From positions 1 to 56,443 of the forward strand of contig JBKPAK010000009.1 in assembly GCA_046726415.1 (NCBI GenBank): DNA of 56,443 bases. The letters are read 5' to 3'. This stretch comes from Candidatus Methylomirabilota bacterium (GTDB taxonomy: Bacteria; Methylomirabilota; Methylomirabilia; Rokubacteriales; CSP1-6). Below are positions 1-56,443 of the stretch, in pieces (the stretch's first letter is position 1; each line of letters opens with the position of its first letter). Position numbers and translations under genes: made by a program. The notes beneath the pieces are model-generated. The model was not told the origin of the DNA and made no database searches. It was given only the letters and a program-made list of their open reading frames with translations.

Positions 1-271
1 CGGCGAGTTCTTCTGATCGGGCGGTCACCGAGCGCTCACCCATGGGCGGAGCGCGGGTGGGTCCGGTCCTTCGGAGCTTCGGCCGCGGCAAATCCCAGAA
101 CATCCACGAGAAGCTGGGCGCCTTCTCGCGGCACTTCCTCTTCGAACAGCGACCACTCCTGGCCTGATTCCAGGATTCGGACGGGGACGGAGTAGGATGT
201 GGTACCGGCCGGGGATGGGGCCACGGGCTACAAGTCCATGACCTTCCACGCCCCGTGCGCGGTTAGGGTGC

Positions 272-1231
272 ATGAGCCAGCGAAGGCTTTTCGCGAGGAG
301 CGGGGGCGCGCGCGAGGTCGAGTGGCCGACCGGCGCAGCGCTAGCCGCGTCCCTTCCCGTCTACTGGGTCGACACCGAGATCCTGGCGAGAAAGCGCGTC
401 CAGGGGAACGGGTTCAGAGTCGAAGTGCTCACGCGGCGGGTGGTGGGCCGCTGCGAGTTCGATGTGCATCTCCCGAACCACCTGCTGTCGTCCACGTTGT
501 CCGGTCCGGCCCGGCGCGTGGAGTACCGGATCGATGACGGTCCAACGGAAACGGGCGTCCTCAGACCAGGTCAGATCCGCCTTCTGCCGGCCCATCACCA
601 CTCTCGAGGACATATTCAGGGGGCTGGGATCTTTCGAACGGCGTTGCTGCTGGTTGAGCCACAACTGATCGACCTCGTCACTGGAGTCGCCGACCTCGAC
701 CCTGGCCGCCTCGAGTTCACACCCTCCGCAGGGTTCAGCAGTCCGGGAGTCCTGAGCGCAATGACCGCGCTCGCCCGCGAGGTGGAGCAACCCGGCCTCA
801 TGACCGGCATCTACGCCGAGAGCCTCGTGCTCCAGGTGCTGATCGAAGTGATCCGTCATCACGCAGGACGGGGCGCCGCGACCCGGCGAGAGGGCGCCAT
901 CGCCTCCCGGCGGCTCCAGCGCGTCACCGACTACATCGAGGCGCATCTCGATGAGGACCTATCAGTGGTGGCCCTCGCGGCCGAAGCCGGCCTCCGCCCG
1001 GCGCAGTTCACCCATCAGTTCAGGCGCTTTACGGACTTCTCACCTCATCAGTATGTGCTTAGACGACGGCTCGAGCGCGCCGCACAGCTCCTCGGGCGCC
1101 GCAGCCAATCGATCGCGGATGTGGCGCTCGCCGTGGGGTTCTGCAGCCAGTCGCATCTGACGGCGGCCTTTCGGCGTGTCTACGGCACGTCTCCCGGCGC
1201 CTATCGCGACGAATCGCGTGCCGTCGGGTGA
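272..1231 (+). CDS. AraC family transcriptional regulator
   Basis: C-terminal double HTH: 'LQRVTDYIEAHLDEDLSV...RRRLERAAQLL...SIADVALAVGFCSQSHLTAAFRRVYGTSPGAYR'. Confidence 0.95.
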   Translation: MSQRRLFARSGGAREVEWPTGAALAASLPVYWVDTEILARKRVQGNGFRVEVLTRRVVGRCEFDVHLPNHLLSSTLSGPARRVEYRIDDGPTETGVLRPGQIRLLPAHHHSRGHIQGAGIFRTALLLVEPQLIDLVTGVADLDPGRLEFTPSAGFSSPGVLSAMTALAREVEQPGLMTGIYAESLVLQVLIEVIRHHAGRGAATRREGAIASRRLQRVTDYIEAHLDEDLSVVALAAEAGLRPAQFTHQFRRFTDFSPHQYVLRRRLERAAQLLGRRSQSIADVALAVGFCSQSHLTAAFRRVYGTSPGAYRDESRAVG

Positions 1232-1629
1232 AGCCGCCCTCGTCCATCCGTTTCTGATAAGGCCGGTGGTTCCTGAAAGACCGCGGTGCGGAAAACATGG
1301 GACCGTCGGCGCCGTGGAACAGACTTCTGCGATCCTCGAATGGCGTGAAGTGACAGGCCAGCGACCGCACCGAGGCCGGCGCCCTCGCCGCGCTCGCCAG
1401 GACCAGGCTTCGAGAGGTCCCCGTATGTCCGGTCTCTTCGTGGGGCTCCGGGGCAAGGTGTACGCGTCCAGGCTCGAAGGGACTCCCCGGCGCTCCATCC
1501 AGGAAAGAAGGGACCGTCGAGATCGCGAAATGTGCGGTGGCCGCACGCCGTCTCCGCACGAGGGAGGTGGTCCGATCTAGGGAAAGGACGGTCGAGTGGT
1601 GCACTGTGGCACCCGACGAAGGAGTCAGC

Positions 1630-1731
1630 ATGAACCCGCCCCGCACACTTCTTACTGCTCGCCTGCTCGTCCTGCTCGCCGCGATCAAGGTCGGGCCCCG
1701 GGCGCCCCACCGCCGAGAGGAGGATATATGA
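1630..1731 (+). CDS. 33-aa ORF, signal-peptide-like; possible internally deleted gene remnant
   Basis: AAGGAG RBS; MNPPRTLLTARLLVLLAAIKV...; its TGA overlaps the ATG at 1728. Confidence 0.35.
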   Translation: MNPPRTLLTARLLVLLAAIKVGPRAPHRREEDI

Positions 1732-3947
1732 GGCCGCGACGCGAAGTCATGGCCAGCTTCATGCTGCTGATGACCGCGAGTGTGCTCTCCGCTCTCACCG
1801 TCACGCCGACCCTGGCAGGCAACAAGCTCGAGATCAGTACCCTGTCCAACGGTCCAGACAAGCTGAGTGGAGGCGATGCGCTGGTCCAGGTCGTCGTGCC
1901 GCCCGGCACGGACCCCCGGGACGTGAAGGTCACGCTCAACGGCAACGACCTGACGGGTGCATTTTGGCCAGACCCGGCGCGTCACGCGCTGGTCGGCTTG
2001 GTGACTGGCCTGGACCTCGGAACGAACCGGCTGGAGGCGAAGGCCAAGGGCGCCGGCACGGACAAGCTGCGCATCCAGAACCACCCGATCACCGGGCCCG
2101 TGTTCTCAGGCCCTCAGGAGCAGCCGTTCTTCTGTCAGACGCACCAGTTTCGCCTTTATCCCAATGGCCCGTTCCTGACCGACTCCCAGATCGGGGATCC
2201 CTGTGTCGTCCCCCGGCGCGTCGACTACGTGTACCGGACGACGACCGGCACCTTTTCCGCGTTTGACCCCGGGGCTCCTCCCCCGGCGGACCTGGCCACG
2301 ACCCCGACTGGCGTCCCTTATATTGTTCGGCTCGAGACGGGGACGATCAACCGGGCCATTTACCAGATCGCGATTCTCGATAACCCTGCGGTGGCGGGGC
2401 CGGACCTCCGGAACCACGCCGATCCGGGCTGGAACGGCCGCCTCGTCTATACCTTCGGCGGCGGCTGCGGCGGCGGTCACTACATCCAAGGCAGCTCGGC
2501 CGGCGGCGTCCTCAACGACATGATGCTGTCGCGAGGTTTCGCGGTCGCCTCATCGTCGCTCAATGTGCTCGGCAACAACTGCAACGACGTGGTGTCCGCC
2601 GAGACCCTGATGATGGTGAAGGAACGCTTCATCGAGGCGTTCGGCATCCCCCGCTACACGATGGGCTGGGGCTGCTCGGGTGGCGCTATCCAGCAGTACA
2701 TGATCGGCAACAACTATCCCGGGCTGCTCGATGGTCTCGTGCCGCAGTGCAGTTTCCCCGATGTCTACGCCACGGGAACATTCGACGCACGGCTGATCCT
2801 GAACTACTTCGCGTACGGCGCCGATCTTCCCTGGACCCAGGAGGAGATCCGGGCTGCGTCGGGGTTCGGGACGTTCGGCCAGATCTACACGCAAGGCACC
2901 TCCTGGGCCGCGCGCATCGACCCGCTGCCCGTGCGCCCTGGGTTTCCGCCCTCCATCCCGCCCTTCCCGGCCAATCAGTCCTCCTGGCTGTACAACGCGA
3001 TCGTGCCGCTCGCCGTCCGGTACGACCCGGTCTCGAACCCGACCGGCGCGCGCGCGACGACCTACGATCACAACGTCAACACGTTCGGACGGGACGAGAA
3101 TGGGTTCGCCCGGCGGCCGCTCGACAACGTCGGCGTGCAGTACGGGCTGGCCGCCCTCAATGCCGGCCTCATCTCCAAGGCTCAGTTCCTCGACTTGAAC
3201 GAGAAGATCGGCGGCCTGGACATCGATGCCAACTTCATTCCCGAGCGCATGGTGGCCGATCGCCAAGCCACCCAGGCGGCGTACCGGACGGGGAAAATCG
3301 TCAGCGGCGGCTCGCTTGGCTCGGTGCCGATCCTCGACGTCGACGTCATCTACACCGATCTCCTGGAGGGCGGCGACGTCCACATGAAGTATTACCACTT
3401 CTCGACGCGCGAGCGGCTCATCAACGCCAACGGCAACGCGGACAACATGGTGATGTGGAACGGCGTCTTCGGGCCGCGCGCGGGCGTGCTCACCGAGGCC
3501 TTTCGGCAGATGGTGGCATGGCTGGACAACATCTCGGCGGACACCTCGGCCGCCGTGCCCGCGGTCAAGGTTGGCCGCAACAAGCCGGCGACCCTTACCG
3601 ACGGCTGCTGGACCGGTACGGCTGCGCCGTTTACCTTCGTCGCCGAGCGGCAGTTCTTCGGCGGGCCGGGCACCTCGGTGTGCAACGACCTCTATCCGGC
3701 CTACGGGTTTCCGCGGTACGAGGCCGGCATGCCGCTCAGCAACGACATTGTGAAGTGTCATCTGCGGCCAATCAATCTGGGGGACTACGCGGTGAGCTTC
3801 ACGCTACAGGAGCAGCGGCGCCTGCGCGGGATCTTTCCGGGAGGCGTCTGCGACTATTCGCGCCGCGGCGTCGATCAGCGCGACCCGCTGGACACATGGC
3901 TCCAGTACACGGACGTGGGGGAATACCGACGCGACAAGCACAACTGA
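1728..3947 (+). CDS. Secreted tannase-like alpha/beta hydrolase (DUF6351-like)
   Basis: GAGGAGG RBS before ATG 1728; signal peptide; FGGGCG and GCSGG nucleophile-type motif; C-terminal 'KC.L.P...FPGGVCDYS'. Confidence 0.8.
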   Translation: MRPRREVMASFMLLMTASVLSALTVTPTLAGNKLEISTLSNGPDKLSGGDALVQVVVPPGTDPRDVKVTLNGNDLTGAFWPDPARHALVGLVTGLDLGTNRLEAKAKGAGTDKLRIQNHPITGPVFSGPQEQPFFCQTHQFRLYPNGPFLTDSQIGDPCVVPRRVDYVYRTTTGTFSAFDPGAPPPADLATTPTGVPYIVRLETGTINRAIYQIAILDNPAVAGPDLRNHADPGWNGRLVYTFGGGCGGGHYIQGSSAGGVLNDMMLSRGFAVASSSLNVLGNNCNDVVSAETLMMVKERFIEAFGIPRYTMGWGCSGGAIQQYMIGNNYPGLLDGLVPQCSFPDVYATGTFDARLILNYFAYGADLPWTQEEIRAASGFGTFGQIYTQGTSWAARIDPLPVRPGFPPSIPPFPANQSSWLYNAIVPLAVRYDPVSNPTGARATTYDHNVNTFGRDENGFARRPLDNVGVQYGLAALNAGLISKAQFLDLNEKIGGLDIDANFIPERMVADRQATQAAYRTGKIVSGGSLGSVPILDVDVIYTDLLEGGDVHMKYYHFSTRERLINANGNADNMVMWNGVFGPRAGVLTEAFRQMVAWLDNISADTSAAVPAVKVGRNKPATLTDGCWTGTAAPFTFVAERQFFGGPGTSVCNDLYPAYGFPRYEAGMPLSNDIVKCHLRPINLGDYAVSFTLQEQRRLRGIFPGGVCDYSRRGVDQRDPLDTWLQYTDVGEYRRDKHN

Positions 3948-4081
3948 GCAGGCCCGGCGCCATGCGCACGGCGCCACGGTCGGGCGATGCGGGCGGCGCG
4001 TCGGCCCCGTCAGCCTTGGGTTGATGGCGCGATGCGCCTTCGTCAGGGTGACGACATTCCATCTGCTGGGGAGGAGCGCGT

Positions 4082-5878
4082 ATGAGTCGAGCGATCAGGC
4101 CGGTTCTTGCAGCGGCGCTGCTCACGGGAATTCTGCTCCTGCCGGCCCTCGGCGACGCCCAGGGCCCGAAGGGGGCCGGCACCGAGTCTCGGCGATGGGT
4201 CACCGGGCCGTTGCCGTCGCCGGCGTCCCCGCCAATTCACGAGATCATCGAGCGGAATGACGTCTTCGTCACCATGCGGGACGGCATCCGGCTGCAAACC
4301 GATATTTTCTTGCCCGTGCTCCCCGAAGGTGCACCCGTCCCGCCGTGTGTGCTGCAAGCGAACGGCTACGGCATCGACGGGAACATCGGCGCGCTCGTCC
4401 GCCCTTCGCTCATCGAGCTGGCCCGCCGCGGCTACGCCGTGGTCCACGCGAGCCTGCGCGGCATGTCGCTCCAGCCGCCCAACTGGGGCAGCCTCTCGGA
4501 AGGCGTGAACGACCTCTACAACCAATACGGCAAGGATGGCTATGACCTCATCCAGTGGATGGCCCAGCAGCCCTGGTGCAACGGCGAGGTCGGCATGGTC
4601 GGCGGCTCGCTGCTTGGCATCAGCCAGTGGCTCACGGCGCGGGAGTCGCCGCCTCAGCTGAAGGCCATCGTCCCCGACATATCGTGCGGGGACTGCTACA
4701 ACATCCTCTGGTACATGGGAGGCATGCTGCCGGGGGCCCGTCGCGCCGCGCGCGGCATTCCCGAATATCCCTCGGCCCTCGAGCACCGGGACTTCGACGC
4801 GTGGTGGCGGGAGCGCACCACACTCGAGAGCGATCATCGCGCCATCGCGCGCGATGGCGTGGCCATGCTGGTGCGGGGCGATTGGGGCGACTACCTGCTC
4901 GCCGGTACGGTGCGAGCATATGAACAGTCGGTCGGTGGACCGCACGGGAAGCGAAAGCTCATCCTGGGGTCCGTGTCTCATGCGCCGGCGCCGGACTCCC
5001 TGCCGTACAGCAACGCCGAGTACCAGGCCATGTGGCTCGACCGGCACCTCAAGGGCGTCAGGAACGGCGTCGACTCGGAACCCGGTGTGCTCCTTCGTAT
5101 CGAGGGCCCAGACCAGTGGCGCTTCGAGCACGCGTGGCCAATCCCGGATACGCATCGGACTCGTCTCTACTTGCGCGCGGCGGTCAACGGAGACGGTACG
5201 AGCATCAATGACGGCACCTTGGCCAATGAGAGGCCGCGTCGGCACGAGGCGAACGTCACCTACGAGTACTCTCCGGCCGGCCCCTTCAACCAGTCGGGGG
5301 CGAACGGACCGCGGCTGACGAACGACCAGCGGCCCGATGAGGCGCTCGGGCTCACGTGGACCAGCGAGGTTCTGCGGGTGCCGACCGAGACCACCGGTTG
5401 GTGGCACCTCGAGTTCTGGGCATCGGCGACCGCCGTCGATACGGACTTCGTGGTCGAGATCACCGACGTCTCCCCCGATGGCACATCGAAACAGGTCGGG
5501 CGGGGATGGCTGAACGCCTCGCACTCGTTCTCGAACCGGATCGGGCGGGAGCACCTCGCCCGGGGAACCGGGGCGACGAGTCCTCGGCCCCTCGTTCCCG
5601 GCGAGATCTACAGGTTCCACCTGGAGATCTGGCCGACCGCGTACGTGTTCCCGGCCGGCCACCGCATCCGCGTGGCGCTGTCGGGCTCGGACTCGCTCGG
5701 AACCGCCCCGAACCCCAATCCAGCCGCCGTCACCGTCTACCAGGATGCTGCGCACCCGTCCCATATCGACATCCCGATCATTGGCAACAGCTGGCGGCTG
5801 CTCATCGGCAAGCACGGCTGGGGCGACGACCGGGGCCACGACGGGGATCATCACGGCGATCGCGACGATGACAACTAG
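4082..5878 (+). CDS. CocE/NonD family serine hydrolase, secreted
   Basis: 'VTMRDGIRL', 'DGYDLIQWMAQQPWCNGEVGMVGGSLLG', C-terminal 'FPAGHRIRV'; signal peptide. Confidence 0.9.
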   Translation: MSRAIRPVLAAALLTGILLLPALGDAQGPKGAGTESRRWVTGPLPSPASPPIHEIIERNDVFVTMRDGIRLQTDIFLPVLPEGAPVPPCVLQANGYGIDGNIGALVRPSLIELARRGYAVVHASLRGMSLQPPNWGSLSEGVNDLYNQYGKDGYDLIQWMAQQPWCNGEVGMVGGSLLGISQWLTARESPPQLKAIVPDISCGDCYNILWYMGGMLPGARRAARGIPEYPSALEHRDFDAWWRERTTLESDHRAIARDGVAMLVRGDWGDYLLAGTVRAYEQSVGGPHGKRKLILGSVSHAPAPDSLPYSNAEYQAMWLDRHLKGVRNGVDSEPGVLLRIEGPDQWRFEHAWPIPDTHRTRLYLRAAVNGDGTSINDGTLANERPRRHEANVTYEYSPAGPFNQSGANGPRLTNDQRPDEALGLTWTSEVLRVPTETTGWWHLEFWASATAVDTDFVVEITDVSPDGTSKQVGRGWLNASHSFSNRIGREHLARGTGATSPRPLVPGEIYRFHLEIWPTAYVFPAGHRIRVALSGSDSLGTAPNPNPAAVTVYQDAAHPSHIDIPIIGNSWRLLIGKHGWGDDRGHDGDHHGDRDDDN

Positions 5879-6019
5879 CTGACTGACCTTGAGCAACCCA
5901 GCAACGCGGTATCAGGACGATGCCATCCTGGCCGACTGGCGGCCACCCGAACGCATGCGTGGTTTGCCCGCGGCCAAGCCATTCCGGGTACTGCACAGAC
6001 TACAGCCAAGGGGGCACAG

Positions 6020-7459
6020 ATGAACGTGACGATGAAGGATCTCGCAGTCGCCACCCGAGCGTTTGGCATCGCATGTGTCGCACTGGCCGGCGTAGTCTCG
6101 CTCCCACTGGTTGCCGGTTCGGCGGCAGCGAGTTCCGTCCCGAGCCCCACGGTGATCGGACCGATCCCGGTCAATGTCCCCCTGGGCCATGCCTCGCACG
6201 ACTATCCGCAGTACGTCGCGGCCATCGACTACGCGAGCCTCGGCTACGTCGAGGAGGAGTATTTCTTCGAAGGTCTCGCGAACCGCTACACCACGCCACC
6301 GCTGGCCACGGGAACTCTCAGTTCCAGCGGCCATCCGTACCGCAGCCGCCTGATCGTCCGCCGGCCAATGTCCCCAGCGACGTTTAACGGGACGGTTCTG
6401 GTCGAGTGGGTGAACGTCACTAGCGGCTACAACAACGACGCCATGTTCAAGGCTTCCACCGATCATCTGCTCAGGGCGGGCTACGCGTATGTCGGCGTGT
6501 CCGCCCAACGGGTGGGCATCCACGGCCCGGCCGGGTTGCGGTCCTGGAGCCCGATCCGTTATTCGACCCTCGACGTGACCCATGGAGACACGATCCTCGA
6601 CGACTCGCTCTCGTACGACATCTTCTCCCAGGCGGCCCAGGCGATTAGGCATCCCTCGGGGATCGATATCCTCGGCGGCCTGCCGGTGCAGCGCATCTTC
6701 GCGATCGGCGCCTCCCAGTCGCAAGGGCGCCTGGTGAGCTACCACAATTCGATCCATCCGCTCGCCGGTGTGTACGACGCCTTCTTCCTCTTTCTCGGCA
6801 TCGGCGGACGACTCCGCACGGACCTCGACGTGAAGGTGTTCAAGGTCGACACCGAGACCGACATCCTGTTCCTTGGCGAGGTCGTTGCCCGCCAGCCGGA
6901 CTCGGAGACGCTTCGCACGTGGGAGGTCGCTGGCACGTCCCATGTCGGATTCTCCGGCTTCGCCAACCGGGTGGCGCTCACCGTCCGCGACGGCCTGCCC
7001 GTCCCGGATCCTTCACCTTGCGACCGTCCGGCATTGAGCCACGTGCCCACGTACCAGGTGCTGAATGCAGTCTATGACCACCTGGTGCGCTGGGTGGCCG
7101 ACGGGAGCCCACCGCCAACTGCACCACGGATCGAGCTCACTTCGGCGGGCCCGCCCGTCGTCGTGGCCCGCGACAGCCACGGAAATGCCCTCGGCGGCGT
7201 GCAGCTCTCCCAGCACGCCGTGCCCACCGCGGTCAACGACGGGATCAACTCGGGTCCCGGGTTCTGCTTCCTGTACGGGTCGCATCGGCCGTTCGACGAC
7301 GCCACACTCGCTCAGCTGTACCGGAACCACGGGGCATATGTCTCGGCGGTCAGCCACGTGAACAACGACAACGTAGCGGCCGGCTACATCTTGCGAGAGG
7401 ACGCGGAAGCGAACAAGCAAGCGGCAGCGCAGTCCGAGATCGGCAAGAAGAAGCGCTAA
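6020..7459 (+). CDS. Secreted alpha/beta hydrolase domain protein
   Basis: 'GYVEEEYFFEG', 'FNGTVLVEWVNVT', GASQS nucleophile elbow, 'WEVAGTSH'; signal peptide. Confidence 0.85.
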   Translation: MNVTMKDLAVATRAFGIACVALAGVVSLPLVAGSAAASSVPSPTVIGPIPVNVPLGHASHDYPQYVAAIDYASLGYVEEEYFFEGLANRYTTPPLATGTLSSSGHPYRSRLIVRRPMSPATFNGTVLVEWVNVTSGYNNDAMFKASTDHLLRAGYAYVGVSAQRVGIHGPAGLRSWSPIRYSTLDVTHGDTILDDSLSYDIFSQAAQAIRHPSGIDILGGLPVQRIFAIGASQSQGRLVSYHNSIHPLAGVYDAFFLFLGIGGRLRTDLDVKVFKVDTETDILFLGEVVARQPDSETLRTWEVAGTSHVGFSGFANRVALTVRDGLPVPDPSPCDRPALSHVPTYQVLNAVYDHLVRWVADGSPPPTAPRIELTSAGPPVVVARDSHGNALGGVQLSQHAVPTAVNDGINSGPGFCFLYGSHRPFDDATLAQLYRNHGAYVSAVSHVNNDNVAAGYILREDAEANKQAAAQSEIGKKKR

Positions 7460-7580
7460 TGATGCCCCGGAGGTAAACTTCGCCGACGGACAACAATCTC
7501 CCCGCTCCGCCGGCGTTGCCTGTGCGAGGAAGCGCTCCTCGAGCACGGGAGCGGGGCCCTGCGTTTGACAGCACGGTGGC

Positions 7581-7607
7581 CCCATGCACTGCGCTGTAGT
7601 GCATGGG
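7581..7607. promoter_or_regulatory. Inverted repeat operator over the start codon of the RHH-like gene
   Basis: CCCATGCACT-N7-AGTGCATGGG; TTGACA at 7565. Confidence 0.55.
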
Positions 7608-7943
7608 CAAGAGCGAGGTCTACAGTTGGAGATTGTCGCGGGAGACCAGGGCGATCGTCGAGGACGAGGCGCGTCGGCAACGCACTTCCCTCGCTGGCGT
7701 GCTCGACCGGATGTGCAGGAGTGGCGACGCCGGCAGGAGAGACCCGACGATGATTCCGCCGAGCAGGCCGATATCCTACAACGGTATCTGACCAAGGCCG
7801 TGGGCGCCGGAAAAGCTGCAGGGAATGCTGGAATGAGGCGCCCACGCTGTATCTCCAGGACCTGGATCGATTTGAAATCGTCTCGCAAACCATCGCAGGG
7901 CTGCGCAACCAACTGCTCTCGCATCGGGTGTAGGGCATGTTGA
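7603..7943 (+). pseudogene. Ribbon-helix-helix antitoxin-like protein, frameshifted near 7712, no toxin partner
   Basis: MGKSEVYSWRLSRETRAIVEDEARRQRTSLAGVLDRM continues in another frame as VQEWRRRQERPDDDSAEQ if one G is added. Confidence 0.5.
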
Positions 7944-8395
7944 CCAATATGAGAGCGCTACGGACGTTCACGGAATATCACTGCTATTCCGGGTGGGACT
8001 TCATGGCGCTGTTGAAATGTCTGCAGAACAAACTGACCTGCACGGAGGTCCCTGGCAAACGCCGACAAATGGTCTCGTCCGGGAACACGTAGGCGACCTG
8101 TTGCACTGCCCACGCGGCGGTGCGCCGGCCCGTGACCCCGATGGGGAGAGCTCGCGACGGTCGTGACGGCGGATCACGAACGCGAAGAGCCGGTGGAATG
8201 TGCGGGGAGACAAGACCGGGAAGTCGTGAGCCGTCAGCGGATGTGACGTCCGCGACGATCAGCGACCACGGCGCGGCTATCGGACCCGGGATAGCGCGCC
8301 GGCTTCACACCGCAATCGTTGACGGTCCCGCGACGATGGGCTACGCTGCGCAATACTTTCGTAGCCAGATCGAAATGTTGGCGAGGAGAGCAGGC

Positions 8396-8902
8396 ATGGC
8401 CAGGAAGGGGAAGGCTCGTCCTTCTGTCAGCAGTCCTCGAAAGCTCACGCCAGGCGTCACGGGAGTCTCGACAGGTTTTGTCGATATTCTCGCCAGCACG
8501 GCCGCGGCCGTGCTGAGCGGTGCCCGTGAGGTCGGCGCAGTGGTTGGATCTGTCGCGAACGGCGCGGCGCGCGGCTCGCGGCGCGCGGCTGGCGAGATCG
8601 GAGGCGATGTGGGGCGCTTGGCGACGAGAGCCGCGGAGGGCGCCTGGGGGGCCGCGGATCGCCTCACCACCGCGGCCAGCCGTGCGGTCGGCCATCTTGT
8701 CACCGCGACGAGCGACGGTGTCACGGAGATGATTCAGCCCGGGCGTACGCGAGTCGCCGCCACCCGAGGCCGCCAGCGCGCGCGTCAGGGAGCCTCTCGA
8801 CAGCGGCCGCGGCCCCCGCAGACGGCGCCAGCGCGCCGGCCCGGGCGAAAGCGCCCGGCGGAGAGTCAGTCCGAGCAGCCTCGTGCGCCCGGAGCTGCCT
8901 GA
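8396..8902 (+). CDS. Hypothetical Ala/Gly-rich helical protein with basic tail
   Basis: GAGGAG RBS; amphipathic repeats 'AAAVLSGAREVGAVVGSVANGAARG'. Confidence 0.55.
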   Translation: MARKGKARPSVSSPRKLTPGVTGVSTGFVDILASTAAAVLSGAREVGAVVGSVANGAARGSRRAAGEIGGDVGRLATRAAEGAWGAADRLTTAASRAVGHLVTATSDGVTEMIQPGRTRVAATRGRQRARQGASRQRPRPPQTAPARRPGRKRPAESQSEQPRAPGAA

Positions 8903-9236
8903 GATCAGAAACGCGCCTTCCAGCACATCGTAAGTCAGGACGACGAAACCGACGGCGAGCTCCGGATTGACACCATCCTTCCGGAGATCGGCGGGATCGT
9001 GCGGAGTGCGGACTGGGGCACCATGGAGCGGCGGCCGGATCGACGGGACGCGCATTGGCGTTCACGACGTGATCGGCTTACTCTAGAACGGCGAGACGAT
9101 CGAAGCCTGATCGCGAGCTGTTTTCCAGGTTTTACGCGGGCCTCGCCTACTATGGGGATCACCGGGGGCGCGGCGGGGCCCGCCCCCGCCGCGGTGAGCC
9201 GGCCCCGCGCGAAGGCGTGACCTCGCCACGCGCGCG

Positions 9237-10676
9237 CTAGAAGTTCGCGATCTGGCGCAAGTGCCCCGTGACCCGCAGAATGTGCAAGCCCGTGTTCGCT
9301 CGGTCCACGATGTAGACCAGGCCGCGGTCGTCGACCTCGACGTTGTTCGTTTGGATCGCGGTCTTGCAGCGCTGGACGCCGTCGATCGTGATGCACCGCT
9401 GGTCGGTGTTGGCGGTCGTCGCCGGGATGTAGAACCCCGCCTCCTTCGGCCGGAACGGATCGCGGATGTCGACGGCGCGGACGCCGGCGTTGAAGTAGGC
9501 GATGAACACGACCCGGCCATAGTAGATGGGCGTGAAGCTCTCGTTAGAGGAGTGGGCGCCGAAGCGCCCTCCGCGTTCGCAGAAGTTGCCCGGCTTCTCG
9601 GGCACATAGAAGTTCGAAATCACCTGGGGCTTCGTCTCGATGGTCACATCGAGCAGGAACACCATCTGGTGGCTCTCGCCGATGCATTCGTTCGCGGTCG
9701 ACTCGTTGACGATCACCACAATGTCGCGTTCGAACCCGACGTTGAACGGGCCGAGCTTGCGGACCTCAACGCCGAGCACCGGGAACGTGGTGTGCGCCCC
9801 CACGAACGGCGTCGTGTCGTATTGCGCGATGATCGGAAAGCGGAGATTCTCGGCCGTCTCCCGCTCCTGGCGAGGACCGGTCAGGAGCTTGGTGCGGTCG
9901 GCAATCTGGACAATGCCATTGGAGCTCGTGCCGTGGCCAAAGTAGACGCGGTGCCCGGCGCTGATCGGGCCGTGGAGGGAGGTCGGGACCGGTCCTGTCG
10001 AACCCGGCTCCTGACCGACGAGGCCGTAGTCGCGGATGTGAACCGGCGTCTGCGGGTTGCTCAGGTCGAAGATCTGGGTCATGCGGTTGGTGCGCCAGCC
10101 GGGCACGCCAGAGACGAGGTAGGCGATACCGGTATCGCACTCCCACCAGCTCTTGTGCGTGCCGGCGAGTCCGGAAGAGGGCGTGCTGACCAGCACGGGT
10201 GAGCTTGGATTTCTGACATCAAAGACCTGGTGCCCCTCCTCGCCGAACGTCCGCAGCAGGTATACCGCCTCCTCGTTGGCGTTGGGCAACTCGCTTCCGT
10301 TGCACACCCGAACCATCTGCGCGCCCCCTGCCTCGCCGACGCCAGAGGGACCGGGGATGTGACGGAGGTAGCGCGGATTGCTGGGATCGGTGACGTCGAC
10401 GATGGACGTGCCGTTCGTCTCTTCGACGCCCGTGAGGGGGTTGAACGCCGTGCCGCCGTGGTGGCCGATGTAGGCGATCCAACGTTGGCCCTGGCGGTGG
10501 ATGACCGGCTGATACGCGGAGCGCGCCTGGAGGTCGTTGTGGCCCAGCAGCACCAAGTTTTCGGATTCTTCGCCGTGCTGGGCGGCGGCCTGCTGGGCAC
10601 CGCTCGGGCCGAAGAACGCCAGGAAGGCGGTGACGAGTGCGATCAGCGCGATTCGATACGGGAGCTGTTGGATCAT
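9237..10676 (-). CDS. Secreted LVIVD-repeat beta-propeller protein
   Basis: GGAGG RBS; signal peptide; repeated 'IVDVTDPSNP', 'VFDVRNPSSP', 'IFDLSNPQTP', 'AVDIRDPFRP'. Confidence 0.85.
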   Translation of the reverse strand: MIQQLPYRIALIALVTAFLAFFGPSGAQQAAAQHGEESENLVLLGHNDLQARSAYQPVIHRQGQRWIAYIGHHGGTAFNPLTGVEETNGTSIVDVTDPSNPRYLRHIPGPSGVGEAGGAQMVRVCNGSELPNANEEAVYLLRTFGEEGHQVFDVRNPSSPVLVSTPSSGLAGTHKSWWECDTGIAYLVSGVPGWRTNRMTQIFDLSNPQTPVHIRDYGLVGQEPGSTGPVPTSLHGPISAGHRVYFGHGTSSNGIVQIADRTKLLTGPRQERETAENLRFPIIAQYDTTPFVGAHTTFPVLGVEVRKLGPFNVGFERDIVVIVNESTANECIGESHQMVFLLDVTIETKPQVISNFYVPEKPGNFCERGGRFGAHSSNESFTPIYYGRVVFIAYFNAGVRAVDIRDPFRPKEAGFYIPATTANTDQRCITIDGVQRCKTAIQTNNVEVDDRGLVYIVDRANTGLHILRVTGHLRQIANF

Positions 10677-11261
10677 CGATGCCATCCTCCATGATGACAG
10701 CGGGGACAAGGCACGGTTGATCGAAGCCACGGACTCCGGAGGGGGCGCTCTTGCCGACGGTCCCGATACGGGGAGGTTGGCGCAGCACGGTAGCATCGTC
10801 CGGCTCGTGACCTCCGGCCGCATCCGCGTCTTGCGCCGCAGGTGCACGAGACCCACAGCGGAAAGCAATGTAGTGGGGTTTGCCGGGCGGTGTCAAGAAC
10901 CGTCCGGCCTGCCGAATCCTTCGTCTCGCCGGCGACGATATCGGCATCGGCCGCGTCCCGAAGATCTTGTCCGTCGAACGTCGAGTGTGATGTCCTCGCG
11001 CCTCGCACCATCTTGGCGATGACACTGGTGGGCCAGGGCCTGGCCGCGGTCGCCACCCTCGTCGGCATGCCGACGTTTCCATGACTGCTTCGTCGAGTTC
11101 AAGTAAGCTCGACGTCGGATTTGTTCCCGATATGGCGAACCACCAATTGCTGGAGATCTGGGGCCGCGCGTCTGGGCCCCCGCTCCTCGAGGTGAAACGG
11201 ATGTTCTTCGGTCCTGGACGCGTCACGGCAACGCGAACGACACGTGAAAGAGGGGCAAGGC

Positions 11262-13634
11262 ATGCGTAGCGACGACAGAAATCGATCCCACCTCCCGATC
11301 CCGGATCGGCCGCGAACGGGCCTGATCACGTATGATGCAAAGGACCCGGAGACCAGGTACCCGCCCATCGAGCAATTGCGCCCGCCGAAAAGCGCGCCCA
11401 ATGTCCTCGTCATCCTGATCGACGATGCTGGGTTTGGCTCGGCGAGTGCTTTCGGCGGCCCGTGCCAGACGCCGAACGCGGAGCGGCTGGCCGCGGGCGG
11501 GCTCAAGTACACGCGCTTTCACACCACGGCCCTGTGCTCACCTACGCGCCAGGCCCTCCTGACTGGCCGCAACCACCATTCGGTGGGCATGGGGGGCATC
11601 ACCGAGATCGCCAGCGGCTCGCCGGGATACTCCTCGGTCCTGCCCAATACCGCGGCACCGATTGCCAAGACCCTCAAGCTCAATGGCTATGCCACGGCGC
11701 AGTTCGGCAAATGCCACGAGGTGCCGGTGTGGGAGACGAGCCCCGCCGGGCCGTTCAATGCCTGGCCCACGGGCGGCGGCGGCTTCGAGTACTTCTACGG
11801 CTTCGTCGGTGGAGAGGCTCACCAATGGTACCCCTCGCTGTACGAAGGGACGACGCCGATCGAGGTCAAGACGACGCCCGAAGAGGGTTACCATTTCATG
11901 GCCGATATGACCGACAAGGCGATCGGCTGGATCGGGCAACAGCGCGCCCTCATGCCCGACAAGCCGTTCTGCGTCTACTTCGCGCCGGGCGCCACCCACG
12001 CGCCTCACCACGTGCCGAAGGAATGGGCGGACAAGTACAAGAGCAAGTTCGACGGAGGTTGGGACACCCTGCGCGAGGAAACCTTTGCGCGACAGAAGGC
12101 GCTGGGCGTCATCCCGCCGGACTGCCGGCTCACCGCACGTCACAAGGAGGTCCCCGCGTGGGACGCGATGCCAGAGGATCTCAAGCCGGTGCTGCGCCGG
12201 CAGATGGAAGTCTACGCGGGCTTCCTCGAATTCACCGACCATCACATCGGCCGCCTGCTCGATTCGCTGAGGCAGATCGGCGCCCTCGACGACACCCTGG
12301 TGTACTACATCATCGGCGACAACGGCGCCTCCGCCGAGGGCACCCTGAACGGCACGTTCAACGAGATGATCAACTTCAACGGCATGGCCGCCATCGAGAC
12401 GCCGGCGTTCCTCAACGCGCGGCTGGACAAGCTCGGCGGGCCAGAGTCCTACAATCACTACGCGGTGGGCTGGGCGCACGCGATGAGCACGCCGTATCAG
12501 TGGACCAAGCAGGTTGCCTCGCATTGGGGCGGAACGCGCAATGGCACCATCGTGCACTGGCCCAACGGGATCGAGGCCAAAGGCAAGATCCGTTCGCAAT
12601 TCCACCACGTCATCGACGTCGCGCCCACCATCCTGGAGGCGGCGGGACTTCCGGAGCCGATCTCGGTAGAGGGCGTGCACCAGAAGCCCATCGAAGGCGT
12701 GAGCATGCTCTACTCCTTCAACGACGCCAAGGCGGGCGAGCGGCACGAGACGCAGTACTTCGAGATGTTCGGCAACCGCGGCATCTACCACAAGGGGTGG
12801 ACAGCGGTCACGCGGCACAAGACGCCCTGGATCCTCATCGGCGAGAAGACCCCGGCCTTCGACGACGACGTCTGGGAGCTCTACGACACCAACGTGGATT
12901 GGAGCCAGGCGAACGATCTGGCGAACCAGATGCCCGACAAGCTCCACGAGCTGCAGCGCCTCTGGCTGATGGAGGCGATACGCTACGACGTGTTGCCGCT
13001 CGACGATGACCTGGGGAAGCGGATGAACCCGAATACGGCCGGCCGACCGGTGCTGATCAAGGGGAATACCCAGCTCCTCTTTGGCGGCATGGGTCGGTTG
13101 TCGGAGAACTCCGTTCTGAGCGTCAAGAACAAGTCCCACGCGGTGACGGCGGAGATCGAGGTCCCGAAGTCGGGGGCCGAGGGCGTGATCATCGCCCAGG
13201 GCGGCAACATCGGCGGGTGGAGCCTGTATGCGAAGGGCGGCAAGCTCAAGTACTGCTACAACCTGCTCGGCGTGCAGTACTTCTACGTTGAGGCGGCGAG
13301 CCCGCTGTCCGCGGGCCCGCACCAGGTGCGCATGGAGTTCGCCTACGCCGGCGGCGGTCTCGGCAAGGGCGGCACAGTCTCGCTGTACGTCGACGGCAAG
13401 CAGGTCGGCCAAGGCGCGGTCGGGGCCACCGCGGCCATGATCTTTTCTGCGGATGATGGCTGCGACGTTGGGGAGGACACGGGATCCCCTGTTTCCGAGG
13501 ATTACGGCCCCCGCGGCAACGCGTTCGCGGGCCGGGTCAAGGGCGTGCAGATCGCCATCAACGCGGCCGCCGAGAACGCGGATCACCTTGTCTCACCCGA
13601 GGAGGCCGTGCGGATCGCGATGGCGCGACAGTAG
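11262..13634 (+). CDS. Arylsulfatase (type I, Cys-type)
   Basis: 'PNVLVILIDDAG', CSPTR signature, 'LLTGRNHH', 'GKCHE', 'GDNG'. Confidence 0.95.
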   Translation: MRSDDRNRSHLPIPDRPRTGLITYDAKDPETRYPPIEQLRPPKSAPNVLVILIDDAGFGSASAFGGPCQTPNAERLAAGGLKYTRFHTTALCSPTRQALLTGRNHHSVGMGGITEIASGSPGYSSVLPNTAAPIAKTLKLNGYATAQFGKCHEVPVWETSPAGPFNAWPTGGGGFEYFYGFVGGEAHQWYPSLYEGTTPIEVKTTPEEGYHFMADMTDKAIGWIGQQRALMPDKPFCVYFAPGATHAPHHVPKEWADKYKSKFDGGWDTLREETFARQKALGVIPPDCRLTARHKEVPAWDAMPEDLKPVLRRQMEVYAGFLEFTDHHIGRLLDSLRQIGALDDTLVYYIIGDNGASAEGTLNGTFNEMINFNGMAAIETPAFLNARLDKLGGPESYNHYAVGWAHAMSTPYQWTKQVASHWGGTRNGTIVHWPNGIEAKGKIRSQFHHVIDVAPTILEAAGLPEPISVEGVHQKPIEGVSMLYSFNDAKAGERHETQYFEMFGNRGIYHKGWTAVTRHKTPWILIGEKTPAFDDDVWELYDTNVDWSQANDLANQMPDKLHELQRLWLMEAIRYDVLPLDDDLGKRMNPNTAGRPVLIKGNTQLLFGGMGRLSENSVLSVKNKSHAVTAEIEVPKSGAEGVIIAQGGNIGGWSLYAKGGKLKYCYNLLGVQYFYVEAASPLSAGPHQVRMEFAYAGGGLGKGGTVSLYVDGKQVGQGAVGATAAMIFSADDGCDVGEDTGSPVSEDYGPRGNAFAGRVKGVQIAINAAAENADHLVSPEEAVRIAMARQ

Positions 13635-13660
13635 CGAGGAGATCGAGGGAGGAAGCGCGC

Positions 13661-14129
13661 ATGTCCGAGCTGGTGATTCGCGGCGGTACGGTGGTGGACG
13701 GCGGGGGCGCCCGCGCGGCCGGCCGACGTGGCCATCTCGGGCGGGTGGATCACCGACGTGGGCGACGTGCGGGAGCGCGGCGCGCGGGAGATCGACGTCA
13801 CGACCACGGTCGTCGGCAACTGCGGCTTCGCGATCGCCCCCTGCCGCCCCGCCGACCGCGACCTCATCATGCGCACCTTGGTAAAGGTGGAAGGCATGTC
13901 GCTGGCCGCCCTGCGCGCCGGCATCACCTGGGGCTTCGAGACGTCCTCGGAGTACCTCGACCACCTCGAACGCTGCAATCCGAGCCCCGGCGAGTCGCGC
14001 TTCGTCTGCCGCGCGCACGGCGTGCAGTGGGGCCTGGTCAACGGTGAGCCGATGCTCGGGCGCGGGCGCGTCGTCGAGCGGCCGGCGGGGGCGCGACCGG
14101 GGCGCGTGCTCCGCCAGTTCGACGCATAG
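13661..14129 (+). pseudogene. Collapsed N-acyl-D-amino-acid deacylase (amidohydrolase_3) remnant
   Basis: N-terminus 'LVIRGGTVVDG', then a frameshift, 'VTTTVVGNCGFAIAP', and C-terminus 'VNGE...RPGRVLR'; metal-binding HxH region and most of the body are missing. Confidence 0.85.
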
Positions 14130-14204
14130 GTGCCGCGACCCGGGCCACGGTCGGCAGGAACCGTTGAGAATCACACCCACGCGGATCAGGGGAGGGGGCG
14201 CGAG

Positions 14205-15152
14205 ATGACCATGAGACTCGGCAGTGGCGAGTTGCTGTTCGAACCGGTGGAAGGCTGGGAGAAGCTCCCGGAGGGATGGTCCTTCATCGACGTGGCGGGC
14301 GTGGCGGTGGATGCCCGGGACAACGTGTACGTGTTCAATCGGGGGGAACACCCCGTCGTCGTCTTCGATCGCGATGGCCATGTCCTGAGATCGTTCGGCG
14401 AGGGCCTGTTCAGCGACCGGCCCCACGGCATCCATACCGGTCCCGACGATTCCGTCTACTGCGTGGACGACGGGCTCCATACCGTCCAGAAATTCACCCT
14501 GGACGGCAAGTTGCTCCTGACCCTCGGCAGCCCCAACCAGCCCGCGCCGAAATGGCAAGGCAAACCCTTCAATCGCCCCACGCACGTGGCGGTGTCGCGC
14601 GTCACCGGGCATCTCTACGTGTCGGACGGTTACGGCAACAGCCGCATCCACAAGTTCACTCCCGATGGCCGGCACGTCCTCTCATGGGGCGAACCGGGCA
14701 TCGATTCTGGCCAGTTCATCCGACCGCACAACGTCGTTGTCGACAGGGACGATCGCGTCTACGTCGCCGACCGGGAGGCCCACCGGATCCAGGTGTTTGA
14801 CGCGAACGGCACGTTCATCGCCATGTGGAACAACATCCATCGGCCCGACGGCATCTGCCTGGACGCGGAGGGGAACTTCTTCATCGGTGAGCTCAACGGC
14901 ATGCCTGGGGTCGACGACGCCCCCGGACTGGGCCATCGCGTGAGCATTTACGACCTCCGCGGCCAACTGCGGAGCCGCTTTGGCGACCCGGAAGAGGGAG
15001 AAGGGCCGGGCCAGTTCATCGCGCCGCACGGCGTGGCCGTGGATTCCCGCGGCGATCTCTATGTGGGCGACGTGGCCTATACGATCAGGGGACGCCACCT
15101 GAGCCCACCCCGAGCGCTGAAATGCTTCCGGAAGTTCCGCCGGATCAGATAG
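14205..15152 (+). CDS. NHL-repeat protein, peptidyl-alpha-hydroxyglycine alpha-amidating lyase-like
   Basis: 'FNRPTHVAV...YVSDGYGNSRIHKF', 'GQFIRPHNVVVD...YVADRE'. Confidence 0.9.
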   Translation: MTMRLGSGELLFEPVEGWEKLPEGWSFIDVAGVAVDARDNVYVFNRGEHPVVVFDRDGHVLRSFGEGLFSDRPHGIHTGPDDSVYCVDDGLHTVQKFTLDGKLLLTLGSPNQPAPKWQGKPFNRPTHVAVSRVTGHLYVSDGYGNSRIHKFTPDGRHVLSWGEPGIDSGQFIRPHNVVVDRDDRVYVADREAHRIQVFDANGTFIAMWNNIHRPDGICLDAEGNFFIGELNGMPGVDDAPGLGHRVSIYDLRGQLRSRFGDPEEGEGPGQFIAPHGVAVDSRGDLYVGDVAYTIRGRHLSPPRALKCFRKFRRIR

Positions 15153-15500
15153 CCGCACCTCCGGCGCTCCGGCACGACACGGCGATGGTCGCGCCGGCAC
15201 TATAGTTCGAAGTGCCGGCCGACCCGCGGACCCGGATGCGGCCGGGCGGCGCCAACCTTCGGCTCGATCCTGAGCATTGCCTCCGGCCCTTCGTCGAACG
15301 GGAATCCGTGGTTTCACGGCGCGGGGGCCCCGCACCGGCTCGCCGGGGCGGAGGGCCAGGGTCGATATTAGAATATCTCCCTCGAGTGAACTGCGGGTGG
15401 CCTCGCCACAGTCCGCCGCACATGCGGACGACTCCGAGTCCGACCGTGGTGACCTAGAATGACGCCCGTCGGGCAGCTCGACGGAGAGCAAGGGGGGTGT

Positions 15501-18320
15501 ATGGAAGAGAGACACACCCACGCCAAGCCGATCGACGCGGTGGTCCGGGAATTTCAGACGGACCTGGACAAGGGCTTGAGCGGGGAAGAGGCGCGGCAGC
15601 GCCTCGCGAAATACGGCGTCAATGAACTCACCGAGAGGCCCCGGCCGGGATTCCTCGCGCTCCTGTGGGAGCAATTCAACAACTACCTGGTCATCATCCT
15701 GATCGTCGCGGCGGTCATCGCGCTGCTGCTTGGCGAGTATGTCGATGCCGTCGCCATCATGTGCATCGTCGTCCTGAATGCCATCATCGGAGTGGTCCAG
15801 GAATCGAAGGCCGAACAGGCCATCGAGGCCCTCAAGAAAATGGCGGCCCCCAACGCCCAGGTCATCCGCGACGGCCGTCAGATGACGGCGCCGGCCCGGG
15901 AACTCGTGCCGGGCGACGTCGTCCTCCTGGACGCCGGCAACTACGTGCCCGCCGATATGCGCCTGACCACGACCGTGAACCTCAAGGTCGAAGAGGCCTC
16001 CCTGACGGGGGAATCCGTTCCGGTGGAGAAGAATGCGCGGTTGGTTCTGGACCAGGAGGTACCCCTGGGCGACCGCAGGAACGCCGCGTTCCTGGGCACG
16101 CTCATCACGTATGGGCGCGGCAAGGGACTGGTGACGGGCACGGGCATGCGGACGCAGATCGGTCTCATTGCCGAGATGATCCAGTCCTACCAGGAGGAGG
16201 ATACGCCGCTCCAGCAGAAACTGGAGCATCTGGGGAAGGTTTTGGGGACGGCCTGCCTCGCCATCTGCGCGATCGTCCTCATCTACGGACTTGCTCGGGA
16301 CACCCACCTGATGGAGGCCTTCCGCGACGGGTTCCTCGACTACTGGGCGGCCGAGAAGAAGGACATCATCAACATCCTCTTGACCGCCCTGAGTCTCGCC
16401 ATCGCCGCGGTCCCCGAAGGCCTCCCCGCTATCGTGACCATCTGCCTCGCGTTGGGGATGCAGCAGATGATCAAGCGCCACGCCCTGATCCGCAAGCTCC
16501 CCGCGGTGGAGACGCTCGGATGCGCCACCGTGGTCTGTTCCGACAAGACGGGCACGTTGACGCAGAACGAGATGACCGTCGTTCAGGGATGGGCGGGGGG
16601 CAAACGGTTCCGGGTAACCGGGGAAGGGTACAACCCGCACGGGCAGTTCCTCATCGAGGGCAAGCCATTCGATCCGCGCACTGATCCCGACGCCACGGTG
16701 CTCCTGCACGGAGGATTGCTCTGCAACGACGCGAAGCTGGAGGAGCGGAGCGATAGGGACGATGGCCGCTCCTGGCAGATGGTGGGCGACCCCACCGAAG
16801 GAGCCTTGGTGGTGGCCGCCGCCAAGAGCGGGTTCCGGCGCTCCGATCTGGAAAGGGCCCTACCCCGAGTTCAGGAAATCCCCTTCGATTCGGAGCGAAA
16901 GCGGATGTCCACGGTCCACTACTGCGACGGGTCCCCGGAGCAGGCGGCGGCCCTGGCGGATGTCGACTATCCCCAGGTCTTCGCCTTCGTGAAGGGGGGG
17001 CCCGACGTCGTCCTGGAGCTCTGCAGCCACATCCAAGAGGCCGGGCGGGCCGTCGCCCTGACCGAGGAGCGACGGCAGGAGGTGCTGGAGCACAACCGCG
17101 ACATGGCGAGCAACGCGCTCCGGGTGCTTGGCGTTGCCTATCGGCCCTTGACCGAAATGCCGGACAGCCCGCGGCCCCAAGACCTGGAGCAGAATCTCAC
17201 GTTCGTCGGACTCCTCGGAATGATCGACCCGCCGCGGCCGGAAGTGGCGGAGGCGGTGAAGGTGGCGAAGGGGGCGGGACTCAAGAGCGTCATGGTGACG
17301 GGCGACTACAAGGAAACCGCCGAGGCCATCGCCCGGGACATCGGCTTGCTGACCAGGGGCGGCCTGGTGCTGACCGGCCCAGAGATCGAGAAGCTGAGCG
17401 ATCCGGAACTGGCGGACCGGACCGAGACGCTGGCCGTGTGTTGCCGGGTTTCGCCCCAGCACAAGACCAGGATCGTCGAGGCCCTGAAGGCTCGGGACCA
17501 CGTCGTGGCCATGACGGGTGACGGGGTGAACGACGCTCCGGCCCTGAAGCGGGCGAACATCGGAGTGGCCATGGGCATCACCGGCACCGATGTGACCAAG
17601 CAGACGGCGGACATGGTCCTCACCGACGACAACTATGCCAGCATCGTCGCGGCGATCGAGCAGGGGCGGATCATCTATTCCAACATCCGCAAGTTCGTGT
17701 ATTTCCTGCTGGCCTGCAACGCCGGAGAGATCCTCATCATATTCGGCGCGATGCTGCTGGGGATGCCGATCCCCCTCCGGCCGGTTCAGCTGCTGTGGCT
17801 GAATCTCGTGAGTGATGGGGCTCCCGCCCTCGCCTTGGGGATGGAGCAGGGGGACCGCGACATCATGAAGCGCCCGCCGCGACCCGCGAGGGAGCCGGTG
17901 ATCAATTCAGACATGGCCATCGGGATCGCCGTCGTGGCCATCGTCGACGCGATCGCCATCTTGACCGCGTTCGCTCTGGGCCTGCAGCGCTATCCCGGCC
18001 AGCTCGAGGCCGCCCAGACGATAGCCTTCGTCACCCTGTGTACATCGGAGCTCATCCGGGCCTTCACGGCGCGCTCCGAGTATCACAGCGTCCTCTCCAT
18101 CGGGGTGTTTTCCAACCGCTGGATGGTCCGGGCCGTAGCGGCGTCGTTTGCGCTGGTGCTGATGGTCGTGTACGTGCCCTTTCTGCGGCCGTTCTTCGAC
18201 ACCGTGCCGCTCACCCTGGATGACTGGCTCCTCATGGCTCCCTTCTTCTTCGCCTCGGCGATCGCCATGGAACTCGTGAAGCTCTACTTCCGGCGCAGGG
18301 TGGCCGGCGCGATGGGCTAG
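15501..18320 (+). CDS. Cation-transporting P-type ATPase (type IIA, Ca2+-like)
   Basis: [25 protein letters not shown], '[11 protein letters not shown]'. Confidence 0.97.
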
Positions 18321-19162
18321 GAGGTCGGAGCCCATCGCGCCGGCCTCCTGGCCGCGAGCGCTCCGACGGCGCCCGCGAGACCGTTGGGGAACGCGACCGC
18401 GACGAGCATCATCAGCGCGCCGAAGACGATCAGCTCCGTCTCGGGCGTGATGCGGATCAGCTCCGGAACCACGAAGAGGAAGAACGTCCCCAACAACGGG
18501 CCCCAGACGCTCTTCTTGCCGCCGACGATCACGTAGACGAAGAGCAGCAACGAGGGATGGAAGCCGAGATCGGTCGGCTGGTACACGCCGAAGCGGTGCG
18601 CGTGGAGCGCCCCGGAGAGCGCGGCCATCGCGGAGCCCAGCGCGAAGATCAGAACGCGGAGGCGCTTCACGCGGACGCCGAACACCTGGGCCAACAGCTG
18701 GTCGTCACCGGTCGCGCGCACCGCGAGCCCGACCGTGGAGCGGTCGATGGCGAGCGCCACCGCGAAGCTGACCCCCAGCGACAGGAGTATTGGCCACGCG
18801 CTCGAGACCAACGGCAGCCCGGAGAGCCCGAGGGGGCCGCCGAGGAGCTCGAACCGGCCGACGCCGGAGACCGCCGCCACCGAGAGCCCGAGGGTGGTTA
18901 CCGCGAAGAACCAGTGGTGCAGGCGCAAGGTGAGGGCCGAGAAGATGCCGCCCAGCAGCGCCCCCAGCGCCGCCGCCAGCGGGATGGTCAGGGCGGGCGA
19001 GAGCCCGGCGCGGGTGCTGAGCACCCCGGTGCAGAAGCCGCCCACCCCCGCGAAGACGGCCATGCCCACGTTGAGCTGGCCGCTGCGGATCTGCAGGAAC
19101 AGCCCGATCGCCGCGATCGCGCTGATCGAGGCGGAGAGGAGCACCGTCGTCCAGAACGCCAC
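18317..19162 (-). CDS. livM: Branched-chain amino acid-type ABC permease
   Basis: Hydrophobic; 'GLAVRATGDDQLLAQVFGV', 'VIVGGKKSVWGPLLG'; GTG start. Confidence 0.88.
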   Translation of the reverse strand: MAFWTTVLLSASISAIAAIGLFLQIRSGQLNVGMAVFAGVGGFCTGVLSTRAGLSPALTIPLAAALGALLGGIFSALTLRLHHWFFAVTTLGLSVAAVSGVGRFELLGGPLGLSGLPLVSSAWPILLSLGVSFAVALAIDRSTVGLAVRATGDDQLLAQVFGVRVKRLRVLIFALGSAMAALSGALHAHRFGVYQPTDLGFHPSLLLFVYVIVGGKKSVWGPLLGTFFLFVVPELIRITPETELIVFGALMMLVAVAFPNGLAGAVGALAARRPARWAPTS

Positions 19163-19182
19163 GGCCCCTCAGGCCTCAGGCC

Positions 19183-20055
19183 TCAGGCCACGCCGGGGCT
19201 TCGGAAGAGCCCGTGGGGCCGGACGATGAGCACGACGAGCAGGACGACGAAGACACTGAAGTCCCGGAGCTGCGAACCCCAATAGGTGACCGCGACGGCC
19301 TCGGCGAGCCCGATGAGCACGGCGCCGAGGGCCGCGCCGCGCAGGCTCCGGACGCCGCCCACGATCATCGCCACCAGGCCCTTGAGGCCGTAGGTCACGC
19401 CCATCAGGGGCGCGACCAGGCCATAGCTCAGCCCGGCCAGGATGCCGCCGATCCCCGCGAGGGCCGCGGTCAGCACCATCGTCACGACGATGACGAGGTT
19501 CGTGTTGATGCCCATCACCTTCGCCGCGTTCGGGTTCTGAGCCACGGCGCGGATCTGCCGGCCGAAGTCGGTCCGGCCGATGAGGTACTCGAGCGCCAGC
19601 AGGAGCAGGAGCGAGGCGCACCCGCTGACGAGCAGGCCCTTCGAGACGAAGTAGCCGCCGAAGTGCACGAACTCGCGGAGCTGGAACGGGAAGACGACGG
19701 CCTTGTTGCCGAATACGAGCGCGGCGGCGTTCTGCAGCACCAGGCCGGCGCCGATGGTGCCGATGAGCGGAAGCTCGATGGAGGCTTCCCCTCCGAACCG
19801 GCGGGAGGGTCTGATCACCAACCGCTCGAGGGCGAGCGCGATCACGGCCACGGCGACGGCCGCCAGCCCGATGGCGCCGGCCGCCGGGCTGCCGAGCGCG
19901 ATGGCTGCGACGAAGGTCAGGGCCGCGACCATGGCGAAGTCGGCTTGCGCCATGTTCAGCACGCCCATGATCCCGAAGATCATGGTGAAGCCGACGGCAA
20001 ACAGCGCGTAGATTCCGCTCGCGAGGACGCCGTTGATGAGCTGCTGGGCCAGCAT
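19183..20055 (-). CDS. livH: Branched-chain amino acid-type ABC permease
   Basis: 'QQLINGVLASGIYALFAVGFTMIFG', 'RTDFGRQIRAVAQN', 'RPHGLF'. Confidence 0.92.
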   Translation of the reverse strand: MLAQQLINGVLASGIYALFAVGFTMIFGIMGVLNMAQADFAMVAALTFVAAIALGSPAAGAIGLAAVAVAVIALALERLVIRPSRRFGGEASIELPLIGTIGAGLVLQNAAALVFGNKAVVFPFQLREFVHFGGYFVSKGLLVSGCASLLLLLALEYLIGRTDFGRQIRAVAQNPNAAKVMGINTNLVIVVTMVLTAALAGIGGILAGLSYGLVAPLMGVTYGLKGLVAMIVGGVRSLRGAALGAVLIGLAEAVAVTYWGSQLRDFSVFVVLLVVLIVRPHGLFRSPGVA

Positions 20056-20060
20056 CGGAG

Positions 20061-20771
20061 CTACGCCCCGAGGTACGCGGCGCGGATCTCGGGATCGCCG
20101 AGCAGGTCCGCGCTCGGGCCCTCACGGAGGATCCGGCCGAGCTCCAGCACGTAGCCGCGCTCGCACAGGGTCAACGCGTGGTAGACGTTCTGCTCCACCA
20201 GGAGCATGGGCAGGCCTGCCGTGTGCAGGCGGGCGAGCGCCTCGTACACCGCGTCCTGAAGGACCGGAGCGAGGCCGAGGGACGGCTCGTCCAGCAGGAG
20301 GACGCGCACGTCTCGCATCAAGGTCCGCCCGAGGGCGAGCATCTGCTGCTCGCCGCCGGAGAGCGTCCTCGCGATCTGGCGTTTCCGCTCGGCCAGGCGG
20401 GGGAAGAGCTCGTAGATCTCCGCGCGCTTTCGCTTGCGCTCCGCCCACGGCAGGAGCCGGCCCCCGATGAGGAGCTCCTCCTCGACGGTGAGACCGGGAA
20501 AGAGCTCCCGCCCCTCCGGGACGTAGCCGATCCCCAGGCGGGCGATCCGAAAGGTCGGCAACCCGCGCAGATCGATCCCGCCGAGCTCGAGCCGCTCGGC
20601 CTGCGCCGCCACGAGCCCCATGATCCCGCGGAGGGCGCTCGATTTGCCGGCGCCGTTGCTTCCGACCACGGCCACCGCCTCGCCGTCGCGCACGGTGACG
20701 TCAATTCCCCTCACGGCCTGGAGGGCGCCATAGGAGACGTGGAGGCTCCGGACGACGAGCGCGTCAGCCAC
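20061..20771 (-). CDS. livF: ABC ATP-binding protein
   Basis: GSNGAGKS, LSGGEQQML, DEPSLGLAP, VEQN. Confidence 0.93.
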   Translation of the reverse strand: MADALVVRSLHVSYGALQAVRGIDVTVRDGEAVAVVGSNGAGKSSALRGIMGLVAAQAERLELGGIDLRGLPTFRIARLGIGYVPEGRELFPGLTVEEELLIGGRLLPWAERKRKRAEIYELFPRLAERKRQIARTLSGGEQQMLALGRTLMRDVRVLLLDEPSLGLAPVLQDAVYEALARLHTAGLPMLLVEQNVYHALTLCERGYVLELGRILREGPSADLLGDPEIRAAYLGA

Positions 20772-21519
20772 CGCGTTGCCAGTTCCGCGCGGTGCCCAGG
20801 TAGGCGGCGATCACCTCCGGATGGCGCCGGACCTCCGCCATGGTGCCCGTCACGACCATCTTCCCGAAGTTGAGCACCACGACCGACGCGGCGAGGCGCC
20901 CGACCAGCTCCATGTGGTGCTCCACCAGGATCACGGTGATCCCGCGGCCGGCCATCTCGCCGATGAGCCCGGCCAGAGCGGCCCGCTCGGCCGGCGTGGA
21001 GCCGGCGGCCGGTTCGTCGAGCAGGAAGACGCGCGGCTCGGTCGCCAGCCCGCGCGCGATCTCGAGGCGCCGCTTCTCACCATAGGCGAGCGCGTGAGGG
21101 TACACGGTCCCCTTCTCGGCGAGGCCGACGCGGGTCAGCAGCTCGCGGCAGACGTCGCGGTCGTCCCGTCGGTCGCTCGCGGCACGGAAGCGGGCCGACT
21201 GGCGGTACCCGCGTCGGGCCAGGAGCACGTGCTCGACCATGGTCAGGCTTTCAAAGAACCGAACGGTCTGGAAGGTCCGGGTAATGCCGACGCCGATCAG
21301 GTCGTCGAGGACGGCCGCGCTCAGCCGGCGCCCTTCGAGGGCGACAGAACCCGCGTCCATGGGAGTGATACCGGAGAGGCAGTCGAGCAAGGTGCTCTTG
21401 CCCGCGCCGTTCGGCCCGATGATGGCGGTCACGTGGCCGGCGGGGGCCACGAACGAGACGCCATCCAGCGCCTGCAGGCCACCGAAACGCTTCGAGATGC
21501 CGGTGACCTCGAGGGCCAT
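20764..21519 (-). CDS. livG: ABC ATP-binding protein
   Basis: GPNGAGKS, 'RTFQ', 'LAYGEKRRLEIAR', DEPAAG, VEH. Confidence 0.93.
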   Translation of the reverse strand: MALEVTGISKRFGGLQALDGVSFVAPAGHVTAIIGPNGAGKSTLLDCLSGITPMDAGSVALEGRRLSAAVLDDLIGVGITRTFQTVRFFESLTMVEHVLLARRGYRQSARFRAASDRRDDRDVCRELLTRVGLAEKGTVYPHALAYGEKRRLEIARGLATEPRVFLLDEPAAGSTPAERAALAGLIGEMAGRGITVILVEHHMELVGRLAASVVVLNFGKMVVTGTMAEVRRHPEVIAAYLGTARNWQRGG

Positions 21520-21542
21520 CCGCGTCCGGCGCCCGCGGCCCC

Positions 21543-22661
21543 CTACTTCGTCAACCGCTCGTAGCCCTTCTCGCCCATGACGAAGATGTTGGGCTTCTGC
21601 TCCAGGTTGTCGCCGGAGCCGTCGTAGCTGAAGAAGCCATTGACGCCCTCGAAGCGCCTGGTCGCGCCGAGGGCCTTGCGGACGGCCTCGCGATCTGTGG
21701 AGCCGGCCCGTCGGACGGCGTCGGCGACGAGGCGGGTCGCGTCGTAGCCGAGTGCCACGTAGGCCGGGGGAGTCTTGTCGGCGCCGTACTTCGCCCGGTA
21801 TAGCCGGACGAAGCTCTGCACGATGGGTCGCGGGTCGGTCGGGTCGAAGGGGAAGAAGGTCATGACACCACGGGCGGCCTTGCCGGGGAGATCGGCGATA
21901 CGGGGATCGTTGAACCCGGCCCCGCCGAGGATCAGGCTCTTCACGCCGAGCCCCCGCGACTGGCTGATGATCAGCGCCGCCTCGTCGGTGGTGGCGGCCA
22001 CGTAGAGCAGGTCGGGCTCGCGGGCCTTGATCCGCGTGAGCTGGAGCGAGAAGTCCTGGTCGCCCCGCTTGAAGGACTCGATGTCGGACAGCTGGAGGCC
22101 GTTTGCAGGCGCCGCGGCCTTGACGGATTCCATCTCGCCGACGTTGTAGTTGTTGTCGGTGGCATACATGACGCTCACCGTCTTGATGCCGCGCAGCTCC
22201 TTGAGCCGCCCCAGCACCGGGCCCATCGCCTTGTCGACGATGAGCTGGATGCGGAACGAGTACGGGCTGAACTTGGGAAACGGCGCGGCGGAGCCCACGG
22301 AGATGAACGGGAGCTTGACCTCCGCCGCAACCGGATCCAGCGCGACGAACTCGATCGACGAAATCGAAAGGAACATCGCGACCTCGGGTCGGGCGGCAAA
22401 CTTGCGGTAGTGCGCCACCGCCTTGGCGCGATCAGCTCCGGTGTCGACGTACTCCACCCGCAGGCGTCGGCCCACGACGCCGCCGGCCGCATTGATCTCG
22501 TCGACGGCCAGGTCGATGCCGAGCTTGGCATCGGTCCCGTACGACGCGAAGTCACCGCTGAGGACGAAACCCGCGCCGATGACGACCTCGTCGACGGCCC
22601 ATGTCGCCGCCGCGGGAAGAGTCAGCAACGCGATGATGACTGCGATGACCCCCCGTCTCAT
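21543..22661 (-). CDS. Liv-type ABC substrate-binding protein
   Basis: Signal peptide MRRGVIAVII...; 'LAVDEINAAGGVVGR', 'DFSLQLTRIK', 'GYDA'. Confidence 0.92.
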   Translation of the reverse strand: MRRGVIAVIIALLTLPAAATWAVDEVVIGAGFVLSGDFASYGTDAKLGIDLAVDEINAAGGVVGRRLRVEYVDTGADRAKAVAHYRKFAARPEVAMFLSISSIEFVALDPVAAEVKLPFISVGSAAPFPKFSPYSFRIQLIVDKAMGPVLGRLKELRGIKTVSVMYATDNNYNVGEMESVKAAAPANGLQLSDIESFKRGDQDFSLQLTRIKAREPDLLYVAATTDEAALIISQSRGLGVKSLILGGAGFNDPRIADLPGKAARGVMTFFPFDPTDPRPIVQSFVRLYRAKYGADKTPPAYVALGYDATRLVADAVRRAGSTDREAVRKALGATRRFEGVNGFFSYDGSGDNLEQKPNIFVMGEKGYERLTK

Positions 22662-22852
22662 GGTGTTCCCCCTTGCGTCCCCGGTTCGTCCTGGTCGCTC
22701 CACCGTTTCGACGCGCGCGTCGCCCCACGCCAGGCGCGAGAGCCGGAGCGCCGCCACCATAGCGCAAGACGCCGAGGAGGTTCAAACGCGGCTCGGCGCT
22801 GGCGGGTTGACCCGAACGGCTCTTCGTGGGAAGTGAGTGGGTGACCAGCGGC

Positions 22853-23152
22853 TCAGCGGCCGGCGGGGTCGCGGTAGTGGCGGAGCAGGTACGCCATCAA
22901 CTTGTCCTTGTCGTCAGGGGAGATGGGTGCGCCGTACTTGATCATGCGGTCGAGCGTCTCGGACCAGCCCTGAGGGCCGAGGCGTTGCTGTACGGCGATC
23001 TCCACGCTGTGGCAGATTACGCAGCGCATGACCAATTCCCAGCCGAACGTCTGCGGGATGGGAACTTCCTGGGCCGAGACGCGCGCGCGAGGCACTGTGG
23101 CCGCCCCCGCGCCCAGCGCGAGGGCCGCCACCAAAAGCGCACTACGCCACAT
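22853..23152 (-). CDS. Small periplasmic monoheme cytochrome c (SorB/SorU-like partner)
   Basis: Signal peptide; CVICH heme motif; 'W...LDRM..YGA'; overlaps the end of the sulfite oxidase gene. Confidence 0.88.
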   Translation of the reverse strand: MWRSALLVAALALGAGAATVPRARVSAQEVPIPQTFGWELVMRCVICHSVEIAVQQRLGPQGWSETLDRMIKYGAPISPDDKDKLMAYLLRHYRDPAGR

Positions 23153-24305
23153 CAACCTTGACGGCGTGGATGACATTCCAGCGGTAGCCGAGGCGGTTGA
23201 AGGCCCGGCTGACGGGCTGGACCCGGCCGAGGCTGTCAGTGGCACGCGCCATGAGGGTATGCGCGCCCGGCTTCGCCTCCCAGCTGTACTCCCACCGGCG
23301 CCACGCGTAGCGCTGTTCCGGCGCGACGAACTTCGCCGGCGCCCATGTGTGCCCGCCGTCCGTGGAGACGTCAATGCCGGTCAGCTCGCCCTCGCCCGAC
23401 CACGCCCAGCCCCACACCGTCGTCGGTCCCCCGCGGAGTCTAGCCCCTTCGGCGGGACTGACGATGAGCGACTTCACCTCGAGCGACTGGAGCGAGTAGA
23501 TCTCCTTGTCGTTGTCCACGCGCGGCGCGGTGTAGTTCGACTTCATGTAGAAGCCGTCGAACTCCTCGGGCAAGAGGGTGATTCGCTCCACCCACTTGAT
23601 GGACGCCGATCCGACGAAGCCGGGCACGAGGACCCGGGCCGGCCCCCCGTGAAGCTGCGGCAGCGGCTTGCCGCCCATCTCGAGGGCGAGGATGGTGTGG
23701 GACTCCCACGCCTTCCAGAGCGGGATGCTCCTGATGAAGTCGGGCGCCTGGGGCGTCGGCGGCCTGTCGGCGCCATCGAAAGCCACGTGGCGCCCCGTCG
23801 GTCGGACCTTGGCCAGAGCCAGGACATCGGCGAGCCGCACTCCCTTCCACGACTGGTTGCCGACGGCGCCGTACTCCCACTGGATTCCCGACGCCCGCGG
23901 CCTGTGGAACGCGCGCCCGTTCCCGGCACACTCGATGAGCGCGTCCTCCGTCACCAGGGGCAGCTTCCGGAGGTCGTCGAGGCGCAGCATCAGGGGCTGG
24001 TCCACCTCGCCCTCGATGCGGAGCGTCCACTGCGCGGGATCGATGACGGGAGAGTCGAGGTTGTTGCGGACGAAGAAGATGTCGTCGGGCGTGTAGTACG
24101 ACGTCAGCTCGGCGAGCGGCGTCTCGAGGTTGATGGGCCGCGAGCTGCGGACCGTGAGCTTCTCTTTGCCGGGAATCGGTGGCGGGGGCGCCGCCGGAGC
24201 CTGCCCACTCGCCGGTCGCGCTCGAGCCGAGAGGAGCGTCCCTCCGGTGGCGATCATGAATCCCCGCCGAGTCATGACCTCGTGGGTCCGACTTGTCTCG
24301 CCCAT
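23142..24305 (-). CDS. Sulfite oxidase family molybdoenzyme (SorA/SorT-like), Tat-exported
   Basis: TRRGFM Tat motif; 'FFVRN', 'IECAGNGR', 'HGGPARVLVPG...SIKW', 'ARATDSLG.VQP'. Confidence 0.93.
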   Translation of the reverse strand: MGETSRTHEVMTRRGFMIATGGTLLSARARPASGQAPAAPPPPIPGKEKLTVRSSRPINLETPLAELTSYYTPDDIFFVRNNLDSPVIDPAQWTLRIEGEVDQPLMLRLDDLRKLPLVTEDALIECAGNGRAFHRPRASGIQWEYGAVGNQSWKGVRLADVLALAKVRPTGRHVAFDGADRPPTPQAPDFIRSIPLWKAWESHTILALEMGGKPLPQLHGGPARVLVPGFVGSASIKWVERITLLPEEFDGFYMKSNYTAPRVDNDKEIYSLQSLEVKSLIVSPAEGARLRGGPTTVWGWAWSGEGELTGIDVSTDGGHTWAPAKFVAPEQRYAWRRWEYSWEAKPGAHTLMARATDSLGRVQPVSRAFNRLGYRWNVIHAVKVDVA

Positions 24306-24394
24306 GGCGGCTCCTTCCGATTAGACTTTGGACGCGCTCGTCGGCGGTGAGAGGCCTCTGGTCGTCCCGGCGCCGATCGTCCTCGCGGCGTGAG

Positions 24395-26202
24395 TCAGGC
24401 GTGCTTCTCCGCTGCTGCCGCTTCCAGACCGAGGACCGTGATCATGTCCTCTCGCAGCCGAAACTTCTGCACCTTGCCGCTGGCCGTCAGCGGAAACTCC
24501 TCGACCACCCGTACGTATCTGGGGATCTTGTGGTGCGCCAGCACTGGCGCGAGAAACTCGTGGACTTCCTGGGACGTGATGACCATGCCCGCCCTGGGCT
24601 TGATCACGGCACACACCTGTTCACCCCATTTGAAGTCGGGGACCCCGAGCACGTGGGCGTCCTCGATCTTTGGATGTCCCATCAGGAGCTCCTCGATCTC
24701 GCGCGGATAGATGTTCTCGCCGCCGCGGATGATCATGTCTTTGGTCCGGCCCACGATGTTGAGATACCCCTCGGCATTCATCACCGCCAGGTCTCCGGTG
24801 TGCAACCAGCCGTCGTCGTCGATGGTCTCCCGCGTCTTGTCCGGCATCTTGTAGTAGCCCAGCATGGTGCCGAAGCCCCGGCAACAGATTTCCCCGACCT
24901 CTCCGATCGCCACCGTCTCGGTGCCTCCAGGCCGGATCAATTTCACTTCCACGTGGGGGATCGCCGTCCGATCGTCTCGAACTGGTTCTCGGCGGGGTCG
25001 TCGGGAAGCGCCTGCGTGACGACAGGGCTGGCCTCGGTGAGCCCATACACGACCAGGACGTCCGCGCCCAGCTCGTTCTTGACCCGGCGGCTCATCTCGG
25101 TCGGCACGTTGGTCCCTCCGGATACGACGATCCGCAGACTGGACAGGTCGAACGTCTTCAGTTCGGGATGCCCCAGATACGCCAGGAGCATCGTGGGGAC
25201 GCTGACCCCGAAGGTCGCGCGCTCCTTGTGGATCGCCTCCAGGACCTTCCGGGGGTCGAACTCGATCATCGGAACCAGGGTCGCTCCGACGCAGACGGGT
25301 CCGATGATCCCGAGGACACATCCGCCCGTGTGGAAGAACGGCATCGTGTTGAGGTAGACCGTCTTCTCCGAGAGCCCGAGCACCAGGCACCAGAGCCGAG
25401 GGTTGTTGAGAATCCCCTCGTGGGAGAGCATCGCGCCTTTGGGGAAGCCGGTGGTGCCCGAGGTGTACTGGATCATGACCGGATCGTTTGCATGGACCTC
25501 CGCGGCCACCCGCATCAGCTTCGCTTCGGGGATCGCCTGCCCCATGGCCACGATGTCCTCGAAAAGCCAGTAGCCGCTGCGCGTCCCGCCCCGGGCGTTC
25601 ATGATGGCCGCCACCCTCAGCTCAGGGAGATTCGGCAGTCGCAGGTGGCCCGGTCGCTGGCCGGTCACCCCGGGCCCGACCTGCTCGAAGCGCTCGATGT
25701 AATCCATGGCGCGGTACTTGGGCATCAAGAAGAGGGCTCTGGAGTCCGATTGCTTCAACACGTATTCCAGCTCCCGCGGCGTGGAGTTCGTGTTCACCGT
25801 GACGAGGACGGTGGCTCTGGAGTCCGATTGCTTCAACACGTATTCCAGCTCCCGCGGCGTGGAGTTCGTGTTCACCGTGACGAGGACGGCGCCGATCCTG
25901 GCGGTGGCGAACATGAGGAGGATCCACTCCGGGATGTTCGAGCTCCAGACCGCGATCTTGTCGGCCTTCTGGATTCCGATCGCCAGGAGCCCTCGCGCCA
26001 GGGCGTCGACCTTTCGGTCGAGCGCGGAGTACGTCCACCGGACGTCCAGGTCCAGCTCGGGGTAGACGCTGTAGACGACGGCCTCTTTCTCGGGGAGCCG
26101 CCTCGCCACCTCCCGCAGCACGTCGCCCAGGGTCAGGTGGAGCAGCTCGAAGCCCTTCGTCTCGGGGCCCCAGTGCGCCTCTCTCGGATCGAGGAGTCCC
26201 AT
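24395..26202 (-). pseudogene. AMP-dependent acyl-CoA synthetase with a frameshift near 24965 and an internal 78-bp duplication
   Basis: YTSGTTGFPKG and YGLTE in one frame; 'GWLHTGD...GGENIYPREIE...SGKVQK' in another; one added base restores the frame, so this may be a sequencing error. Confidence 0.85.
25735..25889. repeat. Exact tandem duplication, 2 x 77 bp, period 78
   Basis: 25735-25811 is identical to 25813-25889; duplicates VLVTVNTNSTPRELEYVLKQSDSRA in frame. Confidence 0.97.
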
Positions 26203-26394
26203 GGTTCACCTCTCTGATTTCGTCAGGATATCCCCGGTGAGCCGGTCGACCTGAGGGGCCTGGATCGGTTCCCAATCTTCCACCGCGGCTGAGGACAGCA
26301 TCAACTGATCCCGAGCGAAGTCAAAATGCACGACGGGCGGGTGTATCCGGAGTTCTCCAGTTGCCAACGATGTCCGTGTGAGTAGGATGGCACT

Positions 26395-26577
26395 GTGAGC
26401 GACCACGCCATCCTTGGGCTGCTCCTCGTTGTCTCCATCGCTGGCGGTGTTGGCGGTCTGCTGGTCCTGGGCGGCATGCTGCGCGAGTGCCAGCGCCTCA
26501 CCAGAGCCGTCGCCGACCTCGTGTATCAGGAAGGCGAGAAGACCCGCGCGGCCGTCACCGGTCGGCCCCCAGCCTGA
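26395..26577 (+). CDS. Small single-TM membrane protein, probably leaderless
   Basis: Hydrophobic N-terminus plus amphipathic tail; TTGCCA-N16-TAGGAT ends 6 nt before the GTG. Confidence 0.6.
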   Translation: MSDHAILGLLLVVSIAGGVGGLLVLGGMLRECQRLTRAVADLVYQEGEKTRAAVTGRPPA

Positions 26578-26689
26578 CCGGCAAGTCCGGGGGCGCACGT
26601 TGTCGATATGTGAGCTGACCGCAACGGTGACACCGTGAAGTGACCGCTCGGGGTGCGTCTCGACCATGGCGCATTGACCCCCTGGGCGC

Positions 26690-26705
26690 GAGTATGGCCA
26701 TACTC
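26690..26705. promoter_or_regulatory. Perfect 16-bp palindromic operator of the RHH antitoxin
   Basis: GAGTATGGCCATACTC; partial repeat GTATGGCCA overlaps the ATG at 26711. Confidence 0.7.
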
Positions 26706-26710
26706 TGTGT

Positions 26711-26986
26711 ATGGCCACCACAACCGTACGTTCCAGGTACGCTCTCGATGCCGAGACGGTCGGCCTGCTCGAGCGGCTCGCCCGGCAATGGGCGGTCTCC
26801 AAGTCGGAGGCGTTGCGGCGGGCGATTCGCGCGGCCGCGGAGCGGACTGCTCCCGACGATCGCGCGGCGCGTGCGGCCGCGTGGCACCAGCTGCAGAGGG
26901 GCGTGGGGCTCACGCCGGCCCGAGCCCGTGCCTGGGAGCATCAGGTGGTGGCCGAGCGACGCGCGGGGCGGCAGCCTCGGGGATGA
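26711..26986 (+). CDS. CopG/ribbon-helix-helix antitoxin (VapB-like)
   Basis: 'RSRYALDAETVGLLERLARQWAVSKSEALRRAIR'; ATGA overlap with a PIN-like start. Confidence 0.8.
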   Translation: MATTTVRSRYALDAETVGLLERLARQWAVSKSEALRRAIRAAAERTAPDDRAARAAAWHQLQRGVGLTPARARAWEHQVVAERRAGRQPRG

Positions 26987-27090
26987 TCCACCTCCACGCG
27001 GGGTTCCTCATCCGCGCCCTCTTGGCCGGTTCTCCGGAGAGCGAGCAGATGGAGCGCTGGCTCGGCGATGGTGAGCCGATCCATGTACAT
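26983..27090 (+). pseudogene. Truncated PIN/VapC toxin N-terminus
   Basis: MIHLHAGFLIRALLAGSPESEQMERWL resembles the PIN start 'xxLDT.FLI' with the first Asp replaced by His; similarity stops after about 35 aa. Confidence 0.6.
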
Positions 27091-27207
27091 GAACGCATGA
27101 CTTCTCCCGGTTTACCGGCCAGGGTCTCAGGCTCGCTGGCGAAGGTCGCCCACGAGGTGAGGGATCGCAGCAGCTTGCCAAATTGCAAGGTCAACAAGGA
27201 GGATCCT

Positions 27208-28317
27208 ATGGCCGCCATCGCCGCACATGTTGCTCGCGTCGCTGTGGGCCTCGCCCTTGTCCTCGCACTCGGCGCCGAACCCGCCCACGCTCAGGGGACG
27301 ACGACCCTCAAGGTCCAGGCGGCGTGGCCAGGCACCAGCATGATCTGGGAGAACTCGAAATTCTTCGCCGAGCGCGTCGGGAAGCTGTCGGGCGGCCGGC
27401 TGAAGATCGAGATGTTGGCATCGGGTGCGGTGGTGCCGCCGTTCGAGTCGCTCGACGCCACCGCTCGTGGGGTCCTCGACGGGGCGCACGCGGCGCCGGC
27501 GTACTGGGTGGGGAAGAACAAGGCGGCCGCGCTGTTCGGCCCGGCACCCGGCGGGCCGTTCGGCATGGACATGCTGGACTACCTGGGGTGGCTGTACCAG
27601 GGGGGTGGGCTCGAGCTCTATCGCGAGTTCTACCGCGATGTCTTGAAGTCCGACGTGGTCCCGCTTCCGCTCACCGCGGTGAGTAACCAGGTGCTGGGGT
27701 GGTTCAAGAAGCCCATCCGGGGCCTGGCCGACCTCCGCGGCGTGAAGTGCCGGCAGACCGGCATCACCGCCGAAGTCTTCACCGAGCTGGGGATGCGCAC
27801 CGTCAACATGGCCGGCGGCGAGATCCTCCCCGCGGCCGAGCGCGGCGTGATCGAGTGCGCGGAGTGGGTGGGGCCCGCCGAGGACATGAAGCTGGGCTTC
27901 CACCAGGTCTTCAAGCACTACTACATGCCGTCGCTCCACGAGCCCGCGGTCGTGGTGGAGCTCCTGATCAACGGCAAGGCGTGGGAGAAGCTCGCGCCGG
28001 ACTTCCAGGAGATCATCAAGGCAGCGGCCCTCGAGGCGACCATCAACTCGCAGATCGCGCTCAACAAGGCCAACGCGGGGGCGCTGAAGGAGTTGCGCGA
28101 GAAGCACAATGTCCAAATCGGGCGGACGCCCGACGATATCCTCATCGCGATGCTCAAGGCCTGGGACAAGATCGCCCAGCAGGAAGCGGACAGGAACCCG
28201 TTCTTCAAGAAGGTCTATGAGTCCCAGCGTCGCTGGGCGGCCGACGTGGTGACCTCACGGCGCACCGTGCACCCGTCGTACGAGCTAGCCGCCGACTACT
28301 ACTGGCCCCAGAAGTAG
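27208..28317 (+). CDS. dctP: TRAP transporter substrate-binding protein (DctP/TakP-like)
   Basis: AAGGAGG RBS; signal peptide; 'SGGRLKIE', 'GWFKKPI', 'ERGVIECAEWVGP'; no dctQ/M in window. Confidence 0.92.
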   Translation: MAAIAAHVARVAVGLALVLALGAEPAHAQGTTTLKVQAAWPGTSMIWENSKFFAERVGKLSGGRLKIEMLASGAVVPPFESLDATARGVLDGAHAAPAYWVGKNKAAALFGPAPGGPFGMDMLDYLGWLYQGGGLELYREFYRDVLKSDVVPLPLTAVSNQVLGWFKKPIRGLADLRGVKCRQTGITAEVFTELGMRTVNMAGGEILPAAERGVIECAEWVGPAEDMKLGFHQVFKHYYMPSLHEPAVVVELLINGKAWEKLAPDFQEIIKAAALEATINSQIALNKANAGALKELREKHNVQIGRTPDDILIAMLKAWDKIAQQEADRNPFFKKVYESQRRWAADVVTSRRTVHPSYELAADYYWPQK

Positions 28318-28474
28318 TCAGTCAGCCGGCTAGAGCATCGTCAGGCCGCGTCTGGCCATGGCGGGGTCCGTGATCACCGGGCGCCTGCCGGAGAAGTCCA
28401 CGAAGGCTTTCTCGGCGGCGCGCGCCGGAAAGTAGACTAGGGGAACAAGGGCACGTTCGCTTAGAGTTGTCGGC

Positions 28475-29893
28475 ATGGCGAAGGCGAGATGGTCCCTGAT
28501 GGCATTGTTGGCCGGGGCGCTCCTCGGGACGGGCTGTGCATCGGCCGTCGCCGCCCGCGTAAAAAAGGCTGGCCCCGAAGTGGCCTGCGTCAGGCCCGCG
28601 CCGGATCGCGAGGTTGTCGTCGGCGTCGCCCTCTCGGGCGGGGGCACCCGGGCGGCCTTGTTCGGGGCGGCCGGCCTCGAGGCGCTGGGGCGACTGCGGG
28701 CCCCTGGAGGAGGCTCGGTCCTCGAACGGGTGCAGTACCTCTCTAGCGTGTCCGGAGGCAGCGTCGCGGCCACCTACTATGTCAGCAAGAAACCGGACCG
28801 GGAGACGGCGGTCCTCGCGCCGGATGGCGCGTTGACGGCCGACTATCAAGCGTTCTTCGCCAGATACAAAGAGGTCTTGACGCAGGACATCGAGAACGCG
28901 CTCATCTGGCGCCAGATTCTCAACTTCCGGTGGATCAACTCCGCGCTCGCCGCGCGGTCCCTCTACGAAATTCTCACCGAGAAGGTCCTGGGCCCGACGA
29001 CGTTCGATGACCTGAGCCGACGCGAGACGCGGGGGGACAGCCCCTTCCTGATCGTCAACACCACGCTTTACAACAACGGCCGCCGCCTCATCTTCACGAC
29101 CCTGCCCGCCGATGCCTCGCGCTACGACTTTTTCGAGGCGCTGGAGCAATCCCTGGCTCGACATGGGAAGCACGCCAAGATTCCGCCGCTCGCCGTCGAC
29201 CGCTGGAAAAGCCTGCTCCCGGTGACCCCCGAGGAGCTCATGATCAATCCGTGCCGCGTGCCCCTCGCGGCCGCCGCCGCCGGGTCGGCATCGTTCCCTC
29301 CGCTCGTCGGTCCGATCACCATCCGGGTGGGGGACGAGGAGGTCTATTGGCACATCGGGGACGGCGGCCTCTACGAAAACCAGGGGATCGAGTCGCTCCT
29401 CTTCCTGTTCCTCAAGAATTTGCAGGAGCAGCGGGCCCGGCGTGCGGTGATCATCGCGTTCGACAGCTCGTATCCGTTCTCGGTGGGATACAGGAAGCTG
29501 AGCCGTCGCTCTGACCCCTTCAGCCTGCTCACCTACGACTTTTCCCGCATCCCCAGCATCATGGAAGAGCGCGCGACGGCTTATCAGTACGTGTTCTTCT
29601 CAAGCCTCCAGGCGGAGGGCGTCTTCCCCGATCGGCAGACCGCGCGCGTGGTCTTCCTCAAGCACACCGACGCTGCCTGGAACGACGACCTGAGCGACCT
29701 GCCCGAGGCCTGCCGCAACGAAAAGCCGCCGTTGCGCTCTCCCGAGGAGGTCGTGGAACGCATTGCCGAGATCCCCACGCGGTTCTGGCTGCCATCGGAG
29801 TGCGATCGGCAGCTCCTGGTGACCGCCGCCGGCAAGGTCGTCGCGCAAAACCAGCAGAACATCCTGGAGCTGCTGGAGGAACGCCGCCCCTAG
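28475..29893 (+). CDS. Patatin-like phospholipase, probable lipoprotein
   Basis: LSGGGTRA, SSVSGGS, DGG; lipobox-like 'LLGTGC'. Confidence 0.88.
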   Translation: MAKARWSLMALLAGALLGTGCASAVAARVKKAGPEVACVRPAPDREVVVGVALSGGGTRAALFGAAGLEALGRLRAPGGGSVLERVQYLSSVSGGSVAATYYVSKKPDRETAVLAPDGALTADYQAFFARYKEVLTQDIENALIWRQILNFRWINSALAARSLYEILTEKVLGPTTFDDLSRRETRGDSPFLIVNTTLYNNGRRLIFTTLPADASRYDFFEALEQSLARHGKHAKIPPLAVDRWKSLLPVTPEELMINPCRVPLAAAAAGSASFPPLVGPITIRVGDEEVYWHIGDGGLYENQGIESLLFLFLKNLQEQRARRAVIIAFDSSYPFSVGYRKLSRRSDPFSLLTYDFSRIPSIMEERATAYQYVFFSSLQAEGVFPDRQTARVVFLKHTDAAWNDDLSDLPEACRNEKPPLRSPEEVVERIAEIPTRFWLPSECDRQLLVTAAGKVVAQNQQNILELLEERRP

Positions 29894-29897
29894 GAAC

Positions 29898-29920
29898 ATG
29901 GGGCCCGGGCATGGCCCCAT
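29898..29920. terminator. REP-like or terminator hairpin between convergent genes
   Basis: ATGGGGCC-N7-GGCCCCAT. Confidence 0.45.
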
Positions 29921-30013
29921 ACCCTCCACGCGCGGCGATTCGGCCAGCCACGTCGTGGGACCTTCTAAGCTATGCCACCTATCTCCTCGAGGTCCGCGAT
30001 CTGAATACCCCCT

Positions 30014-31591
30014 TCAGGTCGAGGCCCTGCCGCGGCGCAGCGCGCGCCCCGCGAGGACACCCGTGTGCTTGCCGTTGTCCACGACCACCTGGCCGTTGAC
30101 GATCACGTGGTCGATGCCAATCGGAAACTGCTTGGGCTGCGTGCGCGTGGCCGGCGCTTTGACCGTCGTCGGATTGAACACCACGACATCGGCCTTGAAA
30201 CCGTCGCGCAGCAGGCCGCGGTCGGGCAGGCCCAGGCGCTGGGCCGCGAACGACGTCATCTTGCGGATCGCGTCGGGGAGCGCCAGGAAGCGCTCTTCGC
30301 GAACGAACTCGGCCAGGATGATCGGGAAGGTGCCGTAGGTGCGCGGGCTGGGGAAGTCGCCGATGAGCAGGGCGTCGCTCCCCACCATCGACAGGGGATG
30401 ACTCACGAACTTGGGCAAGGTAGCCGCGTTGCCGCCGGCCGACACGTAAGAGACCTCGAGATTCTCGGCCACCAGCAGCTCGCAGATCGCGTCTACCGGG
30501 TCCTTGTCCATCATGTCCGCCACCTGGGCGATGGAGCGGCCCTCGAAGCGATGGTGGTGCGCATGCTTGAAGTTGGTGAGCCACATGTCGCTCCACGCCG
30601 CCGCCCGCGGCGCCATTTCCCGGCGCAGCCGCTCGCGCATCATCTGGTCGCGGAGCACCGCCTTCAGTTTCTCGGGCCCGCCGTCGTGCGCCCACTGGGG
30701 AATCAGGATCAGGAGGCGGGTGCTGCTGAGCGGATACGGGTAGCTGTCGAAGGTGACGTCCAGGCCCTCGTCGCGACCGTCCTCGACGAGGCCGAGCATG
30801 CGGCTGGCCCCGCCGGGGCTGGTGGTCCGCTGGTAGAAGTGGGTGATATGCACGGGCACGCCGCTGCCGCGGCCGATGTCGAGGGCCTCTTTGAACGGGT
30901 CGAGGAAGCGATCGCCCAGGCCGTAGCGCACATGAGTGTGGTAGATGCCGCCCAGCCGCGCGGCCTCGCGGGACAGCTCGACCAGCTCCGAGGTGTCGGC
31001 GTAGCTCCCGGGCGGGTAGTCGAGCCCCGTGGACATCCCGAAGGCGCCCTCTTCCATCCCGGTTCGCAGCAGCGATCTCATGTTCGCCTTCTCGCGCTCG
31101 GTGGCGGGGCGGTCGTCCCACCCCACGCCGGCGATGCGCAGCGGCGAGTTGCCGAGGATGTAGGCGATGTTGACGGCCACCCGGTTCGTGAACATGTCGA
31201 GATACTGCTCGACGGTGGACCAGCGCCCGGGCAGCGGCGGGTTGCCGTCGAGGCCGGAGTTCATCTCGACGAAGCGGTGGAAGTCCGCCTCGTTCGCGAA
31301 GGGGGCGTAGGAGCAGCCGTCGATGCCGATCAGCTCGGTGGTCACCCCCTGGCGGACCTTGGGCTCGTGCTGCGGCTCGGCGAGGATGACCAGGCCCGAG
31401 TGCGCGTGCATGTCGATGAAGCCCGGGCACACCACGCGGCCGCGGGCGTCGATGGCGCGACGGGCCTCGACCCCCGCGAGGTCGCCGCGGAGGATGACCA
31501 CGCGCTCGCGCTCCACGCCGACTGCGCCATAGAATCCCGGGTTGCCAGTGCCGTCGATGATGAGTCCGTCGCGAATCAAGAGATCGAGCAC
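30014..31591 (-). CDS. N-acyl-D-amino-acid deacylase (D-aminoacylase family)
   Basis: GGAGG RBS and GTG start; 'PGFIDMHAHS', 'STGLDYPPG', 'VGSD', 'PRTYGTFP'. Confidence 0.93.
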   Translation of the reverse strand: MLDLLIRDGLIIDGTGNPGFYGAVGVERERVVILRGDLAGVEARRAIDARGRVVCPGFIDMHAHSGLVILAEPQHEPKVRQGVTTELIGIDGCSYAPFANEADFHRFVEMNSGLDGNPPLPGRWSTVEQYLDMFTNRVAVNIAYILGNSPLRIAGVGWDDRPATEREKANMRSLLRTGMEEGAFGMSTGLDYPPGSYADTSELVELSREAARLGGIYHTHVRYGLGDRFLDPFKEALDIGRGSGVPVHITHFYQRTTSPGGASRMLGLVEDGRDEGLDVTFDSYPYPLSSTRLLILIPQWAHDGGPEKLKAVLRDQMMRERLRREMAPRAAAWSDMWLTNFKHAHHHRFEGRSIAQVADMMDKDPVDAICELLVAENLEVSYVSAGGNAATLPKFVSHPLSMVGSDALLIGDFPSPRTYGTFPIILAEFVREERFLALPDAIRKMTSFAAQRLGLPDRGLLRDGFKADVVVFNPTTVKAPATRTQPKQFPIGIDHVIVNGQVVVDNGKHTGVLAGRALRRGRAST

Positions 31592-31607
31592 GCGGTACCT
31601 CCTTTCA

Positions 31608-31971
31608 TCAGCGAGCCGGCGGCGAGCCGTAACGCTGCACGTGGTATTCGCGTCCCGCGAGGGCGTGTGAGGCCGCCGCATACTGCGCCGCCACGCCGCC
31701 CCAGAAGGTCTCCGACGACATGCCCATGATCAGGGCATTGGGGTGGCGGGTCATGACATCGCGGAGGGCGATCGCCAGGGACGCCCGGATCTGTCCGAGC
31801 ACCGCCCTGGAAGGCGGCGTCCGAGTCCATCGAGGGGCGCTCGATGTACATGCGCCCCATGTGGAACATGACGCCGTGGGGAGCCATCTGGTTATAGTTC
31901 GCCTCGACGACCGTGTTCGTGGACGGCACGATGACGCCGAACTTCACTCGGTATCCGACCGCATCAGGCAT
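31608..31971 (-). pseudogene. Chimeric remnant: Asp/Glu racemase (maleate isomerase/AMDase-like) N-terminus fused to an amidohydrolase 3' end
   Basis: 'GVIVPSTNTVVE...MGMSSETFWGG' with a frameshift near 31805; 31608-31665 matches 51598-51655 at 53/58 nt. Confidence 0.85.
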
Positions 31972-32002
31972 GAGCCGACCTCCCAGAGGCGCCTCGCTGC
32001 CG

Positions 32003-33310
32003 CTACCTGAACACCGTCTGCCCTTCGATCTCGGTCTCGAGCGCGGCCAGGGCGCGTTGCACGAGTCGCCGCCGGAATTCCTTCTCCTCGGTCCGCGACA
32101 GTGCGGGATCGCCCAGCGGGTGGGGGATGGCCTTGCCGGGAATGATCCGGTTCGGTCCGATGCTCTCGGCCAGCGGGACGATCGTCGAGATGAAGACCGT
32201 GGGAATCCCTCGCCGCTCGAACTCTTTCGCCATCGTTGCCCCGCAACGAGTGCACGTCCCTCAGGTGGCGGTGAAGATCACGCCTTCGACCGAGGACGCC
32301 ACCAGGTCGCGCGCCATCTCCTCGGCGAACCGCCGGGCGTTCGTGGTGCTGGCCCCGCTGCCCACGAACACCCAGTACTCGTGGTGCAGCCGACCGATGC
32401 TGCCGTCCGCCTCGAGCTCGCGGAGCACGTCGATCGGCAGGACCCGGTCCGGGTCTTCGTTGGCCGCGGTCGTATCGTAGCCGCCGTGGATGGACTGCCA
32501 CCCCTCGGGCATGAGGTCGTCGATGCCGGCCAGACTGTACTTCAGCCACTTGGTGGCGTACGACGACTCGAGGCGGTCGGGGTTGCCCTTGGGGACGATG
32601 CCTCCGGACGTCACCAGCGCGATGGTGGCCCGTCGCACGTCCTTGACGGGGGCCGGCGGCGGCACCCGGTCGTAGTCGGGCAGCGGCCATTCCGTCTCCC
32701 ACGGCTCGCCCCGCACGCTCTTGAGCAGCATGTCGACCGCGCGGGTCGCCGCCCGCTGGGTCGCCAGCTCGGTGAACCTGAGCCCGCGGGCGATGTACCC
32801 CTCGTCGCCCGGCGGCCCCACGGACTCCTTGCGCGCCAGCTTGAGGCCCAGCGCGGCCATCCGCTGCATCGTGGGCGCCATCGACACCGGGGTCGGCCCA
32901 CTGGCGACGATGTGGACCCGCTGCCGGCACAGCTCGACCCCGGGATTCTCGGGAGACATCCCGGTCACCGTCGCGATGCGGAGCTGGTCGGCCACGGTGG
33001 AACAGACCCGTCCGCAGGCGAGGCCGTAGCGGCCGGCGCTGAAGGCCGGCCCGGCCACGAGGAGATCCGGCGCGCGCGCTCGGATCAGATCGACGATGGT
33101 GGCGACGGCGGCGGCCTCGTGCTCGTTGAAGTAGTCGTCGCCGCAGTAGACCGTGGCGACGACCTCGGCCGCGTCCCCGAGCGACCGCTGCAACACCTGC
33201 CCGGATCCCACCCAGCCATCGCGGACCCGGGGCGGCTCGCCCGCCCGGTTCTCACCGCCGATGCCGGCGAAGAACTGGTTCACGTAGTGAATGACTCGCA
33301 CGGTCGTCAT
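32003..33310 (-). CDS. grdB: Glycine/sarcosine/betaine reductase selenoprotein B-like (435 aa, Sec at TGA 32261-32263)
   Basis: 'HYVNQFFAGIGGE', 'GPAFSAGRYG', 'VTSGGIVPKGNPD', 'HGGYD'; in-frame TGA gives TAT-U-GTCTRCGATMAKEFERRGIP, the GrdB UxxC motif; the ORF track splits it in two. Confidence 0.93.
32233..32249 (-). promoter_or_regulatory. Bacterial SECIS-like hairpin
   Basis: mRNA reads UGA-GGGACGUGCAC-UCGUUGC-GGG-GCAACGA: perfect 7-bp stem with a G-rich loop 18 nt after UGA. Confidence 0.75.
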
Positions 33311-33324
33311 CGTCCACGCCCCCC

Positions 33325-34617
33325 TCAGTATTGTCGCGCGGTCAGCCGTCCACCGCCGGCGCTGGTGCCGCATCCCAGGAGGTAGCGATACGGAACGCTC
33401 CGCCCCTCGGCCGGCGATCCGGCGAGGTCGAAGAACGACTCGCCCCCGATCACGCGCTCCACGCGGGGCAGCTCGACCGGCTGGGTGGACCGGCCCGTGC
33501 TGACGATCCGCTCCGCCTCCGGCACGAAGTAGACGAAGCCGGGATCGTCCGGCGTCCCGTAAGTCTCCGGCATCACCAGCACCGTCCGGATGCCGGCGCG
33601 CTCGCACTTCTGACAGATCAGCATGAACTCGACGGCGGGATGGCCTCCGCCCGCATAGCTCGCGCACGCCGCGTCGGCGCCCAGGAGCCGCGCGAGCTTC
33701 ACCGCGTACTCCGCCATGATCTCCTTGTCCGTGATGTCATCCGACGCCGCCGGATACACGACCACCCCGCGGAAGTCCAGGTCCTGGCCGTGGCGGTCGT
33801 ACAGCTCGCTGATGATGGCATGATTCTGGTTGTCGAACGTCGTGCAGCGCCCGGACGCATGGAGGTTGCTGCGCATGTTGACGATGGCGCCGTCGAGGAC
33901 CTCGCTCGGGTGGATCACCGTCGGCACGCGTCCCTGAAGCGGGTCGCCATACACGACCGTTCCGGAAAGTTGATAGAAGTAGACCATCTTCGGCAGTGCG
34001 TCCTGTACACGAGAGAGCTCGTAGATCCGCAGGCCATCGGGGGCGGCGGCGGCTCTGGCCAGATACGCCGCCGCCTTCAGCTCGGCCACCCGCACGCGGC
34101 GGTTGTACCGCTGGGCGAGCACAGATCCCACCATGATGTTCTCGATGACGGCGTCTGCGCGCGTGTCGTCCCGGTAGGTCGCGCTCGGCGTGAACGTCAG
34201 CACGAGATTGATGGTGGCGCCGAAGGGCGTGGCGTCGGCCCCGGGGCCCGTCATGTCGATGATCGCCTCTCGCCAGTACGTGGGCTCTCCGGCCACGGCC
34301 TCGCTCGTCGAGACGACGGCGACGCCCTCGAGGCGATGGGTGCGCCCTTCACCGACGGTCCGCGGCGGCCCCACCAGCACGGGGAACGTGCTTCCCGGTG
34401 CCGGCTTCCACCGCGGCTCCACGACGTCCATGACGTGGATGATGCGGGCCGACTCTCCGGGCCGCACGATGTCCAGGGACACGTCCGCGAACACCTCCTC
34501 GTCGAGGAGGACCCCCACAAGCTCGTCGCGATCGATCTCGAGCACGCCGTCCGCGACGCGTGTGTGGCGCGAGAACCGCGCGTCGCTGACGGTCGTCGTG
34601 GCCATCTCCAGACGCAT
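33325..34617 (-). CDS. grdE: Glycine/sarcosine/betaine reductase component B proprotein-like
   Basis: 'MRLEM...F...TRVADGVLEID', 'PGESARII.VMDVVEPR', 'VGEGRTHRL', 'IIDMTGPGA', 'HPSEVLDGAIV', 'IVSTG'. Confidence 0.88.
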   Translation of the reverse strand: MRLEMATTTVSDARFSRHTRVADGVLEIDRDELVGVLLDEEVFADVSLDIVRPGESARIIHVMDVVEPRWKPAPGSTFPVLVGPPRTVGEGRTHRLEGVAVVSTSEAVAGEPTYWREAIIDMTGPGADATPFGATINLVLTFTPSATYRDDTRADAVIENIMVGSVLAQRYNRRVRVAELKAAAYLARAAAAPDGLRIYELSRVQDALPKMVYFYQLSGTVVYGDPLQGRVPTVIHPSEVLDGAIVNMRSNLHASGRCTTFDNQNHAIISELYDRHGQDLDFRGVVVYPAASDDITDKEIMAEYAVKLARLLGADAACASYAGGGHPAVEFMLICQKCERAGIRTVLVMPETYGTPDDPGFVYFVPEAERIVSTGRSTQPVELPRVERVIGGESFFDLAGSPAEGRSVPYRYLLGCGTSAGGGRLTARQY

Positions 34618-34621
34618 CGGC

Positions 34622-35587
34622 CTATCCTCCTCCCCCGCGGCCCGCCACCACCCGATCCTTCATCCGCGGGTCCAGCACGTCCCGGAGCCCGTCACCGAGC
34701 TGATTCACGCCGAGGGCCACCACGGTCAGCGCCAGCCCTGGCAGGGCCACCAGCCAGGGCTGGGCCACCAGGTATCCACGGCTCTGCGAGAGCATGTTGC
34801 CCCAGCTCGGCATCGGCGGCTGGATCCCGAGCCCCACGAAGCTGAGCGTCGCCTCGGCGAGGATCCGCGAGGGCACCTGGAAGGTCGTGAAGACGATGAG
34901 AGGCGCCACGATGTTCGGGACCACGTGGCGAAGCATGATCCGCGCGGGTCCGGCGCCGAGCGCCCTGGCAGCCAGGACGTACTCGCCTTCCTTCACGCTC
35001 AAGGTCGACCCGCGCGCCGCCCGCGCGAACGTCATCCAGCTCGCCAAGCCGAGGGCCAGGATCACGTTGACCAGTCCGGCTCCCCAGAACGCCGTGATGA
35101 GGATGGCCACGAGGATGTACGGAAAGGAGTACTGCACGTCGGCCATGGCCATGAACACCGAATCGACATTGCCTCCCCGGTACCCCCCGAGGATGCCGAG
35201 GGTCGCGCCGATCAACCCGGCCACCACCACGCTGAAGAACCCCACCACCAGCGACACCCGCGCCCCGTAGATCAGTCGGCTCAACGTGTCGCGTCCGAAC
35301 TCGTCCGTTCCCAGGGGATGCGCGAACGTCCCTCCGCTCCACACGGGCGGCCGCAACCCGCGGCTCAGATCCTGGTCGTCGTAGTGGTATGCCGCCAGCA
35401 GGGGGGCCAGCGTTCCGACGACGATGAAGCCGAGGACGATCAGCGAACCAAAGACCATCTGCCGGCTTCTGCTCGCGATCCGCCGCACGCGCCGGAGCGC
35501 TCCGCCGAACACCGCGCGCCCTCGCCACGATGCTGCGAGCACGCGTGGGGCCGGCGCCGCGTACGGCCGAGGCTCGGAGGCGCTCAC
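34622..35587 (-). CDS. Opp/Dpp-type ABC permease (OppC-like)
   Basis: 'HPLGTDEFGRD.LSRLIYGARVSL', 'EYVLAARALGA', 'LGDGLRDVLDP'; GTG overlaps the oppB stop. Confidence 0.92.
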   Translation of the reverse strand: MSASEPRPYAAPAPRVLAASWRGRAVFGGALRRVRRIASRSRQMVFGSLIVLGFIVVGTLAPLLAAYHYDDQDLSRGLRPPVWSGGTFAHPLGTDEFGRDTLSRLIYGARVSLVVGFFSVVVAGLIGATLGILGGYRGGNVDSVFMAMADVQYSFPYILVAILITAFWGAGLVNVILALGLASWMTFARAARGSTLSVKEGEYVLAARALGAGPARIMLRHVVPNIVAPLIVFTTFQVPSRILAEATLSFVGLGIQPPMPSWGNMLSQSRGYLVAQPWLVALPGLALTVVALGVNQLGDGLRDVLDPRMKDRVVAGRGGGG

Positions 35588-36507
35588 GCGGCCCCGAGCC
35601 GGATCCGCGGATCGATGTAGACGTACAGGACGTCGACCACCAGGTTGATGACGACGAACACCGTCGAGAGCACGGCGACCCCTGCCAGCACCACCGGGTA
35701 ATCGCGTCGCAGGACCGCCTCGAGGAGGGTCGTCCCGAGCCCGGGCCAGGCGAACACCGCCTCGATCACGACGGCCCCGCCGAGTTGCCAGCCGAGGCTG
35801 ACCCCGGTCACCGTGACCAGAGGGATCAGCGTATTCCCGAGGGCATGGCGCGCCAGGACCGCCGCCGCTCCCAGCCCCTTGGCCCGCGCCGTCCTTATAT
35901 AATCCTGGCCCAGAGCCTCCAGCATCTCGGACCGCGTCAGCCGGGCGAGCAGCGCCAGCAGCCAGACGCTGAGGGCCACCGCGGGCAGGACCAGCGACGC
36001 TCCCCCGAATCGTCCCGACACCGGAAGCCACTGAAGGGTGACGCCGAACAACAGGATCAGCATGAGGGCAAGCCAGAAGCTCGCCACCGACTGTCCGAGC
36101 AACGCGACGCCCATGACCAGCTGATCCACGAACGTCCCTCGGCTGACCGCCGCGACGATTCCCAGCGGCACGCCGACGATGATCGCGATGAGCGTCGATG
36201 CCACCGCCAGCTCGACGCTCGCCGGGAGCCGCTCGAAGACCAGCCCGAGCGCGGGTCGATCCGAGAAGAACGATCGCCCGAAGTCGCCCTGGGCGGCCCG
36301 CCAGACGAAGGCGCCGAACTGGTACAGGAGCGGCCGGTCGAGTCCATAGGCCTGCCGGATCCTCGCCTTGTCCGCCTCGGTGGCGTCGGGAGGCACCAGC
36401 ATCTCGACCGGGTCGCCGGTGGCCAGCAGGCACACGAACACGACCAGCAGCACCGCGATCAGGGCCACGGCCGCCTGGGCGAGACGGCGTGCAATCAGGC
36501 TCCGCAC
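35584..36507 (-). CDS. Opp/Dpp-type ABC permease (OppB-like)
   Basis: 'GLDRPL', 'GDFGRS', 'QDYIRTARAKGL', 'FAWPGLG', 'IDPRIR'. Confidence 0.93.
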   Translation of the reverse strand: MRSLIARRLAQAAVALIAVLLVVFVCLLATGDPVEMLVPPDATEADKARIRQAYGLDRPLLYQFGAFVWRAAQGDFGRSFFSDRPALGLVFERLPASVELAVASTLIAIIVGVPLGIVAAVSRGTFVDQLVMGVALLGQSVASFWLALMLILLFGVTLQWLPVSGRFGGASLVLPAVALSVWLLALLARLTRSEMLEALGQDYIRTARAKGLGAAAVLARHALGNTLIPLVTVTGVSLGWQLGGAVVIEAVFAWPGLGTTLLEAVLRRDYPVVLAGVAVLSTVFVVINLVVDVLYVYIDPRIRLGAA

Positions 36508-36538
36508 GAGCCGGCTCCGACGTGCGCCCTCGCGACGA

Positions 36539-38161
36539 TTACTTCGGGACCGACGGCACCGTCGGGCTCTCGGGAGCCTTCCGGCCCGTGCGGTGCCAGT
36601 AGTCGTCGTAGGTGGGGAAGGCCGCGGGGTACGGTCGCCACGCCGTGTCCTTCTGAATGCCCCAGAGGGAGTCCACCGTGTTGACGAAGAGCCAGAACGC
36701 CTCGTCCCGCATCAGCTGGTTCAGGCGGCTGTAGGCGTGGGTCTTCTCGGCAAGGCTCACCGCCGCGGCCGCTTCGCTCATCAGGCCCCGGGCCGTGACC
36801 AGCTCCGGCGGGACAGGTCCCCACTTCGGCGTGAGCTTCGCGTCCGGATATGATGCGTTAAGGGTGAAGTGCAACATGATGGCCGGGTGCCAGTACATCG
36901 TCCAGATCAGCTCGATGACGTCGTACTCGCCCTCGTTCCGCTCAGCCAGAAGCCGGGCCCGCTCCACCGGCTGGACCGTCGCCTTGATCCCGACCTTGGC
37001 GAGCTGGTTGGCCACGGCCTGGGCCACTTCAATGTCCTTCATGAAGACACCCTGCGAGACGGTCCAGCGGAAGCTGAACCCGTTGGGATAGCCCGCCTCG
37101 ATCAGCAGCGCCTTCGCCTTCTCGGGGTCGTAGGCGTACGGGCGAACCTCGTCGCTCGCACCCAGCCATCCCGGCCAGAGCGGCGCCGACATCGGCGCGC
37201 CACGTCCACCCAGGATCGACCGGACGATCGCCGTCCGGTCGACGGCGTAGTTCATGGCCTGGCGCACCCGCTTGTCCCGCAGGGGCGGCGCCGTCTTGTA
37301 GAGATTGATGACGTGGGACAGCGCCGAGCCACCGGTCAGGCTCACGACCTCGAGCTTCGGGTTGCCCTGGATCATCGGGATGGCCTCGATCGGGATCGCC
37401 GCGGCGACCTGCGCCGTCCCCGCGGCAAGCTCGAAGACCCGGGTGGACGGTTCCGGGACGTGGCGGACAATCAGCTTCTCCGGGAACGCCTTGCCGCCGC
37501 GATAGCCGTCCCACGCTTCGAGCCGCACCGTGCCGTCCTTGGGCCAGTCCACCACCTTGTAGGGGCCGCTGCCGATCGGCTTCGCCTCGAACTGCTCGCG
37601 CGTCATCGAGTGCCGCGCCAGCGGCGGGACCAGCAGGTGCGAGGCCGCCGCGATGGCCGAGAGATCGGGCTTGGGCAGCAGCCATCGGACGGTGTGCTTG
37701 CCAGCGACCTCGATCTTGCCGAGCGCCTTCAGCACCACGCCGCGACGGCCGGGCTTCTCGGGAGAGACGAAGGCGTCGAAGGCAGCCTTCACGTGCTCGG
37801 CCGTGAGTTCTTCCCCGTTCTGGAACTTGACCCCGCGGCGCAGCTCGACCACGAACGTCTTCGGATCGGGGAAGCTCCACTTCTCCGCCAGCACCGGCAC
37901 CACGCCCCAGGCCCGCTCCTCGGCCACCAGCTCGATGCGCACCAGCGGCTCGACCACGTGGGGGATCAGGTAGTACTGCGAGTTGGTCCCGTGCTCGCTG
38001 AGCGGGTCGGCGCCGCCCGTCTTCTCCGACACGACGAGGGTCCACTGCGCCGGCCGCGCGGCGGCCGGGTCGTTCCACGCCGCGCCCAGCACGGCGGTGA
38101 ACGCGACGGCGAGGCGGAGCGCGGTCTTCCGGATCGCCGCACGACTGCTCGCGCCCTTCAT
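36539..38161 (-). CDS. Family 5 ABC substrate-binding protein
   Basis: 'VPVLAEKW...LRRGVKFQNGE.LTAE', 'PIGSGPYK', 'DKRVRQAMNYAVDR'; start approximate. Confidence 0.92.
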   Translation of the reverse strand: MKGASSRAAIRKTALRLAVAFTAVLGAAWNDPAAARPAQWTLVVSEKTGGADPLSEHGTNSQYYLIPHVVEPLVRIELVAEERAWGVVPVLAEKWSFPDPKTFVVELRRGVKFQNGEELTAEHVKAAFDAFVSPEKPGRRGVVLKALGKIEVAGKHTVRWLLPKPDLSAIAAASHLLVPPLARHSMTREQFEAKPIGSGPYKVVDWPKDGTVRLEAWDGYRGGKAFPEKLIVRHVPEPSTRVFELAAGTAQVAAAIPIEAIPMIQGNPKLEVVSLTGGSALSHVINLYKTAPPLRDKRVRQAMNYAVDRTAIVRSILGGRGAPMSAPLWPGWLGASDEVRPYAYDPEKAKALLIEAGYPNGFSFRWTVSQGVFMKDIEVAQAVANQLAKVGIKATVQPVERARLLAERNEGEYDVIELIWTMYWHPAIMLHFTLNASYPDAKLTPKWGPVPPELVTARGLMSEAAAAVSLAEKTHAYSRLNQLMRDEAFWLFVNTVDSLWGIQKDTAWRPYPAAFPTYDDYWHRTGRKAPESPTVPSVPK

Positions 38162-38475
38162 CTCACGCACCCCCGAGGTATCGATCCGATGGTACGCTGC
38201 GGCCCTGAGCTTACGCCCGTGGCCTATGAGCCCGCCAGTTCGTCGTGCACTCACCATCGTTCCCAAACGGCTGACCGCGCCACCCGTGTCGTTGCCGGCG
38301 GACGCTTTTCTCTACCCGACTTCGAGCGTCGCCAGGCCACTCGGCCTGATCGACAACCGTCCGCAGCGCTGATCGCACGGGCCCGCGCCACCCGAGGCGG
38401 GTGCTAGAATCGCGCGGCGTGGACGCGATCCCTGTTCTTCGGCGGCCCCGATGGGGTCCAGTCGAGGTGATCGAG

Positions 38476-38955
38476 ATGGCCATCGACCACGAGGCATTCA
38501 TGAGAGTCGCCATGGAGGAGGCCCGCCGAGGGGGAGCCGAGGGCAATCTCGCCGTGGGCTCGGTGGTCGTGCGCGACGGTCGGGTCATCGGACGGGGCAG
38601 GAATCTCGTGAACTCGACCGGCGATCCGACGGACCACGCCGAGACGGTCGCGCTGCGGGACGCCGCCCGCGCGCTGGGAGGGGTGGACCTCTCCGGCTGC
38701 CTGCTGTACACCACCATCGAGTCGTGCCCCATGTGCTGTGGCGCCGTGATGAAGAGCGGAATCGGCACGCTCGTACTGGGCGCTCGGTTTCGACCCGAGG
38801 AGTTCGCGACGCAGCGGTTCGGCGCCTACTCCGTCGAGAAGCTCATCGAGCTGGCAGGGTGGGGCGACCGACTCCAGGTCGTCACGGGCGTCCTGTCCCA
38901 GGACTGCTACGAGATCCGCCGCGAGTGGGAGTCCCGAAGCCGGCCGCGCCCGTGA
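38476..38955 (+). CDS. Nucleoside/nucleobase deaminase (cytidine deaminase fold)
   Basis: HAE motif and 'LYTTIESCPMC'. Confidence 0.92.
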   Translation: MAIDHEAFMRVAMEEARRGGAEGNLAVGSVVVRDGRVIGRGRNLVNSTGDPTDHAETVALRDAARALGGVDLSGCLLYTTIESCPMCCGAVMKSGIGTLVLGARFRPEEFATQRFGAYSVEKLIELAGWGDRLQVVTGVLSQDCYEIRREWESRSRPRP

Positions 38956-38965
38956 CCGCGGTGGG

Positions 38966-39940
38966 ATGAGATCGGCCCCGCTCCTGGAGGTCAGGGACCT
39001 CCGCACGCACTTCGTCACGCGGCGCGGGATCGGGCGAGCGGTGGATGGGGTGAGCTTCACCCTGGGTGCCGGCGAAACCCTGGGGCTGGTCGGCGAATCC
39101 GGGTGCGGCAAGAGCCTCACCTGCCTGTCGGTCTTGCGGCTCAACCCGCGGCCGGCCTCACGCATCGTGGGCGGGCAGGTGCTCTTCCGCGGGGCAGACC
39201 TGCTGCAGAAATCGGAGCGGGAGATGCGCCGCTACCGGGGCCGCCACATCGCGATGGTGCTGCAGGATCCCATGACCGCGCTCAACCCGGTCTTCACCAT
39301 CGGCAACCAGCTCTTCGAGTCGCTCACCCTCCACCAGCGGCTGCGCGGCCGCCGGTTGCGCGCGCGGGCGATCGAGGTCATGCGGCTCGTCCGCGTGCCC
39401 GCCCCGGAGTCCCGGCTCCGCAACTACCCGCACGAGTTCAGCGGGGGCATGCGCCAGCGCACGGTCGGCGCCATTGCGCTGGCGTGCCAGCCCGAGATCC
39501 TCATCGCCGATGAGCCGACCACGGCGCTCGACGCCACGATCCAGGCCGCGTACCTCGACCTCTTGCGCGACATCCAGCGGCAGAGCCGACTCGCCATCCT
39601 GTTCGTGACGCACGATCTCGGCGTCGTGGCCCAGATGTGCGACCGGGTGGCGGTGATGTACGCGGGCAGGATCGTGGAGATCGCCGACACCAGACGCCTC
39701 TTCGGGGCGCCGGCACATCCGTATACCGAGGCGCTCCTGCGCTCGGTGCCGGACGTCCAGGAAGATGTCGGCCGCCTCTACTCGATCGAGGGGCAGCCGC
39801 CGTCCATCTACGATCCGCGTCCCGGATGCCCCTTCGCGCCGCGCTGCCCGGTGGTCCAGGCGCGCTGCCGGGACGCGTTTCCCCCGGAACGGGCCCTGGC
39901 GCCGACACACGCGGTGAGCTGCTGGCGCCACCTCCCGTGA
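38966..39940 (+). CDS. Opp-type ABC ATPase (OppD-like)
   Basis: GESGCGKS, FSGGMRQR, DEPTTALD, HPYT, C-terminal GCPFAPRC. Confidence 0.94.
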   Translation: MRSAPLLEVRDLRTHFVTRRGIGRAVDGVSFTLGAGETLGLVGESGCGKSLTCLSVLRLNPRPASRIVGGQVLFRGADLLQKSEREMRRYRGRHIAMVLQDPMTALNPVFTIGNQLFESLTLHQRLRGRRLRARAIEVMRLVRVPAPESRLRNYPHEFSGGMRQRTVGAIALACQPEILIADEPTTALDATIQAAYLDLLRDIQRQSRLAILFVTHDLGVVAQMCDRVAVMYAGRIVEIADTRRLFGAPAHPYTEALLRSVPDVQEDVGRLYSIEGQPPSIYDPRPGCPFAPRCPVVQARCRDAFPPERALAPTHAVSCWRHLP

Positions 39941-40953
39941 GCAGCGGACCGCCCCCTGTCCTGAGCGGCGGGCCTGCCGTGGGAGCGTCGGACGTGCTCG
40001 TCGAGGCGCGCGACCTCACCAAGCACTTCGCGCTGCGCCGGCGCCTCTGGCTCGGTCGCGGGAGGGCGGTGGTCCGCGCCGTCGACGGCGTGTCATTCGC
40101 GATCCGCGCCGGGGAGACCTTCAGCCTGGTGGGCGAGTCGGGGTGCGGCAAGACCACCACCGCGCGGCTCATCCTGCTTCTCGAGCAGCCCACCGCCGGC
40201 GGAGTCCACTTCCGCGGGCAGGATGTGACGCGGCTCGAGGGGGCGGCGCTCGGCGAGTATCGGGCGGCGGTCCAGGCGGTGCTGCAGGACCCGTGGAGCT
40301 CGCTCAATCCGCGCATGCGAGCCAGCGACATCATCGCCGAGCCGCTCGTACTGAATACGCGTCTCACGCGGCAGGAACGGTCGGAGCGGGTGGCGGCGCT
40401 GCTCGGGGCGGTCGGCCTCGACCCCGCCGTGGCCACCGACTTCCCGCACGAGTTCAGCGGCGGCCAGCGTCAGCGCATCGCGGTGGCGCGCGCGCTGGCC
40501 CTGAGCCCGCGCGTCATCGTCCTCGACGAGCCGGTCTCGGCCCTGGATGTCTCCATCCGCGCCCAGATCATGAACCTCCTGAAGGATCTCCAGCGCGAGC
40601 ACGCGATGAGCTATCTCCTCATCGCCCACAACCTGGCCACGCTCCGGTTCCTGAGCCACCGCGTGGCGGTCATGTACTTGGGGCAGATCGTCGAGGAAGC
40701 GAGCTCCGCGGAGCTGTTCCAGAGACCGCAGCATCCCTACACGCGGGCGCTCATCTCGGCGGCGCTGCCCGCGCGCCCGGATGCGGTGCACGAGCGCATC
40801 GTGCTGCCCGGTGAGGTGCCGTCGCCCACGGCCCCGCCGTCGGGCTGCCGATTCCATCCGCGCTGTCCGGTGGCCTTCGACCGCTGCCCAGTGGAAGCCC
40901 CCGTGCTGCGCGAAGTAAGCCCCGGCCACCGCGCAGCCTGCCACCTGGCGTGA
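39937..40953 (+). CDS. Opp-type ABC ATPase (OppF-like)
   Basis: GESGCGKT, FSGGQRQR, DEPVSALDVS, GCRFHPRC. Confidence 0.94.
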   Translation: MSSGPPPVLSGGPAVGASDVLVEARDLTKHFALRRRLWLGRGRAVVRAVDGVSFAIRAGETFSLVGESGCGKTTTARLILLLEQPTAGGVHFRGQDVTRLEGAALGEYRAAVQAVLQDPWSSLNPRMRASDIIAEPLVLNTRLTRQERSERVAALLGAVGLDPAVATDFPHEFSGGQRQRIAVARALALSPRVIVLDEPVSALDVSIRAQIMNLLKDLQREHAMSYLLIAHNLATLRFLSHRVAVMYLGQIVEEASSAELFQRPQHPYTRALISAALPARPDAVHERIVLPGEVPSPTAPPSGCRFHPRCPVAFDRCPVEAPVLREVSPGHRAACHLA

Positions 40954-41532
40954 TCGATCAATGAGAAAGCACCCCGTCGTGTAGGAACGGGTCGGAGAAT
41001 CGCGGAGCGCCACGGCTTCGCGGAGCGTGTCCCAGCGTGGGGATGGGGAAAGCTTGAAGCGGGCTCTGATTCGGCACCACGACGGCGGCGTGCCCCTGCT
41101 CGGTGCCGAAACCGCGATCTCTACGAGGTCCGGGGCGCCGGGGGATTCGCAGCCGAGCCGTGCCTTGGCGTCAGCGTCGGCGAATCATTCTCCCGCCTGA
41201 TGGATACAGGCCCGTTCAAGCCCTGATGCAGCAGCACACTGCCCACCTCGCTGGACAACCGCGCTAACAGCAGTCGTCCGGAGACGAGCATTTCGCGAAA
41301 TTGCTGCAATCCCGGTCTGGCCCTCGCGTTGCGTGCCGGATGAGTACAATGGCTCTTCGCCACCGCCCTGATCGTTGCGCTATATCGTCCCGACGCCGAT
41401 CGCGGGCGCCTCCCGATGGCGTGGCCTGTCGCACCGCTCCGACGCACTACCGCGCCTTCGTCGCCACGCCAGCGGAGGCACGGCGGAAGTTGGCTCATTG
41501 GCTCCGGGGTACCCGACTTGAGTGGCGCGCCC

Positions 41533-41561
41533 TTGTCCGCTCAGGCGGGGCGAGTTATGGT
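41533..41561 (+). promoter_or_regulatory. Putative sigma70 promoter of intI
   Basis: TTGTCC-N17-TATGGT upstream of RBS AAGGGGG and ATG 41596. Confidence 0.5.
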
Positions 41562-41595
41562 AGGGCGCCACGCGAAACCCCAAGGGGGCACGCCT

Positions 41596-42659
41596 ATGTC
41601 CGTGGCACAACTCTCTCCGTCCGCCTCGCGATTCAGTTCGCCGGTCGTTTCCTCCACGACCCGCCCTGCTCTCTCGGTGGTGAGCCCGGCCCCGCCGCCG
41701 AGGCTGCTCGATCGCGTCCGCGACGCCCTCCAGACGCGCCACTACAGCCGCCGCACCGAGAAGGCGTACGTCGGCTGGATCCAGCGCTACATCCTCTTCC
41801 ACCGTAAGCGCCATCCCTCCGAGATGGGCGCCCCCGAGGTCACCCAGTTCCTCACGGCACTTGCCGTCGAGCGCAAGGTGGCCGCCTCCACGCAGAATCA
41901 GGCGCTGGGGGCGCTGCTCTTCCTCTACCGCGAGGTGCTCGGGCAAGACTTGCCCTGGCTGGACGACCTCGTCCGCGCCCGGCGGCCGCATCGCGTGCCC
42001 GTCGTCATGACCCGCGACGAGGTGCGCGCCGTCCTTCAGCATCTCGCGGGCGTTCCCCGGCTCATGGCGTTGCTCTTCTACGGTGCGGGCCTGCGTCTGC
42101 TCGAAGGCGCACGCCTCCGCGTCCACGACGTCGACTTCGGGGCGAACCTCATCGTCGTCCGAGACGGCAAGGGAGCGAAGGATCGCGTTACGATGCTGCC
42201 GGTGCCGTGAAGGGTGAGCTGGCACGGCATCTGGAGGAAACGCGGCGCCAGCACGCGCGCGGCCTCCAGAGCGGAGCCGGCTGGGTCGAGTTGCCCGACG
42301 CCCTCGGGCGGAAGTACCCGAACGCGGGCCGTGAGTGGGGTTGGCAGTGGGTCTTCCCCGCTACACGGCTCTACTTCCACCGGGAAACCCGCCAACGGCG
42401 CCGTCATCACCTCCACGAGTCAGTGCCGCAGCGCGCGGTGAAGGAGGCCGTACGTCGTGCTGGGATCACCAAGCATGCCAAGTGTCACACCTTCCGTCAC
42501 TCGTTCGCGACCCACCTGCTCGAAGACGGTTACGACATCCGCACCGTCCAGGAGCTCCTGGGCCACCGCGACGTCGCCACCACGATGATCTACACCCACG
42601 TCCTCAACCGGGGCCCGGCCGCCGTCCGCAGCCCTGCCGACCGGATACTTGGGGCGTAG
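41596..42659 (+). pseudogene. intI: Integron integrase IntI, with a 1-nt frameshift near 42202 (possibly a sequencing error)
   Basis: '[10 protein letters not shown]', '[16 protein letters not shown]', 'YGAGLR', 'GKGAKDR', integron-specific '[21 protein letters not shown]', '[26 protein letters not shown]...TTMIYTH'. Confidence 0.93.
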
Positions 42660-42811
42660 AAGGGAACCGATGGACCATCGACTCGTCGGGCCGGGGCCGC
42701 GTGCTACCCCACGCGCTGGCGCAGTGTAGCAACGCGCGTGGCGAGGCGGAATCAGCCTGCAACCTTGCGTGAGACCAGGGCGACCTGGCGGCACCATAGC
42801 CCCGAGCGGGT

Positions 42812-42877
42812 GTGCTACCCTGCGTCGCCCGCAGCCTCGCCGGTACTACTCAGTTGCGGCAAATAAACGTTTGCCGC
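42812..42877 (+). other. Putative attI site (crossover G/TT at 42869-42871)
   Basis: GCGGCAAA-TAAACG-TTTGCCGC inverted repeat; upstream imperfect direct repeats GTGCTACCC (42812, also 42701) and GTACTACTC (42843). Confidence 0.7.
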
Positions 42878-43247
42878 GCCAGCGGTGGAAGCGAGCACCG
42901 CGAGGCCGAACTTTCCTCGTCGTCCCGGAGAGGTCATGGCAAACCGGCGTGGCCGAGAGACAGCCAGGGCAGATGCCACCGGGCGCGGCGCCCCGGGGCG
43001 GCTGCGCCTCAGGGTCCGCTGGGGTCACAAGAGCCCGTGGTTCACGGTCGGATCACTCACGTCCGACAGGCGGTGCTGCACCAGGCAGACGGAGCGCGGC
43101 GGGCTACGACGCAAGCGTGAAGAGATCAGGGCATGGCGTGCCGGTTCCGTGCCGGGGGCTGGCGCTGGGCAGGGGCTGTGAGGCGTCGAACATCGCGCTC
43201 CACCGGATCGGGGCTCGCGATGCTCGCCCCGCCCGGTGAGCGCGACG
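42870..43247 (+). mobile_element. ORF-less gene cassette, copy A
   Basis: Lies between attI and attC1; colinear conserved blocks shared with 45160-45548; no shared reading frame. Confidence 0.75.
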
Positions 43248-43253
43248 TTACAC
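43185..43253 (+). other. attC site 1
   Basis: GTCGAAC...CGCGCTCCACCGG...CCGGTGAGCGCG..GTTACAC; imperfect palindrome with an extrahelical base. Confidence 0.9.
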
Positions 43254-43279
43254 GGCAGCGCTGATGACACGGGAGGCGC

Positions 43280-43474
43280 GTGAAGGTCGGAGAGCTGATC
43301 CGGCTTCTTGAGGACGATGGCTGGCAGCTGGCGCGAACCCGTGGCAGCCACCGGCAGTACAAGCATGCCAGCAAGCCAGGTACGGTCACGGTGGCTGGCA
43401 AGCCGAGCCTGGATATCCCTCCCGGAACGTTGAATGCCATACTGAAGCAAGCTGGCCTCAAGAGGGAGAAGTAA
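43280..43474 (+). CDS. hicA: HicA toxin (mRNA interferase)
   Basis: 'LIRLLEDDGW...RGSHRQYKH..KPG.VTV...DIPPGTLNAILKQAGL'. Confidence 0.95.
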   Translation: MKVGELIRLLEDDGWQLARTRGSHRQYKHASKPGTVTVAGKPSLDIPPGTLNAILKQAGLKREK

Positions 43475-43476
43475 CG

Positions 43477-43701
43477 ATGGCAATGATGCGCTACATGGTG
43501 GTCGTCGAGCACGGTGAGACGAGCTGGGGAGCACATGCCCCTGATCTTCCGGGATGTGTGGCGGTGGGCGAGACTCGCGAGGAGGTCTTGCGGCTAATCC
43601 GCGAAGCCATCGGATTTCACATCGACGGTCTCAAGCAGGATGGCTTGCCCGTCCCAGCGCCAAGCTCGGAAGGCGAGTTCGTCGAAGTGGGGGCCGCGTA
43701 A
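43477..43701 (+). CDS. hicB: HicB antitoxin (short form, no C-terminal DNA-binding domain)
   Basis: 'YMVVVE...WGAHAPDLPGCVAVGETREE...IREAI.FHI.GL..DG.PVPAP'. Confidence 0.94.
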   Translation: MAMMRYMVVVEHGETSWGAHAPDLPGCVAVGETREEVLRLIREAIGFHIDGLKQDGLPVPAPSSEGEFVEVGAA

Positions 43702-43752
43702 CTTCGGCATGTGGCCGACGGCCTTCGGCCGCGGCTGATACCGGCGTTAGCC
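43696..43752 (+). other. attC site 2
   Basis: GCGTAAC (contains the hicB stop; complements the upstream GTTACAC with 1 mismatch)...GTTAGCC. Confidence 0.82.
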
Positions 43753-43772
43753 ATCGAGGTTGACGACAGCGA

Positions 43773-44660
43773 ATGGCCAAGGCAAAGCAGCAGAGTCCCG
43801 CTGAAGGCGCCCAGTTCGTCCGATACTTCGGACCGCTGCTTGACGCACTGCGTTCCCTCGGAGGGTCCGGAAGCCCGGAGGAAGTCGTCGAACGTATTGC
43901 GACGGACCTCAAGCTATCCGACGACATCCAGAATGAGCTTCTGTCGTCGGGCGAACCGCGGTATCGAAACCAAGTCCACTGGGCAAGATTCTATCTTGTC
44001 CGAGAGGGCCTTCTCGACTCGTCACGACGAGGTGTTTGGAGCCTTACCGAGCGTGGCCGCTCGACCGGCCTCACGTATGCACAAGCCCACCAGATCTTCC
44101 TCAAGTGGGTCCGCATCTTTCAGGAGCAGCGCCGTGCGAAGGCGGCGAAGACCGAGCCAGCCGAAGAGGTCGTTGCCGAGGCGGCCGCCACGACGCCGGA
44201 CGACCACAGAAGCGCCGTCATGGGCGTTCTTCTGAAGCTGCCAGCCGCTGGCTTCGAACGGCTGTGCCAGCGCGTTCTGCGCGAAGCTGGATTCACGCAG
44301 GTGATCGTGACGGGGCGCAGCGGCGACGGTGGAATCGATGGCCACGGCACGCTGTCCGTGAATCCGCTGGTCTCCTTCAAGGTTCTGTTCCAGTGCAAGC
44401 GCTTCAGCAAGTCTGTGTCGCCATCCCACGTCCGTGACTTCCGCGGAGGGATGGCTGGCCGCGCGGACAAGGGCATCATTCTCACAACAGGCGCGTTTAC
44501 CGCTGAAGCAAGGCGCGAAGCGTCGCGTGATGGGGTACCGCCGATCGAGCTGATAGACGGCGAGAAACTCGTCGACATGCTTGAACAACTCGAGCTCGGC
44601 CTCCGGCCCGTCAAGACGTACGAGATCGATCACCCCTTCTTCAAAGAGTTCGATGGCTAA
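43773..44660 (+). CDS. mrr: Mrr-family (type IV) restriction endonuclease
   Basis: N-terminal 'RYRNQVHWARFYL...RRGVWSLTERG'; catalytic 'FERLC...GDGGIDG...FQCKR...KGIILTT.AFT.EA...IELIDG'. Confidence 0.93.
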   Translation: MAKAKQQSPAEGAQFVRYFGPLLDALRSLGGSGSPEEVVERIATDLKLSDDIQNELLSSGEPRYRNQVHWARFYLVREGLLDSSRRGVWSLTERGRSTGLTYAQAHQIFLKWVRIFQEQRRAKAAKTEPAEEVVAEAAATTPDDHRSAVMGVLLKLPAAGFERLCQRVLREAGFTQVIVTGRSGDGGIDGHGTLSVNPLVSFKVLFQCKRFSKSVSPSHVRDFRGGMAGRADKGIILTTGAFTAEARREASRDGVPPIELIDGEKLVDMLEQLELGLRPVKTYEIDHPFFKEFDG

Positions 44661-44736
44661 CAAGCCGTTGCACCTGACGCCGGGCCTCGCTCCCTGCGGT
44701 CGCTCGGTCCGCCGCAGGTGAACGGCAGCGTTAGAC
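44655..44736 (+). other. attC site 3
   Basis: GGCTAAC (perfect complement of the upstream GTTAGCC)...GCCGTTGCACCTG...CAGGTGAACGGC...GTTAGAC. Confidence 0.93.
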
Positions 44737-44750
44737 CGGCGCAGAGGACA

Positions 44751-45156
44751 ATGGCATACGAACTCGCAGAATTCTGCATCTACACCATCGTGGATCGTAG
44801 GGAGCTCGACGCGGTTGCCGCCTCCGGCCGGGCTCGGGAGTTCTCCGAAACCAGGGCCTGGGTGACCGGCCGGCGCTTATGGCAAACCGCGAGGGGCAGC
44901 CGGGCTTTCGATGCTTGTGCTATTTGCCGACACGGCGAGGGGCGGTGCGCTTCTCTACTGGGGCATTCTTACGCAGGTGGCCCTTGATCCAAGGCGAAGG
45001 CGATACACCGTTGATAGGCTTCGACGGGTAGGTGGCGGACGGTTTCCGCAAGACCTTGTTCTGAAAAGATCGGGGAACCCGATCGCGCCCAACTTCAGTC
45101 GACCCTACGCGATTTGTCGAACGCCGGATTTCCTTGATACACGAGCCGTCCAATAA
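44751..45156 (+). CDS. Cassette-encoded hypothetical protein (~134 aa), split by a +1 frameshift in GGGG at 44893-44896
   Basis: GAGGA RBS; removing one G joins MAYELAEFCIYTIV...WQTAR to AAGLSMLVLFAD...RPYAICRTPDFL. Confidence 0.7.
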
Positions 45157-45165
45157 ACGTTCGCC
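45148..45165 (+). other. Hybrid attC/attI site
   Basis: GTCCAA (inverse-core-like, matching GTTAGAC) joined to TAAACGTT; AATAAACGTT is identical to 42862-42871. Confidence 0.7.
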
Positions 45166-45548
45166 GGACGGCGATGGAAGCGAAACGATCCGGGGCTGCA
45201 GTGGTGGGTGGAACGAGAGAAATTACGGCAAGCCACGCCGTCGAGGAGAGAGAGCCTGCGACACATGCCACAAGACGCGACAGCGGGTCGGCGTGGCCTC
45301 AGCGCCATCGGCTGTGGTCACGACGACCCCACCGCGGTGGCCGGGCCCTCACGTCAGACACGCGAGGTCGTGGCCAGGCAGACCGGCCGCCCCGGCGGGC
45401 CACGACCCACAGAGAGAGAAGAACGGCAACACTGGGGGCGGGTGCGTGCCGGGGGCGGGCGCTGGGCGAGGGGCGCAAGGCGTCGAACCACGCGGTCCAG
45501 CGGTCCTCGGGCTCGCGTTGCTCGCCCTGCGGCCGCTGACTGCGACCG
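45160..45548 (+). mobile_element. ORF-less gene cassette, copy B
   Basis: Homologous to 42870-43247; start GTTCGCC complements its own GTCGAAC with 1 mismatch. Confidence 0.75.
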
Positions 45549-45554
45549 TTAGCT
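45482..45554 (+). other. attC site 4
   Basis: GTCGAAC...CGCGGTCCAGCGG...CCGCTGACTGCG...GTTAGCT; related to attC1. Confidence 0.88.
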
Positions 45555-45877
45555 GCAGCAATCCCCAGCGCGATTCTCGGCTCGCACTCGTTCCTTACGA
45601 CCCGGCGTGGCCAATTATGTTCGAGGTGGAAGCCAACCAGATTCGGGGAGTGTTCCGAGATCTCGCGTTACGAGTGGAGCATGTCGGGTCTACCGCAGTT
45701 CCTGGGCTGTCGGCGAAGCCCGTGATCGACATTCAAGCCTCTGTCGCATGCCTAACCCCATTCGAGCCCTACCTACGTCTTCTCGGGTCCGTCGGGTATC
45801 CTCACGTTCCGCTCGGTGAATTCGATCGCGTTTATCCCCTGCTTCAAATTTGGGATAGCGGCGGGAATGCCCGATAA
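45549..45877 (+). pseudogene. Truncated GrpB-family nucleotidyltransferase cassette
   Basis: 'VPYDPAWP..FE.EA', 'VEHVGSTAVPGLSAKPVIDI'; no clear start codon, C-half and attC missing. Confidence 0.85.
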
Positions 45878-45932
45878 GAGCGCGTTCGGCGTGCATGTGA
45901 GGCTGTGAGGGGCCGTCGAGCCCCGCCGGCGA

Positions 45933-46877
45933 TCAGAGCTGGCGGAGCTTGGGGTCGAGGAGGTCGCGGATCCAGTCGCCGAACAGGTTGAAGCAGAGGA
46001 CGACCACCATCATCGCGGCGCCGGGACAGACCGAGATCCACCATGCCCGCTCGATCAGCGACACCCCTTCCGCTACCATGCCGCCCCACGTTGGCGTCGG
46101 GGGTGGGATGCCGGCGCCCAGGAAGCTCAGCGACGCCTCCACGATGATGGCCCAGCCGACCTGGAGCGTGCACAGCACGACGATCGTGTTGATCAGGTTG
46201 GGCAGGAGGTGCCGCCGCACGATGTAGGGGCCGCGCGCCCCCGCGATCCGCGCCAGCCCGATGAACTCGCGCGTCTTCCAGTAGAGAACCTCGCCTCGCA
46301 CCAGCCTGGCGAACCGCGCCCACAGGATGAGCCCCAGCACCGTCACCACGACGACGAAGCTCGGGCCCACGGTGACGGCCAGCACCAGCGCGATCAGGAT
46401 GCTGGGGAAGGCGAGGAAGGCGTCGGCCGCGCGCATGATCAGTGCGTCGACCCAGCCACCGCGGAAGCCGGCGAGGAATCCGAGGAGCGTGCCGATGAGG
46501 CCGCCGACCCCGATCGCACCGGCCGCGACCGCGAGCGAGATCCGCGTGCCCAGGATGACGCGACTGAGAATGTCGCGCCCCTTCCGATCGGTCCCGAGCG
46601 GATACGTCCAGGTGCCGCCCTTGACGAACGCGGGCGGCTTCTCGCCGTCGATGGGATTGACCGCGGCCGGGTCGTGCGGCACCAGGAGGTCGGCGCAGGC
46701 CGCCACCACGATGGCGAGGATCACGACGGCGGTGGGCAGCTTGGGCGCGCGGCGGAGGACATCGACGAGGCCCGCGAGGCGCCGGCGCGCGGGGGACGCT
46801 GGCCGGCCGACCCCGAGCGCGGTGGCGCGCGCGGCGCCCAGCGGTTCAGCGGCGGACGCGCGGGTCCACCAGCCCAT
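45933..46877 (-). CDS. Opp/Dpp-type ABC permease (OppC-like); start uncertain
   Basis: 'YPLGTDRKGRDILSR', 'EASLSFLGAG', 'FGDWIRDLLDP'. Confidence 0.9.
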   Translation of the reverse strand: MGWWTRASAAEPLGAARATALGVGRPASPARRRLAGLVDVLRRAPKLPTAVVILAIVVAACADLLVPHDPAAVNPIDGEKPPAFVKGGTWTYPLGTDRKGRDILSRVILGTRISLAVAAGAIGVGGLIGTLLGFLAGFRGGWVDALIMRAADAFLAFPSILIALVLAVTVGPSFVVVVTVLGLILWARFARLVRGEVLYWKTREFIGLARIAGARGPYIVRRHLLPNLINTIVVLCTLQVGWAIIVEASLSFLGAGIPPPTPTWGGMVAEGVSLIERAWWISVCPGAAMMVVVLCFNLFGDWIRDLLDPKLRQL

Positions 46878-47760
46878 AGCTGACGTCGACCAGGAAGTTG
46901 ATGGCGATGACGAGCGCGGTCCACGTGAGCACGGTGAGCTGCAGGACCGGGAAGTCGCGCCAGAGGGTGGACTCGTAGGCGAGGCGCCCCAGGCCGGGCC
47001 AGCTGAAGACCACCTCCACCACAATAGCGGCCGCGATGATGACGCCGTACATGAACCCGGCGAACGTGATGACGGGCACCAGGGCATTGCGCAGGGCGTG
47101 CTTCCACACGACGCGCGCTTCGCTCAGGCCCTTGGTGCGCGCCAGCTTCACGAACTCGCTGTCGAGCACCTCCAGCATGCTCGAGCGGAGCAATCGCACC
47201 ACGCCGGCGCTGATGCCCCACCCCAGCACGACGGCCGGCAGCACGTAGTGACGCCAGCTTTCCATGCCCGAGGTGGGCAGCCAGCGCAGCCAGACCGCGA
47301 ACACGAGCATCAGGATGATGCCGAGCCAGAACGCGGGCAGGGACTGCCCCAGCACCGCGAAGGCCATGCCGAGACGGTCCCACGGACCGGCGCGGTTCAC
47401 CGCCGCCAGGACGCCGAGCGGAATGCTGAGCAGCAAGGTGATGCCGATAGCCGCCGTGGCGAGCTTGAGCGAGTTGCCCAAGCGCTCCATCACGAGCTCG
47501 GTGGCCGGGCGCCCCGTGCGCAGCGACGTGCCCCAGTCGCCCTGCAGCGCGTTCCAGAGGAAGCCGCCGTACTGATAGCTGAGCGGGCGATCGAGGCCGA
47601 GGCGCCGGATCGCCGCCTGGCGCTCGGCGGGCGTCGAGTCCGGCGGCAGGATGAGGTCGACGGGGCTGCCCGAGGTCCGGACGAGGGCGAAGACGATCAC
47701 GCTCGATGCCAGCAAGGTGAGCAACGCCTGGCCGACGCGGGCGGCGACGAACGCCAGCAT
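46846..47760 (-). CDS. Opp/Dpp-type ABC permease (OppB-like), probably leaderless
   Basis: 'GLDRPL', 'ARTKGL', 'FSWPGLG', 'VDPRVR'; TGCTAGAAT ends 6 nt before the ATG. Confidence 0.93.
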   Translation of the reverse strand: MLAFVAARVGQALLTLLASSVIVFALVRTSGSPVDLILPPDSTPAERQAAIRRLGLDRPLSYQYGGFLWNALQGDWGTSLRTGRPATELVMERLGNSLKLATAAIGITLLLSIPLGVLAAVNRAGPWDRLGMAFAVLGQSLPAFWLGIILMLVFAVWLRWLPTSGMESWRHYVLPAVVLGWGISAGVVRLLRSSMLEVLDSEFVKLARTKGLSEARVVWKHALRNALVPVITFAGFMYGVIIAAAIVVEVVFSWPGLGRLAYESTLWRDFPVLQLTVLTWTALVIAINFLVDVSYGLVDPRVRR

Positions 47761-47840
47761 GGCGGGATTCTAGCAGCGGCCCGCGCTCGCTTGACGCCCC
47801 TCGCCGGGCGGTGCTACGGTGCCCGCCCTCGGAGGTGAGG

Positions 47841-49352
47841 ATGGGTTCGACCATGGTCCGCGGGAGGTACCTGATCGCCGGCGCCAGCGGTTCCGGCGAG
47901 GTCGAGGTGCTCGAGGACGGCGCGTTCTTCCAGCGCGACGGCACCATCGTAGAGGTGGGGACGTACGCCAACCTCGCTGGTCGCTACCGAGCCGACGAGA
48001 CGCTTGGCTCGACCCGTCACGTCGTGGTGCCGGGCTTGGTGAACGCCCACCACCACGTGGGCCTCACCCCGCTCCAGCTCGGATCCCCCGACTATCCGCT
48101 CGAGCTCTGGCTCGCCTCACGGATGGCGGCGCGCGACGTCGACCCCTATCTCGACACGCTGTACTCGGCCTTCGAGATGATTGAATCCGGTGTGACCACC
48201 GTGCAGCACCTGCACGGCATGCGGCGAGGGCCAGTCGCCGCCTGGCCGGACCGAGCCCGCCGAGTGCTCGAGGCCTACCGCGATATCGGCATGCGCTCGA
48301 GCTACGCCTTCGGCATCCGCGACCAGAACTTGCTGGTCTACGGGGCGGACGACGAGTTCGTCCGCAACCTGCCGACCGCGCTTCAGCCGGAAATGATGGA
48401 GTGGTTCTCGGGGCTGCGCATCACCGTCGATGATTGGGCGCGTGACCTGTTCGTCGGTCTCTACGAGGACTGGGGGCGGAACGAGAATGACCTGGTCCGC
48501 ATCTGGCTCGCCCCGACGAACCTGCACTGGTGCTCGGACGAGCTGCTCGTCCGCGTGAAGGAGCAGGCCCGCAAGTTCGGAGCGGGGATCCACATTCACC
48601 TGCTCGAGACCGCCTACCAGAAGCTGTATGCCCAGCGCCGGTGGGGCCGAAGCGCGGTGCAGCATCTGAACGACCTCGGGTTTCTCGGCCCCGAGGTGAC
48701 GCTCGGGCACGGAGTCTGGCTCACCGAGGACGACATCGAGCGGTTGGTCGAGACCGGCACCGCCGTCTGTCACAACGCCAGCTCAAACCTGCGCCTGCAG
48801 AGCGGCATCGCGCCCGTGAATCGCCTGCTGGCGCGCGGCGTGCGGGTGGCGCTCGGGATCGACGAGGCGGGCGTGAACGACGACCGGGATATGCTGCAGG
48901 AGATCCGACTGGTGCTGAAGCTCCACCGCGTCCCCGGCCACGACCAGCGCGTGCCCACGGCCTCGGAGGTGTTCTGGATGGCCACCGAGGGTGGCGCCCA
49001 CACCACGGGCTTCGCGGCGCGGATCGGTCGTATTGCTGCCGGCCGGAGTGCCGACGCGGTGCTGATCGATCTCCGAAACGTCACCGAACCCTACCTGGAC
49101 CCGCTGACGCCGATCCTCGAAGGCGTGGTCCATCGGTCGCGGAGCCGGGACGTCGAGACCGTCATGATCGCCGGCGAGGTGGTCATGCGCGACCGGACCT
49201 TCACCCGTGTCGACAAGGACGCGGTCCTTCGTGAGCTGGCCGCCTCCCTCCGCTCGCCGCTCAGGCCCGACGAGGTCAGGCGCCGGGAGCTCGCCCGCGA
49301 GCTCCTTCCACACGTGCGCCGGTTCTACGCCGAGTGGCGACCTGTCTTCTGA
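47841..49352 (+). CDS. Metal-dependent amidohydrolase (AtzA/guanine deaminase-like)
   Basis: 'PGLVNAHHH', 'HIHLLE', 'GHGVW', 'CHNASSNLRL.SGIAP', 'LGIDE'. Confidence 0.93.
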   Translation: MGSTMVRGRYLIAGASGSGEVEVLEDGAFFQRDGTIVEVGTYANLAGRYRADETLGSTRHVVVPGLVNAHHHVGLTPLQLGSPDYPLELWLASRMAARDVDPYLDTLYSAFEMIESGVTTVQHLHGMRRGPVAAWPDRARRVLEAYRDIGMRSSYAFGIRDQNLLVYGADDEFVRNLPTALQPEMMEWFSGLRITVDDWARDLFVGLYEDWGRNENDLVRIWLAPTNLHWCSDELLVRVKEQARKFGAGIHIHLLETAYQKLYAQRRWGRSAVQHLNDLGFLGPEVTLGHGVWLTEDDIERLVETGTAVCHNASSNLRLQSGIAPVNRLLARGVRVALGIDEAGVNDDRDMLQEIRLVLKLHRVPGHDQRVPTASEVFWMATEGGAHTTGFAARIGRIAAGRSADAVLIDLRNVTEPYLDPLTPILEGVVHRSRSRDVETVMIAGEVVMRDRTFTRVDKDAVLRELAASLRSPLRPDEVRRRELARELLPHVRRFYAEWRPVF

Positions 49353-49813
49353 CGGGCCGCCCACTCGCGCCGCAACGCGAGGCATTCCTCGGTCAGGATC
49401 CCCGTCACCACCCGCAGCCGGTCACTCCGGCCGGCCAGCTCGATGAGTCGCTCCACGGAGTATCTACCGAACCTCTGGGTCGCGAACTCGTCGGGCTTGA
49501 AGCGCATGCCGAGCACCAGGGTCGAGATACCGCTCACGATGGCCGCGCCGCAGCACATGGGGCAGCATTCGACCGTCGTGTAGAGCGTGCACCCGGTGAG
49601 ATCCGCCCGGCCCAGGGTCCGCGCGGCGTCGCTCATGGCGACGGTCTCCGCGTCGTCCGTCGGATTGCGCGTCAGGCCGATGAGGTTCCGGCCCCGTCCG
49701 ACGATCGTGTCGTCGCGCACGACCACCGAGCCCACGGCGATGTTGCCGTCGGCCAGTCCCTTCGCCGCCTCGTGCAAGGCCGCCCGCATAAAGTGCTCGT
49801 GATCGTGCGGCAC
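49325..49813 (-). CDS. Nucleoside deaminase paralogue with HAE changed to DAE
   Basis: AGGAGG RBS and GTG start; strongly similar to 38476-38955; 'PTDDAETVA...LYTTVECCPMCC'. Confidence 0.9.
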   Translation of the reverse strand: MPHDHEHFMRAALHEAAKGLADGNIAVGSVVVRDDTIVGRGRNLIGLTRNPTDDAETVAMSDAARTLGRADLTGCTLYTTVECCPMCCGAAIVSGISTLVLGMRFKPDEFATQRFGRYSVERLIELAGRSDRLRVVTGILTEECLALRREWAARQKTGRHSA

Positions 49814-49957
49814 GGTGTCCTCCTGGGCGACGGTCCCGCGCCGCCCGATGATTCCCGAAGCGTACCAGACGACGGCCTGTGTGGGCACGGCCGACCTTGA
49901 CACGCGAGCGAAGGGCGTGATACGCGACGGCGTACCAGACCGAGGAGAGGTGACCTC

Positions 49958-51544
49958 ATGAGGAACGTGTCGCGCGCGGCGCTCGTCCTGGCGATGCTGG
50001 CGGCCATGCTGGGTGCGGACGGGGCGGCGGCCGCTCCGTCGGGGACCTTGACCCTGGTCGTTCCGAACTTTAATCGCGAGAACTTCGACCGCGGGGTCAC
50101 GGCGACCATCGACCTGCCCTACAACGGCCAGCAGTACGATGCGCTCATCGGCACCGACCGCAACGGTGAGCTGGTTCCCGAGCGCGGGCTGGCCGAGTCC
50201 TGGAAGATGAGTCCCGATGCCCGGTCGATCACCCTCCGCTTGCGCAAGAACGTCCGGTTCCACGATGGGCAGCCATTCACCGCCCAGGACGTGATCTTCA
50301 GCCTTGAGCGGTTCCGGGCGAAGGATGCCACCTGCACCTTCTGCGGACAGGTGCGGCGGACCGTCAAGGAAGTGAAGGCGCTCGATCCTCACACGGTGCA
50401 GATCGATCTTGTGGAGCCCGACATCACGTTTCCCTCGGTGCTGAGCTCCCGCGACGGCGACATTCGCATCATCGCCCGGCGGAGCTACAAGCCCACGGCC
50501 GATGGGTTCGAGCTGGCGGGGCCGCCGATCGGTACGGGGCCCTGGAAGTTCGTGGAGTTCAAGCGCGGCATCGAGAGCCGCTTCGACGCCAACACGGACT
50601 ACTGGGATCCGAAGCGGGTTCCCGAGTTCGCGACGCTTCGGGTCGTGCCCCGCCCCGAGCCGGCCAGCCGGCTCGCGATGCTCAAGGCGGGCGAGGCCGA
50701 TCTGGCCGTCGTCGATGCCGCCCAGGTGCCGGACCTGAAAGGGGCCGGCCTGCGCCTCTTGACGATCAAGGGGACGCTGGTCCCCGCGATCACCTTCATG
50801 GGGAGCTACCAGAAGGAGCTGTGGGCCCATCGGACCGAGTTCCGGAAGGCCATGGTGCTGGCCATCGACATGAAGGCCATCGTCAAGCGGGTCTTCCCGG
50901 ACGGCACCGGCACGCAGTACGCCAATGGCCACTGGACGGAACGGGCCCTCGGCTACGACCCGGCGCTCCCGCTGTACCCCTACGATCCGGCCGAGGCGCG
51001 GCGACTCCTGAAGGATATGAAGTACGACGGCAAGCCGGTCAAGGTCTGGTCGGCGCCTCTGGCCACCAGCCCGGAGACGCCGGAGATCATGGAGCTGGTG
51101 CAGGGTTATCTGAACTCGGCGGGATTCAAGACCGAGCTGACCCCGATCGAGTACGGGGCGTTCCGACCTCGCCTTGCCAAGACGCCGCAGACCTTCGAGA
51201 CCACCTATGCGGCCCACCTCCACATCGACGTCGGGTTCAGCCGGCCCATGGTCATGCAGAACCTGGCGGTGTCGTGGATCAGCCACGAGGCCGGCGGTCT
51301 CGTGTGGGCGTACTGGAATGCCCCGAAGATCGACGCGGCCTTCAAGCGACTGAAGCAGATCACTGACCTCAAGGTCCTCGACGAGGAGCTGCGCAAGCTA
51401 AACCGGGAAACGTACTACGAGTACCCGTTTTACCCGATCGTGGCGCGCAACGGCACCTTTGCGGCGGGCCCGCGGGTCGGCGACTGGAGCCCCGGCGACT
51501 ACGGCCTGGCCTGGCACATCGAGAGCGTCAAGAAGGCCAAATAG
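49958..51544 (+). CDS. Family 5 ABC substrate-binding protein
   Basis: Signal peptide; 'LAESW...LRKNVRFHDGQPFTAQDV.FS', 'PIGTGPWKF', 'YPYDP.EARRLL'. Confidence 0.93.
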   Translation: MRNVSRAALVLAMLAAMLGADGAAAAPSGTLTLVVPNFNRENFDRGVTATIDLPYNGQQYDALIGTDRNGELVPERGLAESWKMSPDARSITLRLRKNVRFHDGQPFTAQDVIFSLERFRAKDATCTFCGQVRRTVKEVKALDPHTVQIDLVEPDITFPSVLSSRDGDIRIIARRSYKPTADGFELAGPPIGTGPWKFVEFKRGIESRFDANTDYWDPKRVPEFATLRVVPRPEPASRLAMLKAGEADLAVVDAAQVPDLKGAGLRLLTIKGTLVPAITFMGSYQKELWAHRTEFRKAMVLAIDMKAIVKRVFPDGTGTQYANGHWTERALGYDPALPLYPYDPAEARRLLKDMKYDGKPVKVWSAPLATSPETPEIMELVQGYLNSAGFKTELTPIEYGAFRPRLAKTPQTFETTYAAHLHIDVGFSRPMVMQNLAVSWISHEAGGLVWAYWNAPKIDAAFKRLKQITDLKVLDEELRKLNRETYYEYPFYPIVARNGTFAAGPRVGDWSPGDYGLAWHIESVKKAK

Positions 51545-51597
51545 GCCTCCACCGGGCTCGGATCAGGAGAGGTCGGGCCGCGCGGCGCCCGCCGTGA

Positions 51598-53091
51598 TCA
51601 GCGCGCCGGCTGCGCGCCGTAGCGCTGCACGCGGTATTCGCGTCCCGCGAGGGCGCGGCAGAATGTCCCCACCACCGGCTCCAGGCGCTGGGCCAGCCCC
51701 CGGGTCGACTCGTTGGCGCCGCGTAACCGTGTCACCGCCGTCTCGGCCATGGCCGCGAGCTTGCTGGCGTCTACCGTGGTAACGCGCCCGCCCTCCACCA
51801 CCATCCGGCCGCCGATCATCACGGCGTCGACGGCGCCGCCGTCCTCGGTGTGGACGACCTGATTGGTGGGATCGTTGAGCGGCACGAAGTTGATATGGCT
51901 GGTGTCCAGGAAGACGATGTCGGCCTTGTAGCCGGGCGCGATCCGGCCCAGCATGCCCTCGAAGCCCAGGGCGCGTGCGCTGCCGATCGTCGCCATCTCG
52001 AGGACGTCCTCGGTGGTGAGCCAACGGGTGTAGTCGGGTCCCTGCACCTTCGACACCATCGACGCCAGCCGCATGGACTCGAACATGTTGAGATTGTCCG
52101 AGCAGCTCGCGGCGTCGGTACCGATGCCCACATTCACTCCGCGCTCCCGCATGGTGCCCACCGCAGCCAGCCCCGAGCCCAGGCGCATGTTGCTGCCGGG
52201 ATTGTGGGCCACGGAGGCGCCGTGGTCGGCGAGCCGCGCCAAGTCGTCGGCGTCGAGCCACACTCCGTGGGCGGCCGTGAAGTTGGGCCCCAGCACCTGC
52301 AAGGCGTCGAGGTGGGCGGTGAGGGTCTTGCCGTACTTCGCAAGGCCGGCCACGGCCTGGACCTTCGACTCCGCCACGTGGGTGTGCAGGCCCACGCCGT
52401 ACTCGCGAGCCACGTCGCGACAGCCGGTGAGGAAGTCGTCGCTGCAGTGCAGCGGGATGGTGGGCGCCACGGCGAGGGCGACCTGCTCCCGGGAGAGCTT
52501 CCAGGTATCCAGCGCCTTGCGCGTCGCCGCCAGGCTCACCGGCCACGGCGCCAGGGCCAGCCGCCCAACGCTCTCTTGCATCTCGGTGGGTAGGTTGTCG
52601 AGGAGGCCGGGGATGGCCTGATAGAACGTGCGGTCCGCCATCATGGGGGCGACGACGGCGCGCATCCCCACATCCGCATAGGCTCGGCCGACGGCCTCGA
52701 GCCCCTCCGAGGTCGGCGCCGGGAACTCGTAGAAGAGGTCGTAACAGGCTGTGCACCCCTTGCGGACCATCTCCACCGCCCCGATCAGCGCCGAGAGGTA
52801 CTTGTCCTCTTGGCTGCGGTTGCCACTGATCCAGGGGCCGGCGTTGATGAGCAGCTCGAGCGTCCAACGGTCCCCCAACCCCTTGGAAAGGTTCCCGTGG
52901 CTGTGGGTATGGGCGTTTACCAGCCCTGGCATCAGGATGCGGCCGCCGGCTGCTATCGTGCGCGCGTCGGCTGGGGCGGAGAGGCCTGGACGGCCAACCT
53001 GACTGATGGTGTCGCCGTCGACGAGAACGTCGGCGGGCTCAGCGGTGTGAGCGTGCGCGTCGAGGAGCCGTCCGCCCCGGATGATCAGCAT
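51598..53091 (-). CDS. Metal-dependent amidohydrolase (AtzA/MTA-SAH deaminase-like)
   Basis: 'PGLVNAHTH', 'HTHVAE', 'AHGVW', 'HNPGSNMRLGSG', 'IGTD'. Confidence 0.93.
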   Translation of the reverse strand: MLIIRGGRLLDAHAHTAEPADVLVDGDTISQVGRPGLSAPADARTIAAGGRILMPGLVNAHTHSHGNLSKGLGDRWTLELLINAGPWISGNRSQEDKYLSALIGAVEMVRKGCTACYDLFYEFPAPTSEGLEAVGRAYADVGMRAVVAPMMADRTFYQAIPGLLDNLPTEMQESVGRLALAPWPVSLAATRKALDTWKLSREQVALAVAPTIPLHCSDDFLTGCRDVAREYGVGLHTHVAESKVQAVAGLAKYGKTLTAHLDALQVLGPNFTAAHGVWLDADDLARLADHGASVAHNPGSNMRLGSGLAAVGTMRERGVNVGIGTDAASCSDNLNMFESMRLASMVSKVQGPDYTRWLTTEDVLEMATIGSARALGFEGMLGRIAPGYKADIVFLDTSHINFVPLNDPTNQVVHTEDGGAVDAVMIGGRMVVEGGRVTTVDASKLAAMAETAVTRLRGANESTRGLAQRLEPVVGTFCRALAGREYRVQRYGAQPAR

Positions 53092-53122
53092 GGTCACTCC
53101 CTTCTTGGCAGAGCCGGATCGC

Positions 53123-54511
53123 TCAGCGGCCGCTCGCGAGGAGCCTGGTCAGCTCGCCGATGCTCTTGAGCCGTTCGAGCCGTCCCACCACCTCCACGAC
53201 CTCGTGCACATGCGAGCTGGCCAGGGTGTCGGCGGCGAGCGCTGTGAACTTCGCCAAAAGCTCCTCACGCGGTCGCGGGTTGGCGGCGTCGCCGTGGACT
53301 ACGGTGGTGTCACGGGTGAGGACGCGGCCGTCCCGCAGGGTGACGGCCACATGCGCGGTCGGCTGCTGGGAGCTGCGGAGCGACATCGAGGGATCAGCCC
53401 GCACGTCGACACGGGCGGCCAGGCGGCGGATGCGGGGGTCGTCGCGCGCGCCGTCGAGGAACGCCGACACGTCCGTGGTGCCCTTGATGAGAGCTGCCGC
53501 CACCGCGTACGGCACGGAAAACTTGGCCCCCAGCATGGTGGCCGGCTCGGGATCTGCCATGCGGGTGACGAACGGGATGGAGGTGATGGCGATCCGCTCC
53601 ACGGCGTCGGCGCTCACCCCGTGCTCCCGCGCGAGGGCTTGGACAGCGTCGAGGGCGGGATGGTTATAGAGGCAGCACGCGTGGAACTTGAAATAGTTGC
53701 GCTCGATGCGGAACGTGCTCACGCGGTCATCGTCGCCGATCGCCTCCACGGCGGCGGCCGGATCGAAGCCTTCGGCCAGGAGCGTGCCATAGACGTCCGC
53801 CGGCGCGTCGGCGACCGCGGTGAAGCCGCAGGCGAGGAGGTGCACAGCCAAGATCCCCTGCAGCCCCGCGCGGCCGGGATAGAGGTTGCGGATGGTGGCG
53901 CCCTCGAAGCAGGGTCCCCACGAGTTGGCCGGGCTCATCGAGGTGGCGAGGTTGATGACGGTGCGGAGCTCGCCCGCCTCGTGCCCGAGCAGCCGCGCCA
54001 CGGCCACGGCGGCCCCGGCGGTTCCCCATGTCCCGTGCGAGTGCAGATTCGGACGCGGGCGGGTGGCACCGCCGAGGCGCGAGGTGATCTCGTACCCCGC
54101 CACCAGCGCCTCGATCAGCCGCCCCCCGTCGGCGCCGAGCTCCTCGGCTACTGCCAAAGCGGCGGGCAGGACGTGGATGGCGGGATGGCCGCCGCCCCAG
54201 CGATTGCCCTCGTCAACCTCGAGCGACACGCCGGCGGTGCCGTTGGCGAGGGTGGCCAGCATGGGGTCCGCTTTGTGCGCGCGGCCAATGACGGTGGCAG
54301 TGCGGAAGCTCGAGCGCTCCACGGCGAGGTCGGCGAGGCGAGCGTTCTCGGGCAAACGACTGCCGGCCAGGATGGCGCCGACAGTGTCGAGAACAACGTT
54401 CCGCGCAGCGTCGACCGCGGCCGGCGCCAAATCGTCGACCCGCACGCGAAGGGCGAGCCGGGCCAGGCGTGCGAGGTAGTCGCCCGGCGCTGCGGACGGC
54501 CCGTGACTCAT
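53123..54511 (-). CDS. MmgE/PrpD family protein
   Basis: 'NGTAG..LEVDE...GHP', 'AGYEI', 'FKFHACC...H', 'AKFSVPY'. Confidence 0.93.
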   Translation of the reverse strand: MSHGPSAAPGDYLARLARLALRVRVDDLAPAAVDAARNVVLDTVGAILAGSRLPENARLADLAVERSSFRTATVIGRAHKADPMLATLANGTAGVSLEVDEGNRWGGGHPAIHVLPAALAVAEELGADGGRLIEALVAGYEITSRLGGATRPRPNLHSHGTWGTAGAAVAVARLLGHEAGELRTVINLATSMSPANSWGPCFEGATIRNLYPGRAGLQGILAVHLLACGFTAVADAPADVYGTLLAEGFDPAAAVEAIGDDDRVSTFRIERNYFKFHACCLYNHPALDAVQALAREHGVSADAVERIAITSIPFVTRMADPEPATMLGAKFSVPYAVAAALIKGTTDVSAFLDGARDDPRIRRLAARVDVRADPSMSLRSSQQPTAHVAVTLRDGRVLTRDTTVVHGDAANPRPREELLAKFTALAADTLASSHVHEVVEVVGRLERLKSIGELTRLLASGR

Positions 54512-54552
54512 CAGGCGGCGCCGCCGATAGGCGCCTTGTGGCAGTCGCTCAT
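54511..54552 (-). CDS. 13-aa upstream ORF MSDCHKAPIGGAA
   Basis: GAGGA RBS 6 nt before the ATG; its TGA overlaps the mmgE ATG (TGATG). Confidence 0.4.
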   Translation of the reverse strand: MSDCHKAPIGGAA

Positions 54553-54610
54553 GAACGGTCCTCACATGATGCGGATCCACGCTACGGTGTCGGGGCCGCG
54601 TGAGGAATGG

Positions 54611-54639
54611 ACCTTACCGGGGTCGCCCCGTCAAGTCAA
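54611..54639 (-). promoter_or_regulatory. Putative sigma70 promoter of the mmgE-amidohydrolase operon
   Basis: TTGACT-N17-TAAGGT. Confidence 0.55.
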
Positions 54640-54791
54640 CGACGATGCGCGTCAGACGAGCGCGGAGGGTGTGACGCCCACGAACACGCACCAGCGCGAA
54701 CAGCGCCCCCGCCCCGGGATCGCGAAAGCTGCCGCGCCGCTCCCTCCGGATGACGTGCCGGTCCTTCGCCGCGCTGCGCACCCCGCCCCTC

Positions 54792-54866
54792 CCTGAACAC
54801 CGTCTGTCCCCTGGATCTCGGTCTCGAGCGCGGTCAGGGCGCGGCGCACGATTCGCGCCGGAACTC
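54792..54866 (-). pseudogene. 3'-end remnant of a second grdB copy
   Basis: About 9 differences over ~75 nt versus 32006-32080; encodes 'VRRALTALETEIQG/QTVFR'. Confidence 0.85.
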
Positions 54867-54951
54867 GCCTTGCGAAAATGAAGCCCTCAGGACGCGCGGC
54901 AGGCCGTTTTCGTCCGAACGGTGCCTCGGCGACTCACGCGGAGAGGTGAGG

Positions 54952-55173
54952 CTAAGCCGCTCGCTTGAAGACCAGCACCGTGCTGACCAGGCCTGGGAGA
55001 TGGGTGACGGTGGAACCCACCTGTAGCGCTTCGTGCTCCCGTTGAAACGCGGTCACGAGCTCCCATCCCTCCCGCGCGTGTTCATTGATCACGTCTTCCA
55101 TGTGCGTCGTCCAGACGCCCTCATCGGGATCAGGGTTCACGTCTATGATTTTGTAGCGTGGATCTATAGCCAT
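54952..55173 (-). CDS. Small DUF4177-like protein
   Basis: GGGAGA RBS; 'YKII...EDVINEHAREGWELV...LVFKR'. Confidence 0.8.
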   Translation of the reverse strand: MAIDPRYKIIDVNPDPDEGVWTTHMEDVINEHAREGWELVTAFQREHEALQVGSTVTHLPGLVSTVLVFKRAA

Positions 55174-55367
55174 AGTTTTCTCCCTCGACGAGGTGTCGCC
55201 GTCTGCTCCGAATGTGGGTTGTCATTGTTGCGAGATTCAGGCCACCCGCGATCTCCGCTCCGCCTCCCACTGGGTGGTCTGGTTGATGCACCGGCGTCGG
55301 CCGCTGCAGAGGCGCTCCGCTCCGCGGCCGACAGGTCGCTGGCACCCGACTTGCCGGTCTGTCAGGC

Positions 55368-56222
55368 ATGGCGTCGCGAGCGATCTGGAAAGGTTCCATC
55401 AGTTTCGGCCTCGTTACCATTCCCATCGGTCTATGGTCGGCGATCGAGGCCAGGGGCGAACTTGCATTCCACCTTCTACACAAGAAAGACGGCAGCCGGG
55501 TCGTCCAGAAGCGCTTCTGCAAGGCCGAGGATGTCGAGGTCCGTTGGAACGACGTCGTGAAGGGATACGAATACGCCAAGGATCAGTACGTCGTGGTGAC
55601 CGATGAAGACTTCGAAAAGGCCCGGGTGCCCGCCACCCAGATGTTCGAGATCCGCGCGTTTGTGAACGCCACCGAGGTGGAGGACCTGTACTTCGAGCAC
55701 CCCTACTACGTCGCGCCGCAGGGGCGCGCGGGGGTGAAGGCGTACGCCCTTCTTCGCGATGCCATGGCCGATACCGGAAAGCTGGCCACCGGGACGATCG
55801 TGCTGCGGCAGCGCGAGCAGCTCGCGGCGCTGGAGCCCTACAAGGACGCGCTCGTGCTGACCACGATGCGGTTTGCCAACGAGATCCGCTCGCCCAAGGA
55901 GCTCGATGTCCCGGCCAGTCGCCGCGGCTGGACCGAGAAGGAGATGCAGCTCACCCGGCAGCTGATGGACACGCTCAGCGACAAGTGGAACCCGGAGGAG
56001 TTCCGCGACACCTACACCGAAGTGTTGCGAAAGCTCATCGAAGCGAAGGCGGAAGGCAAGAAGTTCGTCGCGCCCGAAGCGCCGAAGCGGCCGCGTGTGG
56101 TGAACCTGATGCAGGCGCTGCAGCGAAGCCTCGAAGAGCGCCAGCCGCTGGCGACGGCGTCTGGCCGCCGGGCGGGATCGCGAAAGCCCGCGCGGGCCGG
56201 TCGGCGCAGGGCGGCGGCGTAG
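55368..56222 (+). CDS. ku: Ku protein (NHEJ)
   Basis: 'RAIWKGSISFGLVTIP', 'VKGYE', 'PYYVAP', 'DTYTE', 'VVNLM.AL.RSL'; basic tail. Confidence 0.96.
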   Translation: MASRAIWKGSISFGLVTIPIGLWSAIEARGELAFHLLHKKDGSRVVQKRFCKAEDVEVRWNDVVKGYEYAKDQYVVVTDEDFEKARVPATQMFEIRAFVNATEVEDLYFEHPYYVAPQGRAGVKAYALLRDAMADTGKLATGTIVLRQREQLAALEPYKDALVLTTMRFANEIRSPKELDVPASRRGWTEKEMQLTRQLMDTLSDKWNPEEFRDTYTEVLRKLIEAKAEGKKFVAPEAPKRPRVVNLMQALQRSLEERQPLATASGRRAGSRKPARAGRRRAAA

Positions 56223-56223
56223 C

Positions 56224-56442
56224 TTACGATTCCTTGCCGCGAGGTGCCCGGCCGGGGAGGCCGCCCACCTCGCGGTCGAACCCCGGAAGAATCGCTTTGA
56301 AGAAGGCGTTCTGGATCAGCTTGACGATGACCTCCATGGTGTTCGCGTCAGCGCCTTCCACCGGCCCCGAGAGGGTGGCGACCGTCGCCACCTCCTTGCG
56401 CGGGGCGTTCTTGAGAATCTTCGAAGCGCCCTCGACGACCTT
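56224..56442 (-). CDS. C-terminal part of a gene running off the window (DUF748-like C-terminus)
   Basis: Manual translation KVVEGASKILKNAPRKEVATVATLSGPV...LIQNAFFKAILPGFDRE...stop. Confidence 0.6.
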   Translation of the reverse strand, partial: KVVEGASKILKNAPRKEVATVATLSGPVEGADANTMEVIVKLIQNAFFKAILPGFDREVGGLPGRAPRGKES

Positions 56443-56443
56443 C

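Follow-up and report, generated by a model that had tools for sequence, protein, structure and literature searches.

The window analysed here, a stretch of 56,443 nt from the genome of a Candidatus Methylomirabilota bacterium, carries a chromosomal integron. The integrase gene, intI (41416..42659, +), has a frame that is broken near 42201-42210, giving ORFs at 41416..42210 and 42207..42659; Pfam assigns Phage_int_SAM_4 (2e-33) and, on both pieces, Phage_integrase, and the translation of the second frame contains an IntI-typical stretch. intI lies on the same strand as the cassettes, which makes this a 'reverse' integron, and its relatives occur in 77 of 183 genomes of the order, own genome counted. 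The attI core (42853..42871, +) comprises a GTT box (42853-42855), the AT-rich spacer GCGGCAAATAAAC and the crossover G|TT (42869-42871). In relatives, two GTT boxes with 13 nt between them, AT-rich towards the end, likewise form the attI about 140-270 nt past the intI stop, and run X1 has contigs whose ends and starts fall at 42868-42871.

Two gene-less cassettes, copies A and B, occupy positions 1 and 5 of the array. Between them lie cassette 2 (43280..43752, +), with hicA (43280-43474; HicA_toxin, 3.5e-22), hicB (43477-43701; HicB_lk_antitox, 7.2e-12) and an attC (43696-43752; 51.4 bits); cassette 3 (43773..44736, +), with a gene for an Mrr-type restriction endonuclease (43773-44660; Mrr_cat 1.4e-29, Mrr_N 6.2e-25) and an attC (44655-44736; 56.8 bits); and cassette 4 (44751..45159, +), with a frameshifted gene for a protein of about 130 amino acids that has no known family. 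A GrpB-family N-terminal fragment (45575..45877, +; Pfam GrpB 1.7e-21, profile positions 3-72 of 159) ends the array; it lacks a start codon, and a scan with the attC model found no attC on its 3' side. Beyond it, a minus-strand gene begins at 45933. The same model detects four attCs in succession in this array, and the junctions of copy B with cassette 4 and with the grpB fragment also occur in a 1181-nt contig of run X1. One joint in that run connects 42870 to 45937, but with just 26 letters on one side and unknown letters between it is too slight to interpret.

Copy A spans 42869-43253, with a body (42869..43184, +) that has a 5' hairpin at about 42872-42888 and an attC (43185..43253, +) bounded by R'' GTCGAAC (43185-43191) and R' GTTACAC (43247-43253). 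Copy B spans 45159-45554, with a body (45159..45481, +) that has the 5' hairpin TCGCC-GGAC-GGCGA at 45161-45174 and an attC (45482..45554, +) bounded by R'' GTCGAAC (45482-45488) and R' GTTAGCT (45548-45554). The original prediction had placed two diverged copies at these coordinates, and it was right: they are homologous, with 65-67% identity. BLAST of copy A against its own genome returns copy B (45246-45551; E 7.4e-23, 71% identity) and no other match of length; MAFFT gives 67% identity over 326 ungapped columns, with nine gaps of 1-3 nt each; and with the attCs included 247 of 378 columns (65%) are identical. The ordered blocks that had been listed are present in this alignment. With an attC covariance model of the lineage (R3), the attC of copy A scores 78.8 bits (E 4.9e-18) and that of copy B 82.7 bits (E 4.8e-19); the former has a predicted hairpin with two compensated pairs and, searched alone, matches attCs in 23 of 41 genomes, own genome counted. 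Both copies thus have the features of canonical cassettes, namely G|TT bounds (crossovers at 42869/43247 and 45159/45548), a 3' attC hairpin and a place in an array beside intI and attI.

Each copy had also been said to follow an attI right half. The letters of an attI junction do precede both, but they are those of the left half (AATAAAC, then G|TT). The letters past the GTT (GTTYGCCG...) are the cassette's own start, as in the other cassettes of the lineage: they are roughly complementary to the inverse core of the cassette's own attC, so that GTTTGCC in copy A and GTTCGCC in copy B face R'' GTCGAAC, likewise in all relatives.

The attI-like 13-16 nt before copy B belong to cassette 4, which is a cassette of the known ΔattI type. 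The attC model found no attC in cassette 4, which ends at about 45143-45159 with GAGCCGTCCAATAAAC followed by G, a truncated attI. The 16 nt ahead of the GTT of copy B match the attI left half of a relative at 12 of 16 positions, the best match among 460 GTT sites in the window; this ΔattI is closer to the attI of a relative than to the resident attI, and the stop codon of the gene lies inside it. The ORF of cassette 4 is 3'-complete by comparison with P0001 and P0002 (130 and 134 amino acids; 54-57% identity), homologues whose ends differ from its own by a few residues only. ΔattI-type cassettes, according to the available text of PMC12901181, combine an attC-less ORF, 14-18 nt of truncated attI left half and a GTTRRRY-type crossover, are known from class 1 and class 2 mobile integrons and were first noted by Partridge et al. 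Cassette 4 resembles them in its order (attC, ORF, ΔattI with about 13-16 nt of attI left half, G|TT, next cassette) but differs in lying in a chromosomal reverse integron of an environmental lineage. We dropped the idea that copy B marks a second integron fused by deletion, as the ΔattI type is documented in the portion of PMC12901181 available and needs ordinary insertions at one attI only. The DNA upstream of copy A was also considered as a remnant of the cassette 4 gene and rejected (best tblastn E only 0.06; nucleotide local score 15, below the shuffled mean of 16.8).

Further copies occur in four related genomes, which brings the family to at least five genomes, including that of the window. 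A profile model of the A and B bodies only (R1), run on 151 genomes, found G157:C425, G157:C312 (in two pieces) and G156:C16, and a BLAST search with the G157 copy revealed two more, in tandem, in G013:C139. A partial copy in an unpublished genome (L073, in G047) is a member by alignment; its score of 59.9 bits with a second model (R2, seven sequences) arises by construction, because L073 is among the inputs. R2 finds only two copies in the genome of the window. Members also occur on metagenome contigs, among them P0003, a third-party copy. The copies are few and not independent (two in the genome of the window, two or three in G157), are 292-393 nt long and are only 53-70% identical between genomes. 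A and B thus very probably belong to one family of gene-less (ORF-less) integron cassettes, as had been proposed, and the search for more copies by BLASTN and profile methods that the prediction had called for was productive.

The profile search with A and B recovered copies that BLAST had missed. BLAST with the A body against 183 genomes of the order (four candidates scored per genome) and with the B body against 251 genomes of the phylum (two scored per genome) returned short GC-rich matches only, and nhmmer with the A and B profile on 93 loci, the G157 and G156 loci not among them, gave a best E of 0.035. An exact-pattern scan of genome contigs for the longest shared block yielded 15 loci, all chance matches of 21-36 nt only, and a two-block scan of metagenome contigs yielded two more chance loci (L059 and L060) with the same 35-nt match; in L060 it lies just upstream of an ORF that by eye is a dUTPase gene.

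Six of the eight genomic copies lie directly behind the attI junction (copy A, G157:C425, G157:C312, G156:C16, G047:C649 and the first G013 copy), although the arrays of metagenome-assembled genomes are fragmentary and intI-adjacent cassettes may be over-represented among assembled copies. The bearing arrays have six, at least two, at least three and at least five cassettes. The proposed preference for the first position after attI therefore holds for the family but fails for copy B, which is the fifth cassette and is not truly 'after attI', because its attI-like flank is the truncated attI at the end of cassette 4. The proposed tie to defence genes does not extend to the relatives, in which the next cassettes carry what we take by eye to be a DUF4160-like ORF, an ORF that looks SnoaL-like by eye and a SnoaL/DUF3237 protein (Pfam). 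As expected of a mobile cassette, the family is found across the five genomes at positions 1, 2 and 5 and, in a contig of the bog run X3, an attC is followed by a B-like start. Other contigs of run X3 skip 207-265 nt within copy B; excision circles were not observed. On the IntI tree, the integrons that carry the family lie scattered (five changes for five rows; shuffles average 4.8). Because this tree, built from 150 amino acids, is poorly resolved (19 of its 32 inner branches unresolved), vertical descent with losses may be the source of the scatter.

Neither strand of the copies has an ORF that is conserved or can be recognised. None of the 18 frame pairs between A and B stands out, as the original prediction had it; seven of the nine gaps are not multiples of 3; mismatches lack a lag-3 periodicity (0.145, compared with 0.133-0.154 at the other lags in 1-9); and GC by codon phase is flat across most of copy A. 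None of 15 stop-free frames matches Pfam, and 14 of them have no NCBIfam match at E <=1, the sole match being noise (E 0.2; 10.7 bits, with the cutoff at 732). That A and B are old pseudogene cassettes, eroded past recognition, is nonetheless conceivable in an integron that is itself decaying, with a broken intI frame, a frameshift in cassette 4 and a truncated grpB. In G157:C312, moreover, both copies open an ORF (MVDGTEDIAATV...) behind a Shine-Dalgarno-like GAGGG, and its first ~20 codons align by eye in frame with G156. We nevertheless consider decay of a protein gene improbable: that ORF is broken in G157:C425 and G047 and absent from A and B, and the best frame of copy A, which has a Shine-Dalgarno sequence and an ATG, finds only itself among 1.84 billion representative proteins. 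The one frame of copy B that was searched (45157-45549; 5.8 billion proteins) finds a single spurious, frame-changing ORF, and the alignment of P0003 with copy B passes from frame 1 to frame 2. Comparisons between members give similar scores in all six frames (for example 84, 82, 81, 80.5, 80 and 79, or 63.5 down to 51.2), and a neutral relic would not explain the position bias. Conservation in blocks irrespective of frame is also what a structured non-coding RNA would produce, either a small RNA or a riboswitch-like leader with a conserved fold, which was the main idea of the original prediction. An integron-encoded RNA, sRNA-Xcc1, offers a precedent (cited in the available text of PMC6557892), and a hairpin recurs at the 5' end. 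Here the results argue strongly the other way and make such an RNA quite unlikely: Rfam yields nothing, either at the gathering score or with E values up to 5, the folding energies of the two copies resemble those of shuffled sequence (z-scores 0.01 and -0.71), and the consensus folds of seven sequences are near zero on both strands, with covariation terms that penalise (RNAalifold sense, -7.4 kcal/mol, 22 pairs, +1.74; antisense, -9.9 kcal/mol, +2.13). The interior also tolerates indels of at least 70 nt. Of the two hairpin pairs that had been placed at equivalent positions, the first (TGCCGC-GCCA-GCGGTG and TCGCC-GGAC-GGCGA) corresponds to a 5-bp stem in six of seven rows, in which no pair is changed on both sides, whereas the second (CCGTG-GTT-CACGG and CCACCGCGGTGG) falls in poorly aligned interior and is absent from the consensus fold. 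The short hairpin at the 5' end is the only structure kept in the family.

Conservation is concentrated at the two ends. Identity, averaged over pairs, reaches 0.76 in columns 1-30 and 0.60-0.70 from column 301 onwards, and most of the interior lies at 0.47-0.55 with gaps of up to 61%. The common form is a G|TT start, a gene-less body of 225-320 nt and an attC of 65-85 nt. Our preferred, though tentative, reading is that this is a gene-less cassette that owes its persistence to its recombination ends and has been put back at attI again and again. Selection would maintain the first 30-50 nt, including the short hairpin over the crossover triplet, and the attC together with the 30-40 nt before it. 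The interior would be a partly dispensable spacer, as suggested by its near-background identity and large indels. The cassette would persist by ready excision and re-insertion at attI, presumably with high recombination efficiency; copy-and-paste through attI would always place it first and could leave tandem copies. In first place, it would lie between the platform promoter and the first cassette with a gene and would form an untranslated leader of the transcript, with a possible effect on expression. Self-propagation of this kind is a possible route and the likeliest that we can propose. The tandem copies in G013, the X3 contig with an attC and a B-like start and the scatter on the IntI tree favour re-insertion. 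The low identity between genomes, in contrast, fits long residence better than frequent recent movement, and the interior blocks CTCACGTCNGACA, CCAGGCAGAC and CGGCGGGCYACGAC, common to A, B and, judged from its translation, P0003, count against a spacer, which would not need them. Copy B, fifth rather than first in its array, also counts against re-insertion at attI.

The first-position bias would equally suit a cassette that controls expression, one that harbours a promoter, or serves as a silencer or regulated leader, and is kept first to act on the whole array. We regard this as doubtful but worth serious consideration. No sigma-70-like site was found between intI and attI in the window, which may leave the array dependent on a different promoter. 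By the available text of PMC11014356, the majority of 29 Vibrio superintegron cassettes that lack a gene act as promoters on the sense strand, and a first-position ORF-less cassette of a Treponema-type reverse integron does so on both strands in that of PMC6557892. Yet no sigma-70-like site was found inside A, B or the copies of G157:C425, G013 and G156, although the promoters of this lineage may differ, and the family shares no conserved -35/-10-like block. The only promoter-like sites in G157:C425 and G013 belong to the platform (10/12 matches) and lie upstream of attI, from where a cassette would be transcribed as a leader. These in silico negatives are weak, and promoter calls of this type disagreed with experiment for gene-less cassettes (PMC11014356, available text). 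A minus-strand intrinsic terminator at the left end of the cassette was rejected: there is one weak 5-bp match, in B only, and none in relatives. Occupation of the first place in six loci could also mean that the element is a fixed part of the platform, a native, non-mobile sequence to the right of attI at whose attC later cassettes enter. At copy A, a perfect 8-bp inverted repeat flanks TAAACG, with the attI left arm GCGGCAAA as one half and the start TTTGCCGC as the other, a point in favour of this view. The chance that this is correct seems very slight: copies stand at the second and fifth positions and, in run X3, behind an attC; the element is absent from 26 of the 29 intI-downstream regions of relatives that were examined and from a second integron of the same genome (contig C132); and the integrons that carry it are spread over the IntI tree. 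Unrelated first cassettes (L072 and L067) also begin with GTTCGCCGCAC, which in each case matches the inverse core of the attC of that cassette, the normal arrangement. We likewise rejected GTTCGCCGCAC as a native attI right arm, since it also opens an ordinary ABC-binding-protein cassette with a matching inverse core in its own attC.

An empty cassette beside attI might, with very low probability in our estimate, serve as an acceptor, such that a gene inserted into it or fused to it would gain a 5' end and an attC and so become mobile. In G157:C312, a gene for a 485-amino-acid secreted repeat protein with its own ribosome site lies inside the element, with a duplicated stretch of the element, about 150 nt long, on its flanks, and the only cassette ends there are the element's start and attC. 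In the window, an attC-less gene is joined through a truncated attI to copy B, and the next attC is that of copy B. If true, this reading would point to a specific way in which genes come to have an attC, a question that has long been debated.

Gene-less cassettes of Vibrionaceae superintegrons (PMC11014356) and of oral Treponema-type reverse integrons (PMC6557892, in which that of TMB4 is first in its array) are, in the available texts, likewise canonical, with G|TT and attC, and sit in sedentary chromosomal integrons. The present cassettes differ from both in forming a sequence family over at least five genomes that stands first in six of eight cases, with no promoter-like site found in the scanned copies; ORF-less cassettes in first position are rare in the available text of PMC6557892 (1/42 and 1/5). 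Treponema denticola, Chlorobium and Blastopirellula, listed there as having reverse integrons with intI directed towards the cassettes, share with our locus the common strand of intI and cassettes and an attI downstream of the intI stop, but the lineage is another one and its attI has two GTT boxes 16 nt apart. The trans-acting sRNA-Xcc1 of Xanthomonas (a reference in PMC6557892, by its available text) is likewise non-coding and encoded in an integron cassette; the A/B family has no sequence or Rfam relation to it and no conserved fold. In the literature available to us, a search returned no paper that deals with integrons from this lineage or with a gene-less family in first position.

The setting of the family is the chromosomal 'reverse' integrons of an uncultured soil lineage. 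It is not a new kind of system; gene-less cassettes are already known, and what differs is a recurrent first-position family. Such cassettes account for a substantial part of integron content and are poorly understood, and promoter activity is, to our knowledge, the sole role for which they have been tested so far. A recognisable gene-less family now comes from a widespread lineage in which integrons are common, and its kept ends and free middle suggest a cassette selected for recombination itself. If so, the family would be a test object for attC efficiency, for the upkeep of cassette order and for the effect of an untranslated first cassette on expression.

The window holds a chromosomal integron in which the cassettes and the integrase gene (intI, 41416–42659, plus strand; Pfam Phage_int_SAM_4 and Phage_integrase) lie on one and the same strand. 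A covariance model of the attC sites of this lineage, the 3′ recombination sites of cassettes, finds exactly four in the 56-kb window, all on the plus strand: those of copy A (43180–43255), a hicA–hicB cassette (43691–43754), an mrr cassette (44650–44738) and copy B (45477–45556). Together with six G/TT crossovers (42869, 43247, 43746, 44730, 45159 and 45548), their positions give the order attI (the insertion site), copy A (42869–43253), hicA–hicB, mrr, a frameshifted cassette of no recognized family (cassette 4, 44751–45159), copy B (45159–45554) and a GrpB fragment, beyond which lie ordinary chromosomal genes. The GrpB cassette (45549–45877) lacks both a start codon behind the preceding attC and an attC of its own, and its match stops at position 72 of the 159 in the profile; the array terminates in a truncated cassette. 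The reading frame of intI breaks near 42201–42210 (after …KDRVTMLP) in a way that resembles the loss of one nucleotide, and could reflect a pseudogene or an assembly error. Integrases of this type occur in 77 of 183 genomes of the order (own genome counted), with up to four matches per genome and three in this one (contigs C9, C132 and C101). Between intI and attI (42700–42830) are repeats of GTGCTACC / GTGTAGCA, and relatives carry similar CTACAC and TTATCC motifs at the equivalent place; these may be binding sites for the integrase or a regulator. Contigs of a soil metagenome run stop and start precisely at the attI crossover (42868–42871), which suggests that strains in that sample differ in their first cassette. 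Elsewhere in the window, the minus strand matches a selenocysteine insertion element at 32223–32260 (Rfam SECIS_4; 46.9 bits, gathering score 38), implying that a selenoprotein is encoded there.

Copies A and B are homologous, as the original prediction held. When copy A was searched with BLAST against its whole genome, copy B was the sole match (E = 7.4e-23); the two align with 67% identity over 326 ungapped columns and nine short gaps, or with 65% identity across 378 columns when the attC is included. The last ~70 nt of each are an attC of a type common in the lineage, and a query with the whole of A matches 23 of 41 genomes (own included), nearly all at query positions ~311–394, the attC. 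BLAST and exact-pattern searches with A and B found no further family member. A sequence-only profile built from the two bodies, with the attC left out, was searched against 151 genomes from the taxonomic family and recovered copies in two related genomes, at G157:C425:909–1192, G157:C312:5179–5536, G157:C312:3512–3780 and G156:C16:12099–12407. With the first of these as a BLAST query, two tandem copies were added from a third genome (G013:C139), where an attI-like junction and two tandem gene-less cassettes occupy 1150–2045 of the fetched locus, with copy 1 partly masked (N). In an unpublished genome (G047:C649), the 124 nt after attI belong to the family by alignment, on which membership rests, as its 59.9 bits with the seven-sequence profile follow by construction from its inclusion in that profile. 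Several contigs from a bog metagenome run also cover the body (eight at position 45224), and some resemble A in one part and B in another. Further copies thus exist in related genomes and metagenomes; full copies share 53–70% pairwise identity, and the true family is probably larger than the copies found so far.

New copies were set against intI matches and their junctions read. Those in G157:C425, G157:C312, G156:C16 and G047:C649 start at the attI crossover, ~185–250 nt after the intI stop codon. The junction at the start of copy 1 in G013 is attI-like and reads ACTCAATA/GTT, like that of G157:C425, although that genome, the stretch upstream of this junction included, yielded no intI at E = 1e-30; copy 2 adjoins the attC of copy 1, 3′ of it. 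With A (first) and B (fifth) counted, six of eight genomic copies therefore occupy the first position, which supports the predicted bias to the first place after attI. The arrays comprise six, at least two, at least three and at least five cassettes, so that five first places would arise by chance about once in 360 for these minimum lengths and random position, a rough figure, since independence does not hold for all copies and arrays in metagenome-assembled genomes are fragmentary.

Copy A is first in its array and copy B is fifth, so the proposal that B also directly follows attI was mistaken: the attI-like letters before it belong to cassette 4. The product of this cassette is a homologue of two hypothetical proteins of 130–134 amino acids, and its gene is frameshifted near 44890–44910. 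Its 3′ end is complete relative to these homologues, yet it lacks an attC. Instead, 12 of its final 16 nt (GAGCCGTCCAATAAAC) agree with the left half of the attI in a relative (L074), the highest score among all 460 GTT sites in the window; none of the four true attC junctions scores above 6 of 16. Cassette 4 is a ΔattI-type cassette, ending in ~13–16 nt of the attI left half. Such cassettes, with 14–18 nt of attI in place of an attC, have so far been reported from mobile integrons of classes 1 and 2, where they were shown to be recombined by IntI1 (PMC12901181); the integron that holds cassette 4 is instead a reverse one, on the chromosome of an environmental lineage. Because cassette 4 ends in ΔattI, the AATAAAC that precedes both A and B is attI sequence outside the element, and in G013 and one bog contig the start of the element is preceded by an attC instead. 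Ordinary serial insertion at one attI then accounts for the array: B would once have been first, followed by the entry ahead of it of cassette 4, mrr, hicA–hicB and finally A.

Among the explanations considered, a decayed gene is less likely, and A and B share no reading frame, as first noted. No pair of frames stands out, the mismatches lack a three-base rhythm and seven of the nine gaps are not multiples of three. The 15 stop-free frames of A and B had no match in Pfam, and the single one in NCBIfam amounts to noise (E = 0.2; 10.7 bits, cutoff 732). Among 1.84 billion representatives, the frame of A with a Shine–Dalgarno-like site and an ATG matched nothing but its own gene call. One frame of B retrieved a ‘hypothetical protein’ from a third-party metagenome, but residues 1–41 of this protein follow frame 1 of B and residues 42–114 follow frame 2, and we conclude from the switch that it is a spurious open reading frame covering a third copy, set apart from B by indels. 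Across all family members the six frames score similarly, with none favoured. A structured RNA, as originally proposed, is likewise less likely and found no backing: A and B have no Rfam match and fold no better than shuffled sequences (z-scores of 0.01 and −0.71), and RNAalifold on seven sequences gives weak consensus folds with positive covariation terms on both the forward (22 pairs, −7.4 kcal/mol) and reverse (−9.9 kcal/mol) strands. The sole consistent feature is a 5-bp hairpin directly after the crossover (columns 3–18, six of seven rows), in which no pair changes on both sides across the seven rows. Read by eye as DNA, the GTTCGCC of the cassette pairs there with GGCGATC, an inverse-core-like box 4–7 nt further on.

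A segment fixed to the integron platform is also less likely; the element is absent from 26 of 29 intI-downstream regions fetched from relatives (present in those of G047, G156 and G157:C425) and from the second integron of its own genome (contig C132), and its five bearers are scattered on an IntI tree, itself poorly resolved (5 changes, where shuffling gives 4.8 on average). The main rival, a promoter or expression-control cassette, draws on analogy with tested gene-less cassettes (PMC11014356 and PMC6557892, for the cassettes treated there), and we give it somewhat less weight than the leading reading below but more than the three readings above; no promoter-like site occurs inside any copy scanned, although such scans are known to be unreliable. 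Strong sigma-70-like promoter sites matching at 10 of 12 positions lie instead 56–77 nt upstream of the crossover and are directed into it in G157:C425 (TTGACA-17-AAGAAT, 1248–1276 of the fetched locus, minus strand, between intI and attI) and in G013 (TTGACA-17-GAGAAT, 1396–1424, plus strand, upstream of the attI-like junction). On sequence grounds these are candidate platform Pc promoters of such reverse integrons; no sigma-70-like site occurs at the equivalent place in the window.

We lean, tentatively, towards an ‘empty’ cassette that persists by efficient excision and re-insertion at attI. An excised copy would be put back at attI, in first place, where it would form an untranslated leader; this route would account for the first-position bias, the tandem pairs and the patchy distribution. 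The first 30 columns have an identity of 0.76 and the last ~140 (the block before the attC and the attC itself) one of 0.60–0.70; across most of the interior it falls to 0.47–0.55, and gaps reach 61%. Copies range from 292 to 393 nt, and some bog contigs skip 207–265 nt of the interior of B. Since both conserved ends are adjacent in the circular cassette, selection appears to act on one recombination module. Neither integrons of this lineage nor a gene-less family in first position turned up in the literature searched, of which coverage was incomplete.

The first cassette of G157:C312 (3420–5537 of the fetched locus, minus strand) carries a gene inside the element: the first ~178 nt of the element are followed by a 485-amino-acid gene and then by the element from position 26 to the attC, so that a duplication of ~150 nt flanks the gene. 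The encoded protein starts like a signal peptide and matches TPR_12 weakly. No attC separates the two element parts, and the gene has none of its own. This embedded gene and the joining of cassette 4 to B lead us to speculate that the empty cassette may be a place where genes acquire cassette ends.
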